A DNA stretch of 64,000 nt from an uncultured Collinsella sp. (GCA_905208635.1 CAJLPX010000006.1:20499-84498); one strand, 5' to 3'; positions 1 through 64,000 are shown, counted from the stretch's first letter. The notes: generated by a model from the sequence alone, not told the origin. Program-made: numbers and translations.

Positions 1-1
1 A

Positions 2-568
2 TACGTGTATCAGGGTGAGGAGCTCGGCCTTTTTGAGGTGGCTGACATCCCGTGGGCTGCACTCGAAGATCCCACTGCGACCAATACGCACGGACCGAAG
101 CGCGAGAAGGGGCGCGACGGCTGTCGTGTGCCCCTGCCGTGGGTGGCAGCGGACGATCCCGCGCAGGGCGGATCGTTTGGGTTTTCACCGGCGGACGCCG
201 ATGCGGCGCCCCATCTGCCACAGCCTGCATGGTTTTCCGATTACGCTGCCGATAGGGAAGAAGCGGACCCGGCATCGATGCTTGCGTTCTATCGCGACGC
301 CCTCTGGCTGCGGCGCAAGCTGCGCGGGTGCGCCAACGATCTTGCGTGGCTCGATCTTGACGGGTGCACCGGCCTTGCGGATGGTGCCGAGGGCGCTGAG
401 GGCGGCGTCATCGCCTATCGCCGCGACAACGGCTGGGCGTGTGTGACGAACTTCGGTGCAGCACCCGTGGAGCTGCCGGCGGGTAGGGTCCTGCTCACCT
501 CATCACCGCTTGCAGATGGCAGGCTCGCGCAGGACAGCTCTGCCTGGATCATGCTCGCTGAGTTGTAG
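2..568 (+). CDS. C-terminal part of a GH13 alpha-glucosidase / oligo-1,6-glucosidase-like enzyme (5' end lies outside the window)
   Basis: The frame is open from the window edge. The translation begins ..YQGEELGL.., a conserved GH13 block, and continues into a C-terminal tail. Stop at 566-568. Confidence 0.6.
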   Translation, partial: YVYQGEELGLFEVADIPWAALEDPTATNTHGPKREKGRDGCRVPLPWVAADDPAQGGSFGFSPADADAAPHLPQPAWFSDYAADREEADPASMLAFYRDALWLRRKLRGCANDLAWLDLDGCTGLADGAEGAEGGVIAYRRDNGWACVTNFGAAPVELPAGRVLLTSSPLADGRLAQDSSAWIMLAEL

Positions 569-669
569 GGGGCCTCTTGCGGCGAGCTTGCGTTTGCCTA
601 CACCTTCCGTGGTGGCTGATGTCTTCGCGAGGTTCGCGAGGGCGTCGCAAAACTTTTCAAAAAAAGTTC

Positions 670-698
670 TTGCATTTGGGTGGATCATCCCGTATATT
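670..698 (+). promoter_or_regulatory. Sigma70-type promoter for the tRNA-Gly/tRNA-Val pair
   Basis: TTGCAT (670-675), 17-nt spacer, TATATT (693-698). The -10 ends 12 nt before the tRNA 5' end. Confidence 0.45.
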
Positions 699-710
699 AA
701 ATCCTCGCAG

Positions 711-786
711 GCGGACATGGCTCAGTTGGTAGAGCACAACCTTGCCAAGGTTGGGGTCGCGGGTTCGAGCCCCGTTGTCCGCTCCA
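711..786 (+). tRNA. tRNA-Gly (anticodon GCC), CCA encoded
   Basis: Hand-folded cloverleaf of 76 nt: acceptor GCGGACA/TGTCCGC, D arm GCTC..GAGC, anticodon arm CAACC-TTGCCAA-GGTTG, T arm GCGGG-TTCGAGC-CCCGT, 3' TCCA. Confidence 0.95.
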
Positions 787-789
787 TTT

Positions 790-864
790 GGGCGTTTAGC
801 TCAGGGGGAGAGCGCTTCCCTGACACGGAAGAGGTCAGAAGTTCAAATCTTCTAACGCCCACCA
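790..864 (+). tRNA. tRNA-Val (anticodon GAC), CCA encoded
   Basis: Hand-folded cloverleaf of 75 nt: acceptor GGGCGTT/AACGCCC, anticodon arm CTTCC-CTGACAC-GGAAG, T arm AGAAG-TTCAAAT-CTTCT, 3' ACCA. Confidence 0.95.
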
Positions 865-872
865 AATGTTCG

Positions 873-908
873 CAGCCCAGAGGCATCGCCTCTGGGCTGT
901 TTTGTTTT
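873..908 (+). terminator. Rho-independent terminator after the tRNA pair
   Basis: Perfect 11-bp stem CAGCCCAGAGG/CCTCTGGGCTG with a 5-nt loop, followed by TTTTGTTTT. Confidence 0.8.
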
Positions 909-1271
909 ACGTCGCCAAATGGGTCGCCAAATACGTCACCAAATATCGAGTTTTTGATCTTCCGGAATGCTTCTCAGTAGTCATCCGAGAAAACTCCCAT
1001 CTTCTCCGTTTGCATGCACATATCTTTCAAGGATTCGTGCCGCGGTTGCATGGAGCTCGGCAAGGCACGACCGCAACATGTTGGTCAAGCATAATCTTTT
1101 GGATTCTTTTGGCGTGAGCGGCTTGGTTTTGGTAGGATTTGTCAGCGGCTTGACTAAGGGGGTTTTATAACTGCCATGCAGGTAGCCGTGTTGGTAACGT
1201 TTTACCGACTTGTCAAATACCCCTCATTTTTAATGCGTCTGCAAAATGACCAATTGCTTTGACCTGCTGAA

Positions 1272-1287
1272 ACACTATATGTTGTGT
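1272..1287 (+). promoter_or_regulatory. NrdR-box-like operator upstream of nrdD
   Basis: ACACTATATGTTGTGT resembles the 16-bp NrdR palindrome (acaCwAtATaTwGtgt). It lies about 260 nt upstream of nrdD. Only a weak second box is present (1306-1321). Confidence 0.55.
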
Positions 1288-1544
1288 TTGACCTAAAAAA
1301 AGAATACAGGATATAGATGCTTCTTTGTCGTATGATAGATGGCGGACAGAGAACGAAGACCTTAACTGCCTCTTTTGAACGTGTCCTTGAACCGCTTGAT
1401 TGGCTCTAGGGAATGTCCGCATGGAGGCTTATGGTTTATCGAGAACACAGATTGCGCGACGGCGCCGCAAGGCAGGGGCAAGCCCTGCCGGGCATCGTTT
1501 GGCTCTGAAGCGCAATGAGGCTACGACGCGAAAGAGGCAAGAGG

Positions 1545-3767
1545 ATGAAGATCATCAAGCGCAGCGGCACCGAGGTTGTCTTTGACATCGATAAGATCGT
1601 CAATGCCATCCGCGCCGCAAACTTGGAGGTCGAGGAGAGCTCTCGTCTTACCGACCGCCAGGTGGTTTATGCGGCGCAAAACGTCGCCGAGGCATGCGAG
1701 AACGCGGGCCACACCGTTTCGGTCGAGGAGATCCAGGATTTGGTCGAGGACGAAATCATGCGTCTCGACTGCTACGAGGTCGCCCGCCACTACATCATCT
1801 ATCGCTATGTTCAGAGCCTGAAGCGCCAGAAGAACACGACCGACGACAAGATTCTGTCGCTGATCGAGTGCAATAACGAAGAGGTCAAGCAGGAGAACTC
1901 TAACAAGAACCCGACCGTCAATTCCGTCCAGCGCGACTATATGGCCGGCGAGATTTCAAAGGATCTGACTCAGCGTGTGCTGCTGCCCCAGGAGATCGTG
2001 GATGCCCACAATGAGGGCCTGATCCACTTCCACGATTCTGACTACTTTGCCCAGCACATGCATAACTGCGACCTGGTGAACCTGGAGGACATGCTCCAGA
2101 ACGGCACCGTTATCTCGGGCACGCTGATCGAGAAGCCGCACAGCTTCTCGACTGCCTGCAACATCGCGACGCAGATTATCGCCCAGGTTGCTTCCTCCCA
2201 GTACGGCGGCCAGTCTATTTCGCTGACCCATCTTGCCCCGTTTGTTGAGGTGAGCCGTCAAAAGATTCGCGGCGAGGTCGCTCGCGAGCTTGAGGAGCTC
2301 GGCGTCTCTGCGTCTGCCGAGAAGGTCCGTGAGGTCGTTGAGGACCGCCTGCGCGATGAGATCCGTCGCGGCGTCCAGACGATTCAGTATCAGGTCGTGA
2401 CCCTTATGACCACGAATGGCCAGGCGCCGTTCGTGACGGTCTTTATGTATCTCAATGAGGCCCGTACGCCCCAGGAGAAGCACGACCTTGCCATGATCGT
2501 GGAGGAGACGCTTCGTCAGCGCTATGAGGGCGTTAAGAACGAGGCCGGCGTGTGGATTACCCCGGCATTCCCCAAGCTTATCTATGTACTCGAGGACGAT
2601 AACGTTCACGAGAATTCCCCGTACTTCTACCTGACCCAGCTGGCTGCCAAGTGCACCGCCAAGCGCATGGTGCCCGACTACATCTCCGAGAAGAAGATGC
2701 GCGAGCTCAAGCTGTCTAAGGGCGAGACCGCCGGCAACGGCGATTGCTACACCTGCATGGGTTGCCGCAGCTTCTTGACGCCCGACCGCTCGGGCAACGG
2801 CTTTAACAATGTCGCCAACGCGCTGAACTATGACCCGACCAAACCTAAGTACTATGGCCGCTTTAACCAGGGTGTTGTGACCATCAACCTGCCCGATGTC
2901 GCGCTGAGCTCGCATCAGGACATGGACAAGTTCTGGAAGATCTTCGACGAGCGCCTTGAGCTGTGCCACCGCGCCCTGCTGTGCCGTCATGAGCGCCTGA
3001 TGGGTACGCTTTCTGACGCTGCACCGATTTTGTGGCAGTACGGCGCCCTCGCTCGTCTGAAGAAGGGCGAGACGATCGATAAGCTGCTCGTGGGCGGATA
3101 CTCCACCATCAGCCTGGGATATGCCGGCCTGTATGAGTGCGTCAAGTACATGACGGGTCACAGCCACACCGAGAAGGAGGGCACGCCGTTTGCCATGGCC
3201 GTCATGCAGCGCATGAACGACAAGTGCGCCGAGTGGAAGGCCGAAAGCGATATCGACTTCTCGCTGTATGGCACCCCGCTTGAGTCGACGACCTACAAGT
3301 TCGCCAAGTGCCTGCAGCGTCGTTTTGGCATTATTCCGGGTGTGACGGACAAGGGCTACATTACCAACAGCTATCACGTCCACGTGTCCGAGGAGATTGA
3401 TGCTTTCGACAAGCTTAAGTTTGAGGGCATGTTTCAGCAGCTTTCGCCGGGCGGTGCTATCTCCTACGTTGAGGTTCCCAACATGCAGGACAACCTCAAG
3501 GCTGTCATTCGCGTGATGCAGTACATCTACGACAACATCATGTACGCCGAGCTCAACACCAAGAGCGACTACTGCCAGGTGTGCGGCTACGATGGCGAGA
3601 TCAAGATTGTTGAGGACGATGGCAAGCTGGTGTGGGAGTGCCCCAACTGCGGCAACCGAGACCAGGAGAAGATGAACGTCGCTCGTCGTACGTGCGGCTA
3701 CATCGGTACCCAATTCTGGAACCAGGGTCGAACCGAGGAGATCCGCGACCGCGTGCTGCATCTCTAA
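1545..3767 (+). CDS. nrdD: Anaerobic ribonucleoside-triphosphate reductase (class III RNR)
   Basis: N-terminal ATP-cone (MKIIKRSGTEVVFDIDKI..), C-terminal Zn ribbon (CQVCG..CPNCG) and glycyl-radical motif RRTCGYIG. Start moved to ATG 1545 behind AGAGG. The track ORF starts at 1515. Confidence 0.95.
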   Translation: MKIIKRSGTEVVFDIDKIVNAIRAANLEVEESSRLTDRQVVYAAQNVAEACENAGHTVSVEEIQDLVEDEIMRLDCYEVARHYIIYRYVQSLKRQKNTTDDKILSLIECNNEEVKQENSNKNPTVNSVQRDYMAGEISKDLTQRVLLPQEIVDAHNEGLIHFHDSDYFAQHMHNCDLVNLEDMLQNGTVISGTLIEKPHSFSTACNIATQIIAQVASSQYGGQSISLTHLAPFVEVSRQKIRGEVARELEELGVSASAEKVREVVEDRLRDEIRRGVQTIQYQVVTLMTTNGQAPFVTVFMYLNEARTPQEKHDLAMIVEETLRQRYEGVKNEAGVWITPAFPKLIYVLEDDNVHENSPYFYLTQLAAKCTAKRMVPDYISEKKMRELKLSKGETAGNGDCYTCMGCRSFLTPDRSGNGFNNVANALNYDPTKPKYYGRFNQGVVTINLPDVALSSHQDMDKFWKIFDERLELCHRALLCRHERLMGTLSDAAPILWQYGALARLKKGETIDKLLVGGYSTISLGYAGLYECVKYMTGHSHTEKEGTPFAMAVMQRMNDKCAEWKAESDIDFSLYGTPLESTTYKFAKCLQRRFGIIPGVTDKGYITNSYHVHVSEEIDAFDKLKFEGMFQQLSPGGAISYVEVPNMQDNLKAVIRVMQYIYDNIMYAELNTKSDYCQVCGYDGEIKIVEDDGKLVWECPNCGNRDQEKMNVARRTCGYIGTQFWNQGRTEEIRDRVLHL

Positions 3768-3780
3768 TAACCATCCCAGG

Positions 3781-3914
3781 CTGCCCCGTAGCGAGGCCCC
3801 GGACCTTTACTCGCTATTTCGGACAGTCCTGGCTCACGACGGAGGCGCCACTGGCGCCTCCTGTTCGTGCGGAACTCATATCGAGCAAAGGTCCAGGCCC
3901 TCGCTACGGGGCAG
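3781..3914. repeat. 134-nt inverted-repeat structure in the nrdD-nrdG spacer
   Basis: 28-nt arms at 3781-3808 and 3887-3914 are complementary at 26/28. They enclose a 9-bp hairpin GGAGGCGCC-ACT-GGCGCCTCC (3841-3861). Confidence 0.8.
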
Positions 3915-4193
3915 CCGAGCTAACGTAGCTGAGATGCAGCACACAGCCTGCTCACTCCTCGAAGTTCTTAGCGGAAATGAGTTGACCTGCGACAACGGTC
4001 TGCTTGCGATAACGGTTGAGCTGCAGCATTGTTTTTATTGGACCTCGAACCCTATACTCGATGTTCGCTGAGTTCATTGAGTATCGCTCGCGAGGGGTCT
4101 GGAGTATATCGTCCCGCCCGCAGTTTCGCAGGCCGCAGGCCGAGAATGTTTGAGGACGGGACGATATGTCCCGGCCTCCCGGGAGAGTTACCT

Positions 4194-4775
4194 ATGAACT
4201 ACGCGAACATTAAGTATTTCGACATTGCTGATGGAGAAGGCGTTCGTACTTCTCTGTTTGTGAGTGGGTGCCGTCGTGGGTGCAAGAACTGCTTTAACTC
4301 TGTCGCGTGGGACTTTGCTGCGGGCGAGCCGTTTGATCGCACCGTCGAGGACAAGATTATCGAGAGCCTCGACCATCCCTTTATTGATGGCCTGACGATT
4401 CTGGGCGGGGAGCCCATGGAGCCCGAGAATCAGGCTGGGCTCGTTGATTTTGTCGAGCGTGTTCGCGCGGCCTATCCAGTGGGGTCGGGGAAGACTATTT
4501 GGTGCTTTACTGGCGACGTACTCGAGGAGCTTATGCCGGGCGGTCGTCATCATACCGAGGTGACGGACCGCATCCTTGCCTGCCTCGACATGTTGGTGGA
4601 CGGCCCGTTTGTTCAGGACCTGTACGATATCACGCTGCGCTTTAGGGGCTCGAGCAACCAGCGCGTGATCGATATGAACGCTACGCGCGCCCGTGCTGAG
4701 CGCGAGGGCATTGCGCTTTGTGATGCGGTTGAACTTTGGCGTGATGATCCGGTCTATTCGACCCATACTATGTAG
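4194..4775 (+). CDS. nrdG: Anaerobic RNR activating protein (radical SAM)
   Basis: MNYANIKYFDIADGEGVRTSLFVSGCRRGCKNCFN carries the CX3CX2C motif. Start ATG 4194 sits behind GGGAGAG. The track ORF start at 4029 is an upstream extension. Confidence 0.9.
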   Translation: MNYANIKYFDIADGEGVRTSLFVSGCRRGCKNCFNSVAWDFAAGEPFDRTVEDKIIESLDHPFIDGLTILGGEPMEPENQAGLVDFVERVRAAYPVGSGKTIWCFTGDVLEELMPGGRHHTEVTDRILACLDMLVDGPFVQDLYDITLRFRGSSNQRVIDMNATRARAEREGIALCDAVELWRDDPVYSTHTM

Positions 4776-4841
4776 CTTGTGGTCGATGCCGGAGGGCGTG
4801 GTACCATAGCGCGAACGTGAAATCGGAAAAGTGAGGCCCAG

Positions 4842-5399
4842 ATGGTCGATCAGGAAAAAGTCGAGGCCGCCATTAAGCTGTTGCTTGAGGGCATAGGCGA
4901 GGACCCAACTCGTGAGGGCCTGCTGGAGACCCCGGCGCGCGTTGCCCGTATGTATGGTGAGATTGCCGGCGGTATGGACCAGAGTGCCGAGGAACACCTG
5001 TCCAAAACCTTTGCCGTCGCTTCGAACGATTTGGTTATCGAGCGCGATATCACGTTTTACTCGCTGTGCGAGCATCATCTGCTGCCGTTTTACGGCAAAG
5101 CTGCCATCGGCTATATCCCTAACGGTCGCGTGGCTGGACTCTCCAAGCTTGCCCGCACGGTTGAGGTTTATGCCCGCCGTCTGCAGCTGCAGGAGCAACT
5201 GTGTGCACAGGTTGCCGATGCCCTCATGGATTATCTCGCTCCCCAGGGAGCGATTGTGCTGATGGAAGCCGAGCACATGTGCATGACCATGCGCGGCGTG
5301 CAAAAGCCCGGCACCAAGACCGTGACGCTCGCTCGTCGCGGCGTCTTTGAGACCGATCCCGCGCTCGAGGAGCGGTTCTTTAGGATGCTGGGCCGCTAA
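4842..5399 (+). CDS. folE: GTP cyclohydrolase I
   Basis: Typical FolE blocks: [38 protein letters not shown]-like LQLQEQL. Confidence 0.95.
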
Positions 5400-5401
5400 C
5401 C

Positions 5402-5983
5402 ATGAGAGTCGTCAACGACTTTACATCGAAGACCGATGAGGGGACGTCGCGTCGCGGCTTTATGGCTTCGGGCCTGGCTCCCTTTGGCGCCATGCCTCGC
5501 ATTGATTACATTTGTGCCAACGGGCTGTTCCGGCGGCACCTGGGCAACATTGCACAGTTGGAATCGGGGCGCATCTTTTGCCGCCACGGTATTGACCATC
5601 TGCTGGATGTCGCGCGCATTATGTGGATTAAGAATCTTGAGGAACAGCTCGAATTTGACCGCGAGGTCATCTATGCCACGGCACTTCTCCACGATATCGG
5701 CAAAGATGAACAGTATGAATCGGGTATATCCCATGATGTTGCAAGCGAACGCGTCGCTGATGCGATTCTCGGCGGCATGCCCGATGACGTGGCGTTTGAG
5801 CCGGTCGATGCCGCAGCCATTAAGACGGCCATTCTGGGCCATCGAAAGCTGCGCGTGAACAGCCAACCGCTTGAGCGCCTGCTCTATGCAGCCGACAAAG
5901 CGTCGCGCGCCTGCTTTGCATGCCCCGCGCGCAATGCTTGCAACTGGAGCGATGATAAAAAGAACCTGTCGATTCGCGTGTAG
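5402..5983 (+). CDS. HD-domain metal-dependent phosphohydrolase, embedded in the pterin cluster
   Basis: Contains H..HLLDV and ALLHDIGK HD signatures and a C-terminal CFACPARNAC cysteine cluster. It starts 2 nt after the folE stop. Confidence 0.7.
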   Translation: MRVVNDFTSKTDEGTSRRGFMASGLAPFGAMPRIDYICANGLFRRHLGNIAQLESGRIFCRHGIDHLLDVARIMWIKNLEEQLEFDREVIYATALLHDIGKDEQYESGISHDVASERVADAILGGMPDDVAFEPVDAAAIKTAILGHRKLRVNSQPLERLLYAADKASRACFACPARNACNWSDDKKNLSIRV

Positions 5984-6026
5984 TTAGTTTGCGCGGTCGG
6001 GGTTCTAAACGAAGGAGACGATCGCG

Positions 6027-6512
6027 ATGAGTAACAAGAAACTGCCCGAGAATGCAACCAGGACTGAAGGCGCCGAGCTCGCTCGCCGTGGAAGGGGCGA
6101 AATATCCACCGCAACGGCGGTACCCCACGTGAGCTATGACGATCTTCGCCATGCCGATCGCATTACTATCGACGGTCTCGAGGTCTTTGCCAACCACGGC
6201 GTGTATCCCGAAGAGAACGCGCTGGGCCAGAAGTTCATCGTGTCCCTGGTGCTCTATGCCGACCTGCGCGCAGCGGGGGAGCACGATAACCTGGACGCCT
6301 CGATTGACTATGGCACGGTGTGCCACGATGTCGATGGCTATCTGCGCGAGCACACGTTTAAGCTCATCGAGGCTGCAGCCGAGGGTGTGGCCCAGATGCT
6401 GCTGCGTCGTTACCCCCTGCTGCTTGGTGTGCGCGTTAAGCTCGATAAGCCTTGGGCGCCCGTCGGTCTTCCCCTGGCAAGCTGCGGCGTCGAGATCGAG
6501 CGCGTGCGCTAA
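6027..6512 (+). CDS. folB: Dihydroneopterin aldolase, with an N-terminal extension of about 40 aa
   Basis: Core IDGLEVFANHGVYPEENALGQKFIVSL..DNLDASIDYG matches the FolB fold signature. Confidence 0.85.
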   Translation: MSNKKLPENATRTEGAELARRGRGEISTATAVPHVSYDDLRHADRITIDGLEVFANHGVYPEENALGQKFIVSLVLYADLRAAGEHDNLDASIDYGTVCHDVDGYLREHTFKLIEAAAEGVAQMLLRRYPLLLGVRVKLDKPWAPVGLPLASCGVEIERVR

Positions 6513-6518
6513 CCGGCC

Positions 6519-7358
6519 CTACAGCTCGTTGGCAGGCGGTTTTTTGAGCCGCTGCGACAGAGCTCTATTGTCGGGGCAGTACGTGTCGAGCAGGGCGTGG
6601 AACCGCTGGTTGTGGCTTGGCTCGAGCAAGTGAACGAGCTCGTGGGCGACAACCATGTCGAGGCATTCGACGGGGTAGGCGGCGAGCTCGCGCGCGATGC
6701 GAATGGCGCCGGTTTTGGGCGTGCAGGAACCCCAACGCGTTTTCATACTGCGCACGGAGACGCGGGCCACGGTGACGCCCATTGCGATTTCGTACGCGTG
6801 CACGATGTCGCGTAGCGCTGCGGTGACCTCGGATGCATAGAGTTGGTCGATGCGGGTCTGGAGTTCTTTGGGCGTTAGGCCGTCAAGGGCTGTGCACTGC
6901 TTTGCCTGCGCGCGCCCACTTGGCTCGTCGGCACCCATAAAACTTGCGAAGGTGGCCTGCTTGGGCCGCGGTGCGGGTGATGCAAAGTTGTGATCGAGTG
7001 CATCCTGTACCGTGATGGGCTTGCCCCAAAGTGCAATGATGGACGAGGGGCTGAGCGGCTCTCGCGCCGTTGCCTGACGTTGCTCGCGCTGGGCAAGTCG
7101 GCTGATAATCCAGGCACTGTTGCGCTTCACAAACGCTTCGATACGCTCGCGGCTGGCGCCGAGCGGTGCGCTGGCGTGGACCTCACCGCTCGATGTGACA
7201 CGTAGGTTGAAGTTCTTGACGCGCTTTTTGGTAACGACGACGGGGATGGGTGTCCCATCCGGTCGGGATACGGAAAACGTAAACTGCTGCGTCAAAAGCG
7301 GTCCTTCAGATTGGGGACGGGCCGGCATGTCGACCGTTCGGCATGCCGGCCTGCTCAA
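6519..7358 (-). CDS. YgjP/DUF45-like (M48-related) zinc metallohydrolase
   Basis: HELVHLLEPSH (HExxH) lies near the C-terminus, with an N-terminal KKRVKNFNLRV block. The exact start is uncertain. Confidence 0.6.
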   Translation of the reverse strand: MSRPACRTVDMPARPQSEGPLLTQQFTFSVSRPDGTPIPVVVTKKRVKNFNLRVTSSGEVHASAPLGASRERIEAFVKRNSAWIISRLAQREQRQATAREPLSPSSIIALWGKPITVQDALDHNFASPAPRPKQATFASFMGADEPSGRAQAKQCTALDGLTPKELQTRIDQLYASEVTAALRDIVHAYEIAMGVTVARVSVRSMKTRWGSCTPKTGAIRIARELAAYPVECLDMVVAHELVHLLEPSHNQRFHALLDTYCPDNRALSQRLKKPPANEL

Positions 7359-7369
7359 GGGATGTGAAA

Positions 7370-8383
7370 TTAATAACGCTCAAAGAAGGCAAGCGCGTTG
7401 TCGCTGCAGAGCTTCTGCATCACGGTCTTGCCGAAGTGCTTGGAGAGCATGTTCTGGAACTCGGGCATCTTGCTGGCATCGGAGAGGAAGGCGGGCACAG
7501 TTGCGCCGTCCCAGTCGCCGCCGAGCGCGATGACGTCCTCGCCACCCAGGTCGAGCCAGTGCTCGATATGTGCCGCTAGCTGGTCGAAGGTGACGTCTGC
7601 GGCGGTTTTGTCGGTTGCGTCGTTGGAAAGGAACTCGCTGCAGTAGTTGAGGCCGACGATGCCACCCATGTCGCGAATGGTACAGAACTGGTCGTCGGTG
7701 AGGTTGCGTTTGACGCCGCAAACCGCACGGGAGTTGGAGTGACTGGCGACGAAGGGGCGCGTGGCGTGGGCGACAACCTCGTCAAAGCACTCGTCGTTGA
7801 GGTGGGAGACGTCGAGTACCATGCCGGCGTGCTCCATCTGCGTAAGTGCCTCGATGCCGGCGGCGGTGAGGCCGGCGTGGGTATCGTGTCCGCTTGCGAG
7901 CGGCCCCTGCGCGTTCCAGCTGAGTGACGACATGAGTACGCCCAAGCTCTTGAGCACCTCGATCAGCGCGGGGTCCTCGGCAAAGAACGTGGCGTTTTCG
8001 ATGGTATGGATGCAGGCGACCTTGCCGTCTTTGAGCGCAGGGCGAATGTCTGCCGCGCTGCGTACGTTGACCATGCGGTCGTGGTTAAGCATGGCCTGGC
8101 CGCTCATGTGCGCCATGATCTGCGCCTGGAAGCGCGCGGCGTGGGCGGTGGGAATCTCGTCGGGGACAAACGTGGCGAAGCACTGTGCCCACGGCGTGTT
8201 GCCGATCTTTGCGAGCGAGATGGCGCAGGCGTTGCCCTTGATGAGGTCGAAATCTTGCGGATGCGTTTCGTCGCCGGGGAAATAACCGTCGGTGCCGGCG
8301 GTAAAGCGCAGGTCGAGATCGAGCGTGGCCCAGCCGATGCGGTCGGCGGTGTCGCAGTGTAGGTCAAATACGGGATATGCCAT
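7370..8383 (-). CDS. Membrane-dipeptidase family (peptidase M19) protein
   Basis: N-terminus MAYPVFDLHCDT, plus VSHLNDE.. and SHSNSRAV blocks. Start ATG 8383 sits behind GGAGGA. Confidence 0.8.
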   Translation of the reverse strand: MAYPVFDLHCDTADRIGWATLDLDLRFTAGTDGYFPGDETHPQDFDLIKGNACAISLAKIGNTPWAQCFATFVPDEIPTAHAARFQAQIMAHMSGQAMLNHDRMVNVRSAADIRPALKDGKVACIHTIENATFFAEDPALIEVLKSLGVLMSSLSWNAQGPLASGHDTHAGLTAAGIEALTQMEHAGMVLDVSHLNDECFDEVVAHATRPFVASHSNSRAVCGVKRNLTDDQFCTIRDMGGIVGLNYCSEFLSNDATDKTAADVTFDQLAAHIEHWLDLGGEDVIALGGDWDGATVPAFLSDASKMPEFQNMLSKHFGKTVMQKLCSDNALAFFERY

Positions 8384-8503
8384 GGTTCCTCCGGTTGCAG
8401 CGTTTCTTTGCAAACTGTCTTTGAATTGTATGACTAGGGTATAGTTAGCGCCATATGTTCATGGCGGCCCGCGTTGTGCGCCGCCCTTATCACGGAGGTT
8501 TCC

Positions 8504-8932
8504 ATGTCCAACCAGGGCAAGAAGGTCAAGACTCATTATCGCGGCACGCTCGACGACGGCACGCAATTCGATAGCTCCTACGATCGCGGCGAGCCGCTGG
8601 AGTTCACCTGCGGCGCCGGTCAGATGATCAAGGGCTTCGATGCCGCTGTTGTCGACATGCAGGTGGGCGAGAAGAAGACCGTGCACATCCCGGCCGCCGA
8701 TGCCTACGGCGAGCACAACCCCGAGATGGTCCTGACCTTCCCGGCCGAACAGGTTCCCAACATCGAGCAGATCGAGAAGGGCATGAAGCTCTTCCTGTCC
8801 ACGCCGAGCGGTATGCCCGTCCCCGCCGTGGTCATCGACGTAACGCCCGAGGCCGTGACGCTCGACGCCAACCACGAGCTGGCCGGCAAGGACCTCAACT
8901 TTGATATCGAGCTCGTCGAGGTCGAGGACTAG
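8504..8932 (+). CDS. slyD: FKBP-type peptidyl-prolyl isomerase, SlyD-like (no His-rich tail)
   Basis: KVKTHYRGTLDDGTQFDSSYDRGEPLEFTCGAGQMIKGFD plus an insert-in-flap region. Start ATG 8504 sits behind GGAGG. Confidence 0.8.
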   Translation: MSNQGKKVKTHYRGTLDDGTQFDSSYDRGEPLEFTCGAGQMIKGFDAAVVDMQVGEKKTVHIPAADAYGEHNPEMVLTFPAEQVPNIEQIEKGMKLFLSTPSGMPVPAVVIDVTPEAVTLDANHELAGKDLNFDIELVEVED

Positions 8933-8935
8933 AGT

Positions 8936-9514
8936 ATGCCCGTACGCTTGGTTTCGACGACATGCTTGGGAAATCTCAACGATCCGTCCTATGAACTCCT
9001 GCTTCGCCGGAAGTTGGGCGGCATCTTTGAGATTGACGAGCTGCTACTCGATTGGGACCAGGCTGATGCGCGCCTGTTTGTGGGCGTGACGGAGCTGGGG
9101 CGCACGGTCGATGTTCGGCTGGATACTGCCGACGGCGGTCGTCTTGCCGACGGCGACGTGCTTGCCATCGACCGTTCGGGCATGGTGCCCGTGGCGGTTG
9201 TCGTGCGCCTGCGCAGCGCCGAGGTCTATTTGATCGAAGTCGACCGCATGGATCCGATTGCGTTCGCGCATGCGTGCTGGGAGATCGGCAATATGCACGC
9301 GCCGCTTTTCCGAGGCGATTCGGACGAGCATACCGTGCGCATGTATACGCCGGTGCAGCCTGTTTTGGGCCGCATGCTCCGGGGCGTCGAGGGTGTTCAG
9401 CTCTCGGTGGTTACCCGTGAACTCGATGCGGACCGGCGCTTTGCGTCGTGTGCGGCGGATGCCGTTGTGAGTATGGCTCCAGACTTTACGATCGTAAAGA
9501 AGGCGCGCGGTTAA
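8936..9514 (+). CDS. UreE-like metallochaperone-fold protein (orphan)
   Basis: GRLADGDVLAID..VVVRLRSAEVYLI..ACWEIGNMHAPLF parallels the UreE pattern G..L..GDvL....V.....cyhlGNRHvP. No His-rich tail and no ure genes are in the window. Confidence 0.4.
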   Translation: MPVRLVSTTCLGNLNDPSYELLLRRKLGGIFEIDELLLDWDQADARLFVGVTELGRTVDVRLDTADGGRLADGDVLAIDRSGMVPVAVVVRLRSAEVYLIEVDRMDPIAFAHACWEIGNMHAPLFRGDSDEHTVRMYTPVQPVLGRMLRGVEGVQLSVVTRELDADRRFASCAADAVVSMAPDFTIVKKARG

Positions 9515-9597
9515 CGTGCGTATAAGTAAGACGGACTTTGAGAGGCAACTATTCAAAGTCCGTCTTTCTGTTGATGAGATGCTGTGGGGGAAAGCAT

Positions 9598-10395
9598 ATG
9601 GGTCTTGAAGGAATCAAGCTGATTGCATGCGATTTGGACGGCACGTTGCTGCATCCGGGGGAGCGCGAGCCGCGTTCCGAGGCCTTTGAGCTCATCGATG
9701 AGCTGCGTCGTCACGGTATCGTGTTTATGCCGGCGAGCGGCCGTCAATATGCGAGTTTGCGCTATCTGTTTGCCCCGGTGGCCGATGAGCTCGCCTATGT
9801 ATGCGAAAACGGAGCCCTGGTGATGAGCGAGGGACGTGCCGTTGTCAAGCGTTCCATGGAGCGTAGCCTTGCTATGGATATCGCGAATGCCGTGGTTGCG
9901 TATCCCCATGCCGACGTGACCCTTTCGTGTGAGGGACACCTCTACACCATGAGCGGCAACGATGCGTTCGTCGACCATTTGCGCTATGAGGTCCACTGCG
10001 ATGTGGCGGTGGTCGACCGCCCCGAGGACATCGACGAGGACGTCATTAAGATTGCCTTCCAGACGCCCGAGGTGGATCAGCCGGCGGCCCTGGAGTATTT
10101 CGAGTGCCTCTTTAGCGACTGTGTCGACGTGATGACGTCGGGAACCGAATGGACGGACTTTATCGGTTTCGGTTCGGGCAAGGGCTCCGCGCTTGCCGAT
10201 TACGGTCGTGCCCTGGGTATTTCGCCCGATGAGATGATGGCGTTTGGCGATAACGAAAACGACCGCGACATGCTCAACGTCGTGGGCCATCCTTATCTAA
10301 TGGAGAGCTGCAATCCCTCTATGCGTGGCATCAACGACCGCGTCCGTTACGTGCGCACGGTCGAAGAGGAATTGCATCGCCTGCTTGCTGAGTAG
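9598..10395 (+). CDS. Cof-type HAD-IIB phosphatase
   Basis: LIACDLDGTLL motif I, SGRQ motif II and GDNENDRDM motif IV. Start ATG 9598. Confidence 0.8.
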   Translation: MGLEGIKLIACDLDGTLLHPGEREPRSEAFELIDELRRHGIVFMPASGRQYASLRYLFAPVADELAYVCENGALVMSEGRAVVKRSMERSLAMDIANAVVAYPHADVTLSCEGHLYTMSGNDAFVDHLRYEVHCDVAVVDRPEDIDEDVIKIAFQTPEVDQPAALEYFECLFSDCVDVMTSGTEWTDFIGFGSGKGSALADYGRALGISPDEMMAFGDNENDRDMLNVVGHPYLMESCNPSMRGINDRVRYVRTVEEELHRLLAE

Positions 10396-10472
10396 ATATT
10401 TGGGACATGCCTAGAAATCTATTTTTTGCTGCAAAGCGCGGAAAGGTGGATTTTAAGGCATGTCCTGAACAT

Positions 10473-10853
10473 CTACTGGCAGTCGGGGCAGAGACCCTCG
10501 AAGATGGTGTAGTGCGACGTGACGTGCCAGCCGATTTGCTCGGACGCCTTGGCGTCGAGCTGGGCATCGAAGGGGAGCGGTACGTCGATGACGCGGCTGC
10601 ATGAGGTGCAGATGATATGCGCATGCGGCTCGATCGTGCGATCGAAGCGGCTGCCGCCCGGCGTCTTGATGGAGAGGATTTCGCCGGCGTCGGCCAAGAG
10701 ATTGAGATTGCGGTAGACCGTACCGCGGCTGATTTTGTCATCCTGCGCGCGCACGACGTTGTAGATTTCGTCGGCGGTGGGATGGTTATAGCTTTGGCGC
10801 ACGGCGTCAAGAACCAGCTTTCGCTGCCTGGTATTCCTTCTTTGCACCGCCAT
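10473..10853 (-). CDS. Fur-family metalloregulator (Fur/Zur/PerR type)
   Basis: NTRQRKLVLDAV.., ADEIY.., ISRGTVYRNLNLL winged helix, HAHIICTSC and CPDC zinc sites. Confidence 0.85.
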   Translation of the reverse strand: MAVQRRNTRQRKLVLDAVRQSYNHPTADEIYNVVRAQDDKISRGTVYRNLNLLADAGEILSIKTPGGSRFDRTIEPHAHIICTSCSRVIDVPLPFDAQLDAKASEQIGWHVTSHYTIFEGLCPDCQ

Positions 10854-10914
10854 GCGCCTCGCCTCTTTTCTATTAACGGTCGTAGGTAAATGATACCGTA
10901 TTTAGCACACAATA

Positions 10915-11325
10915 CTAATAATGAGGACTGAAACCGTCTTCATTGGCAAGTGGGGCTCGGGCCTGGGCGTCTACGAGGCGAAAACGCGTTCCCATGCGCT
11001 CGTAGGAGGCATGAAGCGCCTCGAGATGAGATAGGACGTTTGCCGGAGCTCCCTGTATCTCCATCTCGACTGAGCCGTCTTCCATATTACGCACCCAGCC
11101 GGTGAGGGAGCGTGCCTGCGCGAGGTTGGTGTTGGTAAAGCGAAAACCAACGCCTTGGACTTGCCCCGCCCAGCGCAGAAAATAGCGCAGGGGAGTGTCT
11201 TGAGTGGCCTCGTCGCTTGCGAGCACGGTAAGCCTGCGGCGCAGCTCGAGCTCGACGTTTGATGGTTTTTGAGGCTCTCGACTGCCTCCGGTGACGCTGG
11301 AGAAGAACGTATCGAAGAAACCCAT
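10915..11325 (-). CDS. Acylphosphatase-domain protein with an N-terminal extension
   Basis: GQVQGVGFRFTN..ARSLTGWVRNMEDGSVEMEIQG is the acylphosphatase signature. Confidence 0.75.
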   Translation of the reverse strand: MGFFDTFFSSVTGGSREPQKPSNVELELRRRLTVLASDEATQDTPLRYFLRWAGQVQGVGFRFTNTNLAQARSLTGWVRNMEDGSVEMEIQGAPANVLSHLEALHASYERMGTRFRLVDAQARAPLANEDGFSPHY

Positions 11326-11327
11326 CG

Positions 11328-12434
11328 CTATGCCTGCTTGCCTGCGTCAGCTGGGAAGGTTATGCCGGCCTGCTGGCGCACGGCATCCATGATGCGCAGT
11401 GAGACGAGCGTGACATCGCGGTAGTGGCCAAGCTCGTGGCGTCCCGCCGGGGTCTCCCAAATCTCTTCCTTAACGTTATCGATGCCGCCGATGGCGGTGA
11501 TAAAGTCTGTGAGTTCGTATTCCATAGTGTTGCTCGATTTGGGCAGGTCGAGCACGCGGCCGTTGTCGCCCTGTTCGCGCGGTGCCTCGGTCGCCGAGCC
11601 GCGTACGACATCGCCGCGATAGTCGATGCGGACGTTGCGGGGCGTGGACAGATGGTCGATCTGGATAGTGCCACGCTCGCCTTCGATCTGCGAGGGCAGC
11701 AGGTCATTCGTAATTTTGGAGTGCGCGAGCTCGACGGAGATGCTGCCTCCGCCATAGCTGGCGAGGATGGAACCGCAGCCGTCGATGGGGCCGTGCGTGA
11801 GCTGTCGCGTGGTGGGGTCGAGTAGAGTAGTCATGCTCGTAAGGCCGGAGGGCATGCCGAAAATCTCGACCATGGGCTCGACGGCGTAGACGCCAATGTC
11901 CATGAGGGAACCCGATGCCATATTGCAGTCGAAGATATTGGTGGCGCGTCCCGCGAGAATCTCGTTGTAGCGCGAGGAATACTTGCCAAAGCGCAATGAG
12001 GCGCGGCGGATGGGGGCGATCTCGCCCAGGGCGTCCTCGATGGCGTGGAAGGCGGGATCGTGGAGGGGACGCATGGCCTCGAGGGCCACGACACCTGCTG
12101 TCTCGGCAGCGCGGAAGACTTCCAGCGCCTGCGCTTCGGTGGCGCAGAAGGGTTTCTCGACGATGACGTGCTTGCCACCGGCGATGCAGGCAAGAGCCTG
12201 CTCGTAGTGAAGTGCGTTAGGGCTGCCGATATAGACGGCGTCGACGTCGGCGGCTGCCGCAAGCTCATCGAGCGACGTAAAGTTTCGCTCGCCACCGCGC
12301 TCGGCGGTAAAGGCAGTACCGCGATTGGCGTCGCGTGAAAGCGTGCCCACAAACGCGGCTTGGTCGTTGGCGTTGACGACTTGGATAAAGTCGTCGGTGA
12401 TCATGGATGTACCGATGGTCGCGATGCGCAGCAT
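11328..12434 (-). CDS. Gfo/Idh/MocA-family NAD(P)-dependent oxidoreductase
   Basis: MLRIATIGTSMITDDF Rossmann N-terminus and an EKPF block. The start is set at ATG 12434 behind GGGAGA. The 111-codon extension in the track ORF is low-complexity S/T/P-rich. Confidence 0.8.
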   Translation of the reverse strand: MLRIATIGTSMITDDFIQVVNANDQAAFVGTLSRDANRGTAFTAERGGERNFTSLDELAAAADVDAVYIGSPNALHYEQALACIAGGKHVIVEKPFCATEAQALEVFRAAETAGVVALEAMRPLHDPAFHAIEDALGEIAPIRRASLRFGKYSSRYNEILAGRATNIFDCNMASGSLMDIGVYAVEPMVEIFGMPSGLTSMTTLLDPTTRQLTHGPIDGCGSILASYGGGSISVELAHSKITNDLLPSQIEGERGTIQIDHLSTPRNVRIDYRGDVVRGSATEAPREQGDNGRVLDLPKSSNTMEYELTDFITAIGGIDNVKEEIWETPAGRHELGHYRDVTLVSLRIMDAVRQQAGITFPADAGKQA

Positions 12435-12507
12435 ACGTCTCCCTTGCGTTGTTTGGTCTACAGGATGAGTGTAGCGCGTGGGGATATAAAGCTGCGCGAA
12501 AACGCTA

Positions 12508-13044
12508 TTACAGGTCGCTCTCGTTAAAGCCGGTGTCGATATCGAGGTTGCTGCCGTCGGCCGCCGTGGTGGCGAGCTCATCACAGCGCTCGTTGAGCTC
12601 GTGACCAGCGTGACCCTTAACCCAGATGAACTCAACCTTGTGCTTGCTTTTGGCGGTGAGTAGGCGCTCCCACAGGTCGCGGTTCTTGACGGGTTGCTTG
12701 TTGGCGGTTTTCCATCCGCGCTTTTTCCAGCCGTCGATCCAGTGCTTGTTAAAGGCGTTGACGACATACTGCGAATCGGAATGGACTTCGACCTCGCAAG
12801 GGCGGTTGAGCGCCTCGAGCGCCACGATGACCGCCATGAGTTCCATGCGGTTGTTGGTGGTCTTGGCGTAGCCGCGCGAAAGCTCGGAGGTGAAGGTCTT
12901 GCCGGCGGGGTTGGTGTATTTGAGCACGGCGCCGTAGCCGCCGCGTCCCGGATTTGATCGGGCCGAGCCGTCGGTATAGATGATGACCTTCACGGGCTTC
13001 CTTTCGTTGGGTACGTTTCGTGTGAGTGACCATTGTAGCGCCAT
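12508..13044 (-). CDS. rnhA: Ribonuclease HI
   Basis: IYTDGS, NNRMEL, HSDSQYV and [17 protein letters not shown] catalytic DEDD blocks. An alternative GTG start exists at 12993. Confidence 0.9.
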
Positions 13045-13092
13045 GCCCGCCGGGGGCTAGCAATCTACGATTTCTACCCCGTCTTCCGACAG

Positions 13093-13995
13093 TTAGTTGG
13101 CACGGATGATGCGGTTGAGCTCGTCGAGGTATTGCTGCAAGAGGGGAGAGGGCTTGCGCTCGTCGTGCATGATATAGCCTACGTGCATCGTTGGGGCGTC
13201 TGCTAACGGGATCGATGCCATACCCCATTGCATTTCATTGGAGAGGACACCGGTCGACAGGGTGTAACCGTTCGACGTGATAAGTAAGTTAGTAAGTGTT
13301 CCGCGGTCCGAGATTCGTATGTTGCGGTCGCAAGGGATATAGCTAAAGGGTTCCTCGGCGTAATAGAAGGAGTTTGAGGTTCCCTGCTCAAAGCTGTAGC
13401 GCGTATAGGGCGTGAGGTCGGCAAGGGACAGTTGAGGGCGGCGTGCGAGCGGATGGCGTTCGCTGACGAAGACGTGGACCGTCGCGTCGAAGAGGGGATG
13501 GAAGCTTGCGCGGGCATCGGCGAAGGCCTTCTGCAAGACACGGGTATTAAAGTCGTCCAGATAGAGGATGCCGATGTCGCTGCGAAACGCGCGCACGTCG
13601 TCGATGATCTGCGATGTGGTGGTCTCGCGCATGATGAACTCGAACTTGCTGTCGCGGCAGCGCTCGACTACGTTGACAAAGGCCTCGACCGAAAAGGCGT
13701 AGTGCTGGGCGGAAATGGCGAGGCGGGCTTGCGGGGTGCCGCCGTCCTCGTAGCGCGCCTCGAGCATATCTGCCTGCTCCACGACCTGGCGCGCATAGCC
13801 TAAAAGCTCGGTACCGTCGTTGGTGAGCGTGACGCCGCGGCTGGAGCGCGTAAAGATCTCCAGATGGAGCTCCTGCTCGAGGCTTTTGACGGCGTTGGAG
13901 ATATTGGACTGTGCGGTATAGAGGCGCTGCGCTGCGGCGTTAATTGAGCCGGATTCTGCCACGGCGATAAGAAAGCGAAGCTGCTGGAGGGTCAT
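13093..13995 (-). CDS. LysR-family transcriptional regulator, divergent from metY
   Basis: MTLQQLRFLIAVAESGSINAAAQRLYTAQSNISNAVKSLE HTH, followed by a LysR substrate-binding domain. Confidence 0.85.
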   Translation of the reverse strand: MTLQQLRFLIAVAESGSINAAAQRLYTAQSNISNAVKSLEQELHLEIFTRSSRGVTLTNDGTELLGYARQVVEQADMLEARYEDGGTPQARLAISAQHYAFSVEAFVNVVERCRDSKFEFIMRETTTSQIIDDVRAFRSDIGILYLDDFNTRVLQKAFADARASFHPLFDATVHVFVSERHPLARRPQLSLADLTPYTRYSFEQGTSNSFYYAEEPFSYIPCDRNIRISDRGTLTNLLITSNGYTLSTGVLSNEMQWGMASIPLADAPTMHVGYIMHDERKPSPLLQQYLDELNRIIRAN

Positions 13996-14268
13996 CGGCG
14001 CCCGTCCTTTCGATAGCTATCTAAAAAACCGATAACAGGTTAGCGCTTTTAAGTGATTGACCGAGGGAGACGATGCTCGTACTATTCAAAACACACAAAG
14101 GCGGTAGGTAATTAAGCCGACCACAGAACCGGGATGCGAAAGGAGGCCCGCATATGAATTGCTTACCAAGACGAATGCCGGGCTCCTGTTTGCGCCCGTC
14201 GGCGTGATCAGGAGACAGCGACTTACTTCTCTCTTTTTATTTACTTTCGTTCGATCAAGGAGATCATC

Positions 14269-15579
14269 ATGAGCCAGTTCATCAACAACCCCGAGCACAC
14301 CTTTGGTTTCGATACCCTGCAGCTTCATGTTGGCCAGGAGAGCGCCGACCCCGCATCCGACTCCCGCGCCGTGCCTATCTACCAGACCACGAGCTATGTG
14401 TTCCGCAACTCCCAGCACGCCGCCGACCGCTTTGGTCTTGCCGACGCCGGTAACATCTACGGTCGTCTGACCAACTCCACCCAGGGCGTCTTTGAGGACC
14501 GTATCGCCGCGCTCGAGGGTGGCGTTGCTGGCCTCGCCGTCGCCTCTGGCGCCGCCGCCATCACCTATGCCCTGGAGGCACTTGCCCAGGCCGGTGACCA
14601 TGTGGTTGCCCAGAAGACCATCTACGGTGGCTCCTACAACCTGCTGGAGCATACGCTCTCCCAGTTTGGCGTCGAGACCACGTTTGTCGATGCCCATAAC
14701 CTGGACGAGGTCGAGGGCGCCATCAAGGACAACACTACGGTCATCTACCTCGAGACGCTCGGCAACCCCAATTCCGACATTCCCAACATCGACGCTATCT
14801 CCGAGGTTGCCAAGAAGCATGGTTTGCCGGTTGTCGTCGACAACACTTTCGGCACCCCGTATCTGTTCCGTCCGCTGGAGCATGGCGCCAACATCGTTGT
14901 CCACTCCGCAACCAAGTTCATCGGCGGCCACGGCACCTCGCTGGGCGGCGTGATCGTCGATGGTGGTAACTTCGATTGGAAGGCGAGCGGCAAGTACGCC
15001 CAGATCGCTGAGCCCAACCCCTCCTACCACGGTGTTTCGTTTGCCGAGGCTGCCGGTCCCGCCGCCTTCGCGACCTATGTCCGCGCCATCTTGCTGCGTG
15101 ACGAGGGTGCCTGCATCAGCCCGTTCAACGCCTGGGTCCTGCTCCAGGGCACCGAGACTCTGTCGCTGCGCGTCGACCGCCATGTCGAGAACACCAAGAA
15201 GGTCGTTGAGTTCCTGGCTGGTGACAGCCACGTCGCCAAGGTGAACCACCCGAGCCTGTCTGAGCACCCCGATCACGAGCTCTATCAGAAGTACTTCCCC
15301 AACGGTGGCGCTTCGATCTTCACCTTTGAGATTAAGGGTGGCCAGGAGGCAGCTTGGAAGTTCATCGATCATTTGCAGGTGTTCTCGCTGCTCGCCAACG
15401 TGGCCGACGTCAAGTCGCTCGTCGTGCACCCGGCTACCACCACGCACTCCCAGCTCTCTGCCGAGGAGCTCGCCGAGCAGAACATCACGCCCTCCACGAT
15501 CCGTCTTTCCATCGGTACCGAGAACGCCGAGGACATCATTTGGGATCTGAAGCAGGCCTTCGCCGCGCTGGACGAGTAA
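14269..15579 (+). CDS. metY: O-acetylhomoserine (thiol)-lyase / sulfhydrylase, PLP-dependent
   Basis: Cys/Met-metabolism PLP family blocks: FDTLQLHVGQ, VVDNTFGTPYL, HSATKFIGGHG. SD AAGGAG precedes the ATG. Confidence 0.9.
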   Translation: MSQFINNPEHTFGFDTLQLHVGQESADPASDSRAVPIYQTTSYVFRNSQHAADRFGLADAGNIYGRLTNSTQGVFEDRIAALEGGVAGLAVASGAAAITYALEALAQAGDHVVAQKTIYGGSYNLLEHTLSQFGVETTFVDAHNLDEVEGAIKDNTTVIYLETLGNPNSDIPNIDAISEVAKKHGLPVVVDNTFGTPYLFRPLEHGANIVVHSATKFIGGHGTSLGGVIVDGGNFDWKASGKYAQIAEPNPSYHGVSFAEAAGPAAFATYVRAILLRDEGACISPFNAWVLLQGTETLSLRVDRHVENTKKVVEFLAGDSHVAKVNHPSLSEHPDHELYQKYFPNGGASIFTFEIKGGQEAAWKFIDHLQVFSLLANVADVKSLVVHPATTTHSQLSAEELAEQNITPSTIRLSIGTENAEDIIWDLKQAFAALDE

Positions 15580-15641
15580 GGCGACTTGTGCAAGGACCCC
15601 TTGCGACTCGATAGGTATAACTGCATAAAATGCCTGCTCAA

Positions 15642-15680
15642 GGCGCCTGCGCAAGCAATGGTTGCGCAGGTGCCTTTTTT
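15642..15680 (+). terminator. Rho-independent terminator after metY
   Basis: Stem GGCGCCTGCGCAA/TTGCGCAGGTGCC followed by TTTTTT. Confidence 0.8.
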
Positions 15681-15891
15681 GCATAGGAAGGGCGCTATTA
15701 CAGGGTTTTTGGCATGCTTTATGCATTCGAGTTGTGGAAAACTCCTGTTGAGAGGATGTGAGTTTTACGCAATTGACGTGCGCCTTTTGAGTAAAACCGC
15801 AGGTCGCGATTTGCTCGAGGTACTATGCAGCGCGATCGAATCACACGCAGCTCAAACGCAGCAAAAACGCACTACGGAGGTTTCCAGCTAC

Positions 15892-16668
15892 ATGAGGATC
15901 GATTCACGAAAACCGAAAGCCGCTGCCCTTTCCGCCGCTCTGACCGTGGCACTTTTGGCGGGCGCCGGTGCAACTGATGCCCACGCCGCAACACTGTCCG
16001 ATACGGTTGGATCTACGCCGTCCGAGACGACGCTGGTACAGCCCGTTGATTATCGCGGCGATGGTTATGGTTCCATGCAGGAGTGGAACGCCTCGATGGA
16101 GGCCAAGCGCGATTCCCTTGAGATACGCGCTCAGATTATCCTAAACATGTATGGTGACTATGCCACCGATGACGAGCGCGCTGTGCTGCAGGGTTGTATC
16201 GATGGTGCGGGCAGCCTTTTGACGATGGGGGAGGTCGACGCGAAGTCGACCGAGCTCGATGAGCTGCGCACTGTGCTTGAGAATGCCAAGCGCGAAGCGC
16301 TCGAGGTCGCTGCCGCCGAGGCGGAGGCTGCCGAGGCCGCCCAGGCTTCGTATTACAACGCCGGCTCCGGCTCGTCTTACACGTCTGCTGCGTATTACGC
16401 GAACGGCTCGGGTCTGACGCGCTCGAGCGGCGTCAATAACTATAACGGCCGCCGCGAGACTTATTACAGCAGCAACGTGTTGTATCACCACCGCACGGGC
16501 GAATGGACGCAGGATTCTGAGGGCTTCTGGCGCGATTCCGACGGCTATTACGTTGTTGCCGCGGGCGATATGGCCCAGGGCTCGACCTTTACGGGCTCCA
16601 AGGGTGATTGCAAGGTCTATGACTCCGGCTGCGCTGCCGGAACCACCGACTACTACACCGGTTGGTAA
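15892..16668 (+). CDS. Secreted protein with a C-terminal 3D/DPBB-like (cell-wall-active) domain
   Basis: Signal peptide MRIDSRKPKAAALSAALTVALLAGAGATDAHA behind ACGGAGG. The C-terminus ETYYSS..WRDSDGYYVVAAGDMAQGS..KVYDSG..DYYTGW resembles the ETYY..VAA..V.DTG..D..W pattern of 3D-like domains. Confidence 0.45.
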   Translation: MRIDSRKPKAAALSAALTVALLAGAGATDAHAATLSDTVGSTPSETTLVQPVDYRGDGYGSMQEWNASMEAKRDSLEIRAQIILNMYGDYATDDERAVLQGCIDGAGSLLTMGEVDAKSTELDELRTVLENAKREALEVAAAEAEAAEAAQASYYNAGSGSSYTSAAYYANGSGLTRSSGVNNYNGRRETYYSSNVLYHHRTGEWTQDSEGFWRDSDGYYVVAAGDMAQGSTFTGSKGDCKVYDSGCAAGTTDYYTGW

Positions 16669-16857
16669 TCTGCCATAAGCAAAATACGCACATGATGGGC
16701 GGGCGTCTTTACTGAGCTTTTAGGCAACGTAAAGCCGCCCTTTCTTTATGTGCGCTTGAGTTAACAGAGCCCTTACCGTGGCGGTACGCTGGGCGTATGG
16801 ATGCGGGGCACACTAGTTCATGAGAAATAGGGTCTTTCTCTTGGAGGAAGTGATCTT

Positions 16858-17064
16858 GTGAATGCTCGAGATATTGCCATTGCCGCCGTCGCGTTGATGC
16901 TTGGCTGCCTTGGTCCCACGGCCGCGCTCGTCGCGGGCATGCAGGGGACATGCGGGGCTGCTCCTATCGTGATCGGCGCGTTGATCGCGGCCACACTGCT
17001 GGGAAGCGCCGGTGTTGTCCTTTGTCGCGACGATGAGGACGAGGTTCCGGAGTCGCATCTCTAA
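16858..17064 (+). CDS. Possible small two-TM membrane protein
   Basis: GGAGGA at 16843-16848, then GTG 16858. The product is hydrophobic and a strong hairpin terminator follows. No family was recognised. Confidence 0.3.
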   Translation: MNARDIAIAAVALMLGCLGPTAALVAGMQGTCGAAPIVIGALIAATLLGSAGVVLCRDDEDEVPESHL

Positions 17065-17105
17065 CTGTTGCGAAAGTGACTGTTGGCCATGGCTGAATAT
17101 GAAAA

Positions 17106-17140
17106 CCGCCGCAAGGGGAGTGCCCCTTGCGGCGGCTTTG
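17106..17140. terminator. Hairpin terminator between convergent genes
   Basis: Perfect 13-bp stem CCGCCGCAAGGGG/CCCCTTGCGGCGG, then CTTTGCTCTT. It sits between the 16858 ORF (+) and the panE-like gene (-). Confidence 0.7.
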
Positions 17141-17173
17141 CTCTTGAGGCTGTTGGCTGCGGTGCGTCGAGCG

Positions 17174-18088
17174 CTACCAGCTGGCCTCGATTTCGCGGAT
17201 GCGCGAATAGAGCCATTCGTTTTGCGGCACTTGGATACCGTGCTTGGCCGCGAGGTGGCAGATGGTGCCCGCAAACTCATCAACCTCGGTTTTGCGCCTT
17301 GCGACGCGGTCTTGAGTCATCGAGGGCATGCCGGCGGGTTCGAGCCCCTCGATGAGGTGCACCATCTGCGTTAGGTCTGCCTCGGTCAGCTCAATGCCCT
17401 CGGCGTTGGCGACCGCAAGCGTTTCGCGCATGGCGGAAACAAAGCAGCGGCGCTGCTCGGAGCCCTGCTCCGTAGCGCTTCCGTAGGTGCCGCCGTAGGC
17501 CATACAGGTCTGGTTGATGCCGTCGTTGAGCATGAGTTTGGCCCACATGCGATGTGCGATGTCGTGCTCGACGGTATGGGCGATGCCGCAACGCGTGTAG
17601 AGCTCGTCGATGGCGATAACGGTTGCGGGGTCGGTGCCCGCTGCCGCACCAAAGCGGATCTCGCCGGCATTGGTATAGGTGAGCTCCCCGTTGAGGAATA
17701 CGGCGTCCATGCCCTGGCAGATACCAAGGACGGTGTGCTCCCAGCCAAAGCGCTCGGCAATCTTCTGCTCGCTCGTGATGCCGTTGCACAGCGACGCGAT
17801 CAGCGTGTCGGGTCCCACGACGCTTTCCAGGGTTTTGAGCACCACATCGAGCCCGGTTGTCTTGACCGTGAGGATGACCAGGTCGACGGGCGTCGCCTCG
17901 CTCGCGCGGACGGACTTGAGCGCGCAGGGCTTGCCGTTGACGGTGAGCGCATCACCTGCGTGGCGCTCAAAGCGCGCGTCGTCCATAACGTATTCGACGG
18001 CGTCGTTGCCGAGCGCTTGGGCGATCATGCTGCCGTAGAGCAGGCCCACGCCGCCCTTGCCGATGAAGGCGACCTTGTTGATCTGCAT
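17174..18088 (-). CDS. Ketopantoate reductase (PanE/ApbA) family oxidoreductase
   Basis: MQINKVAFIGKGGVGLLYG Rossmann N-terminus, with ApbA-like central and C-terminal blocks. Start ATG 18088 sits behind GGGGAGA. Confidence 0.75.
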   Translation of the reverse strand: MQINKVAFIGKGGVGLLYGSMIAQALGNDAVEYVMDDARFERHAGDALTVNGKPCALKSVRASEATPVDLVILTVKTTGLDVVLKTLESVVGPDTLIASLCNGITSEQKIAERFGWEHTVLGICQGMDAVFLNGELTYTNAGEIRFGAAAGTDPATVIAIDELYTRCGIAHTVEHDIAHRMWAKLMLNDGINQTCMAYGGTYGSATEQGSEQRRCFVSAMRETLAVANAEGIELTEADLTQMVHLIEGLEPAGMPSMTQDRVARRKTEVDEFAGTICHLAAKHGIQVPQNEWLYSRIREIEASW

Positions 18089-18205
18089 GTGAATCATCTC
18101 CCCATAAAAAGGCGCCCGCGTATGGGGCGCCTGATGGATTGTATGCCGCCGGGCCATGTCGCGTGCACCGGATGGCCGTATTTAGAAGAACAAACGCATG
18201 GGAAC

Positions 18206-18976
18206 TTATGACGCGGGGCAGACCGCAAAGACACGTGCGGGATATCCGACGCCATCACGCACCTTGGGGAAGGTGCAGAAGATGACGGCGCCCGTGGCGG
18301 GAAGCTCGTCTAGATGGTCCATGACCTCGATCTGATAGCGATCGACCGAGAGGATGTACTGTTCGCCGGGGTAGGGGTAGGCGTCCTCACGCGTGGTCAC
18401 GCTCGCCGGGTCGGTGTCAGCCGGCTCGTGGCCGATGGCGCCGATGTCGCGCTCTTCAACGAGCCACTTGATGGCGTCGAGGTCCCAGCCGGGGTAGTGG
18501 GGCTGGCCGTCCTCGTCCTTGTTCTCGAGGTCGGCGAGCTTGGACCAGTCGGAGCGGAAGGCGACGAAAGCGTCCTCGGGAATGCGACCGTGCTCATCCT
18601 CCCAAGCTTTGAGGTCCTCGATGGTCAGGATAAAGTCGGGATTCGCGGCGCACTCCTCGTGCTTGTCGATCACGCAGAGCGGATGCATAAACTCGATGGG
18701 TTCAATCTCTCCAAGGGAACGGCCGTCAACATGGAAGTGGCGCGGTGCGTCGACATGCGTGCCGTACTGCGAAGCAACCGAATACTGGAAGCAACGCATG
18801 GGGGCGAGCATGTCCTCGGGCGTGCCGGGCAGGTAGTCGAAGAGCTTGGTGGACTCAAACGGCTTAAAGCCAAACCAGTGCGGGGTGTCGCATGAGAGCG
18901 TGTGGGTGAGGTCGACCCAGCGATAATCGTTGCTTTTGAGCTGGGAGGCGAGGTTCCAAAGGTCGAGCGCGGGCAT
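18206..18976 (-). CDS. Putative cyclase / kynurenine-formamidase-like family protein
   Basis: The HWFGF.. and QYGTHVDAPRHF motifs are typical of the cyclase (arylformamidase-like) fold. Confidence 0.7.
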   Translation of the reverse strand: MPALDLWNLASQLKSNDYRWVDLTHTLSCDTPHWFGFKPFESTKLFDYLPGTPEDMLAPMRCFQYSVASQYGTHVDAPRHFHVDGRSLGEIEPIEFMHPLCVIDKHEECAANPDFILTIEDLKAWEDEHGRIPEDAFVAFRSDWSKLADLENKDEDGQPHYPGWDLDAIKWLVEERDIGAIGHEPADTDPASVTTREDAYPYPGEQYILSVDRYQIEVMDHLDELPATGAVIFCTFPKVRDGVGYPARVFAVCPAS

Positions 18977-19139
18977 GGGCGGCTCCTTTCATCGGGCTTT
19001 TTGCTGATGTTAAAGCGGTGCCGTGACAGCTCGATTTCTGCTGCGTTACGATACGTTCTCGATTGCGATTCCACGATGTTTCGGCCGCGTGACCATTGTG
19101 TTTCGCCTTGCCGGGGCGCTGATGGCGAAAGGAGGGGCC

Positions 19140-20330
19140 GTGCAATATCGCGTTGACCCCAAAAGTGGTAACCGAATATCCGCTCTGGGTCTGGGCTGCA
19201 TGAGATTTCCCGGTGCGCCGGGACACCCCGATGCGAAGACAGCCGATGCCATCATTTCCCGTGCGGTGGAGCAGGGGATTAATTATCTGGATACCGCGTA
19301 TCTCTATCCCGGTAACGAGGTGTGCGTGGGCGCCTCACTTGAGCGCCTGGGTCTGCGCGACCGCGTGTTGCTCGCGACTAAGTTGCCGCACGCTTCGTGC
19401 AAGTGCGCGGAGGATTTCGACCGGTTCTTCGACGAGCAACTGCGCCGCCTGCGGACCGACCATATCGACTATTACCTTATGCACAACATCACTTCGCCCG
19501 CCCAGTGGGAGCGCGTGGTGGCGTTGGGCATCGAAGACTGGATTGCGCACCAAAAGGCTGCGGGGCGTATTCGCCAGATAGGTTTTTCGTATCACGGCAG
19601 TGCGGCGGACTTCCTGACGATGCTCGACGCGTATGACTGGGATTTTTGCCAGATTCAGTACAACTACGCTGGAGAGCGCTACCAAGCGGGAACGGCGGGA
19701 CTTATAGCAGCCGCCGAGTGCGGGCTCGCGGTGTTTGTGATGGAACCGCTTTTGGGCGGACGCCTGGCGGGCAAGCTGCCTCCGCGGGCCCGCGCCGTGC
19801 TCGATGACGTACGCGATCCGTACCTGAAGACGCCGGCTGCTTGGGGCCTTTCGTGGGTGTGGAACCATCCTCAAGTCACGATGCTGCTTTCGGGCATGAC
19901 CGATACCGCGCAGGTGGACGAGAACGCGGTGCTGGCCGATCGGGCCCTGCCGGATTCGATGACAGCCGCTCAGCTCGATACCATCGCACGCGTGCTGGCG
20001 GAGTTTGAAAAATCGAATCGCGTGCCCTGCACGGGATGCGGCTACTGCATGCCATGTCCCAAGGGTATTAACATTCCCGGCTGCTTTGCCGCTTACAACG
20101 CGAGCTATGCGCACAGCTGGTTTACGGGGCTGTCGCAATACTTTACGGCGAGCGCGGTGCGCACGAGCGAGCCCAAGCTCGTGAGCAATTGCGTCAAGTG
20201 TGGCAAATGTGCGCGTCACTGCCCGCAACACATCGATATCCCCGAGCGTCTCGACGACGCGCGCCGACGTTTCCAGCCTGGCCCCGTGACGGCGGTGCTC
20301 AAGGCCTTCGGCAAAACTCGCTCCTCATGA
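19140..20330 (+). CDS. Aldo/keto reductase fused to a C-terminal 4Fe-4S ferredoxin-type domain
   Basis: LGLGCMRF, INYLDTAYLY and two CxxCxxCxxxCP clusters (CTGCGYCMPCP, CVKCGKCARHCP). GTG 19140 sits 3 nt after AAAGGAGGG. ATG 19122 is an alternative start. Confidence 0.8.
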   Translation: MQYRVDPKSGNRISALGLGCMRFPGAPGHPDAKTADAIISRAVEQGINYLDTAYLYPGNEVCVGASLERLGLRDRVLLATKLPHASCKCAEDFDRFFDEQLRRLRTDHIDYYLMHNITSPAQWERVVALGIEDWIAHQKAAGRIRQIGFSYHGSAADFLTMLDAYDWDFCQIQYNYAGERYQAGTAGLIAAAECGLAVFVMEPLLGGRLAGKLPPRARAVLDDVRDPYLKTPAAWGLSWVWNHPQVTMLLSGMTDTAQVDENAVLADRALPDSMTAAQLDTIARVLAEFEKSNRVPCTGCGYCMPCPKGINIPGCFAAYNASYAHSWFTGLSQYFTASAVRTSEPKLVSNCVKCGKCARHCPQHIDIPERLDDARRRFQPGPVTAVLKAFGKTRSS

Positions 20331-20416
20331 CCCTTTTATATCTTGTGATGGAATAGTTCCTGTTTGCGGAAGAATAGGGCGATAGCAGGAACTATTTCGT
20401 CGCAACTGAAGGGGGG
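20331..20416 (+). repeat. Intergenic hairpin element, copy 1 (ends at the SD of the downstream gene)
   Basis: CCCTTTTATATC, then a 20-bp stem (20343-20362 / 20386-20405) with a 23-nt loop, then CTGAAGGGGGG. It is homologous to 21491-21577. Confidence 0.8.
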
Positions 20417-20421
20417 CTGTC

Positions 20422-21441
20422 GTGGGCCATCGGGATTCATGTGATGATTTGCGTGAGGTTCGTTGGGGCGTTTTGGGCGCTGGGCACATTTCGCATCGAT
20501 TTGCATCGTCGCTCAAGAAGGTCGACGAGGCACGGCTGGTGGCTGCGGCCGGCCGCACTCCTGCACATGTCGAGGAATTTTGTCGAGCGTTTTCGATTGA
20601 TGCCGCGCACAGTTATGCCACGGCTGACGATAGCGGCGATGCGGCTTATGATGCGTTGATTGCCGATCCCGATGTCGATGCAATCTACTTGGCTATTCCG
20701 CATGGCATGCATACGCATTGGGCTTGTCGGGCACTGCGCGCGGGAAAGGCCGTGCTGTGCGAAAAGCCGGCCGTTTTGAATGAAGAAGAGGCCCATGCGA
20801 TCGCCTCTGTTTCCCGTGAGTGCGGTGTGCCGTTTATGGAGGCGATGAAAAATCGGTTTTGTCCGATGCATACTCGCGTGAAGGGTTTGCTTGCGTCGGG
20901 CGAGCTCGGCTGTATCGTCTCGATCGAAAGCGTGCAAAAACTCGATTATGGTGAGTCCCCTTCGAGTTATCTGCTCGATCCGTTGCAGGGTGGCTGTCTA
21001 TATGACATGGGCTGCTATGCGGTCGGGTGGTTTGAGGATTTGCTTGCGGGTGCGTGCGATGTTTCGTCTCGTGAAGTTCGCTGGCGTGACGTATTAGGCG
21101 GCCGCGTGGATTGGGCCGATGAGATCCATATGAGTGTCGGCGGTATACCCATTCATATGGTGTGCGACGGCAAAGCAGCATATGAAAGCCGCTTAATGAT
21201 TGCTTGCGAACGGGGTTCGGTGGAAATCGAGCGCCTCCATCGCCCCGAGCTCGCCCATGTGAAGTACTCCGACGGACGAATGCTCGAAATTAATGCCCCG
21301 TTTGATGTCGATGATTTCTACGGCGAAATTCAGCATGCGACGCAGCTCGTCCAGACGGGAGAGCTTGAAAGCCCCGTTATGCCTCTTGCCGCCACGCAGC
21401 GCTGCGCGCAGATAATCGATGCGATTCGCTTGACGCTCTAG
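20422..21441 (+). CDS. Gfo/Idh/MocA-family oxidoreductase
   Basis: VRWGVLGAGHISHRFASSL Rossmann N-terminus and an EKPA block. GTG start sits behind AAGGGGGG. Confidence 0.8.
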   Translation: MGHRDSCDDLREVRWGVLGAGHISHRFASSLKKVDEARLVAAAGRTPAHVEEFCRAFSIDAAHSYATADDSGDAAYDALIADPDVDAIYLAIPHGMHTHWACRALRAGKAVLCEKPAVLNEEEAHAIASVSRECGVPFMEAMKNRFCPMHTRVKGLLASGELGCIVSIESVQKLDYGESPSSYLLDPLQGGCLYDMGCYAVGWFEDLLAGACDVSSREVRWRDVLGGRVDWADEIHMSVGGIPIHMVCDGKAAYESRLMIACERGSVEIERLHRPELAHVKYSDGRMLEINAPFDVDDFYGEIQHATQLVQTGELESPVMPLAATQRCAQIIDAIRLTL

Positions 21442-21490
21442 GCTGCGGTGCTGGTGCTCAAGGGGGCTCGGCGGACCTTGCCCCTGATGC

Positions 21491-21577
21491 CCCTTTTATA
21501 TCTTGCGGTGGAATACGGTCTGTTTGCGCCAAAATAAGGCACCAATAGACCGTATTTCACCGCAACTGATGAGGGGG
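21491..21577 (+). repeat. Intergenic hairpin element, copy 2 (ends at the SD of nfo)
   Basis: Same flanks as copy 1 (CCCTTTTATATC .. CGCAACTGA). 19-bp stem (21503-21521 / 21547-21565) with a 25-nt loop. Confidence 0.8.
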
Positions 21578-21585
21578 AGTTGGAG

Positions 21586-22452
21586 ATGCTGACGATCGGG
21601 TGTCATCTTTCGACGACGAAGGGCTATCGGGCGATGGGGGAGACGGCGTTGTCCATTGGCGCCAATACCTTTGCGTTCTTTACGCGCAACCCGCGCGGTG
21701 GCAAGGCAAAAGACTTTGACATGGATGACGTGGCGGCTCTGCGCGAGCTTATGGCACAAAACGACTTTGGACCGCTGGTGGCGCATGCCCCGTATACCTA
21801 TAACCCCTGCTCGGCCAAAGAGCGGGCGCGCGAGTTTGCCCTGGAGGCCATGGCAGAGGACCTGCGGCGCATGGAAGCGCTGCCCGGCAACTACTACAAT
21901 TTTCACCCCGGTGCGCATGTGGGACAGGGGGCGGACGCCGGCATTCAGATGATTGTCGACACACTGTGCCAGGTGATGTTTGAGGGGCAGCAGACGACGG
22001 TATTGCTCGAGACCATGGCAGGCAAGGGCACCGAGGTGGGCCGTAGCTTTGAAGAGCTGGCGTGCATTATCGAGGGCGTTGCCGCCAAGTGCCCAGAGCT
22101 GTCCGATAAGCTGGGCGTTTGTTTGGACACCTGCCATGTGAACGATGCCGGCTACGACATCATCCATGATCTGGACGGCGTACTCGACGAGTTCGATCGC
22201 GTGGTGGGTATCGATCGCTTGCATGCTGTACACATCAACGATTCGAAGAACCCTTGTGGCGCCCATAAAGATCGTCACGAGTGCATCGGCAAGGGATACC
22301 TTGGCAGCGAGGAATTTGGTGGCGGTATGCAGGTTATGCAGAATATTGTATCGAATGGCCGTTTGCGTTCACTGCCGTTTATTTTGGAGACTCCGAACGA
22401 ACTTGCAGGTTATGCAGCTGAAATTAGACTATTAAGGTCATTGCAGCAGTAA
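21586..22452 (+). CDS. nfo: Endonuclease IV (deoxyribonuclease IV)
   Basis: MLTIGCHLS.., AHAPY, HPG, LETMAG, CLDTCH and VHINDSK metal-site blocks. ATG 21586 sits behind GAGGGGGA. The track starts at TTG 21580. Confidence 0.9.
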
Positions 22453-22599
22453 TGACTGTCATAAAGTAGAGTATTCCATTCACGTTATGGGTTTGTTTCA
22501 ATCAGTTTTCTCATTGCAGATTCGTAATTCCGGGTGCATAATAGCCAACAGTTTTTGCAGACCTCTGAATCAAACGAGGTCACCGGAAGGAGACTGATT

Positions 22600-23460
22600 A
22601 TGAAGCTCAAGAAGCTTGGCGCATTTGCCGCCACGGGTGCCATGGCGCTCGCCCTTGCTCTGACGGGCTGCGGCTCGTCCAACGCCACCTCTGGTTCTGA
22701 TGCCGGTTCCAGCAGCTCTGACGACGCTAAGGTCGAGAAGGTCGACGGCTCCAAGGAGTACGCACTCGTCAAGGACGGCACGCTGACCGTCGGCACCTCT
22801 GCCGAGTACGCCCCGTTTGAGTACAAGGACGACAACGGCGATTATCAGGGCTTTGACCTTGAGCTTATCAAGGCTATCGGCGACAAGCTGGGCCTGGATG
22901 TCGAGTACGTCAACAATGACTTTGACACGCTGGTTCCGGGCGTCGCTTCGGGTGCCAAGTATGACGTCTCCATCGCGGCTATCACTGACACGCCCGAGCG
23001 TGAGAAGGAAGTCACTTTCTCCGATTCCTACTACATGGACGATCAGGCCATCGTGACCAAGGTCGATAACGCCGACATCACGGCTGACAACTACAGCGAG
23101 AAGCTCAACAACGCCGACGCTACCATCATCGTCCAGTCTGGCTCGACCGCCGAGGCCTTTGCCCAGGAGAACTTCCCCAAGGCCAAGATCGTCCCCTACA
23201 AGGATGCTACCGAGTGCTTCAGCGCCTTGCAGTCCGATAAGGGTGACGCCGTAGTCACCAACCGCTCCGTTGCCAGCCAGCTGACCGCCGAGCAGTTCAA
23301 CACCTGCCAGACCATCAAGCAGATCAGCACCGGCGAGGAGTACGCCATCGCCATCAACCAGGGCAACACCAAGCTCAAGGACGACATCAACCAGGCCATC
23401 AAGGACCTGACCGATGACGGTACCGTTGACGCCCTCATGGCTAAGTACAACATCAAGTAA
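22600..23460 (+). CDS. Amino-acid ABC transporter substrate-binding lipoprotein
   Basis: Lipobox LALTGC after MKLKKLGAFAATGAMALA, followed by a family-3 SBP pattern (GFDLELIKAIG, AAITDTPER). SD GGAAGGAG. Confidence 0.85.
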   Translation: MKLKKLGAFAATGAMALALALTGCGSSNATSGSDAGSSSSDDAKVEKVDGSKEYALVKDGTLTVGTSAEYAPFEYKDDNGDYQGFDLELIKAIGDKLGLDVEYVNNDFDTLVPGVASGAKYDVSIAAITDTPEREKEVTFSDSYYMDDQAIVTKVDNADITADNYSEKLNNADATIIVQSGSTAEAFAQENFPKAKIVPYKDATECFSALQSDKGDAVVTNRSVASQLTAEQFNTCQTIKQISTGEEYAIAINQGNTKLKDDINQAIKDLTDDGTVDALMAKYNIK

Positions 23461-23577
23461 AATAGCTACTTGATTGTGCGCGGGCCCTTTCCGTTTTGCG
23501 GAGAGGGCCTTTGCGCTTCTCTTGACGGAGAGTGTTTCCGTCTCGTTTTGCCGGCAACTTCTACGATAGGAGCCACC

Positions 23578-24939
23578 TTGTCTCGACTGAACAAAGGGGC
23601 CGCGGAGCAGCGTTTTTCACTGCCCGCCTTGCTCCAAAAGCTAGCCTGCGTCATGGCCGTGGCGCTCGCGCTGGTGTGCGCGGGGGCATATGCGCCCACG
23701 ACCGCCCAGGCGCTTGAGACCGCAAAGATTACCGCCCGACCCAACACCGGTTCGGGCAGCGCTGTGGTCGGCGGCACCGAGACGCGCATTACCTGGGAAG
23801 TTCAGGCCGATGCCGACGAGGAGCTGAGCGGTCTTTCTTTGACGTTTGTCGACGGCACGACGTTTGGTACCGATGACACGCGATTGACGATGCTCTCGGG
23901 CGAGGACCTCATGGATCGTACGCCCATGAAACCCACGTGCAAGGCTGACGGCCAGACGCTCAAGATCGATTTTGGCGAGACGGCGCCTGCCGGCGGCTTT
24001 TTCCGTGTCGAGGTTTACGGCGTGACCTTCCCCGTCGAGGGCGGCGATGAGGCCTTTAGCGGCACCTATACGCTCGCCGACGGGTCGACCAAGAAGATCT
24101 CCAAGATTCCGTCGGTGGAGATCAAGGGCGTGACGGCCTTCGATAACTTCTTGGCCGACCTTAAAGAGCAGCCGTGGGTCGAGGCCTGGAACTCCAATAT
24201 GTTCCTGCGCCTGTTCCTGAACCCGGTCATTTTGGTCCAGAGCCTGCCGATCGTCTTTAAGGGCTTCCTCATGTCGCTCTCGATCGTGCTCGTGGCGTTT
24301 CCGCTGGCAATTCCCTTCGGTTTTGCCCTGTCGCTCATGCGCATCTCCAAGTCGCGCATCCTGCGCTGCCTTGCCGGTATCTATGTGAATATCATTCGCG
24401 GTACGCCGGCGTTCCTGCAGATCTACATCGCGTTCTTCGGTCTGCCGTTGGCCGGCGTCAAGGTGGACGACTATGTCTTGGGCGTTATCGTCATGGCCAT
24501 GAACTCGTCTGCGTACCTGTGCGAGATCTTCCGTGCCGGTATTCAATCAATCCCCAAGGGCCAAAACGAGGCTGCTCGCTCTCTGGGCATGAATGCCTTC
24601 CAGACGCTGCTCTACGTTATGATTCCGCAGACGTTCCGCAATGTTTTGCCTACGCTGACCAGCGAGTTTATCTTGCTTTACAAGGATACGTCGCTGCTTG
24701 CCGCCGTGGGTGTGGTCGAGATCGTCATGAACGCCCGTACCATCGTGGCCACGACGGGCTCCATTACACCGTACGTGGTTGCCGCTCTGTTCTATCTGGT
24801 CATCACCCTGCCGCTCGCTCGCTTGGTGAGCGGTCTTGAGGCGAGGCTTTTGGGCACGGCCGAGACCAAGAAGAAGCGACCCGCCAAGAGCGCCGGACAG
24901 GTTGTCGCGACGCCTGCCGATCACATCGCCGGTCTGTAA
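23578..24939 (+). CDS. Amino-acid ABC permease (His/Glu/Gln/Arg/opine 3-TM type) with an extra N-terminal domain of about 200 aa
   Basis: The C-terminal half carries the EAA-type loop (EAARSLGMNAFQTLLYVMIPQ). The N-terminal half has a signal-like TM and then a soluble region. The proposed TTG 23578 behind AGGAG is uncertain. Confidence 0.8.
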   Translation: MSRLNKGAAEQRFSLPALLQKLACVMAVALALVCAGAYAPTTAQALETAKITARPNTGSGSAVVGGTETRITWEVQADADEELSGLSLTFVDGTTFGTDDTRLTMLSGEDLMDRTPMKPTCKADGQTLKIDFGETAPAGGFFRVEVYGVTFPVEGGDEAFSGTYTLADGSTKKISKIPSVEIKGVTAFDNFLADLKEQPWVEAWNSNMFLRLFLNPVILVQSLPIVFKGFLMSLSIVLVAFPLAIPFGFALSLMRISKSRILRCLAGIYVNIIRGTPAFLQIYIAFFGLPLAGVKVDDYVLGVIVMAMNSSAYLCEIFRAGIQSIPKGQNEAARSLGMNAFQTLLYVMIPQTFRNVLPTLTSEFILLYKDTSLLAAVGVVEIVMNARTIVATTGSITPYVVAALFYLVITLPLARLVSGLEARLLGTAETKKKRPAKSAGQVVATPADHIAGL

Positions 24940-24951
24940 GGAGGTCCTATC

Positions 24952-25704
<753 letters not shown>

Positions 25705-25730
25705 CTGGTTCATGCGGCTGGCATTGCAGA

Positions 25731-25766
25731 AAACGGGGCTGGACATGGATCCAGCCCCGTTTTTTG
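25731..25766. terminator. Terminator after the ABC operon
   Basis: Stem AACGGGGCTGG/CCAGCCCCGTT followed by TTTTT. Confidence 0.8.
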
Positions 25767-25820
25767 TTGGGATGTCGATAATTTTAGCTTGAGTCCCTTC
25801 TGCCGGGCTCGGTGGTGCTG

Positions 25821-26240
25821 CTAGGCAAGCTCGGCGCCAAGGGCGCGGCAGGCAGCCTCAGCCTCCTCGTCGGGGGCGTCGTAGCAGATGACAGAATCGA
25901 CGACGTTAACGCCCACCTCGTCGGCATCCGCCTTCCAGTTGTCCATCCATTCGCCCTCGGCCCACGAATAAGAGCCAAAGAGGACGACCTTCTTGTCGCC
26001 GAGGGCTTCCTTGACTTCGTCCCACATCGGCTGGAACTCATCGTACTCGAGCTCCTCGGAGCCCATGGCGGGGCAGCCGAAGGCGAAGGCGTCATAGCCG
26101 GTGGCCTTGTCGGCGGAGAAGTCGGCGCAGGAGATGACCTCTGTCTCGGCGCCCGCGGACGTGGCGCCTTCGGCGACGAGGTTTGCCATGGCCTCGGTGT
26201 TGCCCGTGCCGCTCCAGTAGACGACGGCGATCTTGCTCAT
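25821..26240 (-). CDS. Short-chain flavodoxin
   Basis: MSKIAVVYWSGTGNTEAMA FMN-binding loop. Length 139 aa. Confidence 0.9.
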   Translation of the reverse strand: MSKIAVVYWSGTGNTEAMANLVAEGATSAGAETEVISCADFSADKATGYDAFAFGCPAMGSEELEYDEFQPMWDEVKEALGDKKVVLFGSYSWAEGEWMDNWKADADEVGVNVVDSVICYDAPDEEAEAACRALGAELA

Positions 26241-26285
26241 GTTTTGTCCTTTCGGTCGTGCGGTGCTTGCCGCGGTTTGTACGTT

Positions 26286-26990
26286 CTATCGGGTTGCCTG
26301 GGCAAGTTGCGCCAGGCTGCAGCCCTGCTGATAGATAAAAGTGAAGTATTGGGTGCAGGCACGGTAGGCATCAAACGTCGCAAGCGCCTGCTCGACATTT
26401 GCGTAGACCTTCCAGGCCCCAAAGACCTTGTAGTTCTCGCCGCGCTGGACGATAAACTCGTGCACGTCGTCGTAGGGATATCCAAGGAAGTAGCCTATTT
26501 CGTGCGGAAACTCGCAGGTGCAGTCTTTGCTGCAGCTAGCTTGATAGTCCAATGCGCATCGGGTTTTACCGCATGCGCATTCCGCGGCGTTATTGCTCGC
26601 GAGCGTGATGCGTGATGCCAAATGCACAAGGCATGTCGAAAGGTCTCCCGTGTCGTAGCCTTCCGAGGCGAGCGCCGTTTGGGCGCGAGGGTCTGCGAAA
26701 TAGGTGGTGAGGCTTTTGGCTCGGTACACGTACACGAGCGCTCCGCAGGGCCGCCAGACCAAAACGCTCAGGTGGATGCCGAGCGGGTCAAGCTCGCTAT
26801 TGCACTGGGCGATAACGTCGAGCAGGCGTGCTCGGTGTTCTGCGATTGGCGCGGTCGCGCCCGAACCATCCTGATGGGCGTAGACGCCGGGATAGGTAAA
26901 GAGCGATGCCGGTTTGATGCCCGCGAGCGTGGGGGAGCAGTTGCGCACGACTGCTGCCTGAAACGTTGGGATGTCTATGGTTCGAGTCAC
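26286..26990 (-). CDS. DUF3793-like protein
   Basis: The LAGIKPASLF and FPHEIGYFLGYPYDDV blocks are recalled as typical of DUF3793. It lies immediately upstream of flavodoxin on the same strand. Confidence 0.45.
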   Translation of the reverse strand: MTRTIDIPTFQAAVVRNCSPTLAGIKPASLFTYPGVYAHQDGSGATAPIAEHRARLLDVIAQCNSELDPLGIHLSVLVWRPCGALVYVYRAKSLTTYFADPRAQTALASEGYDTGDLSTCLVHLASRITLASNNAAECACGKTRCALDYQASCSKDCTCEFPHEIGYFLGYPYDDVHEFIVQRGENYKVFGAWKVYANVEQALATFDAYRACTQYFTFIYQQGCSLAQLAQATR

Positions 26991-27164
26991 GGCGCTCCTT
27001 ACCGATCTAAACTGTTAGCCAAGGAAAACTTATACACGAAAGTAAGCCTTGTTCAACTAAAAAGTTTGAAGAGGGAAACTAATTGATCGAACGGACATGA
27101 TTTTGGGTTAAGATGGGGACACCCCATGGGGGTATCTAGATAGAGCTACTTGAAAGGGGAACGC

Positions 27165-27548
27165 ATGAGTGATTTGCTCAACCCTGCGAATCTCATCGTG
27201 CTGGCCGTCATTGCCGTCGGCATGTTTTTTGGACTGCGTCGCATTGCCGCTTCGACACACGGGAAGAGTTGTTGCAGCGATGGTGCGAGCGGTAAGAAGG
27301 CCAAGAAGGTAGTGGTTGCGGATACCGATCCGTCCCACTACCCCTATAGCGATGAGTTGCTCATCGGCGGTATGAGCTGTGACGGCTGCGCTCAGAATGT
27401 GGCCAATGCCCTCAATGCGCTGAATGGTGTGTGGGCAACGGTAACGTACGCGGACCACACAGCGCGCGTGCGCTCCAAGCGGCCAATCGATCGCGGTGTC
27501 CTTGAGGCGGCCGTGAGAGATGCGGGCTACTACGTCATGACGCTGTAG
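27165..27548 (+). CDS. Membrane-anchored heavy-metal-associated (HMA) domain protein
   Basis: N-terminal TM plus a Cys-rich stretch (GKSCCSDG), then an HMA fold with GMSCDGC. ATG 27165 sits behind AGGGGAA. Confidence 0.7.
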   Translation: MSDLLNPANLIVLAVIAVGMFFGLRRIAASTHGKSCCSDGASGKKAKKVVVADTDPSHYPYSDELLIGGMSCDGCAQNVANALNALNGVWATVTYADHTARVRSKRPIDRGVLEAAVRDAGYYVMTL

Positions 27549-27574
27549 GCCTTGCCTTGGATGCGCGTCCTTGT

Positions 27575-28012
27575 CTAGGCTCGTCCGCGTAGTTCGATGT
27601 CTTGGATGTCGTCGAAGTCGATGGCGATGCCTCGGAGCTTGAGGAGCTTGAAGGCGGGGAGCGCCTCGTCGAGGATGCCGGTGCGGCTGCGATAGCCGTA
27701 TGTATCGTAATAGGTGACACGAACCAAGTCGCCACGTTTGAGACCCTCGAGTTTTTTAGAAAGCACGAGGGCTTTTTCTTCCGTGAGCTCACGTTTTGGC
27801 TCGACGGTGATTTCCTGCTTGCGCACGAGTTCGTAGTATCCCGTGAGGGCGGCAAAGGGCATAAACTGTGCGGCGCGGTTGGCGCGCACGGCACCGTTGG
27901 CAGTGAGGTTGGGGTCGGCGGCGCGGCGTCTGCCCTCGGGGTCCGCCAGGCGCTCGAAGGCGGTCGGCGGGCGCACGGGCTGTTGTTTGGGTTTAGGCAC
28001 GGTGTCCTCCAA
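27575..28012 (-). CDS. YolD-like protein, partner of a Y-family polymerase
   Basis: Size, position directly downstream of and overlapping the polymerase gene, and the FMPFAALTGY motif are typical of YolD-like proteins. Confidence 0.6.
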   Translation of the reverse strand: MEDTVPKPKQQPVRPPTAFERLADPEGRRRAADPNLTANGAVRANRAAQFMPFAALTGYYELVRKQEITVEPKRELTEEKALVLSKKLEGLKRGDLVRVTYYDTYGYRSRTGILDEALPAFKLLKLRGIAIDFDDIQDIELRGRA

Positions 28013-29519
28013 CTTGTTCGTTGCGTTCGCGCGCGGTGGCGCCGGCAGTAAAGCTTAATCCCTTGACGAGCGCGTTCTTGCCGTACTTGCCTTTCACGGC
28101 CAGGACGGTGCGCGCCAGGTCGCGCTCGCGCTCATCGGCCTCGATATCGCTGAACAGATCGATGGTGGCAAATTCCTCGGGCATGAGGTTGCCAAATCCC
28201 AGGTTGATGCGCTTGACCGGTCGTTTGGGATCGACAGTCTGCGCCCAGAGCTCATCGAAATAGCCCATGATCTTCTTAAACGAATTGGTACGCTCGGGCA
28301 GCTTTCGCGAGGCGTTAGAGTGCGCAAAGAGTGCGGTATAGCCACCACGCGGTTTGCCGCCATGCTCTCCCACAAAGATGCCATCGATTGCCTGCGCTTC
28401 GCGCACCAGGCGACGCCGTTCGTCATCGCGCTGGACGGGCTTGGGCGCACGGGGCGCGAGCTCGGGGCCGGCGGTTGCGGTGGGTTCGATACTCGATGTG
28501 CTCGAGCGCAGGTGCCCGCATCCGTCCACATACTGCGCTGTACCGCTGGCGTCGAGGCGGCGTATGTCGGCGCGCTCGCTCGCATAACCCACAAAGAGCG
28601 AGATGCTGTCGCAGACCACGTGCTTATCGACCAAGTCTAAAACGGCGTTGTCGACCATCTCGCGCAAGACGGTATAGGCCTGTTCGTAGGCATAACCCTT
28701 CGAGAGCACCTGTCCTGTGGTGGTCGAAGTTGCTTGCGGGCGATAGGCTTGGATATCGGCGATGGTTGTCGGCTCGCGCCCGAAGGCATGGTCGATGAGA
28801 TATTCGGCATTGACGCCGAGCTCGTCGTAAAGCAGGTTTTCGTCGAGCGCCGCGACGCCCATCAGATCGTAGACGCCGTATTTCTCGAGGCGGGCTGCCA
28901 CGCCGGGACCGATGCCCCAGATATCGGTGATGGGACGATGGGGCCAGATCTCCTTGCGAAAGGTCTCGTCGTCGAGTATGCCGATGCGGCTGGGTACGTG
29001 CTTGGCGGTAATGTCGAGCGCTACCTTGGCCTGGAATAGGTTGGGGCCGATGCCGACCGTCGCCGTGATGCCGGTGCGCGCGAGGACCTCGTCGCGCAGC
29101 GTGCAGGCGAACCCTTCCGCATCTGTGTGATAGAGGTCCAGATAGGGCGTCACGTCGATAAAGCACTCATCGATGGAGTAGACGTGCACGTCCTGGGGGC
29201 TGACGTATTCCAGATAGATACCGTAGATTTTCGCCGACACCTCCATGTAATGCTGCATGCGCGGTACGGCCGTGATGTAGTCGATGCCATCGGGAATTTC
29301 GAACAGACGGCAGCGATTGTGTATCCCGAGGTCCTTCATAGCCTGTGTGATGGCGAGGCAGATGGTCGTGCGCCCGCGCGATTCGTCGGCAACGACCAGG
29401 CACGTAGTGAGTGGGTCGAGTCCGCGGTCGACGCACTCGACACTGGCGTAAAACGTCTTAAGGTCGATGCAGATATAGGTGTGACGCTCGTGCCCCACGC
29501 GCCCTCCCATCAAACACAT
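27993..29519 (-). CDS. Y-family (UmuC/DinB/UvrX-like) translesion DNA polymerase
   Basis: YICIDLKTFYASVECV, LVVADESR.., SIDECFIDVT catalytic blocks. The start is placed at ATG 29519 (or 29510). The track start at 29570 coincides with the -35 of the predicted promoter. Confidence 0.9.
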   Translation of the reverse strand: MCLMGGRVGHERHTYICIDLKTFYASVECVDRGLDPLTTCLVVADESRGRTTICLAITQAMKDLGIHNRCRLFEIPDGIDYITAVPRMQHYMEVSAKIYGIYLEYVSPQDVHVYSIDECFIDVTPYLDLYHTDAEGFACTLRDEVLARTGITATVGIGPNLFQAKVALDITAKHVPSRIGILDDETFRKEIWPHRPITDIWGIGPGVAARLEKYGVYDLMGVAALDENLLYDELGVNAEYLIDHAFGREPTTIADIQAYRPQATSTTTGQVLSKGYAYEQAYTVLREMVDNAVLDLVDKHVVCDSISLFVGYASERADIRRLDASGTAQYVDGCGHLRSSTSSIEPTATAGPELAPRAPKPVQRDDERRRLVREAQAIDGIFVGEHGGKPRGGYTALFAHSNASRKLPERTNSFKKIMGYFDELWAQTVDPKRPVKRINLGFGNLMPEEFATIDLFSDIEADERERDLARTVLAVKGKYGKNALVKGLSFTAGATARERNEQVGGHRA

Positions 29520-29526
29520 GTTCTTA

Positions 29527-29542
29527 TCGAATACCTGTTCGA
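29527..29542 (-). promoter_or_regulatory. LexA (SOS) box
   Basis: TCGAATACCTGTTCGA matches the actinobacterial and Gram-positive consensus TCGAAC-N4-GTTCGA at 11/12 specified positions. It overlaps the -10. Confidence 0.65.
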
Positions 29543-29570
29543 TAATACCTGCTCGACCGGACACCGTCAA
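29542..29570 (-). promoter_or_regulatory. Promoter of the Y-family polymerase / yolD operon
   Basis: On the minus strand: TTGACG (29570-29565), 17 nt, TATTAT (29547-29542). Confidence 0.5.
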
Positions 29571-29592
29571 AACCTGCCCCTTTTTGGCAGGT
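29571..29592 (+). repeat. 22-bp repeat AACCTGYCCCTTTTTGGYMGGT, copy 1
   Basis: 19/22 identical to 30305-30326 in the same orientation. This copy is itself a hairpin (ACCTGCC/GGCAGGT). Confidence 0.7.
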
Positions 29593-29720
29593 ATGGTCGT
29601 GCGGTTGCATCGGGTTTTTAACGCAGCTCTAAAGAGCGCGAAACAGCTCGGAAAACCTCGCTTCGTAGCATGAGCCTAACGATTGATACCGCCTATACGC
29701 ACGGAAGGGTTGTGGGGATA

Positions 29721-30245
29721 ATGGTCAACTATGGGTTTGGTATGCCGACGCGCTTGGTTGCGGATGGGGATGTGGCTCGCTGGTGCGGGCGATTGGTTGC
29801 CCACTATGGCGGCACCAAGGCACTGGTCGTGCTGGGAGGCGACAAGCACACGCGTGATGAGCTCGTTTCGGCGGCGCTGGGCTCGCTCGATCGCGCCCTG
29901 CTCGAGCGCGTGCTTTTCCGCTGCGGTTTGGTCGGGGGCGACGGGGGAGACGAGCTGATCGACGAAGCCGTGGCCTTGGCGACCGACGAAGGCGTGGACT
30001 TTGTCCTGGCGATCGGCGATGCCGATACGGCCGGCTTTGCGCGCGAGCTCGCCCGTCGTATGGAGGCGCTCGATGCCGGTGAGGACGGCTTTGTGCCTTA
30101 TGGATGCATCGTCTCCGAGGGAAAAGTGCCCGCCGTTGTGGGTGCCGGCGAGGTTCCCGTTTTCGCCATCATCGCGCCCGAACTGCTGGAGGGCATCGGG
30201 TCTCCTCTGCGTGAGTTACTCGGTAGCGTCTGCGCCGCGGCCTAA
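29721..30245 (+). CDS. Truncated, degenerate iron-containing alcohol dehydrogenase N-terminal-domain-like protein
   Basis: YGFGMPTRLV..G..ALVVLGG...VDFVLAIGDADT follows the Fe-ADH N-domain pattern, but the GGGS loop is replaced and the metal-binding C-domain is absent. Confidence 0.4.
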   Translation: MVNYGFGMPTRLVADGDVARWCGRLVAHYGGTKALVVLGGDKHTRDELVSAALGSLDRALLERVLFRCGLVGGDGGDELIDEAVALATDEGVDFVLAIGDADTAGFARELARRMEALDAGEDGFVPYGCIVSEGKVPAVVGAGEVPVFAIIAPELLEGIGSPLRELLGSVCAAA

Positions 30246-30304
30246 TATTTGCCATAAAGGGATAGGTCATTTTTGATTGGTAAAGCGTTTGACCTGCCAA
30301 AATA

Positions 30305-30326
30305 AACCTGTCCCTTTTTGGTCGGT
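30305..30326 (+). repeat. 22-bp repeat AACCTGYCCCTTTTTGGYMGGT, copy 2
   Basis: See 29571-29592. The two copies bracket the Fe-ADH-like gene. Confidence 0.7.
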
Positions 30327-30444
30327 TGCCGTTTGGGGGCCGATTGGCAACGCTCGCTGATTATAGTCTTGACCTGCGCTAGAATAGTGGCATCTGAATG
30401 TCCGGGCGCATGGAGGCGTGTGCCCGTATGCTGAGGAGGACTCT

Positions 30445-32139
30445 ATGGCAACTGTTGCCGCACCTATCGATGCTACGTCGACTGCCGCTTGGAAGGCGCT
30501 CGAGGCCCATCAGGAGAAGCTCGAGGCCGAGGGTATCGACCTCAAGGCCTGGTTCGCCGCCGATGCCGAGCGCGTGAACAAGCTGAGCTTTGACGCCGGT
30601 GACCTGCACTTCGACCTGTCCAAGAACCTGGTGACCGATGAGACCGTCAAGCTGCTGTGCGATCTTGCCCGCGAGGTGAAGCTCGAGGAGCGCCGCGACG
30701 CCATGTTCTCCGGCGAGCACATCAACACCACCGAGGACCGCGCCGTCCTGCATACCGCGCTGCGCCGTCCGGCAAGCGAGAAGGGCCAGCTTATCGTCGA
30801 CGGCCAGGACGTCGTCGCCGACGTGCACGAGGTCCTCGATCGCATGTATGCCTTCGCCGAGCGCGTGCGCTCCGGTGAGTGGAAGGGCGTTACCGGCAAA
30901 AAGATCGAGCACCTGGTGTCCATCGGCATCGGCGGCTCCGATCTGGGCCCGGTCATGGCTTACGAGGCCCTGCGTCCCTATGCCGACGCCGGTATCGATT
31001 GCCGCTATATCTCCAACATCGATCCCAACGACCAGGCCGAGAAGCTCAAGGGTCTGGATCCCGAGACCACGCTCGTGATTATCGTCTCCAAGACCTTCAC
31101 CACGCTCGAGACCCTCACCAACGCCCGCGAGGTCAAGACCTGGATGCTCGAGCAGCTCAAGGCTCAGGGCGCCATCGATGGCTCCGATGAGCAGAACGCC
31201 GAGGCCGTGGCAAAGCACTTCGTTGCCGTTTCCACCGCGCTCGAAAAGGTCGAGGCCTTCGGTATCGACCCCGCCAACGCCTTCGGTTTTTGGAACTGGG
31301 TCGGCGGCCGCTATTCCGTCGACTCCGCCGTGGGTCTGTCGCTGATCGTCGTGCTCGGCCCCGAGCGCTTCCAGCAGTTCCTCGAGGGCTTCCACGCCAT
31401 CGACGAGTACTTCTGCAACACGCCGCTCGAGAACAACGCCGTCGCGCTGATGGGTCTGCTCAACGTCTGGTACGTCAACTTCTTCGGTTCCAAGAGCCAC
31501 GCCGTGCTGCCGTACTGCCAGTACCTGCATCGTTTCCCGGCCTACCTGCAGCAGCTCACCATGGAGTCCAACGGCAAGCATGTCCGCTGGGACGGCAGCG
31601 CCGTGACCTCCGACACCGGTGAGATCTTCTGGGGCGAGCCCGGCACCAACGGCCAGCACGCCTTCTACCAGCTGCTGCACCAGGGCACCGTGGTGGTTCC
31701 GGCCGATTTCATCGCCTTCGCCAATACCGCCAACCCTGCGACCGACAGCGGCCAGGACGTGCACGAGCTGTTCCTGGGCAACTTCCTGGCCCAGACCAAG
31801 GCACTCGCCTTTGGCAAGACAGCCGACGAGGTTCGTGCCGAGGGCACGCCCGAACAGATCGTCCCGGCTCGTTGCTTTGAGGGCAACCGCCCGACGACCT
31901 CGATCTTCGGTGACACGCTGACCCCGTTCGCGCTTGGCGAGCTCATCGCCCTGTACGAGCACATTACGTTTGTCGAGGGCACGGTCTGGGGCATCGACTC
32001 CTACGACCAGTGGGGCGTCGAGCTGGGCAAGCAGCTTGCCAAGCAGATCACCCCGGCCTTCCACGACGACGCCGCCAAGGCCGAGCAGGACGCTTCGACC
32101 CAGGCGCTCATCGAGTTCTATCGCGCTCATCGCAAGTAG
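30445..32139 (+). CDS. pgi: Glucose-6-phosphate isomerase
   Basis: PGI signatures: [19 protein letters not shown], ..[17 protein letters not shown] 30445 sits behind GAGGAGGA. Confidence 0.95.
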
Positions 32140-32375
32140 TCTTTACGGCTGAGTTGGCTTATGGCTGAAAGGGGCCCGTATCCGTTGGGATACGGGCCCC
32201 TTGCTATTTGGATAGGATGGAATGTATCGGGAGGCGCCTCGACGGGCATCGCAATCGTCGAAGGCGCGCCGTTCATGTTTGGGACAATATGACATTTTTC
32301 CCGTTGCAAACAGCGCCGCCGTGGGTGTTCTGTATGATGGCTCAGACAAGGTTGTTCAATGACAGGGAGGCATAT

Positions 32376-33218
32376 ATGGCAATCAAAGCTATCGCAATGG
32401 ATATCGACGGTACGCTCACCAACGACCAAAAGGTCATCAGCCCGCGTACGCGCGAGAAGCTGCTCGCGACGCAGGAGTCGGGCATTAAGCTCATCTTGGC
32501 TTCGGGCCGTCCCGCATGGGGGTTGCACGCCTTGGCGCAGGAGCTCGACCTTCAAAACCATGACGGTCTGCTAGTTGCCTTTAATGGCGCGCATGTGGTC
32601 GACGCTCAGACCGATGAGGTCCTTTTTGACCAGGCCATGCCGGCTGACGAGCTGCACCGTCTGATTGATCATCTGCGCAATTTCGACGTGATCCCTATGA
32701 TTTCGCTCGGTCGCGATTTGCACGTCGAGGACTCGTACCATTGCATGATCACGCTGCCTGACGGCTCGCAGAAAAACATCGTCAAATACGAGCGCGATGC
32801 CTGCGACCTTAAGATCCGCGAGGTCGAGAGCTTGCATGAGGTCGTGGACACTTATCCCGTAGACAAGCTGCTGACGGCAGGCAACCCGGCCTACCTGCAA
32901 GCGCATTACGAGGAGATGTATGCGCCCTTTAAGCAGACGCTTTCGGGCATGTTTACGGCCGACTGGTACTTTGAGTACACGGCGCCCGGTATCGACAAGG
33001 CCCGTGCGCTTGAGGGTGCCCTGCTCAAGCTCGGCATCGATGCCAGCGAGGTCGTCTCGTTTGGCGACGGCCAGAACGACAAGTCCATGATTGAGTGGGC
33101 CGGCACCGGTGTTGCCATGGGCAACGCCGTCGATGAGGTTAAGGCAGTTGCCCAGATGGTAACCGCCAATAACAACGAAGACGGTATTGCAGTGGCGCTG
33201 GATAAGCTGCTGGGTTAG
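32376..33218 (+). CDS. Cof-type HAD-IIB phosphatase
   Basis: IAMDIDGTLT, SGRP and FGDGQNDKSM motifs. ATG 32376 sits behind AGGGAGG. Confidence 0.85.
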   Translation: MAIKAIAMDIDGTLTNDQKVISPRTREKLLATQESGIKLILASGRPAWGLHALAQELDLQNHDGLLVAFNGAHVVDAQTDEVLFDQAMPADELHRLIDHLRNFDVIPMISLGRDLHVEDSYHCMITLPDGSQKNIVKYERDACDLKIREVESLHEVVDTYPVDKLLTAGNPAYLQAHYEEMYAPFKQTLSGMFTADWYFEYTAPGIDKARALEGALLKLGIDASEVVSFGDGQNDKSMIEWAGTGVAMGNAVDEVKAVAQMVTANNNEDGIAVALDKLLG

Positions 33219-33241
33219 AATCGCCGATTAATGCATGGTTT

Positions 33242-33267
33242 GGGCGCCTGCTTGCGGGCGCCCTTTT
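33242..33267 (+). terminator. Terminator after the Cof phosphatase gene
   Basis: GGGCGCC/GGCGCCC stem followed by TTTT. It lies upstream of the GTG start chosen for the next gene. Confidence 0.55.
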
Positions 33268-33282
33268 GTTAGGGAGGGTGCC

Positions 33283-33942
33283 GTGTCCGCATTTCCGTTC
33301 GACGCCGTTATCTTTGACATGGACGGTGTCATTGTCGATACCGAGTATTACTACCTGGGCGAGACTGCCGCGTTTGCCAAGGAGCTTGGGCTTAACCTGA
33401 CTCAAGAGGAGTTGAATGGGCAAGTCGGTACCTCGCATCAGTTCTTCCTGCATATGCTGGTCGATTGGTTTGAGCGCGCCGGTAAGGGGCATTTCACTGG
33501 CGAGGAAGCGTTGGCCCGTTGGGACGAGTGGGCGCATAAGCGTCCGCGCGACTATCAGGCTTTGATTAACCCAGGCGCCGTGGATACGATTCGAGAGCTG
33601 CCGCGCCGTGGCGTTCGCGTGGCGCTTGCCAGCTCGTCTCCCATGGATAGCATCGAGGAAGTGCTCAACGCGTGCGGGCTGTCGGATGCCTTTGAGTATG
33701 TGGTGAGCGGCGAGCAGTTTAAGGAGAGTAAGCCCGAGCCCGACATCTACCTGCATGCGCTGGACCTGCTGGGGCTGCCCGCGAATCGCTGCTGCTGCGT
33801 TGAGGATTCGGTGCCTGGCATCACTGCCGGCAAGCGAGCCGGCCTGACAGTCATTGCCAAGCGCGAGGAGCGCTTTGGCTTTAGCCAGGATGCCGCGGAC
33901 AAGATTATCGACCAGCTGCCCGAGCTGCTTGAGCTTTCTTAG
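33283..33942 (+). CDS. HAD-IA hydrolase (beta-phosphoglucomutase / sugar-phosphatase-like)
   Basis: VIFDMDGVIVDTE motif I, LASSS motif II, ..VEDSVPGITAGKRAG motif III/IV. GTG 33283 sits behind AGGGAGG. Confidence 0.8.
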   Translation: MSAFPFDAVIFDMDGVIVDTEYYYLGETAAFAKELGLNLTQEELNGQVGTSHQFFLHMLVDWFERAGKGHFTGEEALARWDEWAHKRPRDYQALINPGAVDTIRELPRRGVRVALASSSPMDSIEEVLNACGLSDAFEYVVSGEQFKESKPEPDIYLHALDLLGLPANRCCCVEDSVPGITAGKRAGLTVIAKREERFGFSQDAADKIIDQLPELLELS

Positions 33943-33973
33943 GGGGTCTGTTGGAGGCTCTTTAGGGGTTCGT

Positions 33974-34199
33974 GGACAAAAAATGCCAAATATGAGTACT
34001 GTCACTAATTTAGTAACAGGGAAATTATGCTTTTAAGGCCCTGGTTGAGCGCCTGGGGGCGATTATAACCTGTTAAATATGGCTTTAGCCATGCTAAAAC
34101 GCCTTGATAATGAACAGCTGTACATTATCAAGGCGTTCTTTTGTCACAATATAATGCTACTAGCTTTGCAGCAGTACTCATATTTGGCGTTTTTTGCCC
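33974..34199. mobile_element. MITE-like AT-rich element with 28-bp terminal inverted repeats
   Basis: GGACAAAAAATGCCAAATATGAGTACTG (33974-34001) and its complement at 34172-34199 match at 26/28. The interior is AT-rich and non-coding, with a 15-bp hairpin at 34098-34137. Confidence 0.55.
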
Positions 34200-34206
34200 A
34201 CCGGGG

Positions 34207-34989
34207 TCAGTTGAAGTCAAATATGGAGTGCGAATTTCCTAAAACGGTTGATTCGACGCTCTCCTCGGCGCAGGTTTTAAGTTCGGCGATGTGCAGGGAG
34301 GCGCTTTTTAGCGATGTGATGAGCTGTCGCGCGCTTGCATCTGCTTGCGGTTCGGCTGGAGCGTCGGTTTCGAGCAGTAGACGGTCGAGTGGAATCTGTC
34401 GGGCGTATTCACGACCGCGCTTGGTAGCGAGCATCCGCTCGTTCACGGAAAAATAGCAGCCTGCGTTTCGCGTACGGACGAACTCGTTCGAGGTGCCGCT
34501 AAACCAGTGAAAGATGATGGCGGGGGAGTTGGGGCTTGGGGTGAGTAATCCATATGACTCAAGGGCGTCCAGTACGGTTCCTGCTGAACGAACAGCGTGA
34601 ATTGATATCACGCGCCCGGCGAGAGGGTGCTGCACGAGTGCATCGCAGAGACGGTCAAGTGCCTGTATTTGAAGCGGTTCGCTTCCGGCAAAGCGCGCAG
34701 AAAAGTCGAGTCCTACCTCGCCGATATAGCGCTCTTGGTCAGCAACTTCGCAAAGCAGATTGACTTCGGCAGGACCGCAGCGGCCGTCGGCGAGCCACCA
34801 GGGATGGAGGCCGGCGCCCGCGATAATGTTTGGGTATCGGCTGGCCCGCTTTTTTGCTGCCGCGAAGTCGCGTGGGTCGACCCCGCAGTCAAAGAGCCCC
34901 AGACCCAACGCCGCCGACTCACTGGCTGCAGCATCGGGGCTGAGCATCAAATCAAGATGACAATGCGTGTCAAAGAATCGCGGTTCCAT
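34207..34989 (-). CDS. TatD-family metal-dependent hydrolase / DNase
   Basis: FFDTHCHLD at the N-terminus, plus IGEVGLD, HAVRS.. and LETDAP blocks. Start ATG 34989. Confidence 0.85.
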   Translation of the reverse strand: MEPRFFDTHCHLDLMLSPDAAASESAALGLGLFDCGVDPRDFAAAKKRASRYPNIIAGAGLHPWWLADGRCGPAEVNLLCEVADQERYIGEVGLDFSARFAGSEPLQIQALDRLCDALVQHPLAGRVISIHAVRSAGTVLDALESYGLLTPSPNSPAIIFHWFSGTSNEFVRTRNAGCYFSVNERMLATKRGREYARQIPLDRLLLETDAPAEPQADASARQLITSLKSASLHIAELKTCAEESVESTVLGNSHSIFDFN

Positions 34990-35003
34990 CGCAGGACATC
35001 CTG

Positions 35004-35807
35004 CTAGTCCAAGCGCTGGCCATCGGCGCGCACGCGCTCGCACCCGCGCCCGCTGATCTGGCGGATAACCTCGCCGGCAATCATCTGACCCATGATGGGC
35101 GGCATAAAACTGGCAGTTCCCAGCTCGGTGCGCTCGTGGATGTTGGAAGGGTCGCGGGGTTGGGTTTTAACCGATTCCTCGCAGCTAAACAGCACGTGCA
35201 GGCTCTTGATTCCGCGCTTCTTGCATTCTTTGCGCATAATGCGGCTCATGGGGTCACGTACCGTATCGAAAATGTCGGCAAATCGGAGGCACTCGGGATG
35301 GAGTTTGTTGGCCCCGCCCATGGAGCTAACCAAACGGATGTCGTGGTCCTGAGCATATTTGGCAATGGTGAGCTTGGCCGAGATGGTGTCGATGGCGTCG
35401 ATGACGTAGTCAAGTTTGCCGTCCGTCTGCTCCAAAACGCTCGCGAAAAACTCGTCGATGTTGTCGCTCAGCAGGTATTCGGTACGCTTGATGACGGTAG
35501 CGGCTGGATTGATGTCGTGGATCATGGCTTCCATAACATCGATCTTGCGCTTGCCGATGGTGCTGTGAAAGGCGATGGCCTGGCGATTGATATTGCTGGG
35601 CGCGATGATGTCCTTGTCCAGAATGACGAAATGACCGATGCCGCCGCGGGCGAGTGCCTCGCAGCAATTGGAGCCCACGCCACCGCAGCCGAGCACCAGC
35701 ACTGTGGAGTTGGCGAGCTTATCGAGTGCCTCGCGGCCCATGATGATCTCGAGCTTGGTGTCGCGTGTCTCGTTGGGAGTTGCGGCTGCGGTTTCGGTCA
35801 TAGACAT
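35004..35807 (-). CDS. tcdA: ThiF/MoeB-fold tRNA threonylcarbamoyladenosine dehydratase
   Basis: VLVLGCGGVGSNCCEALARGGIGHFVILDKDIIAPSNINRQ. Size and C-terminal region are typical of TcdA/CsdL. Confidence 0.75.
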   Translation of the reverse strand: MSMTETAAATPNETRDTKLEIIMGREALDKLANSTVLVLGCGGVGSNCCEALARGGIGHFVILDKDIIAPSNINRQAIAFHSTIGKRKIDVMEAMIHDINPAATVIKRTEYLLSDNIDEFFASVLEQTDGKLDYVIDAIDTISAKLTIAKYAQDHDIRLVSSMGGANKLHPECLRFADIFDTVRDPMSRIMRKECKKRGIKSLHVLFSCEESVKTQPRDPSNIHERTELGTASFMPPIMGQMIAGEVIRQISGRGCERVRADGQRLD

Positions 35808-36008
35808 CCTCCGATGGGGAAGCGAATCGTGTTTTAGCTATCGCCATTATAGGTATTATCGCGATTCCATTTGAGCCCTAGGGGCTTGTTGAAATGAGGC
35901 AGTGATTCGCATAAGATGAAGCAGATGGCACCCGTTGCAGCGGGTTGGCCAACTCCCAAACACGTTTGTAGCGTGAGAAGTGGCCGTCTTCGCATTACGC
36001 GGGGGCGG

Positions 36009-36095
36009 CTATTTCATTCGACCTCCAATGTGGATGCCGAGCTCCACAGCCGCGATTACAAGCAACAACAACGTCAGGACATCGTTAATACTCAT
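36009..36095 (-). CDS. 28-aa hydrophobic peptide, holin-like / type I toxin-like
   Basis: MSINDVLTLLLLVIAAVELGIHIGGRMK. AAGGAGA lies 6 nt upstream of ATG 36095. It is the 3' part of the 65-aa track ORF. Confidence 0.4.
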   Translation of the reverse strand: MSINDVLTLLLLVIAAVELGIHIGGRMK

Positions 36096-36262
36096 AGTCC
36101 ATCTCCTTCTTGGGAAGAGGGAGCTGGCCCATCTGCTTCTGGACCCATTGTATCTAAAAACGAACGAATGTTCTATACATAACATTGCTATTAGATAATT
36201 AGACAAACATCTAAATAACGAGTATAGTGTGCACGTCGCGAGAGATAGCGAGAGGAGGTTCT

Positions 36263-36541
36263 ATGCCGGGAGAAGGTTTTAAGGCGCTGGCGGATCCAAC
36301 GCGACGGCGCATTTTGGAGTTGCTGCGCGAGGGCAATTGCACGGCGGGGGAGCTTGCCGAGCATTTCGATATCAGTAAGCCGTCGCTGAGCCATCACTTG
36401 GCGACGCTCAAAAACGCCGGGTTGGTGACCGATGAACGTCATGGCCAAAACATCGTTTACAGCTTAAACACCACCGTCATGCAGGACTTGATCGGTTGGT
36501 TTATGGGCTTTACAAACACGGAAGGTGATAAGGATGAATAA
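36263..36541 (+). CDS. ArsR/SmtB-family regulator (SdpR-like)
   Basis: FKALADPTRRRILELL..CTAGELAEHFDISKPSLSHHLATLKNAGLV. ATG 36263 sits behind AGAGGAGG. Confidence 0.85.
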   Translation: MPGEGFKALADPTRRRILELLREGNCTAGELAEHFDISKPSLSHHLATLKNAGLVTDERHGQNIVYSLNTTVMQDLIGWFMGFTNTEGDKDE

Positions 36542-37238
36542 CGAAAACAAGGGCATTCACCCCACGGGGGTATCGTCGCGCGTGTGGATTGCGCTGGTCG
36601 TTCTGTGCGTCGCCAATGTCGTAGCGCACCTCATGGTGATGCCGAGCTTGCCTGCGCAGATTCCCACGCACTGGGGCGCGAACGGCGCCGTCGACGGTTG
36701 GGGTCCTAGCTGGATGGCCTCCGCGCTCGGCGTGCTGCCTCTGGTGCTTCTCGCAATGTTTTGCGTGGTGCCGCGCATCGATCCCAAAGGTGAGGCATAT
36801 CGAACCTCGGGTAAGTTCTATCAGGGCTTCGTTATCGCCTTCACGCTGCTCATGTGTGCCATAAGCTGGCTGGGGGAGCTAACGGTGTGGGGCATCGTGC
36901 CGGTGGTAGGAACGGTCAATTTGCTGGTATCAGGCGCTATCGGCTTGCTCTTTATTGGTATGGGCAACTACTTACCGCGCGTAAAGCAGAACTACACGCT
37001 CGGTATCAAGACGCCCTGGGCGCTTGCCGATCCCGAGAACTGGCGCCGTACGCAGCGTTTTGGCGGTGCCTGCTTTATGGTGCTGGGCGTTGGCCTGATT
37101 GTGATGGGCGTGGCGGGTAGCGTGCTTTCGAGTGAAGTCGTCGCCGCGGTGATTGCGGTTCTGGCGTTTGGTTCAGCTGGAGCTGCCTACGTCTATTCGT
37201 ATCTGCTGTGGCGCAAATCGCAGCGAGCCGCTCGTTAA
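36534..37238 (+). CDS. SdpI/YhfL-family (DUF1648 + SdpI) membrane protein
   Basis: Multi-TM protein with ..IPTHWGANG.. (DUF1648-like) and GNYLPRVKQNYTLGIKTPW (SdpI-like). It overlaps the ArsR gene stop. Confidence 0.6.
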   Translation: MNNENKGIHPTGVSSRVWIALVVLCVANVVAHLMVMPSLPAQIPTHWGANGAVDGWGPSWMASALGVLPLVLLAMFCVVPRIDPKGEAYRTSGKFYQGFVIAFTLLMCAISWLGELTVWGIVPVVGTVNLLVSGAIGLLFIGMGNYLPRVKQNYTLGIKTPWALADPENWRRTQRFGGACFMVLGVGLIVMGVAGSVLSSEVVAAVIAVLAFGSAGAAYVYSYLLWRKSQRAAR

Positions 37239-37421
37239 GGTTGCGGAAAACTAGCGTACGCAGTTCATAGTATGTTCCGGGGGACTTTTCCCAGGTAGTA
37301 TTAGGGGTGTGGGCAACCATGCCCCTTTTTCGTTAAGTTTCAGAGCTGGTTTCCTCATTGCGTTTCCACTAAAGCGAAACAAGAATAGGGAAACAGCAGG
37401 TAGAAAGGATAAAGCAGGCAA

Positions 37422-39101
37422 ATGGCAGAGTTTATCTACCAGATGTATCAGGCTCGCAAGGCCCATGGCGACAAGGTAATCCTTGACGACGTGACTCTGA
37501 GTTTCTACCCTGGCGCCAAGATCGGCGTTGTGGGTCCCAACGGCATGGGTAAGTCGACCCTGCTCAAGATCATGGCCGGTATCGAGGAGGTCTCCAACGG
37601 CGATGCCAGGCTCACCCCCGGCTACACCGTGGGCATCCTGCAGCAGGAGCCGCCGCTCGATGACGACAAGACCGTCATCGAGAACGTGCGCATGGCGTTT
37701 GGCGATATGATCGCCAAGGTCGATCGCTTCAATAAGATTGGCGAGGAGATGTGCGACCCGGATTGCGATATGGACGCCCTCATGGCCGAGATGGGCAAGC
37801 TCCAGGACGAGATCGACGCCGCCGACGGCTGGGATATCGATTCCAAGCTCGGCCAGGCCATGGATGCCCTGCAGCTGCCCGATTCCGACATGCCGGTTAA
37901 CGTGCTTTCCGGCGGCGAGCGCCGCCGCGTGGCCCTGTGCAAGCTGCTGCTCGAGGCTCCCGACCTGCTGCTGCTCGACGAGCCCACGAACCACCTGGAC
38001 GCCGAGTCGATCCTGTGGCTCGAGCATTTCCTGCACAACTACCAGGGCGCCGTTCTGGCTGTCACACACGATCGCTACTTCCTGGATAACGTTGCCGAGT
38101 GGATCTGCGAGGTCGACCGCGGCCACCTTTATCCCTACAAGGGCAACTACTCCACGTATCTGGAGACCAAGGCCGCCCGTATCGAGGCGCAGGGCAACCG
38201 CGATGCCAAGCTTGCCAAGCGCATGGAGGCCGAGCTCGAGTGGGTACGCAGCTCGCCCAAGGCTCGTCTGGCCAAGAACAAGGCCCGTCTGGCTCGCTAC
38301 GAGGAGATGGAGGCCGAGGCCCGCGCCAGCCAGAAGCTCGACTGGACCGACATCCGCATCCCCGTGGGCCCGCGTCTGGGCAACAAGGTGCTCGAGGCCC
38401 ATCATCTGCACAAGGAGTTCGATGGCCGCGTGCTCATCGACGACCTTTCGTTCACCCTGCCGCGCAACGGCATCGTGGGCGTCATCGGCCCCAACGGTGT
38501 CGGTAAGACCACGCTGTTCAAGACGATTGTGGGTCTGGAGCAGCTGACTTCGGGCGAGCTCGAGGTGGGCGAGACCGTCAAGATTTCTTACGTCGACCAG
38601 AACCGTTCCGGCATCGACCCCGATAAGAACCTGTGGGAGGTCGTCTCGGACGGCCTGGACCACATGATGGTCGGCGAGACCGAGGTTCCGAGCCGTGCTT
38701 ATGTGGCGAGCTTTGGCTTTAAGGGCCAGGACCAGCAGAAGCGCGCTGGCGTACTCTCCGGTGGCGAGCGCAACCGTCTGAACTTGGCGCTTACGCTCAA
38801 GCAGGGCGGCAACCTGCTGCTCCTGGACGAGCCCACGAACGACCTCGACGTCGAGACGCTGTCCTCGCTCGAGGCGGCGCTGCTCGAGTTCCCGGGCTGC
38901 TCGGTGGTCATTAGCCACGACCGTATGTTCCTGGACCGCGTTGCCACGCACATTTTGGCGTGGGAGGGCACCGACGAGAATCCGGGCAACTGGTATTGGT
39001 TCGAGGGCAACTTCGAGGCCTATCAGGCCAACCGCATCGAGCGCCTGGGCGAGGACGCAGCCCAGCCGCATCGTATTCACCGCAAGCTCACGCGTGACTA
39101 G
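37422..39101 (+). CDS. ettA: ABC-F translational throttle protein
   Basis: MAEFIYQMYQARKAHGDKVILDDVTLSFYPGAKIGVVGPNGMGKST. Two ABC cassettes with an inter-domain linker, 559 aa. Confidence 0.9.
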   Translation: MAEFIYQMYQARKAHGDKVILDDVTLSFYPGAKIGVVGPNGMGKSTLLKIMAGIEEVSNGDARLTPGYTVGILQQEPPLDDDKTVIENVRMAFGDMIAKVDRFNKIGEEMCDPDCDMDALMAEMGKLQDEIDAADGWDIDSKLGQAMDALQLPDSDMPVNVLSGGERRRVALCKLLLEAPDLLLLDEPTNHLDAESILWLEHFLHNYQGAVLAVTHDRYFLDNVAEWICEVDRGHLYPYKGNYSTYLETKAARIEAQGNRDAKLAKRMEAELEWVRSSPKARLAKNKARLARYEEMEAEARASQKLDWTDIRIPVGPRLGNKVLEAHHLHKEFDGRVLIDDLSFTLPRNGIVGVIGPNGVGKTTLFKTIVGLEQLTSGELEVGETVKISYVDQNRSGIDPDKNLWEVVSDGLDHMMVGETEVPSRAYVASFGFKGQDQQKRAGVLSGGERNRLNLALTLKQGGNLLLLDEPTNDLDVETLSSLEAALLEFPGCSVVISHDRMFLDRVATHILAWEGTDENPGNWYWFEGNFEAYQANRIERLGEDAAQPHRIHRKLTRD

Positions 39102-39110
39102 TAGCAAGTA

Positions 39111-39141
39111 GAAAGGCCGCCAGCAAGGGCGGCCTTTCTTG
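39111..39141 (+). terminator. Terminator after ettA
   Basis: GAAAGGCCGCC/GGCGGCCTTTC stem followed by TTG. The GC content drops immediately after it. Confidence 0.75.
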
Positions 39142-39381
39142 TAGCAATTGCACTGCAGTTATGCCCTGGCTGCTGGTTTGATTCATAATCAAAGTCATCT
39201 CTTTGGGATTAAAGCCCGTTTTTGCTATGAGTGATTTTCTAATTCCGTTTAAAACGTAAAGACGTATTGGGTTACAAGGACATAAGCAAATCGAATTGAA
39301 ATATAACCAGTGCTGTAACGTTACAAAAAAGGTTATAGAATAGGAGTATCTTATAAGTCGCTCCTCTAGAAAGAAGAACAT

Positions 39382-40509
39382 ATGCTTTCGCGTCGTCGTT
39401 TTCTGCAACTTGTCGCGTCTTCAATTGTCGCCTTAGCCGCACGTCCGAAAGAGGTTTTTGCTTCGACGGGCAATATTGATGGTGAGCAGATACAATTTAC
39501 TTCAGAAATTGCGCAAGAGCTTGCCGATAAATATATAAAGGGACTCCTCGGCTCTTCGTATACGCCTTCTGACCCTATTCCTTTTGTGGACGTTGATGGG
39601 TCCCCGCTTGGCTACATTGTTCCGGTTGTGACATTCAATAGAGCCGCGGGCTATTTGGTTTTAGATGCTTCAGATGATGAAATACTTACGGGATATCGTT
39701 TTGGAGACGGCTTAGTCAGCCCTATGGATCGGGGAGGAGATCTTGGTGTTGAGTCTTATTCTTTCAATAACCCAGTCGTAATGATCAATCCATTCGAATT
39801 CGGTGTGCAATCTTTGGACGGTTCAATAACAACAAATTGCGGAAGAACAATCCCGGCTGTTTCCATAGAAGGACGGCCTGTCGTTTTATCGAATAAACCT
39901 TCAAGCTGGAACGATGTCGTAATTTACGCAACTCAAATGCAGGATTACACAGTATCTGGATTTCGTTCCATTTCTCAGTTTATGTCATATGATGAAAGCG
40001 AGATTAAGAGGCTTACTGCCCACTATGCTTGTATGGTGACAGCTTTTTCGAACGTTGCGGAACTGTATGGCATTGCCAATTTATATAACGACCCTTCGCA
40101 ATATATGCAGATATGGAATTACACCAATACCCATGCTCTTTCCGATGAAGAACAGACTGTTCCCGGCGTTGTTTTGGGCGGAACGCCGATATCAACCTGT
40201 GCAACGGGGTTTACAAATTACTGCGCAAGCAGAGGAAGTACTCTTATCGCCCGCACTGTCTCCTCTCCGGCTATCGCGAGCATTCAAAATGAGATTAACT
40301 CTAATAGACCGAATGTTTTACATGCGAGTTTGTACAACGGATCAGCCCATTCTGTAACAGCGGAGGCTTACGCCACACTTACTGGTAAGAAAACTGGAGA
40401 GACAAGGCAGATGATTGGCATAGCGGACGGCTGGAATTCATCTTTATCCTTCCTGAAGTATGATCAGAGCTATTATGCGTGGACTTATGGAACGACTTTT
40501 TCGAAGTAG
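39382..40509 (+). CDS. Tat-secreted putative papain-fold (C10/C47-like) cysteine peptidase with an I69-like pro-region
   Basis: Twin-arginine signal MLSRRRFLQ..VFA. The pro-region GYLVLDASDDEILTGYRFGDG resembles the Spi/I69 pattern. Candidate catalytic residues are Cys (HYACMVTAF), His (GSAHSVTAEAY) and ADGWN. Confidence 0.4.
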   Translation: MLSRRRFLQLVASSIVALAARPKEVFASTGNIDGEQIQFTSEIAQELADKYIKGLLGSSYTPSDPIPFVDVDGSPLGYIVPVVTFNRAAGYLVLDASDDEILTGYRFGDGLVSPMDRGGDLGVESYSFNNPVVMINPFEFGVQSLDGSITTNCGRTIPAVSIEGRPVVLSNKPSSWNDVVIYATQMQDYTVSGFRSISQFMSYDESEIKRLTAHYACMVTAFSNVAELYGIANLYNDPSQYMQIWNYTNTHALSDEEQTVPGVVLGGTPISTCATGFTNYCASRGSTLIARTVSSPAIASIQNEINSNRPNVLHASLYNGSAHSVTAEAYATLTGKKTGETRQMIGIADGWNSSLSFLKYDQSYYAWTYGTTFSK

Positions 40510-40879
40510 GACGATTCGTCTAGCTCTGTCTTTGGTGCTGATGGCTTCATTGGTGGGCTGTTCAACAAAGGAAGAGATATCGCGCGGAGGTTCCGGAGAA
40601 GTGACTGCGACAGACTCAGGTTCATTAGAAATAGCTGGCGGGCATGCCGATGTGATGTTACAAGGAAAAGGCGTGCTTAGGTCGATTGATGCTGAAGACG
40701 CTGTCTGCTCAATAGAGGATTTGAAGACAGGTGAAACTGCATCGTACCGAGTTTCAGATAATGCTGCGAATATGATTGAGTCGATACCGACTGGAGCGCA
40801 GGTTTCTTTTAGATACTTTGCTCCGCAACTTGAGGATGAGCTTGCTTCTCTGGTGTCTATATGCGCCGATGACAACTAA
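40487..40879 (+). CDS. Small lipoprotein of unknown function
   Basis: MERLFRSRTIRLALSLVLMASLVGC has a lipobox (LVGC). The mature part is about 105 aa. It overlaps the 3' end of the peptidase gene. Confidence 0.55.
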   Translation: MERLFRSRTIRLALSLVLMASLVGCSTKEEISRGGSGEVTATDSGSLEIAGGHADVMLQGKGVLRSIDAEDAVCSIEDLKTGETASYRVSDNAANMIESIPTGAQVSFRYFAPQLEDELASLVSICADDN

Positions 40880-40896
40880 AAGGCCTGAATTCAAAC

Positions 40897-40935
40897 GGCC
40901 TCGGATGGTCAATTGGCTATCCGAGGCCGTTTTTT
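40897..40935. terminator. Bidirectional terminator between convergent genes
   Basis: GGCCTCGGAT/ATCCGAGGCC stem with a 12-nt loop, followed by GTTTTTT. Confidence 0.8.
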
Positions 40936-42241
40936 ACTCGACCGGGGCTTCGACCTTGTCGATGGCCCAGGTGGCTCCGAGGCCGCCGTTGGTGTTGCGG
41001 CGAATGCGTACGGTGACTTCGTGGCGTTTGCCGGCCTGTGTGTAGCGCAGGGGGAAGCTCGCGCGGTTACGGCTGGCCTCGATGGTACCGCGCTCGCGAG
41101 CGATCCAGTAGTACTCGCCGACGATGCCGAGGGTGTCGGCGCCGTAGGGGAGATAAGTCGACAGCTGGTGCAGCAGCGGGCTAGGGCAGAAGACCTCGGT
41201 CGCGAAATCGATGGGGAAGTCCCCGGGGATGGTTGGTGCTGCGGAAGCGGGGGCCGGTGCTGAATTGGGGACCGGAGTCGGTGCAGGTGTGGGAGCCTGG
41301 TCACAGGCGGGTGCGGATGCGGACTCAATGACAGGTGCAGACTCAGATGCCGCTTCTGGCTTAGCTATGGAATCTGTCGGTTCCACGGAGATGGACGTGT
41401 CTTCGGTCTCGGTTTTGGCATCGGCCTGCGGAGTGTCCTCTGCCTCGACGTTTGGCTTGGCCTCGACCGGCGTGGATACCATGGTGGTGATGCCGGCGTT
41501 GGCGTTCTCGGGGTCGTAGACAACCGTGAGCGAGATGGCAGGCTGGGGCGCCTCGGGCTCCGGTGTTGCCTCGGCAGCATCTTGATCCGCGAGCTCGTCG
41601 GACTGATTGTCCTCGGTGTTGTCGCCAAAGACATCGTGGTTCTGGAACACGGGCGCCTCGGGCTGGCCAGCCGCCTCTTCGGTTGTCGACTTGGATGCCT
41701 CGTTGAGCTCCGCAGTGGCTTCCTGCTCGGATATGACTTCGGGATCGGTCGTGGCGGCGATTTCGGTTTCGGCCTCTGCTGTTACTCCAATAGCGACTTC
41801 GATCTCTGTCTCGGGTTCGGGTTCCGGCACGGCTCCAACCATGGCTTCGGGCTCGGGACGCTTAACGTGCTTGGGGCGCACGGCCTTCAGGTCCTTCTTG
41901 CCGTGCTTCTTCTTTTTGTAGGACTGCTTGGCGCCCTTGGTAGCCTTGCGCTTGTCCTCGTCCTTGGCAAGGGCGGCATCCCATGCCTCGTTGGCGATGA
42001 CGGTGGCATACAGGCGGCCGCCCTTAAAGACGGTCAGTTTAATGCAGTCGTCGAGTTCCTCGAGCAACTCGCGCGTGGACTCGAAGCCCAAGTCATAAGC
42101 GGCCATGTCGCCGGCGGCGAGCGCCTCCTCGACCTGCGTCATAAACGTTTGCTTACCGCACCCAATCGCGTCGCGCAGCAGGCGATACAGATAGATGTGG
42201 TTGCCCAGCGATAGCGTGGGCCTAACTATTGTCTTGCTCAT
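40934..42241 (-). CDS. Hypothetical protein: structured N- and C-terminal domains joined by a long acidic/Pro-rich linker
   Basis: ATG 42241 sits behind AGAGGAG. The N-terminus (about 100 aa) looks OST-HTH/LOTUS-like. The middle (about 220 aa) is E/P/A/T-rich. The C-terminal domain was not recognised. Confidence 0.55.
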   Translation of the reverse strand: MSKTIVRPTLSLGNHIYLYRLLRDAIGCGKQTFMTQVEEALAAGDMAAYDLGFESTRELLEELDDCIKLTVFKGGRLYATVIANEAWDAALAKDEDKRKATKGAKQSYKKKKHGKKDLKAVRPKHVKRPEPEAMVGAVPEPEPETEIEVAIGVTAEAETEIAATTDPEVISEQEATAELNEASKSTTEEAAGQPEAPVFQNHDVFGDNTEDNQSDELADQDAAEATPEPEAPQPAISLTVVYDPENANAGITTMVSTPVEAKPNVEAEDTPQADAKTETEDTSISVEPTDSIAKPEAASESAPVIESASAPACDQAPTPAPTPVPNSAPAPASAAPTIPGDFPIDFATEVFCPSPLLHQLSTYLPYGADTLGIVGEYYWIARERGTIEASRNRASFPLRYTQAGKRHEVTVRIRRNTNGGLGATWAIDKVEAPVE

Positions 42242-42377
42242 GGCAAATCTCCTCTTTACACACGTAAAGCATCTTACCATCGCATAGCGTTCGCCATGGC
42301 GGCACCCAAGGCAAACGGGCGCGAACCGCTATCGATTCGCGCCCGTTGTACAGGTTGCCTATCTGGGGATGCAGTGC

Positions 42378-43328
42378 TTAGTTGCCCGATGCCGTGCCTT
42401 GGCTCGAGCTGTTAGATGTCGTGCCCAATGTGGTGTCACTCGAATTGCTGTTGCTGCTGCCTGCTGTGCCCGTTCCCGACGTGGTGTCGCTCGTCTGGCC
42501 GCCCGTGCTCGGTTGAGAGCCGTCAGTCGTTTGGCTTGAGTCAGTCGTGCCGGATTGCGTGCCGCTGTTGTTCGCAGAGGAATCGGTGCCCTGCGATTGG
42601 TTTTGGGTGTTCGAGGACGAATTGGCAGAGGTAGAACTGTCTTGCGTATCGTCCGTCTGTGCTTGCTGATCCTGCGACTGGGTGTTGCCATTTGCATCGC
42701 TCTCGGTCGTGCGCGACGACAGGATTGGCTCGGGACGCTCGCCCAGACCCTCACCGGCAGTGGTGATAAGGATGGCGCCGGCGCAGGCGATGACCGCGAC
42801 GATGGCGATAGCGATCGAGAAGACGATGACCTTCTTTTGCGTCTGGCTGCGCTCAGCCGCCGCCTTGGCGCGCAGGCTGTTGGGAGCGACGCGCGCCGTG
42901 GTCGCGCGTCCCGCAACCTGGCGCATCTCCTGCGTGGTTGCGGCGCCACCTAGGTGCTCCTCGACATTGGGCTCAACGGGCTCGTAGGCGCCGGTAGGGT
43001 AGTCGACAGCGGCATGCGTGCCCTTGATTGCTTCGGCGCTGGCGGAGATAAAGTGGCGATAGACCTGCGAGGACACAACAGTGATGACTGAGCTCACAGC
43101 GGCACCAATCACCGAGCCAGCAATGCCGATCTTTGAAGCAAGCGCCACGCTCGTGGCGGCAGCAGCGGCGCCGGCGATGATCTGGGGAATGGAAATGTCG
43201 TCGAACAGGCCCTTTTTGGGCGCGATGGCCATGGTCTGTCCGATGGAATGGTTCTCGTGCACGCCGTTGTTGAGTGATGCCGGCGTCATGACGCGCGTGC
43301 GCGGCGCGTCGGTGTACTTGGTTGTCAT
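42378..43328 (-). CDS. Membrane protein with a long S/T/Q/N/G-rich C-terminal tail
   Basis: ATG 43328 sits behind GGGAGGA. It has two hydrophobic segments, then about 120 aa of low-complexity Ser/Thr/Gln/Asn. Confidence 0.55.
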   Translation of the reverse strand: MTTKYTDAPRTRVMTPASLNNGVHENHSIGQTMAIAPKKGLFDDISIPQIIAGAAAAATSVALASKIGIAGSVIGAAVSSVITVVSSQVYRHFISASAEAIKGTHAAVDYPTGAYEPVEPNVEEHLGGAATTQEMRQVAGRATTARVAPNSLRAKAAAERSQTQKKVIVFSIAIAIVAVIACAGAILITTAGEGLGERPEPILSSRTTESDANGNTQSQDQQAQTDDTQDSSTSANSSSNTQNQSQGTDSSANNSGTQSGTTDSSQTTDGSQPSTGGQTSDTTSGTGTAGSSNSNSSDTTLGTTSNSSSQGTASGN

Positions 43329-43502
43329 ACGGGGTCCTCCCGGTGTAAATCTGCTTCGTTTCGTGTAGCCATCAGGGTACTCACCAGATGTGAATCGTAC
43401 GTGACATTTAACAGATACCATCAACTCATCAAGGGGGCTTGCTGTCTTTGGTGCGATAGCTTGATGCTAAACTGGATTTATGTTTGCGAGGTGGTTTACG
43501 TG

Positions 43503-43721
43503 ATGTACCCGTATATGACATTCGAAGATGGAACCGAGGTCATTCATTCTGACCTGATTACAGATGGCGATATCGAAAAGGTTATCGTGCATTTTGAACG
43601 ACCGACGGCAGAGGGTTTCGACTCCGCTCGTTGTGAGTTGCCTTCCTGTTCGTGGACTGACTGGGAAGGGCATTTTACTCAGAGTGAAAAACGAGCTTTC
43701 GAAGAGTGTCTGAGCAAATAA
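43503..43721 (+). CDS. Hypothetical 72-aa protein (first gene of the AT-rich island)
   Basis: GAGGTGG lies 8 nt upstream of ATG 43503. The product is MYPYMTFEDGTEVIHSDL... No family was recognised. Confidence 0.45.
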   Translation: MYPYMTFEDGTEVIHSDLITDGDIEKVIVHFERPTAEGFDSARCELPSCSWTDWEGHFTQSEKRAFEECLSK

Positions 43722-43821
43722 TTTAGATTAGTTCGAGTTTAGTTCGAATAAAGAAGCTGAATGCGATGACCTAAAGCGTATGCATTTTTAGTATTAGATG
43801 CGTATGAAATGGAGGATGTGA

Positions 43822-44103
43822 ATGGATGAGCTAATAGACTTTAAAAAACGATTTCTCAAGAATGGCGAGCTGGTTTCAATTCCAAAAAAGGAAAGCTATA
43901 AAAGAATCATGCTGCTATGGGCCGTCTCTTTCTTTGAATTAAATACAAGTTATACGGAGCTTCAGGTTAATCGTGTGCTGTCACAGCTCTATCCTGATTA
44001 TGCCGTGTTGAGGCGGTACTTGGTTGATTATGGATTCCTATTAAGGGATGAACGAGGCCTGAAATACGAGGTTAATCGTGATGTTCACGGTATTGAGAGC
44101 TAG
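43822..44103 (+). CDS. DUF2087-like small protein
   Basis: ..IPKKESYKRIMLLWAVSFFE....YTELQVNRVLSQLYPDYAVLRRYLVDYGFLLRD matches the remembered DUF2087 pattern. GGAGGA precedes the ATG. Confidence 0.5.
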   Translation: MDELIDFKKRFLKNGELVSIPKKESYKRIMLLWAVSFFELNTSYTELQVNRVLSQLYPDYAVLRRYLVDYGFLLRDERGLKYEVNRDVHGIES

Positions 44104-45265
44104 CCGTCCGGTTCGGGTCCTATATATTGCTAGAGGGATAAGCGAAATAGGCAATTGGTGTGCGAATATTGCTTTGCCAATGCTAATTTACGAGGTAACT
44201 CACGATGTTTCTGCAACTGCTTTGATGGTCTGCTGCAGATTTGCCCCCTCTCTGTTTTCAGTTGCGCTCGCGCAGCTGCCTCAGAAGATGGGTATCGGGA
44301 CACTGCAGGCCATGAGATTGGCAGACTTAATTCGCGCGGGATTATTCGTTTGCTATATTTTTGTTGATAGTAAATGGAGTATGTTTGCTATTACGTGCGC
44401 GGTATCGCTTTGCCGAACGGTAGAAATGCCCTGCTTTTACTCGTTGTTAAGAGCCAATACGAATAGTATCAATCGCGACGTAATTAATAATTCGTTTGGG
44501 TTCCTGCAGAATTTGATGATGGTTCTGGGGCCAGTTGCCGGCGGTTTTGTTGTCGCTCAATTTGGGGCGGAGGCTGTTCTTGCATTAGACGCGCTTTCTT
44601 TTGCCGCGTCGTTCTGGTTGCTGCGAGATGTTCCGTCGGTTATCGAGGTTAATGATAAAGAGGGAATAAGCAAAAATGAAAAAAACAGGACTGCATTTAG
44701 TGATCTTAGCGCGAAGCACTTGGCAATTGGTTTCCTATTAATCGATATTTCTAGTGGCGTGGCATTCGGCTCTCTGAATTCTCTTTTGCCAGCTATAGCG
44801 CAATTGCAATTTGACTCGTCATCGATACAATACGGATTCCTTCAGAGTAGTCTTACAATCGGACTGTTGTTCGGAAATACAATATATGGTCGTTTAATCA
44901 GTGGTTCCGATTGCGTTAAATCATATTGTTTTGTGACGTATCTTGCGCTCGGTGCGTATCTGGCGTTTGGCTATCGCTATGCGCCTGGGATATCGTTTAT
45001 TTCCCTTTTTATCGTCGGTGCCGGAAACGCCATTCAAGATGTGCTTCTCATAACATCGCTGCAGGATTTGGCGAGAGACGGATCTGAATCGATAAGCCTG
45101 TTTTCAATTAGGGAGTCTTTGCAATCGGTTGCTGTTGTTATTTCAACACTTCTTGTTTCGCTGTTCACGAGCATCGCGATGTTCTCAATTCTCGTTACAG
45201 GACTTGGTGTATTTTCAATTATGATGGTAGTTGTGTTTCAATTGAATTATTTGCGAAAGATGTGA
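44078..45265 (+). CDS. MFS transporter, MFS_3 / EntS-like exporter type
   Basis: Twelve hydrophobic segments. The N-terminus ..RGISEIGNWCANIALPMLIYEVT.. is typical of MFS_3. It overlaps the DUF2087 gene by 26 nt. Confidence 0.8.
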   Translation: MMFTVLRASRPVRVLYIARGISEIGNWCANIALPMLIYEVTHDVSATALMVCCRFAPSLFSVALAQLPQKMGIGTLQAMRLADLIRAGLFVCYIFVDSKWSMFAITCAVSLCRTVEMPCFYSLLRANTNSINRDVINNSFGFLQNLMMVLGPVAGGFVVAQFGAEAVLALDALSFAASFWLLRDVPSVIEVNDKEGISKNEKNRTAFSDLSAKHLAIGFLLIDISSGVAFGSLNSLLPAIAQLQFDSSSIQYGFLQSSLTIGLLFGNTIYGRLISGSDCVKSYCFVTYLALGAYLAFGYRYAPGISFISLFIVGAGNAIQDVLLITSLQDLARDGSESISLFSIRESLQSVAVVISTLLVSLFTSIAMFSILVTGLGVFSIMMVVVFQLNYLRKM

Positions 45266-45272
45266 CGTTGAT

Positions 45273-45866
45273 ATGCCTAAAACGCTTTTAGTATTTCCCC
45301 CAGGATGGAGTCCAGTGGGGCCGTATCTTGCCTTGCCTGTTTTGAAGTCATATCTTCAAGAGGTTGAACAATACAAAGTTGACATTGTTGACTTAAACGT
45401 GGAATTTTACGATGACCTCCTATCTTTTAGACATGTCGAAGAGTGCTTTAAAAGGTATCGGGAATCAAAGGATTCGTTTAGTTCGAATGTCCAATTAACA
45501 ATCGAGTTGATACAAAAGTCGGCACTTAATGTTGACGAGGCAAAAGATATTTTCAGATCGAAGAGATACTTTAATCTAAAAGAAAGACAATATGCTGAAA
45601 ACATTTTTAGAAATGCACTCTATATCATAAATCACGTCTCATATGGAGTTAAATACACGTTCAACTCCATAGATCTGCCCTATGATTATTATTCGACACC
45701 AGAAATAATGAAGTCGCTTGCGGATACCTTGCATAATCCGTTTATTTCCTTCTATGAAATTGCCTTTCTTAAGCGTATTCAGAGGGAAAAAATCGAGTTT
45801 ATTGGGATTTCGGTGAGCGGCTGTTTCCAATATGATTTCTGCAGTTACGTTAGCGAAACTGATTAA
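45273..45866 (+). pseudogene. N-terminal (cobalamin-binding domain) fragment of a B12-binding radical SAM enzyme. It is separated from the rest of the gene by an apparent 1-nt frameshift
   Basis: MPKTLLVFPPGWSPVGPYLALPVLKSYL... ends in ..EFIGISVSGCFQ, then runs out of frame to a stop at 45866. Confidence 0.7.
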
Positions 45867-47595
45867 AGAAGAATGTCCATCTGTTAAACACGTCTCATTG
45901 GGCGGCAATTACATTACTCGTTTAGCAGATGACTGCATGAAAGAATGGCATCCCTTTTTTGAATACATTGATTCGATAATGATGTATGACGGCGAAGAGC
46001 CGCTTGCACGTCTTCTTGAGGCTCTTGACTCTGGTGATGACAATCTCGACTGTGTTCCAAACCTTTGCCATGCTAAAGGTGGAAAGATATATAAAAACCA
46101 TCGGATTGAGCAAACATTTATCAACGATACAGTTCCCGATTTCGATGGCTTCGCCCTTTCTAAATACTTCATGCCTGAGCTAATATTGCCGGTTTATTCC
46201 TCTAGGCAGTGTTTTAATCATTGCGCCTTCTGCACCATTCCCGGTGCTACCGGTGGTTGTTACCGAAAGATGCCTATATCGAGAGTATTTGAAATAATGT
46301 GTCGGTTAAATGAAAAATACGGCACGAGAGTTTTCTCTTTTGTGGATGAAACATTCGAAGGCAAAAGAATGGAGCAACTCGCGGATGAAATAAACGCATC
46401 GGGAAAAACGTTTTTCTGGCATGGAGAAACGAGGTTCTCTCCAACCCTAAGTACAGACGTTTTTAACAAGATATACCAAAGTGGATGTAGGCAGATTCAG
46501 TTTGGCCTCGAGTCATACAACCAAAGAGTTCTTGATCTAATGAAGAAGAACACGAGAGTTGATTGGATTGATCGCAATATCCATGATTGTCTCAATGCGG
46601 GTATTCCTGTTCATCTATTTTTTATGATTGGCTTTCCGACCGAAACTAAAGAAGAGGCTCTGAACACCTTAGCTTATACAGAGAATGTTTTGAATTATTC
46701 AAAACAGGTATGTGGTGTTCCATATTCCACGAGAGGATTTACGAATTTTGGTCTCGTTATGGGGTCGGATGTTTGGAATCATCCCGATAAGTATGGTGTC
46801 TCTGTAATGCCGCAGTCCCAATATGAGGATTTGCGCCTCGAAGTAGATTATGTTTCAGGCACTGGTTTAACTTTAAATGAAGCAAAATCCTTATCTGATG
46901 AGCATCATATTGATTTTTATATGCAAGAGGTCATAAACGGTAGCGACACAATTGACTTGCCCCAGCGGCTTCATATTTCAGAGGTGACCTGGATCCTAGA
47001 TTCTATTCACGCTGTCAGGTATAAGGGACATTTGACCAAAGTAAAGCGACGGCTAACTAGTCTAAATCCAGCTGATCGAATCTGGCTGGATTCCAAGACC
47101 TCTGTCGTGCTCGTTGAGCCATTTGCCTACTTCTATAATTCTGAATACCATCATGTCTATGCTGTTTCCCAGTTGGTATACCATAAGTTGGCCCGTTTAT
47201 TGGAGGCCGATTGTAGCATTTCTCTTATTCTTGATCAGGGCGACCTCGAGCTGACAAGGGCGATAGAAGAACTGTTGCATTATGGATTGCTGAATACAAA
47301 TATCGATGCCGATTATGTAATGCACGATAATGGTTTTCAATTGGTTAAAAGCTCGTTTGTTAAAGAAGTCGGACGCTCAAAAGAGGGGTTAAGAGTACTG
47401 CTGAGTTGTGCCACCCATAGAATGTGTGCGGTTAATGATTTTTCGTTCGCTTTGCTTTCGTTGTTTGAAAAGCCGATTACTAAGAACGAGGTGCGCGACA
47501 TTTTGAAAAAAGAGGGACTATCGACAAGCGAGGAGCAATTAAACAAGTTGGTTGATAATTGCATGAAAGCAGATATACTACAACTGATTAGATAG
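45832..47595 (+). CDS. B12-binding radical SAM enzyme: remainder of the B12 domain, radical SAM core and two C-terminal PqqD/RRE-like modules
   Basis: ISAVTLAKLIKEECPSVKHVSLGGNY completes the B12-binding domain. CX3CX2C is CFNHCAFC (46210-46233). The C-terminal 170 aa or so show two wHTH-like repeats. Confidence 0.85.
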   Translation: MISAVTLAKLIKEECPSVKHVSLGGNYITRLADDCMKEWHPFFEYIDSIMMYDGEEPLARLLEALDSGDDNLDCVPNLCHAKGGKIYKNHRIEQTFINDTVPDFDGFALSKYFMPELILPVYSSRQCFNHCAFCTIPGATGGCYRKMPISRVFEIMCRLNEKYGTRVFSFVDETFEGKRMEQLADEINASGKTFFWHGETRFSPTLSTDVFNKIYQSGCRQIQFGLESYNQRVLDLMKKNTRVDWIDRNIHDCLNAGIPVHLFFMIGFPTETKEEALNTLAYTENVLNYSKQVCGVPYSTRGFTNFGLVMGSDVWNHPDKYGVSVMPQSQYEDLRLEVDYVSGTGLTLNEAKSLSDEHHIDFYMQEVINGSDTIDLPQRLHISEVTWILDSIHAVRYKGHLTKVKRRLTSLNPADRIWLDSKTSVVLVEPFAYFYNSEYHHVYAVSQLVYHKLARLLEADCSISLILDQGDLELTRAIEELLHYGLLNTNIDADYVMHDNGFQLVKSSFVKEVGRSKEGLRVLLSCATHRMCAVNDFSFALLSLFEKPITKNEVRDILKKEGLSTSEEQLNKLVDNCMKADILQLIR

Positions 47596-47608
47596 AGGAG
47601 GTTTCTGC

Positions 47609-47719
47609 ATGGACGTTATTAACAAAGATCTCTTGGAGCAACTGAAAGAGTCTCAGGAAGAGGGCGTCGTGGTAGAAGTGTTCGACTTTGAGGACTACAT
47701 GGATAAATTCTGCCATTAG
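47609..47719 (+). CDS. 36-aa acidic peptide, candidate RiPP precursor (absent from the ORF track)
   Basis: GAGGAGG lies 7 nt upstream of ATG 47609. The product is MDVINKDLLEQLKESQEEGVVVEVFDFEDYMDKFCH. TAG at 47717-47719, and a terminator follows. Confidence 0.6.
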   Translation: MDVINKDLLEQLKESQEEGVVVEVFDFEDYMDKFCH

Positions 47720-47743
47720 TTTCGGAATTTACTTGCCTCGCTT

Positions 47744-47780
47744 AAAGGAGAAGTCGATTATCGATTTCTCCTTTTTTAAT
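47744..47780 (+). terminator. Terminator closing the radical SAM / peptide operon
   Basis: AAAGGAGAAGTCGAT/ATCGATTTCTCCTTT stem followed by TTTAAT. Confidence 0.8.
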
Positions 47781-47907
47781 TAAAGATTTTTTTGGAATAC
47801 ATGCTCTTAGCACAGGTTAGCGTCTCAGTAAACTGGGAGGTTGCTTTGGCTAGTTAGAGATATGTGAACGTCCGTTAGACTGAATCTCAGGGTAGAAGGG
47901 GCCTCCA

Positions 47908-49908
47908 GTGTCCAGATCAACAAGGCAATGCTGCGTTTCGGCTAATAAGAACGACGGCTTTTTGCGCGTGGCGGCGGCGTCGCCGCGGATTCGCGTGGCC
48001 GATGTCGAGGGCAATGCCGAGGTTGCGCTGGCGGCTGTTCGCGAGGCTACCGAGCGCGGCGTTCGCGCGCTGGTGCTGCCCGAGCTTAACCTGACCGGCT
48101 ATACCGCGGCCGACCTGTTCCATAATCGCACGCTGCTGCATGCCTGCGAGGCTGCTCTGGTGCATATCCTCGATGAGACTCGTGAGCTGCCGATTGTCTT
48201 TACCATCGGTCTTCCCGTTGCGGTGGCTGAAAACATCTACAACTGTGCCGCCGTGTGCTGTGCGGGTGAGCTTTTGGGTCTTACGGCCAAGAAGTATCTG
48301 CCCAACTATGGCGAGTTCTATGAGCGTCGCTGGTTTGCTCCGGCGCCTGCGGATCCCGTGTGGGTTGAATTTGCCGGTCAGGGTCCGGTTCCGCTGGGTT
48401 CGGGGCTTGTCTACCGCTGCTGTGATGAGGGTGCCGAGGATCTGGTGCTGGGCATCGAGGTGTGCGAGGACCTGTGGGTGCCGGCGCCCCCCTCGACTGA
48501 GATGGCACTTGCCGGTGCGACGGTGATCCTTAACCCGTCGGCCTCGGACGAGATCATCGGCAAGGCAGATTACCGCCGCAGCCTCATCTCCAATCAGAGC
48601 GCACGCCTGTACTGCGCCTATGCCTACGCGGACGCGAGCGAGGGCGAGTCCACGACCGACATGGTCTTTGCGGGCGAGAATCTTATCTACGAAAACGGCT
48701 CGAAGCTCGCTGCTACCAAGCTGCTCACCTGCGACATGGCGGTGGCCGATGTCGACCTCGACCGTCTGGTTGCCGAACGCCGCCGCTCGACGACGTGGAC
48801 ACGCGCGGACGATACGCCGGAGGCCACGACCGTTGAGTTTTCGTTTGAGGGCGTGTTGGCCGAACAGCCCGTCCTGCGCGATGCCTGCGATATCGACCGC
48901 GTTTTCCCGCGCGCGCCCTTTGTGCCGGCAGACCACGGTGATCTGGCCGAGCGCTGCGAGACCATCCTCGACCTGCAGACCGCGGGCCTTAAGACACGCC
49001 TTGCCCACACGGGCACCAAGGCGGCCGTCATCGGCCTTTCGGGCGGCCTCGATTCCACGCTGGCGCTCCTCGTGACCGTGCGTGCGTTCGACGCCTTGGG
49101 CCTGCCGCGCACCGGTATCACGGCCGTGTCCATGCCCGGCTTTGGCACGACGCACCGCACCAAGTCCAATGCCGAGTCGCTCGCTCGCGACCTAGGCGTG
49201 AGTTTCCGCGAGGTTTCGATCCACGCGGCTGTGGAGCAGCACTTCAAGGACATCGAGCATGATCCGACCGTGCAGGACGTGACCTACGAGAACAGCCAGG
49301 CGCGCGAGCGTACGCAGATTCTGATGGATCTGGCCAACCAGGCTGGCGGTTTTGTCATCGGCACGGGCGACCTCAGTGAGCTGGCGCTCGGCTGGGCTAC
49401 CTATAACGGCGACCACATGAGCATGTACGCCGTCAACGCGAGCGTGCCCAAGACGCTTGTGCGCCATCTGGTGCGCTATGCCGCTGACGTTTTTGGCGGG
49501 CGTATTGCCGAGGTCTTGCTCGATATCCTTGATACGCCGGTGTCCCCCGAGCTTCTGCCGCCCACGGGCGACGGCGAGATTGCGCAGAAGACTGAGGATT
49601 TGGTGGGCCCGTACGAGCTGCACGACTACTTCCTCTACTACCTGCTGCGTTTTGGCTTTGAGCCGGGCAAGATCTACCGCATGGCGCTCAAGAGCTTCGA
49701 GGGCGTCTACGACGCCAAGACCGTCCGCACGTGGCTGCGTACGTTCTACCGTCGCTTCTTTGCCCAGCAGTTTAAGCGCAGCTGCCTGCCCGATGGTCCC
49801 AAGGTGGGCTCGGTGACGCTCAGCCCGCGCGGCGATTGGCGTATGCCGAGTGACGCTAGCTCGCGTCTGTGGCTTGCGCAGATCGACGCGCTCAATCCAG
49901 TTGACTAA
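47908..49908 (+). CDS. nadE: Glutamine-dependent NAD+ synthetase
   Basis: N-terminal CN-hydrolase domain (..LVLPELNLTGY.., ..EVCEDLW..) and a C-terminal synthetase domain with SGGLDSTLALLV. GTG 47908 sits behind GAAGGGG. Confidence 0.9.
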   Translation: MSRSTRQCCVSANKNDGFLRVAAASPRIRVADVEGNAEVALAAVREATERGVRALVLPELNLTGYTAADLFHNRTLLHACEAALVHILDETRELPIVFTIGLPVAVAENIYNCAAVCCAGELLGLTAKKYLPNYGEFYERRWFAPAPADPVWVEFAGQGPVPLGSGLVYRCCDEGAEDLVLGIEVCEDLWVPAPPSTEMALAGATVILNPSASDEIIGKADYRRSLISNQSARLYCAYAYADASEGESTTDMVFAGENLIYENGSKLAATKLLTCDMAVADVDLDRLVAERRRSTTWTRADDTPEATTVEFSFEGVLAEQPVLRDACDIDRVFPRAPFVPADHGDLAERCETILDLQTAGLKTRLAHTGTKAAVIGLSGGLDSTLALLVTVRAFDALGLPRTGITAVSMPGFGTTHRTKSNAESLARDLGVSFREVSIHAAVEQHFKDIEHDPTVQDVTYENSQARERTQILMDLANQAGGFVIGTGDLSELALGWATYNGDHMSMYAVNASVPKTLVRHLVRYAADVFGGRIAEVLLDILDTPVSPELLPPTGDGEIAQKTEDLVGPYELHDYFLYYLLRFGFEPGKIYRMALKSFEGVYDAKTVRTWLRTFYRRFFAQQFKRSCLPDGPKVGSVTLSPRGDWRMPSDASSRLWLAQIDALNPVD

Positions 49909-50026
49909 GGTTGGCTAAATTGAACCAATACGGGGGTTGCAAGCGTTACACTTTTGCAATCTGATGGCCCGTATCGCGCGGCACTCTTGTCGGAGCGCCG
50001 CGTTTTTTATATCGAAAGGTGGCACC

Positions 50027-51190
50027 ATGCAGGCATCGCAGCGTCTCGACCGCTTTGGCGCGGAGGTCTTCGCCTCGCTCAACAACAAGCTTCTCGCGCT
50101 GAAGGCTCAGGGCAAGACCATTTACAACATGAGCGTGGGCACGCCCGACTTTAAGCCGTACGACCACGTGGTCGAGGCGCTCACGCAGGCAGCCCAAGAT
50201 CCCGAGATGTGGAAGTATGCCCTGCGCGACCTGCCCGAACTCAAGCAGGCCGTGTGCGATTACTATGAGCGTCGCTTTGGCGTTTCGGGCATTACGCCGT
50301 CCATGGTGCAGTCGTGCAACGGCACGCAGGAGGGGGTGGGCCATTTGGGCCTTGCCCTGCTCGATCCGGGTGACACCATTTTGGTTCCCGATCCGTGTTA
50401 CCCGGTCTTTGAGGCGGGTGCCAAGATCGCCGATGCCAAGCTCGAATACTATCCGCTGGTTGCCGAGCACAATTACCTGCCCTATGTGGCGGGTATCGAT
50501 CCCGAGGTGGCTGATCGTGCCAAGTATATGATCGTGTCGCTGCCCGCGAACCCGGTCGGCTCGGTGGGCACTCCCGAGGTCTACGAGGAGATCATCGCTT
50601 TCGCCCGCGAGCACGACCTGCTCATCGTCCATGACAACGCGTACTCCGACATCGTGTTCGACGGCGAGCCGGGCGGCAGCTTCTTGCAGTATCCCGGCGC
50701 GCTCGAGGTGGGCGTTGAGTTCTTCTCGCTCTCCAAGTCGTTTAACGTCACCGGTGCGCGTATCGGCTTTTTGGTCGGCCGCGAGGACGTGGTCTCGGCC
50801 TTTGCCAAGCTGCGCGGCCAGATCGACTTCGGTATGTTCTTCCCGATTCAGAAGGCCGCCATCGCCTGCCTGAACGGTCCGCGCGATGAGGTCGAGGCGC
50901 AGCGTCTGAAGTACCAGGAGCGCCGCGATGCCCTGTGCGACGGTCTTGAGGGCCTGGGCTGGGAGCGTCCCAACGCACATGGCTCTATGTTTGTGTGGGC
51001 CAAGCTTCCCGGTGGTCGCACCGATTCCATGGCGTTTTGCGAGGAGCTCATGGAGAAGGCCGGCGTTGTGGTGACGCCGGGCGCGAGCTTTGGTCCTTCG
51101 GGCGAGGGACACGTGCGCATGGCGCTGGTCCTGCCGCCCGACCAGATTGCTTTGGCTGTCGAGGCCATTCGTGAGGCGGGCCTGTATTAG
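50027..51190 (+). CDS. Class I/II PLP-dependent aminotransferase
   Basis: ..NMSVGTPDF.., ..DPCYPVF.., ..HDNAYSD.., ..SLSKSFNVTGARIG.. blocks. ATG 50027 sits behind GAAAGGTGG. Confidence 0.85.
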   Translation: MQASQRLDRFGAEVFASLNNKLLALKAQGKTIYNMSVGTPDFKPYDHVVEALTQAAQDPEMWKYALRDLPELKQAVCDYYERRFGVSGITPSMVQSCNGTQEGVGHLGLALLDPGDTILVPDPCYPVFEAGAKIADAKLEYYPLVAEHNYLPYVAGIDPEVADRAKYMIVSLPANPVGSVGTPEVYEEIIAFAREHDLLIVHDNAYSDIVFDGEPGGSFLQYPGALEVGVEFFSLSKSFNVTGARIGFLVGREDVVSAFAKLRGQIDFGMFFPIQKAAIACLNGPRDEVEAQRLKYQERRDALCDGLEGLGWERPNAHGSMFVWAKLPGGRTDSMAFCEELMEKAGVVVTPGASFGPSGEGHVRMALVLPPDQIALAVEAIREAGLY

Positions 51191-51391
51191 AAACGTATTT
51201 CGACTCGTCAATAGCTCGAAACCGATTTCGTGCAGTTATTTTACGAATACTGCAAACAATTTCGGTAAACGGTCGATTTTTGGCTGCGAATAGGAGCATA
51301 ATCAAAGTCCCGATTGGATGTATTGGGATTACGGCAAGCCGCTCGGGTCGTTCCCGGGCGGCTTGTTTGTGGAGAGAGATGGGAGTTTCTA

Positions 51392-52342
51392 ATGGTTAAC
51401 GAGAAGAAGGTCGCTATTGTCGGCTGCGGTTTCGTTGGTTCGTCTTCGGCGTTCGCGCTGATGCAGAGTGGTCTGTTCTCCGAGATGGTCCTCATCGACG
51501 TGGACAAGAACCGCGCCGAGGGTGAGGCCCTGGATATCGCGCACGGCATGACGTTTGCCGAGCCGATGAAGATCTACGCCGGCGATTATTCCGATGTCGC
51601 CGACGCCGCCATGATCGTCGTCACCGCTGGCGCTGCCCAGAAGCCCGGTGAGACTCGCCTGGACCTGGTCAACAAGAACGTCAACATCTTTAAGTCCATC
51701 ATTCCCGAAATTAAGAAGTCTGGCTTCGACGGCATTCTGCTCATTGTCTCCAACCCGGTCGATGTTCTGACCTATGCCGCCATCAAGATGTCCGGCCTGC
51801 CCGAGGGCCATGTCATCGGCTCCGGCACCGTGCTCGACACTGGCCGTCTGCAGCAGATGCTTGGTGCCCACGTCGAGGTTGACCCGCGCGATGTCCAGGC
51901 CTATGTCATGGGTGAGCACGGCGACTCTGAGTTTGTCGCTTGGTCCAGCGCCCAGGTTGCCGGCGTGCCGCTGAACACTTTCTGCGAGCTTCACGGTCAT
52001 CTGGAGCATGAGGCTGCCGAGAAGCGCATCGCCGAGGACGTCAAGAACTCCGCCTACACCATCATCGAGAAGAAGCACGCCACCTACTATGGCGTCGCCA
52101 TGGCCGTCAAGCGCATCTGCACCGCCGTCATGCGCGATGAGCAGACCGTTCTGCCCGTCTCCTCGCTCATGGTGGGCGAGTATGGCCTGTCCGATCTTGC
52201 CATCTCCATGCCGACGGTCGTTGGCCGCGACGGCGTCGTCTGTCGCGTCCCCGTGCCGCTGAACGATGACGAGCAGCATGAGCTCACCGCCTCCGCCAAG
52301 GCCCTCAAGGACATCATCGACAGCGTCGACTTCTCCTGCTAA
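51392..52342 (+). CDS. ldh: L-lactate dehydrogenase
   Basis: KVAIVGCGFVGSSSAFAL, ..VVTAGAAQKPGETRLDL.., ..GEHGDSEF... Confidence 0.95.
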   Translation: MVNEKKVAIVGCGFVGSSSAFALMQSGLFSEMVLIDVDKNRAEGEALDIAHGMTFAEPMKIYAGDYSDVADAAMIVVTAGAAQKPGETRLDLVNKNVNIFKSIIPEIKKSGFDGILLIVSNPVDVLTYAAIKMSGLPEGHVIGSGTVLDTGRLQQMLGAHVEVDPRDVQAYVMGEHGDSEFVAWSSAQVAGVPLNTFCELHGHLEHEAAEKRIAEDVKNSAYTIIEKKHATYYGVAMAVKRICTAVMRDEQTVLPVSSLMVGEYGLSDLAISMPTVVGRDGVVCRVPVPLNDDEQHELTASAKALKDIIDSVDFSC

Positions 52343-52373
52343 ATCAAGCTCGCTAGAGCGAAAAGCTACAATG

Positions 52374-52409
52374 AAGGCGTCCGGGTCCACACGGCCCGGG
52401 CGCCTTTTT
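52374..52409 (+). terminator. Terminator after ldh
   Basis: AAGGCGTCCGGG/CCCGGGCGCCTT stem with one mismatch, followed by TTT. Confidence 0.7.
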
Positions 52410-52439
52410 GGTGCAAAGTAACCTGACCCCAATGCACCA
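52409..52439 (+). repeat. 31-bp palindrome-capped repeat, copy A
   Basis: TGGTGCAAAGTAACCTGACCCCAATGCACCA. The ends TGGTGCA/TGCACCA are complementary. It is 28/31 identical to 53641-53671. Confidence 0.8.
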
Positions 52440-52464
52440 TAGTTGCCCCAATGCACCATAGTTG
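52427..52464 (+). repeat. Perfect 19-bp tandem duplication
   Basis: CCCCAATGCACCATAGTTG occurs at 52427-52445 and again at 52446-52464. It overlaps the 3' half of repeat copy A. Confidence 0.85.
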
Positions 52465-52475
52465 ATGGGAGGGCC

Positions 52476-53636
52476 ATGTCGGATTCGCCTAATTTTTTAA
52501 CCTATGCCCAGACGGCGTTTGATCCGTTTGAGGAGAGGCCGTTCTGCGCGGTGGATAGCCTCGTCTTTGCGTGGTTGTCCTATTTGCGTTTGCCGGGTGA
52601 TATGGCGGAGCTGACGAACTGGCAGGGCCTAGACGTACGCGAGCTGCTGCGTGCCGAGTGCTACCGGGACATGATTGACGACTTGTGGGACCCGGAGGGG
52701 AGCAAGGCCTTGCTGGAGGCCGTGGCAGCAAGTCCTCGCTACCGTGGCGTGCACGTTTGCGGCTATCGTGCCGTGAGCGATGTGGTGGCGACAGAGCAGT
52801 TTGCAGCCATGGCGTTCCGGTTTCCGGCGGGGTTTAGCTATCTTTCCTTCCGGGGGACCGACAGCACGATTGTGGGCTGGAAAGAGGACTTTAACATGGC
52901 GTTCCGGTATCCTGTGCCGGCCCAGGAATCCGCGGCGCGTTATGTGGACGAGGCGGCGGATGCGATTGACGGGCCGCTTTTGTGCGGAGGTCATTCCAAG
53001 GGTGGAAACCTTGCGGTGTACGGTGCGGCGATGTGCTCCGATGTCGCCCGTGCACGAATCGAACAGGCGTATTCCCATGATGGTCCGGGTTTCGTCGAGG
53101 AGTTTCTGAACGGCAACGCCTTTGCCGATCTTTCCGGTCGAATCGACAAGACGCTACCTCGGTCGTCGATCTTTGGCATGATGTTCGAGACGCAGGAGGA
53201 CTATGCCATCGTTGAGAGCACCGAGTTCAGCCTGCTGCAGCACAATCCCTTTAGCTGGGTGGTTGATGGTCGCGACTTCGTGTACTGTGAGCGCCTGTCC
53301 GCCGGTGCTCGATACGTTGATGGCTCCATTCGCGAGATGCTGCTTGCAGTTTCGCCTAGCGAGCGCGAGCGTTTTGTAGATGCGTTGTTCTCCGTGTTTG
53401 AGGCTACGGGTGCTGAGCGGTTTGCGGATATCGCTGGGAATCTGCGCGAGAGCCTGCCCGTGATGCTCCAGGCTGCGCAAGGGTTTGACAAGGATACGCG
53501 ACGCTTTGTCTCGCAGACCATCGTGGCAATTCTTAAGTGTGCGCTGCTGCCCAAACGTCCCGAGTTCAGCGTGCCTTCTAGTGGTAAGAGCCTGGCAGAA
53601 CAGCTCGAGGTATGGCAGTCCGAGCTCCTGCGCTAG
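52476..53636 (+). CDS. DUF2974 (Mbeg1-like) alpha/beta-hydrolase-fold protein
   Basis: ..LLCGGHSKGGNLAVYGA.. is a GxSxG-type nucleophile elbow. ATG 52476 sits behind GGGAGG. Confidence 0.55.
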   Translation: MSDSPNFLTYAQTAFDPFEERPFCAVDSLVFAWLSYLRLPGDMAELTNWQGLDVRELLRAECYRDMIDDLWDPEGSKALLEAVAASPRYRGVHVCGYRAVSDVVATEQFAAMAFRFPAGFSYLSFRGTDSTIVGWKEDFNMAFRYPVPAQESAARYVDEAADAIDGPLLCGGHSKGGNLAVYGAAMCSDVARARIEQAYSHDGPGFVEEFLNGNAFADLSGRIDKTLPRSSIFGMMFETQEDYAIVESTEFSLLQHNPFSWVVDGRDFVYCERLSAGARYVDGSIREMLLAVSPSERERFVDALFSVFEATGAERFADIAGNLRESLPVMLQAAQGFDKDTRRFVSQTIVAILKCALLPKRPEFSVPSSGKSLAEQLEVWQSELLR

Positions 53637-53640
53637 CCAT

Positions 53641-53671
53641 TGGTGCAAAGCAACCTGTCCCCGATGCACCA
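53641..53671 (+). repeat. 31-bp palindrome-capped repeat, copy B
   Basis: TGGTGCAAAGCAACCTGTCCCCGATGCACCA. It starts 5 nt after the DUF2974 gene stop. Confidence 0.8.
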
Positions 53672-53738
53672 ATCTTCGATGCGCCTGGGGCGGGCTCGAC
53701 CGCTATACTGGTTCGTGCTCAATTCAATCTAGAACGGA

Positions 53739-54752
53739 ATGCCGTATATGAAAATCAATCATGCGATTCTGCATATCCTGGACTTTGACTCTGCCGTCAA
53801 CGTTATGAGCCAGCGCGAGCTCGATATCGAGAGCCGTACCGTGCGCAACTTCGTGACCACGCATCTGCGCCGCGCACGTACCTCGGCCGACAATAAACGC
53901 GCCGCGTTTGCCGAGAACTCTGCGTTTGGCGGCGAGCTCAAGGGCTATTTCTTTGGCGAGCGCGAGTTCGTAGACCTGTCGCAGCAGATTGCGGAGTTCA
54001 TTTCCTCCGAGCTTACCAAGGCCGAAAAAGCCGAGTCCACCGATGTGCTCGTGGCCGACTTTGACGACGATGAGGATGCCCGCTGGTTTGCCGTGATGCT
54101 GCTGGGCTCCAAGCAGGCCTTTATGCACGAGGTGGGCCGCGAGGAGGGCGAGGTACGCAACGACATCGCGCGCCACTATGCTATCCTGCCGAATCCTTCC
54201 CAAAAGGTGCCAAGCTATGCCATCGTGCGTGCGAGCACCATGGAGATCGGCTATGTGGACAAGAAGCGCAAGATTGCCGGCGAAGACCGCATGCTCATTC
54301 CCGACGGTCTGCTGCAGTGCGATACGGGCATGTCGGGCAAGGAGGTCATCGACACCGTGACGCGCGTGGTCGAGGAAGTCGCCGAGGAGCACGGTGCCAA
54401 TACGGCCGTAGCGCTCGCTAAGGTTAAGGCTGCCGTTGCCGAGAAGGTTGAGGATGACGAGGAGCTGCCGCCCTGGGATATCGTCGATGAGGTCTTTGAG
54501 GACGAGCCGGTCATCAAGGAGAGCGTACGCGCGGCGCTGACCGAAGAGAAGGTGCCCGAGCGTGTGCCCGTGGAGCGCAAGCAGGTCGAGCGTGCGGCCG
54601 TGCGCAACCACAAGATTCGTACCGATACGGGCATCGAGATCAGCTTTCCGGCCGAGATGGGCTCGAACTCCGAGTACATCGAGTTCGTCAACGAGCCCAA
54701 CGGCCTCATTTCCATCGAGCTCAAAAACATCGGCAGCATCGAGAATAGATAA
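53739..54752 (+). CDS. Nucleoid-associated protein (NdpA/YejK-like family)
   Basis: The N-terminus KINHAILHILDFDSAVNVMSQRELD matches the remembered N-terminal signature of this family. An alternative start exists at 53748. Confidence 0.5.
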   Translation: MPYMKINHAILHILDFDSAVNVMSQRELDIESRTVRNFVTTHLRRARTSADNKRAAFAENSAFGGELKGYFFGEREFVDLSQQIAEFISSELTKAEKAESTDVLVADFDDDEDARWFAVMLLGSKQAFMHEVGREEGEVRNDIARHYAILPNPSQKVPSYAIVRASTMEIGYVDKKRKIAGEDRMLIPDGLLQCDTGMSGKEVIDTVTRVVEEVAEEHGANTAVALAKVKAAVAEKVEDDEELPPWDIVDEVFEDEPVIKESVRAALTEEKVPERVPVERKQVERAAVRNHKIRTDTGIEISFPAEMGSNSEYIEFVNEPNGLISIELKNIGSIENR

Positions 54753-54855
54753 ACTGCGCTTGGACGCTGCAGAAAAACAAAGGTCGAAACCCTTCGGGAC
54801 TTCGGCCTTTTTGCTTGGAGCTGAATTGAGTTGCAGACTGAGCATACGTCAGCGA

Positions 54856-54953
54856 AAACGCCCCTAGGCGAGCAAGGTGACGTGAAAGAGGAGGGAAGCG
54901 TACTTCGGTACGCGACCGACGATTGAACGTCAGATTGCCGCTTAGGGGCGTTT
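54856..54953. other. Nested hairpin structure of about 100 nt with a UUCG tetraloop (candidate small RNA or complex terminator)
   Basis: Outer helix AAACGCCCCTAGGCG/CGCTTAGGGGCGTTT (14/15). Middle helix TGACGT/ACGTCA. Inner helix GCGTAC-TTCG-GTACGC (54898-54913). Confidence 0.5.
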
Positions 54954-54996
54954 GCAGCGTCGAGCCGTTACGCGGTTTGGTAAAACCGCGTAACTT

Positions 54997-55716
54997 CTAC
55001 AGCCGGCGTAAGCCTTCCTCGAGTCCGGTCTTGCTGTCGGTCTTCTCGTCGCGCATCTTGATGACGCGGGCGGGGACGCCGGCCACGACGGCACCAGCGG
55101 GGACGTCCTCGACGCACACGGCGCCGGCGGCAACGACAGCGCCCTTGCCTACGTGCACGCCTTCCAGGACCACGGCGTTGGCGCCGATCATGACATCGTC
55201 CTCGATGATGACGGGCGTGGCGCTTGCGGGTTCAACGACGCCTGCCAACACGGTTCCAGCGCCGATGTGGCAGTTCTTGCCCACTGTGGCGCGGCCGCCC
55301 AGCACGGCGCCCATGTCGATCATGGAGCCCTCACCGATGACGGAGCCGATATTGATGATGGCACCCATCATGATGACGGCGCGATCGCCGATCTCGACGC
55401 GGCCACGGATGATCGCGCCCGGCTCGATGCGGGCGTTGATGCCCTTAAGGTCGAGCATGGGCACGGCGGAGTTGCGGCAATCGTTCTCCACATCGTAGTA
55501 ATCGATGGAATCGGCATTGGCATCAAGGATGGCTTTGAGCTCATCCCAGTCACCAAAGACGGTCTTGCCACGACGACCGCCGTAGACGTGCGCATTGCCC
55601 CACTGGACCTTCATGCCCGGCTTCTCGCGTACGTACAGTTTGACGGGCGTCTTCTTGGGCGCGGTGGCGATGTAGTTGATAATCTCCTGTGCATCCATCT
55701 CGGCTGCGTTGCTCAT
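54997..55716 (-). CDS. dapH: Tetrahydrodipicolinate N-acetyltransferase
   Basis: Collinear with remembered Bacillus DapH/YkuQ: ..PVKLYV.., ..[45 protein letters not shown]... Hexapeptide repeats are present. Confidence 0.9.
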
Positions 55717-55755
55717 TTGCTGTCTCTCCTTTGGGTGGATTTGGTTGATGCCGGG

Positions 55756-56496
55756 TTAGGCAAACATGACCTGGTCAAACGTGTAGAAGCCGGGCTCGCA
55801 GGTGACGAGCTTTTGAGCGGCGGCCAGAGCGCCGTTGACAAAGATCTGACGGCTTGTGGCGCGATGCGTGAGCGTGACTTCTTCGTCCTGGCCAAAGAAA
55901 CCCACCTCGTGCACGCCGGCGACAGTGCCGCCGCGCAGCGAGTGCATGCCGATCTCCTTGGGGTCGCGCGCGCCGCACATGCCCTCGCGTCCGTAGACGG
56001 GGTGGTAGCCTGCCTCGGGCTCGGCTTCGACGACGGCGTCGAGCAGCAGCTTGGCGGTGCCGCTGGGGGCGTCGACCTTTTGGTTGTGGTGCGTCTCGAC
56101 AATCTCGCAGTCAAAGCCGGGCAGCTCACGCGTGGCCTGGGCCACTAGGTGACGCAGGGCGGCGATGCCGATAGAGTAGTTGCCCGAGTGCACGATGCGG
56201 GCATTCTGGCCCAGCTCGCGCAGGCGGTCCATCTGCTCGGGCGTATAGCCCGTGGTGCCGGAAACGAGTGCGGCGCCCGTGCGCTCGACATAGGCGACAA
56301 CGGCGTCAAAGGTCGCGACGTTCGAGAAGTCGATGATGACGTCGGCTGCCGGGGCGCTCTCGAGCTCGGACAGATCAAAACCGATCTGGGCGACGATGTC
56401 AAAAACGGCCTCTCCAGCGGCGTTGACAATACCCTCGGCGGTAGTGCGGATGAGCGAGCCCATGCGGCCCGTTCCCATAATGACGGTCTTAATCAA
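55756..56496 (-). CDS. dapB: 4-hydroxy-tetrahydrodipicolinate reductase
   Basis: MIKTVIMGTGRMGSL.., ..ETHHNQKVDAPSGTA... TTG start overlaps the upstream stop (TTGATTAA). Confidence 0.9.
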   Translation of the reverse strand: MIKTVIMGTGRMGSLIRTTAEGIVNAAGEAVFDIVAQIGFDLSELESAPAADVIIDFSNVATFDAVVAYVERTGAALVSGTTGYTPEQMDRLRELGQNARIVHSGNYSIGIAALRHLVAQATRELPGFDCEIVETHHNQKVDAPSGTAKLLLDAVVEAEPEAGYHPVYGREGMCGARDPKEIGMHSLRGGTVAGVHEVGFFGQDEEVTLTHRATSRQIFVNGALAAAQKLVTCEPGFYTFDQVMFA

Positions 56497-58798
56497 GCAG
56501 ACCAGCTCCCTTCAGAACATCGGTAAGTGCGGCACGCGTATCGTCGGCCATGGGGCACAGCGGCATGCGGTAGTTTGCTTCGATCATACCCATCTGGGCG
56601 AGCGCCTCCTTAACGGGGATGGGGTTGACCTCGCTAAAGAGGGCATTGATGAGCGGCTGGCCGGCAATCTGGATATCGCGGGCGCGCGCTACGTCGCCGT
56701 CCAGATAGGCGCGGCACATGTCATGCACGAGCTGCGGCTGCACGTCGGCCCATACGCTGATGGTGCCCGAGGCTCCCAGGCTCATGAGCGGAACGGTGAG
56801 TGCGTCCTCGCCCGAGTACATGCGGAAGTCATCGGACAGCAGGTGGGCGATCTTGGCTGCGTAAGCGACGTTGCCCGAGGCTTCTTTAATACCCATGATG
56901 TTGGGGTGCGCGGCCAAGCGCTCCACGTTGCGCACGCTGATGCCGCAGCCGCAGCGGCCGGGGATGTTGTACAGGATGCAGGGGATATCTACGGCATCGG
57001 CAACGGTCTTAAAGTGCTGGTAGATGCCCTCTTCATTAGACTTGTTGTAGTAGGGGGTAATGAGCAGCAGGCCGTCGGCGCCCAGGCCCTGATAGGTGAG
57101 CGACTTGGTGAGCATGGTCTGCGTGGAGTTGGAGCCCGAGCCGGCGATGACGGGGACGCGGCCTGCAACCTGCTTGACCACGGCGGCGACAACGGAGTTG
57201 TCCTCGTCGTCGGTCATCGTGGCGCTCTCGCCGGTGGTGCCCAGGGTGAGGATGGCGTCGGTACCGTTTTGCAGGTGGAAATCGATAAGGCGCTCGAGCG
57301 CGTCAAAGTCGACGCTGCCGTCCTTTTTAAACGGCGTGACGAGGGCGACGATTGAGCCCTCGAGATTGCGGATGTCCATGTTCTTCTCCTTCGCTTCCGC
57401 GATCTGGATGCGTTTGTTCCATTGGGCGGCGACGGCCAGGCGCTCGTCCTGAGCGCGACGACGAGCGCTTTCGGCACGCGATTTGGCCAGCAGCTCTCGG
57501 CCGCATGGCAGCACGTCGAGCGTGGCAAAATAATCGCCCGGGCGCTCGGCGCGGCGGATGAGGTCGGCCGCGCCATCGGGGCGCAGCAGGACCTCGGCGG
57601 AGCGCAGCCGTCCGTTGTAGTTGTAGCCCATGGAGTAGCCATGCGCACCGGTATCGTGGATTACAAGCAGGTCATCCATGTCGATATGCGGCAGCTCGCG
57701 ATCGATAGCGAACTTGTCGTTGTTCTCGCATAGGTTGCCCGTGATGTCATAGGTGTTCGTGACGGGCGCTGTGGCCTTGTCGGCGCCGCCCGGCTGACCC
57801 ATCACCGTGATGTGGTGGTAAGCGCCATACATGGCGGGACGAATGAGGTCGACGGCGCTGGCGTCCACGCCGATATAGTCCTTGTAGATCTGCTTCTCGT
57901 GGATGGCCTTGGTGACCAGGCAGCCGTAGGGGCCCATCATAAAGCGGCCCATCTCGGTGCAGATGGTCACATCGCCCATGCCAGCGGGAACCAGGATCTC
58001 GTCGTATGCCGCGTGCACCCCCTCGCCGATGGCGTGAATGTCGTTGGCCTGCTGCTCGGGCAGATAGGGGATGCCGACGCCGCCAGACAGATTGATGAAG
58101 GCGACGTGTGCGCCGGTCTCGCGCTCCAGGCGTACGGCAAGCTCAAAGAGGATGCGCGCGAGCTTGGGGTAGTAGTCGTTGGTGACAGTGTTGCTGGCAA
58201 GGAATGCGTGGATGCCAAAGTCCTCGGCGCCCTTGGCCTTGAGCATGCGGAAGGTCTCGAAGAGCTGCTCGGTGGTCATGCCATATTTGGAGTCGCCCGG
58301 GTTGTCCATGATGCCGTTGGAGAGCTGGAACAGGCCGCCTGGATTAAAGCGGCAGCTGACCGTCTTGGGGATGGGTCCCGCAACACGCTCAAAGAACTCG
58401 ATGTGGCTGATGTCGTCAAAGTTGACGATGGCACCCAGTTTGTCGGCGAGCTCAAAGTCGGCAGCTGGCGTATCGTTGGACGAGAACATGATGTCGTGTC
58501 CCGTGATACCCAGCGAGCGGGCGATCATGAGCTCGGTATAGCTCGAGCAATCGCAGCCGCAGCCGTATTCGTTGAGAATGGAGATGAGCGCCGGGTTGGG
58601 GTTGGCCTTGACGGCAAAGTATTCCTTAAAGCCCGGGTTCCATGCAAAGGCGTCGCGCACTTCTTGCATGTTGCGGCGGATGCCCGCCTCGTCGTATAGA
58701 TGAAACGGCGTGGGGAACTGCTCGACGATATGCTCGAGCGTCTCCTTGTCCACAAACGGCTGCTTGGCCGCATATGCCTCGTTGGGGGTCAATGCCAT
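56489..58798 (-). CDS. lysA-dapA: Single ORF encoding diaminopimelate decarboxylase (aa 1 to about 435) fused in frame to 4-hydroxy-tetrahydrodipicolinate synthase (aa 474-769)
   Basis: LysA blocks: FAVKANPNPA, ..GGVGIPY.., ..CENNDKF... DapA blocks: ALVTPF.., LGTTGES.., ..GIKEASG... There is no stop between them. An internal ATG at 57379 has AAGGAG 6 nt upstream. Confidence 0.85.
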   Translation of the reverse strand: MALTPNEAYAAKQPFVDKETLEHIVEQFPTPFHLYDEAGIRRNMQEVRDAFAWNPGFKEYFAVKANPNPALISILNEYGCGCDCSSYTELMIARSLGITGHDIMFSSNDTPAADFELADKLGAIVNFDDISHIEFFERVAGPIPKTVSCRFNPGGLFQLSNGIMDNPGDSKYGMTTEQLFETFRMLKAKGAEDFGIHAFLASNTVTNDYYPKLARILFELAVRLERETGAHVAFINLSGGVGIPYLPEQQANDIHAIGEGVHAAYDEILVPAGMGDVTICTEMGRFMMGPYGCLVTKAIHEKQIYKDYIGVDASAVDLIRPAMYGAYHHITVMGQPGGADKATAPVTNTYDITGNLCENNDKFAIDRELPHIDMDDLLVIHDTGAHGYSMGYNYNGRLRSAEVLLRPDGAADLIRRAERPGDYFATLDVLPCGRELLAKSRAESARRRAQDERLAVAAQWNKRIQIAEAKEKNMDIRNLEGSIVALVTPFKKDGSVDFDALERLIDFHLQNGTDAILTLGTTGESATMTDDEDNSVVAAVVKQVAGRVPVIAGSGSNSTQTMLTKSLTYQGLGADGLLLITPYYNKSNEEGIYQHFKTVADAVDIPCILYNIPGRCGCGISVRNVERLAAHPNIMGIKEASGNVAYAAKIAHLLSDDFRMYSGEDALTVPLMSLGASGTISVWADVQPQLVHDMCRAYLDGDVARARDIQIAGQPLINALFSEVNPIPVKEALAQMGMIEANYRMPLCPMADDTRAALTDVLKGAGLLD

Positions 58799-58884
58799 GT
58801 CCCGTAAACCTCGCTATCCAGACGGCGCCATCTGCGCATCGAATCCGCATAGCGTGGACCCAATGTCCGGATAGCGCTCCCGCA

Positions 58885-59032
58885 TTGCTGCAGACAGTCC
58901 TGTGGGTGTTTCCCACAGGCCCACCAGGTTGTTCGTGCCCGAAAAACCCAGTTCGGCGGGTTTCGCCTCCCCACGGGGTCAAAGCCTGCCGGCTCGCCCG
59001 CGGTTCTTCGTGCCCGCGCCTCTATCAAGTGG
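58885..59032 (-). promoter_or_regulatory. Lysine riboswitch (L-box) in the leader of the lysA-dapA-dapB-dapH operon
   Basis: The minus strand reads GAUAGAGGCGCG...GCGAGCC...GGGGAGGCGAAACCCGCCGAA...CCUGGUGGG(hairpin)GGACUGUCUGCAG. This carries the conserved L-box blocks AGAGGNGC, GGGGAG..CGCCGAA, CCUGG and ACUGUC. Confidence 0.75.
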
Positions 59033-59177
59033 TAACGACCCTACCACGTTGCACTTTACCAAACAAGAGTATTCGTATATAACGTTTAAAAAATGCAGGG
59101 ATATGCTGGAAATAAGGGTATGGCAATCTTGCGGCACAATAGATAGCAACCGGCGCACACCAATGAAAGGAACCTCT

Positions 59178-60365
59178 ATGACCGAGCTCCAAGAACTCCG
59201 TCGCTATCGGCGCGACTTGCACAGGATCCCGGAGCTCGACTTCGATCTTCCGCAGACTATTGCCTATATCGAGGGCGTGTTGGCGTCGCTTGCCTGCGAG
59301 GTGACCCATCCGTGCCCCAGCTGCGTCTGCGCTTTCTTTGACGCTGGCGTTGGTGCCACGCATGCCACGGCGATTCGTGCGGATATGGATGCGCTGCCCA
59401 TTGCCGAGGCGACGGGTGCGGCCTTCGCCTCGTCTCATCCCGGCAAGATGCACGCTTGCGGGCACGACGGACACATGGCCATGGCGCTCGCCGCCGCGAC
59501 GTATGTCGACCGCACGATTCGCGAGCAGCCGGGTTCACTTAAACGCAACGTGCTTTTTGTGTTCCAGCCGGCCGAGGAAACGACCGGTGGTGCCAAGACG
59601 GTATGCGAGAGTGGTGTGTTCGAGCGCTATGGGGCCGACCGCATTTTTGGCTTCCATGTGTGGCCCGATCTGTCTGCCGGCACGCTGGCGAGTTGTTCTG
59701 GTCCGCTGCTGGCGCGTTCGAGCGAGACGCATATGCATATTCACGGTACGAGTATCCATATTGCTAAGACTTATGGTGTGCCGGTTGAGGAGTCGCACGA
59801 TGCCGCGTTGGCGGCAGCGAAGTTTTTGGTTACCGAGCGCGAGCTGATGGACGAACTGGGCACCGACGAGCCCTGTATCGGCAAGTTTGGCCTGCTGCAG
59901 GCCGGTACCGTCTGCAACGCGGTGGCGGGGGAGGCCCATGTGGCCGGCAGCTTGCGTGTGTTTACGGACGGCATGTTCGACCGTGCACGCGAGGGTGTGC
60001 GCCGCGTGCTTGATGAGGCATGCACTGCAACGGGCTGCACGTACGATCTCGACTTTGCCGAGGGCTATCCGCCGGTCGACAACGACCCCGAGTTGTTTGA
60101 TCGAATCGCGCCTGCTCTGCCCGAGTTACAGCTCGTGGACGAGCCGCTGCTGATTGCCGAGGATTTCGCGTTCTATCAACGCCATCTGCCGGGCGTATTT
60201 TTCCTGCTGGGCACGGGTATGCCAGAGGGCCAAGACAACCCGAGTGATTCGGATGGCTGCCCCGCCTATGCCACAAGCGCTCTGCATACCGATAGTATGC
60301 TCTTCGACGAGGAAATCCTACTCAAAGGCCTCGATGTCTACAAACGATTGCTTTTGCTTGACTAA
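59178..60365 (+). CDS. M20-family amidohydrolase, probable N-acetyldiaminopimelate deacetylase
   Basis: ..RRDLHRIPELDF.., ..HACGHDGH.., ..FQPAEE.. M20D blocks. It is divergent from the L-box operon that contains dapH. Confidence 0.7.
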   Translation: MTELQELRRYRRDLHRIPELDFDLPQTIAYIEGVLASLACEVTHPCPSCVCAFFDAGVGATHATAIRADMDALPIAEATGAAFASSHPGKMHACGHDGHMAMALAAATYVDRTIREQPGSLKRNVLFVFQPAEETTGGAKTVCESGVFERYGADRIFGFHVWPDLSAGTLASCSGPLLARSSETHMHIHGTSIHIAKTYGVPVEESHDAALAAAKFLVTERELMDELGTDEPCIGKFGLLQAGTVCNAVAGEAHVAGSLRVFTDGMFDRAREGVRRVLDEACTATGCTYDLDFAEGYPPVDNDPELFDRIAPALPELQLVDEPLLIAEDFAFYQRHLPGVFFLLGTGMPEGQDNPSDSDGCPAYATSALHTDSMLFDEEILLKGLDVYKRLLLLD

Positions 60366-60467
60366 GGCGTGAAGGACTATTTGTTCTAGAAAATACGAAC
60401 AAACGTACGATATAATAGAGATGTAAGTCTATAGAAACGTTTGACGTTACTAACGTAAGGCGATACT

Positions 60468-60749
60468 ATGATTGCATCGTATAAAGATGAGGATACCGAA
60501 CGCTTTGCCATGGGTGTGCGGGTCAGGAAGTTCGTGCCCTTTGAGCGTGTTGCGTTGAGGAAGATTCGCCAACTGCAGGTTTGTGCTTCGCTTGATGATC
60601 TTCGCGTTCCACCGGGCAACCGCCTGGAAGCTTTGAAGGGCGATCGTGCCGGGCAATATAGCATCCGTGTTAACGAGCGCTATCGGGTCTGTTTTGAGTG
60701 GAGACAGGAGATGGCTTGGAATGTCGAAATCGTCGATTATCACAAGTGA
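60468..60749 (+). CDS. higB: HigB-type (RelE/ParE superfamily) toxin
   Basis: ..LDDLRVPPGNRLEALKGDRAGQYSIRVNERYRVCFEW....VEIVDYH matches the HigB killer-protein signature. Confidence 0.85.
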   Translation: MIASYKDEDTERFAMGVRVRKFVPFERVALRKIRQLQVCASLDDLRVPPGNRLEALKGDRAGQYSIRVNERYRVCFEWRQEMAWNVEIVDYHK

Positions 60750-61062
60750 TGAGACCTCGGCCGATTTGCTGTCGCCAGTGACTCCTGGTGAGCTTCTCAA
60801 AGAGGAGTTTCTTGTTCCCATGGGCATTTCTCAATATCGCCTTGCGAAAGAGACCGGGATTCCGGCTCAGCGTATCGGGCAGATTGTCTTGGGAAAACGT
60901 CGCGTGACGGCCGACACCGACCTCCGTCTTTGCCGTTATTTTGGCCTGACGGATGGTTATTGGCTGCGCGCTCAGATGGCGTTTGACCTTGAGGCCGAGA
61001 AAAGGCGGATCGAACCGGAACTCGATAAGATCGTTCCTGTTCAGCAGGCCATCGCACTGTAG
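60721..61062 (+). CDS. higA: HigA-type XRE-HTH antitoxin
   Basis: ..PGELLKEEFLVPMGISQYRLAKETGIPAQRIGQIVLGKRRVTADTDLRLCRYFG.. It overlaps the higB stop. Confidence 0.85.
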   Translation: MSKSSIITSDETSADLLSPVTPGELLKEEFLVPMGISQYRLAKETGIPAQRIGQIVLGKRRVTADTDLRLCRYFGLTDGYWLRAQMAFDLEAEKRRIEPELDKIVPVQQAIAL

Positions 61063-61091
61063 TGCTCAGAGATGATGGGGGTGGCGCGGCG

Positions 61092-61415
61092 ATGAAGCGA
61101 CGCCGACAGTCTGCCGTATATAGTCCGGGTGGATGCGGGTGCGGTTTGCTGCTGCTTCCGGTCATCGCTGTGAGCATTGGCGTGATGTTTGCGCTTGCTG
61201 GGCTTGCCGCGGCGGCGCTCGTGCTGTTTATCACTGCCATCGGCGTGACGATTTGGCTCTGCCGCAATCGCGAGCAACGCCGTGCCGACGGTAAAACCAA
61301 TGTCGGCTGGGTCGTCTTTCTGATCATTGCGTACCTGCTGAGTGTCAGCTACCTTGTTTTCTTTGTCCTGTTGATGATCAGTGCTTTTACCGGGGAATCC
61401 GTCACGGTGGGTTGA
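61092..61415 (+). CDS. Possible small membrane protein
   Basis: Three hydrophobic segments follow MKRRRQS. No family was recognised and the SD is weak. Confidence 0.35.
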   Translation: MKRRRQSAVYSPGGCGCGLLLLPVIAVSIGVMFALAGLAAAALVLFITAIGVTIWLCRNREQRRADGKTNVGWVVFLIIAYLLSVSYLVFFVLLMISAFTGESVTVG

Positions 61416-61578
61416 TCACTGCTGGCAGACGGTCGCGCAAAGTGCGTTTGCTCGGCGTTTGGATAACTGCATTGGCCGTTTACCGCAACCTTAGCTCTCA
61501 GCTAATGAATTCAAGTTCAATCCTTCCTACGATGTGCTGTGTGCCGGCGCGGTAGCCGGATCGTAGGAAGGATGAATA

Positions 61579-62022
61579 ATGGCAAAAGAGGGAAAGAAGC
61601 CGATCGGCAAGATTGTCCTAGGCGTCATCGTGGTGCTGGTTATCGTCGGTGCCGTGGGCTCTATGGGTGGCAATTCAACCGATTCGTCTGCGAGCGATTC
61701 GGCAAAACCTGACGAGGCGACACAGCAGGCTGAGGAGCAAAAAGAACCGCAAGAACCGTATACCATTGCTGACGAGGCTGAAGACACCTCCAATCAGTTT
61801 GCCTATAAGATCACGGGCACGCTGACCAATAACACGGACAAGGAAAAGAGCTACATTCAGATTGAGTATGTTCTGTATGATGCCGATGGCAACCAGGTTG
61901 GAACGGCTCTTGCAAACACCAATCATCTGAAGGCGGGCGGCTCCTGGAAGTTCGAGGCGCTGGGTACGGTGTCTCCCGACCAGGTTGCTAGCTGGGAGCG
62001 TTCGGACGTAAGCGGTTTCTAG
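61579..62022 (+). CDS. Membrane-anchored FxLYD-domain protein
   Basis: N-terminal TM, S/D/E-rich linker, then ..YKITGTLTNNTDKEKSYIQIEYVLYDADGNQVG.. (FxLYD pattern). Confidence 0.55.
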   Translation: MAKEGKKPIGKIVLGVIVVLVIVGAVGSMGGNSTDSSASDSAKPDEATQQAEEQKEPQEPYTIADEAEDTSNQFAYKITGTLTNNTDKEKSYIQIEYVLYDADGNQVGTALANTNHLKAGGSWKFEALGTVSPDQVASWERSDVSGF

Positions 62023-62054
62023 CATGTTGCATGCACTGGGGGAGGTGAAGTCGT

Positions 62055-62477
62055 ATGCCCGATAAAAAGCTGACGGAGGAGTTGCTCAATGAGCTTCTCG
62101 ATGCACCGAACATCGATGGCTATATCAGGGAGCACGACTTTGCCGCCCCGTCGCTTTCGGACTACCTGAAGCAGCTGCTGCAGGAAAAGGGCTTGGAGCG
62201 CTCTCGCGTGGTTCGTATGGCCGATCTCAATGAGACCTTTGGCTATCAGATCTTTACCGGTGCGCGTCACCCGAGTCGCAATAAGGTGCTGCAGATTGCC
62301 TTTGCGATGGCGCTGACGCTCAAAGAGACCAACCGTGCGCTGACGGCTGCCGGGGTGAGCGTCCTCAACTGCAAGGATCGCCGTGATGCGATTATCATCT
62401 TTTGCATCGATCGCGGGTGCAGCCTCCAAAAGGTCAACGAGGAGCTGTATCGCTTTGGCGAGGAGACGGTGAGTTAG
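62055..62477 (+). CDS. Putative HTH-domain regulator
   Basis: ..LSDYLKQLLQEKGLERSRVVRMADLNETFGYQIFTGARHPSRNKVLQIAFAMAL.. is an XRE-like HTH pattern. Confidence 0.45.
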   Translation: MPDKKLTEELLNELLDAPNIDGYIREHDFAAPSLSDYLKQLLQEKGLERSRVVRMADLNETFGYQIFTGARHPSRNKVLQIAFAMALTLKETNRALTAAGVSVLNCKDRRDAIIIFCIDRGCSLQKVNEELYRFGEETVS

Positions 62478-62545
62478 CAGCTGATATCTGAGCCGGCGGA
62501 GCTGCCGAACAACGATGCAAACGAACGGGGCGCGGATGCCATGGG

Positions 62546-63955
62546 GTGTCTGTGCCCTGCGCTATGATGGAGGCTATGGATACTCAGACCCCAACATATC
62601 CCGATGACGAGCTGACCGCAGCACTTGCCGAGCAGCTGGCGTCGCTCGATCGCGACGACAGCTATCGCGTGGAGCGTGTGCTTAAGCGCTCGTCCGTTGA
62701 AACAACCGAGCTCGTGTACTTTGAAGGAACCGGCGGTGGTTCGCTCGGCCCCTTTGTCCGTAAACGCATCGATGCCTCGGCTCAAATCGGCGGGGCATAC
62801 GAGCGTCTGTTTGCCGCCCAGCGGGCGGGTAGGCGTTTTGAGCACCTGCCCAGAATCGTCGATTGTCGTCGTGTGGGCGACGAGCTCAACGTGGTTATGG
62901 AATACATCGAAGGGGAGACGCTCGGGGCACTGGTGGACCGTCTGGGAGCCACCCTCGATTATGCGCACGAAATGTATCCTGCCCTATGCGATGCCGTGGG
63001 TGAGCTCCACGCCGGTTTTGCAATGGCGGGGGAGACGTCGGCGCCGGTGATCCATCGCGACCTCAAGCCGTCGAATATCATCGTGACGGGTGTCAACTAT
63101 ACGTCTGATAACGGCCTGACGTTTTCATCGCTGGTGATTATCGACTTGGGGATCGCGCGCGTGTGGCGCGATGGCGCCGATGCCGACACCGTCAAGTTCG
63201 GCACGCGACCCTATGCGCCGCCCGAGCAGTATGGGTTTGGGCAGACGAGTGTGCGCAGCGACGTCTACGCACTGGGCGCCCTGTTGTTCTTCTGCTTGAC
63301 GGGAGTCGACCCTAAACCAGGGCTCGACATGCGCGAGCAATGCGAGGCGCGTGGCATTCCCACTCCACTTGCCGATGCCGTCTGCATGTCGATGGCGCTC
63401 GACCCGGCCAAGCGTTTTGCGAGTGCGGAAGCGTTGGGACGGGCGACGCGCTCGGCATACGATCTGAGCCGCCCCGTGCAGCCTCCTACACCTGCGCCTG
63501 TCCGTACTCCGGCCTCGGAGACGGTGTTGACGCTCCAAGGGCTCCAGAACCCCGCAGGGCTTCCTAGGCCTGCCGCCTCCGCTGCATGCGGTCTGCTCTC
63601 TCGCGTTCCGGAGTCTCTGGGGCGCATTTGGAATACGCTTGTCTGCTTCTCGCTACTTGTGTTCTTTGCCGGAAGTCACTTTGCCGTCTTTCACCCCACG
63701 GGAGCAAACCAAGGCTACCCGACGTGGCTTCTCATAATCGAGTATTTTTTCTTTGTCGATGGCCTTATGGTGCTTATGCATTTCGCGCTGCTCGATAAGC
63801 GCCGTCTTCGTCGGCGATTCGCACTGCTCGACAGCTATCGCGGCAAGAAACTCGCGAAACTCTGGCTCAAGGCATTGGGTGTGCTGCTCCTATGCATGAT
63901 CGTCTTAGTCGCGGTTGCCAATGCGACCGGCGTCGTCGATACCTCCGCTACCTAA
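62546..63955 (+). CDS. Ser/Thr protein kinase with a C-terminal multi-TM region
   Basis: Hanks motifs HRDLKPSNIIV, DLGIAR and YAPPEQ, followed by a Pro-rich linker and hydrophobic segments. The exact start is uncertain (62546-62576). Confidence 0.85.
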   Translation: MSVPCAMMEAMDTQTPTYPDDELTAALAEQLASLDRDDSYRVERVLKRSSVETTELVYFEGTGGGSLGPFVRKRIDASAQIGGAYERLFAAQRAGRRFEHLPRIVDCRRVGDELNVVMEYIEGETLGALVDRLGATLDYAHEMYPALCDAVGELHAGFAMAGETSAPVIHRDLKPSNIIVTGVNYTSDNGLTFSSLVIIDLGIARVWRDGADADTVKFGTRPYAPPEQYGFGQTSVRSDVYALGALLFFCLTGVDPKPGLDMREQCEARGIPTPLADAVCMSMALDPAKRFASAEALGRATRSAYDLSRPVQPPTPAPVRTPASETVLTLQGLQNPAGLPRPAASAACGLLSRVPESLGRIWNTLVCFSLLVFFAGSHFAVFHPTGANQGYPTWLLIIEYFFFVDGLMVLMHFALLDKRRLRRRFALLDSYRGKKLAKLWLKALGVLLLCMIVLVAVANATGVVDTSAT

Positions 63956-63960
63956 AAGAA

Positions 63961-63985
63961 AAGGGCCCCATTGGGGCCCTTTGCA
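63961..63985 (+). terminator. Terminator after the kinase gene
   Basis: AAGGGCCCCA/TGGGGCCCTT stem followed by TGCAGTT. The U-tract is weak. Confidence 0.55.
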
Positions 63986-64000
63986 GTTGCACTTAGATGC

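What the first reader, a model, noticed from the sequence alone, without database searches (positions are those of the whole stretch)
43822..47780. Tight four-gene operon that looks like an uncharacterised RiPP-type biosynthetic locus
The gene order is DUF2087-like protein, MFS_3 exporter, B12-radical SAM enzyme, then peptide. The gene junctions are a 26-nt overlap (44078-44103), a 7-nt gap (45265/45273) and a 13-nt gap (47595/47609). One terminator sits at the end, so this is a single transcription unit.

It combines a cobalamin-binding radical SAM enzyme carrying its own peptide-recognition-like modules, an EntS-type efflux pump and a tiny acidic peptide gene. Known B12-radical SAM enzymes in RiPP pathways perform C-methylations at unactivated carbons (polytheonamide, bottromycin and thiostrepton pathways). 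No leader peptidase, ABC/C39 exporter, or lanthipeptide, cyclodehydratase or SPASM signature is present, so it does not fit a class I can name.

The locus sits in an AT-rich island. That argues for horizontal acquisition.
Basis: inference. Interest (0 to 1): 0.85.

Follow-up and report, generated by a model that had tools for sequence, protein, structure and literature searches.

The report
Uncharacterised B12 radical-SAM peptide cassette, frameshifted here
This is a small, horizontally acquired gene cassette in the gut bacterium Collinsella that should make a modified peptide of a family nobody has characterised, but in this genome the key enzyme gene is broken by a single extra base.

Summary
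The four-gene, AT-rich, same-strand unit ending in one strong terminator is real. One point is wrong: the radical SAM gene is not a single ORF here. An extra A at 45832 splits it into 197-aa and 587-aa pieces. All ~150 other Collinsella copies examined lack that base.

The RiPP reading holds up well.
- The enzyme models as a cobalamin-type radical SAM with two tandem PqqD-like peptide-recognition domains at its C-terminus.
- The 36-aa ORF is a real gene. Against a 60%-identical cassette, its last 15 codons carry about 6 synonymous and 1 non-synonymous change.
- In all 12 non-redundant lineages checked (Collinsella, Lachnospiraceae, Dorea, Lactococcus lactis, Fusobacterium, Desulfosporosinus, Paraclostridium, Streptomyces), the enzyme sits beside an MFS transporter. 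It also sits beside a short peptide with an "LLExLKE"-like leader and a C-terminal [S/T/D/M/V]-[K/Q]-[Y/F] motif.
- A DUF2087 gene accompanies it in 5 lineages.

No curated family or searchable paper covers it. The chemistry is unknown; C-methylation is most likely and a cross-link is possible.

Horizontal acquisition is supported. Loss-of-function alleles of the enzyme gene are common in Collinsella.

The parts
43822..44103 (+). DUF2087 protein, 93 aa, with no DNA-binding domain of its own. Likely modulator of cluster or precursor expression.
   Evidence: Pfam PF09860, 4.6e-20. Homologues beside the same enzyme in L082, L083, L085 and L156. In L083 and L085 the domain is fused to GerE or ArsR-type HTH domains. 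BtmL of the bottromycin cluster is a DUF2087 protein that raises precursor transcript levels (PMC7113386).
44081..45265 (+). MFS transporter of the MFS_3 / 'transmembrane secretion effector' type, 394 aa from the ATG (an alternative GTG start lies at 44078). Presumed exporter of the product.
   Evidence: Pfam MFS_1 4.1e-15 and MFS_3 7e-12. An MFS lies next to the enzyme in all 12 lineages. The EntS equivalog is not met, 46 bits against 324.
45273..47595 (+). Cobalamin-type (class B) radical SAM enzyme with two C-terminal RRE domains. It would be 773 aa if intact, but it is disrupted here.
   Evidence: Homologues of 759-773 aa at 98-99% identity are intact. AlphaFold model pLDDT 93.9. Best PDB fold matches are TsrM, OxsB, MgmA, CysS and TokK.
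45832..45832 (+). Single inserted A that shifts the frame. It turns Leu173 TTG into ATG. The upstream frame then stops at 45864-45866.
   Evidence: Absent from 81 + ~70 Collinsella copies. The exact 197-aa and 587-aa fragments are on record on only 2 contigs, from NCBI, Logan and ENA.
45762..46014 (+). Rossmann-like cobalamin-binding domain. The frameshift falls inside it.
   Evidence: Pfam B12-binding is sub-threshold in P0001 (19.5 bits, residues 150-233). It matches at E<=1 in 12 of 22 relatives, best E-value 7.9e-06. The fold matches are to cobalamin-dependent enzymes.
46210..46233 (+). CxxxCxxC motif (CFNHCAFC) that binds the radical SAM [4Fe-4S] cluster.
   Evidence: Read directly from the sequence. 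C299 and C306 are invariant across all 88 relatives and C303 is conserved in at least 90% of them; all three are invariant across the 22-sequence alignment. Pfam PF04055, 3e-17.
47077..47298 (+). First RRE-like unit (beta-sheet followed by three helices).
   Evidence: Secondary structure of the models. The best fold match to the 190-aa C-terminal model is ThcOx, over about 205 alignment columns; that ThcOx itself has a double RRE is from my own knowledge.
47338..47589 (+). Second RRE unit, PqqD-like.
   Evidence: The aligned region reaches the Pfam PqqD cut-off in relatives P0072 and P0090 and sits at it in P0027. The C-terminal profile retrieves stand-alone PqqD proteins from 1.84 billion sequences, 9 of 9 tested. 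Fold matches include TbiB1 with bound leader peptide, TigE, CteB and PbtF.
47596..47601 (+). AGGAGG ribosome-binding site for the peptide gene. It is the strongest one in the unit.
   Evidence: Read directly from the sequence.
47609..47719 (+). Precursor peptide MDVINKDLLEQLKESQEEGVVVEVFDFEDYMDKFCH. It has a leader with an LLEQLKE helix and a core ending ...DKFCH. The conserved K33-F34 pair is at 47705-47710.
   Evidence: Intact in 80 of 81 Collinsella loci. Aligns with 11 precursors from other lineages. In the last 15 codons, compared with L082, pN is 0.026 while pS is saturated. A profile search retrieves only members of these peptide families.
47744..47780 (+). Intrinsic terminator that closes the unit.

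Best explanation
This is a compact, horizontally acquired RiPP (ribosomal peptide natural product) cassette of Collinsella.

Proposed working of an intact cassette:
1. The 36-aa precursor is translated from a strong ribosome-binding site.
2. Its N-terminal 'LLExLKE' helix is bound by the tandem PqqD-like recognition domains fused to the C-terminus of the radical SAM enzyme.
3. The cobalamin-type radical SAM core then modifies the conserved [S/T/D/M/V]-[K/Q]-[Y/F] motif near the peptide's C-terminus (D-K-F here).
4. The most likely reaction is methylation of an unactivated carbon (about 0.45). A C-C or C-O cross-link involving the K/Q and Y/F side chains is less likely (about 0.3).
5. Host proteases trim the leader, because no protease is encoded in the cassette.
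6. The MFS_3 transporter exports the product.
7. The stand-alone DUF2087 protein tunes expression, as BtmL does in the bottromycin cluster.

Shown here: the gene content, the fused recognition domains, the conservation and co-occurrence of the peptide, the horizontal origin, and the frameshift.
Inferred: leader binding, the site and type of modification, export, and regulation.

In this genome a 1-nt insertion at 45832 splits the enzyme inside its cobalamin-binding domain, so the pathway is most likely off.
For: Enzyme:
- Invariant CxxxCxxC motif.
- AlphaFold model with pLDDT 93.9, whose best PDB matches are all cobalamin-dependent radical SAM enzymes.
- Best curated sequence matches are RiPP C-methyltransferases (TIGR03975) and PhpK P-methyltransferases.

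Recognition domains:
- Two beta3-alpha3 units in the C-terminal model.
- Fold matches to ThcOx, TigE, TbiB1 with bound leader, TglHI, CteB, PbtF and MccB.
- Pfam PqqD matches in relatives at the aligned position.
- The C-terminal profile retrieves stand-alone PqqD proteins.

Peptide:
- Intact in 80 of 81 Collinsella loci.
- Family alignment with a shared leader and a shared C-terminal K/Q-Y/F pair.
- Core with about 6 synonymous and 1 non-synonymous change against L082.

Co-occurrence:
- Enzyme + MFS + peptide in 12 of 12 lineages; DUF2087 in 5.
- Relatives sit inside larger RiPP clusters: LanB-like + MbnB/TglH in L170, and rSAM-SPASM + PqqD in L171.

Horizontal origin.
Frameshift.
Precedent for DUF2087 + MFS + B12 radical SAM in one RiPP cluster: PMC7113386.
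Against: - No product, modification or transcript has been observed.
- Cobalamin binding rests on a predicted fold and sub-threshold Pfam matches (19.5 bits against 32.1).
- No curated methyltransferase family reaches its cut-off.
- B12 radical SAM enzymes can do other chemistry, for example the biaryl cross-link made by PbsB (PMC12257519).
- No protease or immunity gene lies in the cassette.
- The DUF2087 protein here has no DNA-binding domain.
- The enzyme is frameshifted in this window. Many Collinsella copies carry other disruptions, so the locus may be decaying.
Confidence: 0.8

Rival explanations
1. Same RiPP cassette, but the enzyme forms a cross-link or rearrangement rather than a methylation. 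An example would be joining the K/Q side chain to the Y/F ring, or a biaryl or ether type link, to give a small C-terminal macrocycle.
For: - The invariant pair is an aliphatic-chain residue (K/Q) next to an aromatic one (Y/F).
- Radical SAM enzymes are known to make Lys-Trp, Arg-Tyr and Glu-Tyr links (PMC9389541).
- The B12 radical SAM enzyme PbsB makes a C-C cross-link in biphenomycin-like peptides (PMC12257519).
- OxsB, a non-methylating cobalamin enzyme, is among the best fold matches.
Against: - The best curated sequence matches are methyltransferase families.
- Most characterised class B enzymes in RiPP pathways methylate.
- Adjacent residues would give a very small, strained ring.
- Phe replaces Tyr in Collinsella, which argues against chemistry that depends on a phenol.
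Confidence: 0.3
2. The peptide is only a scaffold. After modification it is cut down to a small amino-acid-derived molecule (PQQ, mycofactocin or pearlin logic) that the EntS-like MFS pump exports.
For: - The conserved motif is only two or three residues near the C-terminus.
- The transporter is of the MFS_3 family, which includes small-molecule exporters.
- One relative (L170) sits with a LanB-like protein and an MbnB/TglH-type enzyme, as in scaffold-peptide pathways.
Against: - No protease or further tailoring genes lie in the Collinsella cassette.
- The whole 14-residue core, not just the pair, is invariant between two cassettes whose enzymes are 60% identical.
- The number of residues after the motif varies from 1 to 14, so C-terminus-dependent chemistry is unlikely.
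Confidence: 0.12
3. The extra base at 45832 is a sequencing or assembly error, and the locus is intact and functional in this strain.
For: - It is a single base.
- Every other copy examined lacks it.
- Everything else in the cassette is intact.
Against: - The insertion is not in a homopolymer run.
- The exact 197-aa and 587-aa products are on record on two contigs listed under NCBI, Logan and ENA. This suggests the allele was recovered in more than one assembly.
- Other frameshift alleles of this gene are common in Collinsella, including in isolate genomes.
Confidence: 0.15
4. The radical SAM enzyme and pump act on a non-peptide metabolite, and the small ORF is incidental.
For: Relatives by sequence include enzymes of phosphonate, hopanoid and aminoglycoside pathways.
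Against: - Fused tandem peptide-recognition domains.
- A homologous small ORF in 12 of 12 lineages, with a constrained core.
- No other small-molecule biosynthetic genes in the cassette.
Confidence: 0.04

Closest known systems
Bottromycin gene cluster (btm/bot) of Streptomyces
   Same: It combines class B (B12) radical SAM enzymes acting on a ribosomal peptide, an MFS exporter (BtmA/BotT) and a DUF2087 protein (BtmL) that modulates precursor expression (PMC7113386).
   Different: From my own knowledge, bottromycin biosynthesis also needs YcaO enzymes, hydrolases and a P450, and uses a follower peptide rather than a leader. The bottromycin methyltransferases were not compared here for fused recognition domains. 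BtmL has an N-terminal ArsR-like domain that the 93-aa protein here lacks.
Proteusin-type RiPP C-methyltransferases (NCBIfam TIGR03975, PoyB/PoyC-like)
   Same: Best curated sequence match. Both are B12 radical SAM enzymes acting on ribosomal peptides.
   Different: The score of 111.7 bits is far below the family cut-off of 281.85. The match covers only the catalytic half of the protein. The precursors here are short, about 33-51 aa; that proteusin precursors instead carry a long nitrile-hydratase-like leader is from my own knowledge.
Minimal quorum-sensing-linked radical SAM peptide operons of streptococci (streptide strABC and relatives)
   Same: Same minimal logic: a short precursor, one radical SAM enzyme and an exporter (PMC9389541). 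The modified motif lies near the C-terminus. The Lactococcus lactis relative lies next to an Rgg regulator.
   Different: Those enzymes are SPASM-type with auxiliary Fe-S clusters and make cross-links. This one has a cobalamin-type N-terminal domain, no SPASM match, C-terminal rather than N-terminal recognition domains, and an MFS pump.
PbsB of biphenomycin-like peptide biosynthesis and MpcB of clavusporin biosynthesis
   Same: Both are recently characterised B12 radical SAM enzymes in RiPP clusters that also encode a transporter (an MFS in the pbs cluster).
   Different: PbsB needs prior hydroxylation by an MNIO enzyme and acts on FRF/YxY motifs. MpcB has a CX7CX2C motif and a DUF5825 partner. 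Neither partner nor motif occurs here, where the motif is CX3CX2C.
Structurally solved cobalamin radical SAM enzymes (TsrM, OxsB, MgmA, CysS, TokK)
   Same: Same predicted two-domain catalytic core: a Rossmann-like cobalamin domain plus a radical SAM barrel.
   Different: Only 12-17% identity over the aligned part, with TM-scores of 0.34-0.42 on the query. The fold matches align to at most about 550 of the 759 residues and none aligns to the tandem RRE tail.

Membership tests
Radical SAM superfamily | CxxxCxxC motif for the [4Fe-4S] cluster within a Radical_SAM domain | tested here: met
   CFNHCAFC at 46210-46233. Pfam PF04055, 3e-17. All three cysteines are invariant in the 22-sequence alignment; in the 88-sequence alignment two are invariant and C303 is conserved in at least 90%.
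Class B (cobalamin-dependent) radical SAM enzymes | N-terminal Rossmann-like cobalamin-binding domain preceding the radical SAM barrel | tested here: met
   By fold: the top PDB matches are TsrM, OxsB, MgmA, CysS and TokK. By sequence the support is weak: Pfam B12-binding scores 19.5 bits against a cut-off of 32.1, and matches at E<=1 in 12 of 22 relatives.
Class B (cobalamin-dependent) radical SAM enzymes | Actually binds cobalamin and transfers methyl groups | not testable with these tools
   Needs purified enzyme and spectroscopy or an activity assay.
NCBIfam TIGR03975 (RiPP maturation radical SAM C-methyltransferase) | Whole-protein score at or above the curated cut-off of 281.85 bits | tested here: not met
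   111.7 bits for intact P0001 and 104 bits for the window's 587-aa fragment.
NCBIfam TIGR04479 (PhpK-type P-methyltransferase) | Score at or above 600 bits | tested here: not met
   108 bits.
RiPP biosynthetic gene cluster | Short precursor gene adjacent to the modifying enzyme, conserved with it across taxa | tested here: met
   12 of 12 lineages. Core under purifying selection.
RiPP biosynthetic gene cluster | RiPP recognition element (PqqD-like winged helix) in or beside the enzyme | tested here: met
   Two tandem units in the model. Fold matches to RRE-bearing enzymes. Pfam PqqD in relatives at the aligned site. The profile retrieves PqqD proteins.
RiPP biosynthetic gene cluster | A post-translationally modified peptide product exists | not testable with these tools
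   Needs mass spectrometry of producer strains or heterologous expression.
SPASM/twitch radical SAM peptide maturases | C-terminal SPASM domain with auxiliary Fe-S cysteines | tested here: not met
   No SPASM match in any of 22 relatives, even at E<=1. The C-terminus is made of RRE domains instead.
DUF2087 (PF09860) | Pfam score above the cut-off of 22.4 bits | tested here: met
   72 bits.
EntS enterobactin exporter (NF007792 equivalog) | Score at or above 324 bits | tested here: not met
   46 bits. It is an MFS_3 family member (45 bits against a cut-off of 27), not an EntS orthologue.
Functional copy of this cassette | All four reading frames intact | tested here: not met
   The radical SAM gene is split by the insertion at 45832.

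The most novel reading that the evidence does not exclude
The cassette defines a new RiPP class. Its features would be:
- short acidic precursors ending in [S/T]-[K/Q]-[Y/F]x(1-3);
- processing by a cobalamin radical SAM enzyme with a C-terminal double recognition domain;
- chemistry not yet seen for this enzyme class, for example a side-chain cross-link or rearrangement at the K/Q-Y/F pair;
- a secreted signal or antimicrobial as product, made by very common gut and food bacteria (Collinsella, Dorea, Lactococcus lactis, Fusobacterium nucleatum);
- frequent frameshifts at short homopolymer runs in the Collinsella enzyme gene acting as an on/off switch rather than simple decay.
Probability: 0.25. 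Interest if true: 0.85.

Novelty: new variant of a known kind. Interest (0 to 1): 0.62.

Why it matters
Collinsella is one of the most prevalent human gut genera. The intact enzyme's 90%-identity cluster alone holds 12,784 sequences, and the exact peptide was seen on at least 1,000 contigs.

A four-gene cassette with one enzyme and one 36-aa substrate is about the simplest system available for discovering what a new branch of cobalamin radical SAM enzymes does to peptides. The same module occurs in Lactococcus lactis (next to an Rgg regulator), Fusobacterium nucleatum and Dorea, so its product may matter for interactions among gut, oral and food bacteria.

Natural intact and broken alleles give ready-made controls for metabolomics. 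For annotation, the finding shows that the gene is a pseudogene in this genome and in many others.

Tried and rejected
- **Collection scans saturated by Collinsella.** The genome and metagenome scans with enzyme alignments returned almost only near-identical Collinsella copies. Diversity had to come from single look-ups instead. Because the scans keep the best full-length matches, they cannot give the true fraction of intact against broken alleles.
- **Peptide search.** It worked with a 40-aa relative first, and no source gives these peptides any name other than 'hypothetical' or 'uncharacterised'.
- **Annotation libraries.** No NCBIfam family reached its cut-off. PHROGs had no matches.
- **Upstream 72-aa ORF (43503-43721).** Considered as a fifth gene and rejected. 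It has no family match and no similarity to the ORF at the same position in L082.
- **Mobility signs.** No flanking direct or inverted repeats bound the island, and no integrase or transposase family was found among the ORFs scanned in and next to it.
- **Literature.**
  - None of six core sequences appears in the searchable library.
  - No paper combines Collinsella aerofaciens with RaS-RiPP.
  - DUF2087 plus radical SAM returns only the bottromycin paper.
  - The clavusporin enzyme MpcB was considered as a relative of the Streptomyces homologues and rejected because of its different Fe-S motif and DUF5825 partner.
  - Subscription-journal papers were not searchable.
- **Internal promoter.** A promoter-like site at 47552-47579 ahead of the peptide gene matches the consensus. 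The total count of such sites is at chance level (8 found, 9.8 expected), and the site is only partly kept in L082, so no claim is made.

Full report
**1. What is in the sequence**

Between 43.8 and 47.8 kb all long ORFs lie on the + strand.
- A DUF2087 protein at 43822-44103 (Pfam 4.6e-20).
- An MFS transporter at 44078/44081-45265 (MFS_1 and MFS_3).
- A radical SAM gene starting at 45273.
- A 36-aa ORF at 47609-47719.

They are a 23-26 nt overlap, a 7-nt gap, and a 13-nt gap that holds an AGGAGG ribosome-binding site. A 14-bp hairpin followed by a T-run closes the unit. It folds at -18.3 kcal/mol with z = -4.5. GC content is 39-45% against about 60% on both sides.

One thing is not as described. 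The radical SAM gene is two overlapping ORFs in different frames, 45273-45866 (197 aa) and 45832-47595 (587 aa).

**2. The frameshift**

Intact homologues of 759-773 aa at 98-99% identity exist in very large numbers; one 90% cluster holds 12,784 sequences. DNA alignment shows a single extra A at window position 45832. That base is absent from all 81 Collinsella genome loci and from about 70 metagenome copies. Removing it restores ...GCFQLISAV....

The insertion is not in a homopolymer run. It falls inside the cobalamin-binding domain. By chance it converts Leu173 TTG into an ATG.

The exact 197-aa and 587-aa products are on record on two contigs listed under NCBI, Logan and ENA. This suggests the allele is in the reads rather than an artefact of one assembly. 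I could not check reads, so a sequencing error remains possible (about 0.15).

**3. Organism and origin**

All 80 best genome matches are Collinsella or Coriobacteriaceae, including C. aerofaciens isolates. All carry the cassette at the same site, between a low-complexity protein gene and nadE.

Identity to those 80 species-level representatives differs sharply along the window:

| Segment | Mean identity to the window |
|---|---|
| DUF2087-to-enzyme segment | 99.1-99.7% |
| nadE (right flank) | 92.7% |
| Genes on the left | 88-91% |

So the island has spread or swept recently relative to the divergence of its hosts.

A cassette with the same gene order, and an enzyme 60% identical, sits next to uvrB in a different host. 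That host has 63-66% GC and the cassette is again a 40-44% GC block. More distant relatives are in Bacillota and Fusobacteriota. This supports horizontal acquisition of the cassette as a unit. I found no flanking repeats and no integrase or transposase among the ORFs scanned.

**4. The enzyme**

- The CxxxCxxC motif is present; two of its cysteines are invariant and the third is conserved in at least 90% of 88 relatives.
- An AlphaFold model built on those relatives has mean pLDDT 93.9.
- Its best matches among solved structures are all cobalamin-dependent radical SAM enzymes: TsrM, OxsB, MgmA, CysS and TokK.
- By sequence the closest curated families are RiPP C-methyltransferases (TIGR03975, 111.7 bits against a cut-off of 281.85) and PhpK-type P-methyltransferases (108 against 600). 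None reaches its cut-off.
- There is no SPASM domain.

The last ~190 residues form two tandem beta-sheet-plus-three-helix units. A separate model of this part has pLDDT 93.5. Its best match is ThcOx, the cyanobactin oxidase, over about 205 alignment columns; that ThcOx carries a double recognition element is from my own knowledge. Further matches are TigE, TbiB1 with its leader peptide, TglHI, CteB, PbtF and MccB.

In more distant relatives the second unit reaches or sits at the Pfam PqqD cut-off. A profile of the C-terminal part was searched against 1.84 billion cluster representatives. It finds only 37 proteins. These are about a dozen full-length enzymes, a set of shorter fragments, and stand-alone ~90-aa proteins, of which 9 of 9 tested are Pfam PqqD.

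The enzyme subfamily is narrow in sequence space.

**5. The peptide**

The ORF is intact in 80 of 81 Collinsella loci, with two main alleles (Ser15 or Phe15).

Between the window and L082, synonymous sites are saturated in all four genes (pS 0.77-1.0), while non-synonymous change is 0.21-0.42. In the last 15 codons of the peptide there are about 6 synonymous and 1 non-synonymous changes (pN 0.026). The leader has pN 0.36. This is the signature of a translated gene with a tightly constrained core.

Beside the enzyme in every other lineage examined there is a short ORF that aligns with it:

| Locus / organism | Peptide |
|---|---|
| L083, Lachnospiraceae-type | MDKQLLEKLKELEEKEIIAESLENQDYVMKYAT |
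| L129 | ...NEDYVVKYST |
| L085, Desulfosporosinus | ...EVFDTCSNSTQYV |
| L087, Dorea | ...DAMNTTQYSP |
| L088, Lactococcus lactis | ...DSEMNTKYC |
| L089, Fusobacterium nucleatum | ...SSLTTKYA |
| L169, Paraclostridium plasmid | ...QSTTQYCLK |
| L170 | ...PNSTKYTSPE |
| L171, Streptomyces | ...RTSKYALFPEP... |
| L156 | ...FETTKYAGPVVIKK |

. The shared features are an N-terminal 'LLExLKE'-like helix and a C-terminal [S/T/D/M/V]-[K/Q]-[Y/F] motif.

A profile of these peptides, searched against 5.8 billion proteins, returns only members of these same families. All are unnamed or called hypothetical.

**6. Co-occurrence**

After dereplication at 90% enzyme identity there are 12 lineages.
- An MFS transporter lies adjacent, or one gene away, in 12 of 12.
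- A motif-bearing peptide is present in 12 of 12.
- A DUF2087 protein is present in 5. It stands alone in Collinsella, L082 and L156, and is fused to ArsR- or GerE-type DNA-binding domains in L085 and L083.
- The L. lactis copy follows an Rgg regulator.
- Two relatives are embedded in larger RiPP clusters: LanB-like + MbnB/TglH in L170, and rSAM-SPASM + PqqD in L171.

**7. Mechanism**

Shown: gene content, the fused recognition domains, a conserved and constrained precursor, and the linkage to a transporter.

Inferred:
- The leader helix docks on the recognition domains.
- The cobalamin radical SAM core modifies the conserved pair near the C-terminus.
- Host proteases remove the leader.
- The MFS pump exports the product.
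- The DUF2087 protein tunes expression, by analogy with BtmL. BtmL raises precursor transcript levels in the bottromycin cluster, which also contains B12 radical SAM methyltransferases and an MFS exporter (PMC7113386).

I rate C-methylation at an unactivated carbon as the most likely reaction (about 0.45), because the nearest curated families are methyltransferases. Both Lys and Gln offer equivalent methylene carbons, and both Tyr and Phe offer a beta-carbon. Beta-methyl-Phe in bottromycin and methyl-Gln in polytheonamide and methyl-coenzyme M reductase are precedents from my own knowledge.

A cross-link is a serious rival (about 0.3). PbsB shows that B12 radical SAM enzymes can make C-C links in peptides (PMC12257519). 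Radical SAM enzymes also link Lys, Arg or Glu to aromatic residues (PMC9389541).

**8. Comparison with known systems and novelty**

The cassette works like a minimal radical SAM RiPP operon of the streptide type, but with a class B enzyme. It shares its accessory genes (DUF2087, MFS) with the bottromycin cluster. It is not a member of any curated enzyme family tested.

None of the core peptide sequences appears in the searchable literature, and no paper found describes the locus. That library lacks most subscription-journal papers, so prior description cannot be excluded.

I classify it as a new variant of a known kind: a RiPP pathway with a B12 radical SAM enzyme, with new enzyme architecture, a new precursor family and unknown chemistry.

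**9. Loss-of-function alleles**

Besides the window's unique insertion, many Collinsella copies carry other disruptions of the enzyme gene.
- A -1 or +1 change at the A6 run 45787-45792. The 180-aa product P0220 is on 31 contigs, including C. aerofaciens isolates with RefSeq accessions.
- An indel at the T6 run 45955-45960. The 229-aa product P0221 is on 55 contigs of up to 319 kb.
- Indels at the C5 run 45297-45301.

Clusters of N-terminal and C-terminal fragments hold 1,694 and 3,554 sequences, against 12,784 in the intact cluster. A peptide allele truncated before KFCH is on 28 contigs.

Some of these will be assembly errors in low-coverage metagenomes. Their recurrence on long contigs and in isolates indicates real, repeated inactivation. 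Whether that is decay of a dispensable social trait or reversible switching was not tested.

**10. Verdict**

The locus is an uncharacterised, horizontally acquired RiPP cassette of a family conserved from Actinomycetota to Fusobacteriota, and it is probably inactive in this genome. Interest is moderate to high for the family and lower for this particular copy.

Noticed in passing
window 45787-45792 (A6), 45955-45960 (T6), 45297-45301 (C5); loci L137-L161: Other Collinsella copies of the radical SAM gene carry recurrent +1/-1 indels at these short homopolymer runs. The resulting truncated products are on tens of contigs each: P0220 on 31 contigs, including RefSeq isolates, and P0221 on 55. This could be decay or on/off switching.
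   Followed up: partly
window 43440-47800 against its flanks; loci L002-L081: The island is 99.1-99.7% identical across 80 species-level Collinsella representatives. Flanking nadE is 92.7% identical and the left-hand genes 88-91%. This points to recent spread or a sweep of the island by recombination.
   Followed up: partly
window 47908-49908 (nadE) against 40950-43420: The left flank reaches 99.7-99.8% identity to some representative genomes. The right-flank nadE never exceeds 94.1% to any of them. This may mark a recombination breakpoint at or near the island in this strain.
   Followed up: no
L082 2590-6511: The same four-gene cassette (enzyme 60% identical, peptide core identical) forms a 40-44% GC block next to uvrB in a 63-66% GC host. 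This is an independent insertion site.
   Followed up: yes
L088 4042-8743 (Lactococcus lactis): The L. lactis version has the order Rgg regulator, enzyme, 34-aa peptide, MFS. Its peptide is on at least 1,000 contigs and is annotated only as hypothetical. This suggests quorum-sensing control there.
   Followed up: no
L170 2909-10448; L171 2420-8782; L156 2398-7319: Relatives of the enzyme sit in larger peptide clusters. L170 has a LanB-like dehydratase and an MbnB/TglH-type enzyme. L171 has an rSAM-SPASM enzyme and a stand-alone PqqD. L156 has a second small radical SAM protein.
   Followed up: no
window 47552-47579: A promoter-like site (TTGATA, 16-nt spacer, TATACT; 10 of 12 positions) lies inside the 3' end of the enzyme gene, about 30 nt before the peptide start. 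It recalls the internal start site for the bottromycin precursor. It is only partly conserved in L082, and such matches occur at chance frequency in this region.
   Followed up: partly
window 47609-47719; proteins P0179, P0175, P0183, P0188-P0199: Several Collinsella peptide alleles are truncated or frameshifted within the core. One, ending ...YMD, is on 28 contigs. The precursor gene is therefore also lost in part of the population.
   Followed up: partly
window 39100-40900: A second AT-rich patch (45-48% GC) lies 2.5 kb upstream. It encodes a 375-aa protein with an N-terminal RRRFLQ stretch that I read as a Tat-type signal (39382-40509), and a 139-aa protein with a hydrophobic N-terminus followed by a cysteine that I read as a lipoprotein signal (40460-40879). 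Neither was run through any family or signal-peptide search, and there is no evident link to the cassette.
   Followed up: no
window 40934-42280 (-) and 42378-43424 (-): Two long low-complexity proteins lie immediately left of the island. One is acidic and Pro/Glu/Ala-rich; the other has a Ser/Thr/Gln-rich tail. Neither has a convincing family match, and they are the most divergent genes among Collinsella copies (88-91% identity).
   Followed up: no
window 43503-43721: A 72-aa ORF lies between the flank and the cassette. It has no family match and intermediate conservation (96.8%). It is not shared with the L082 cassette.
   Followed up: yes
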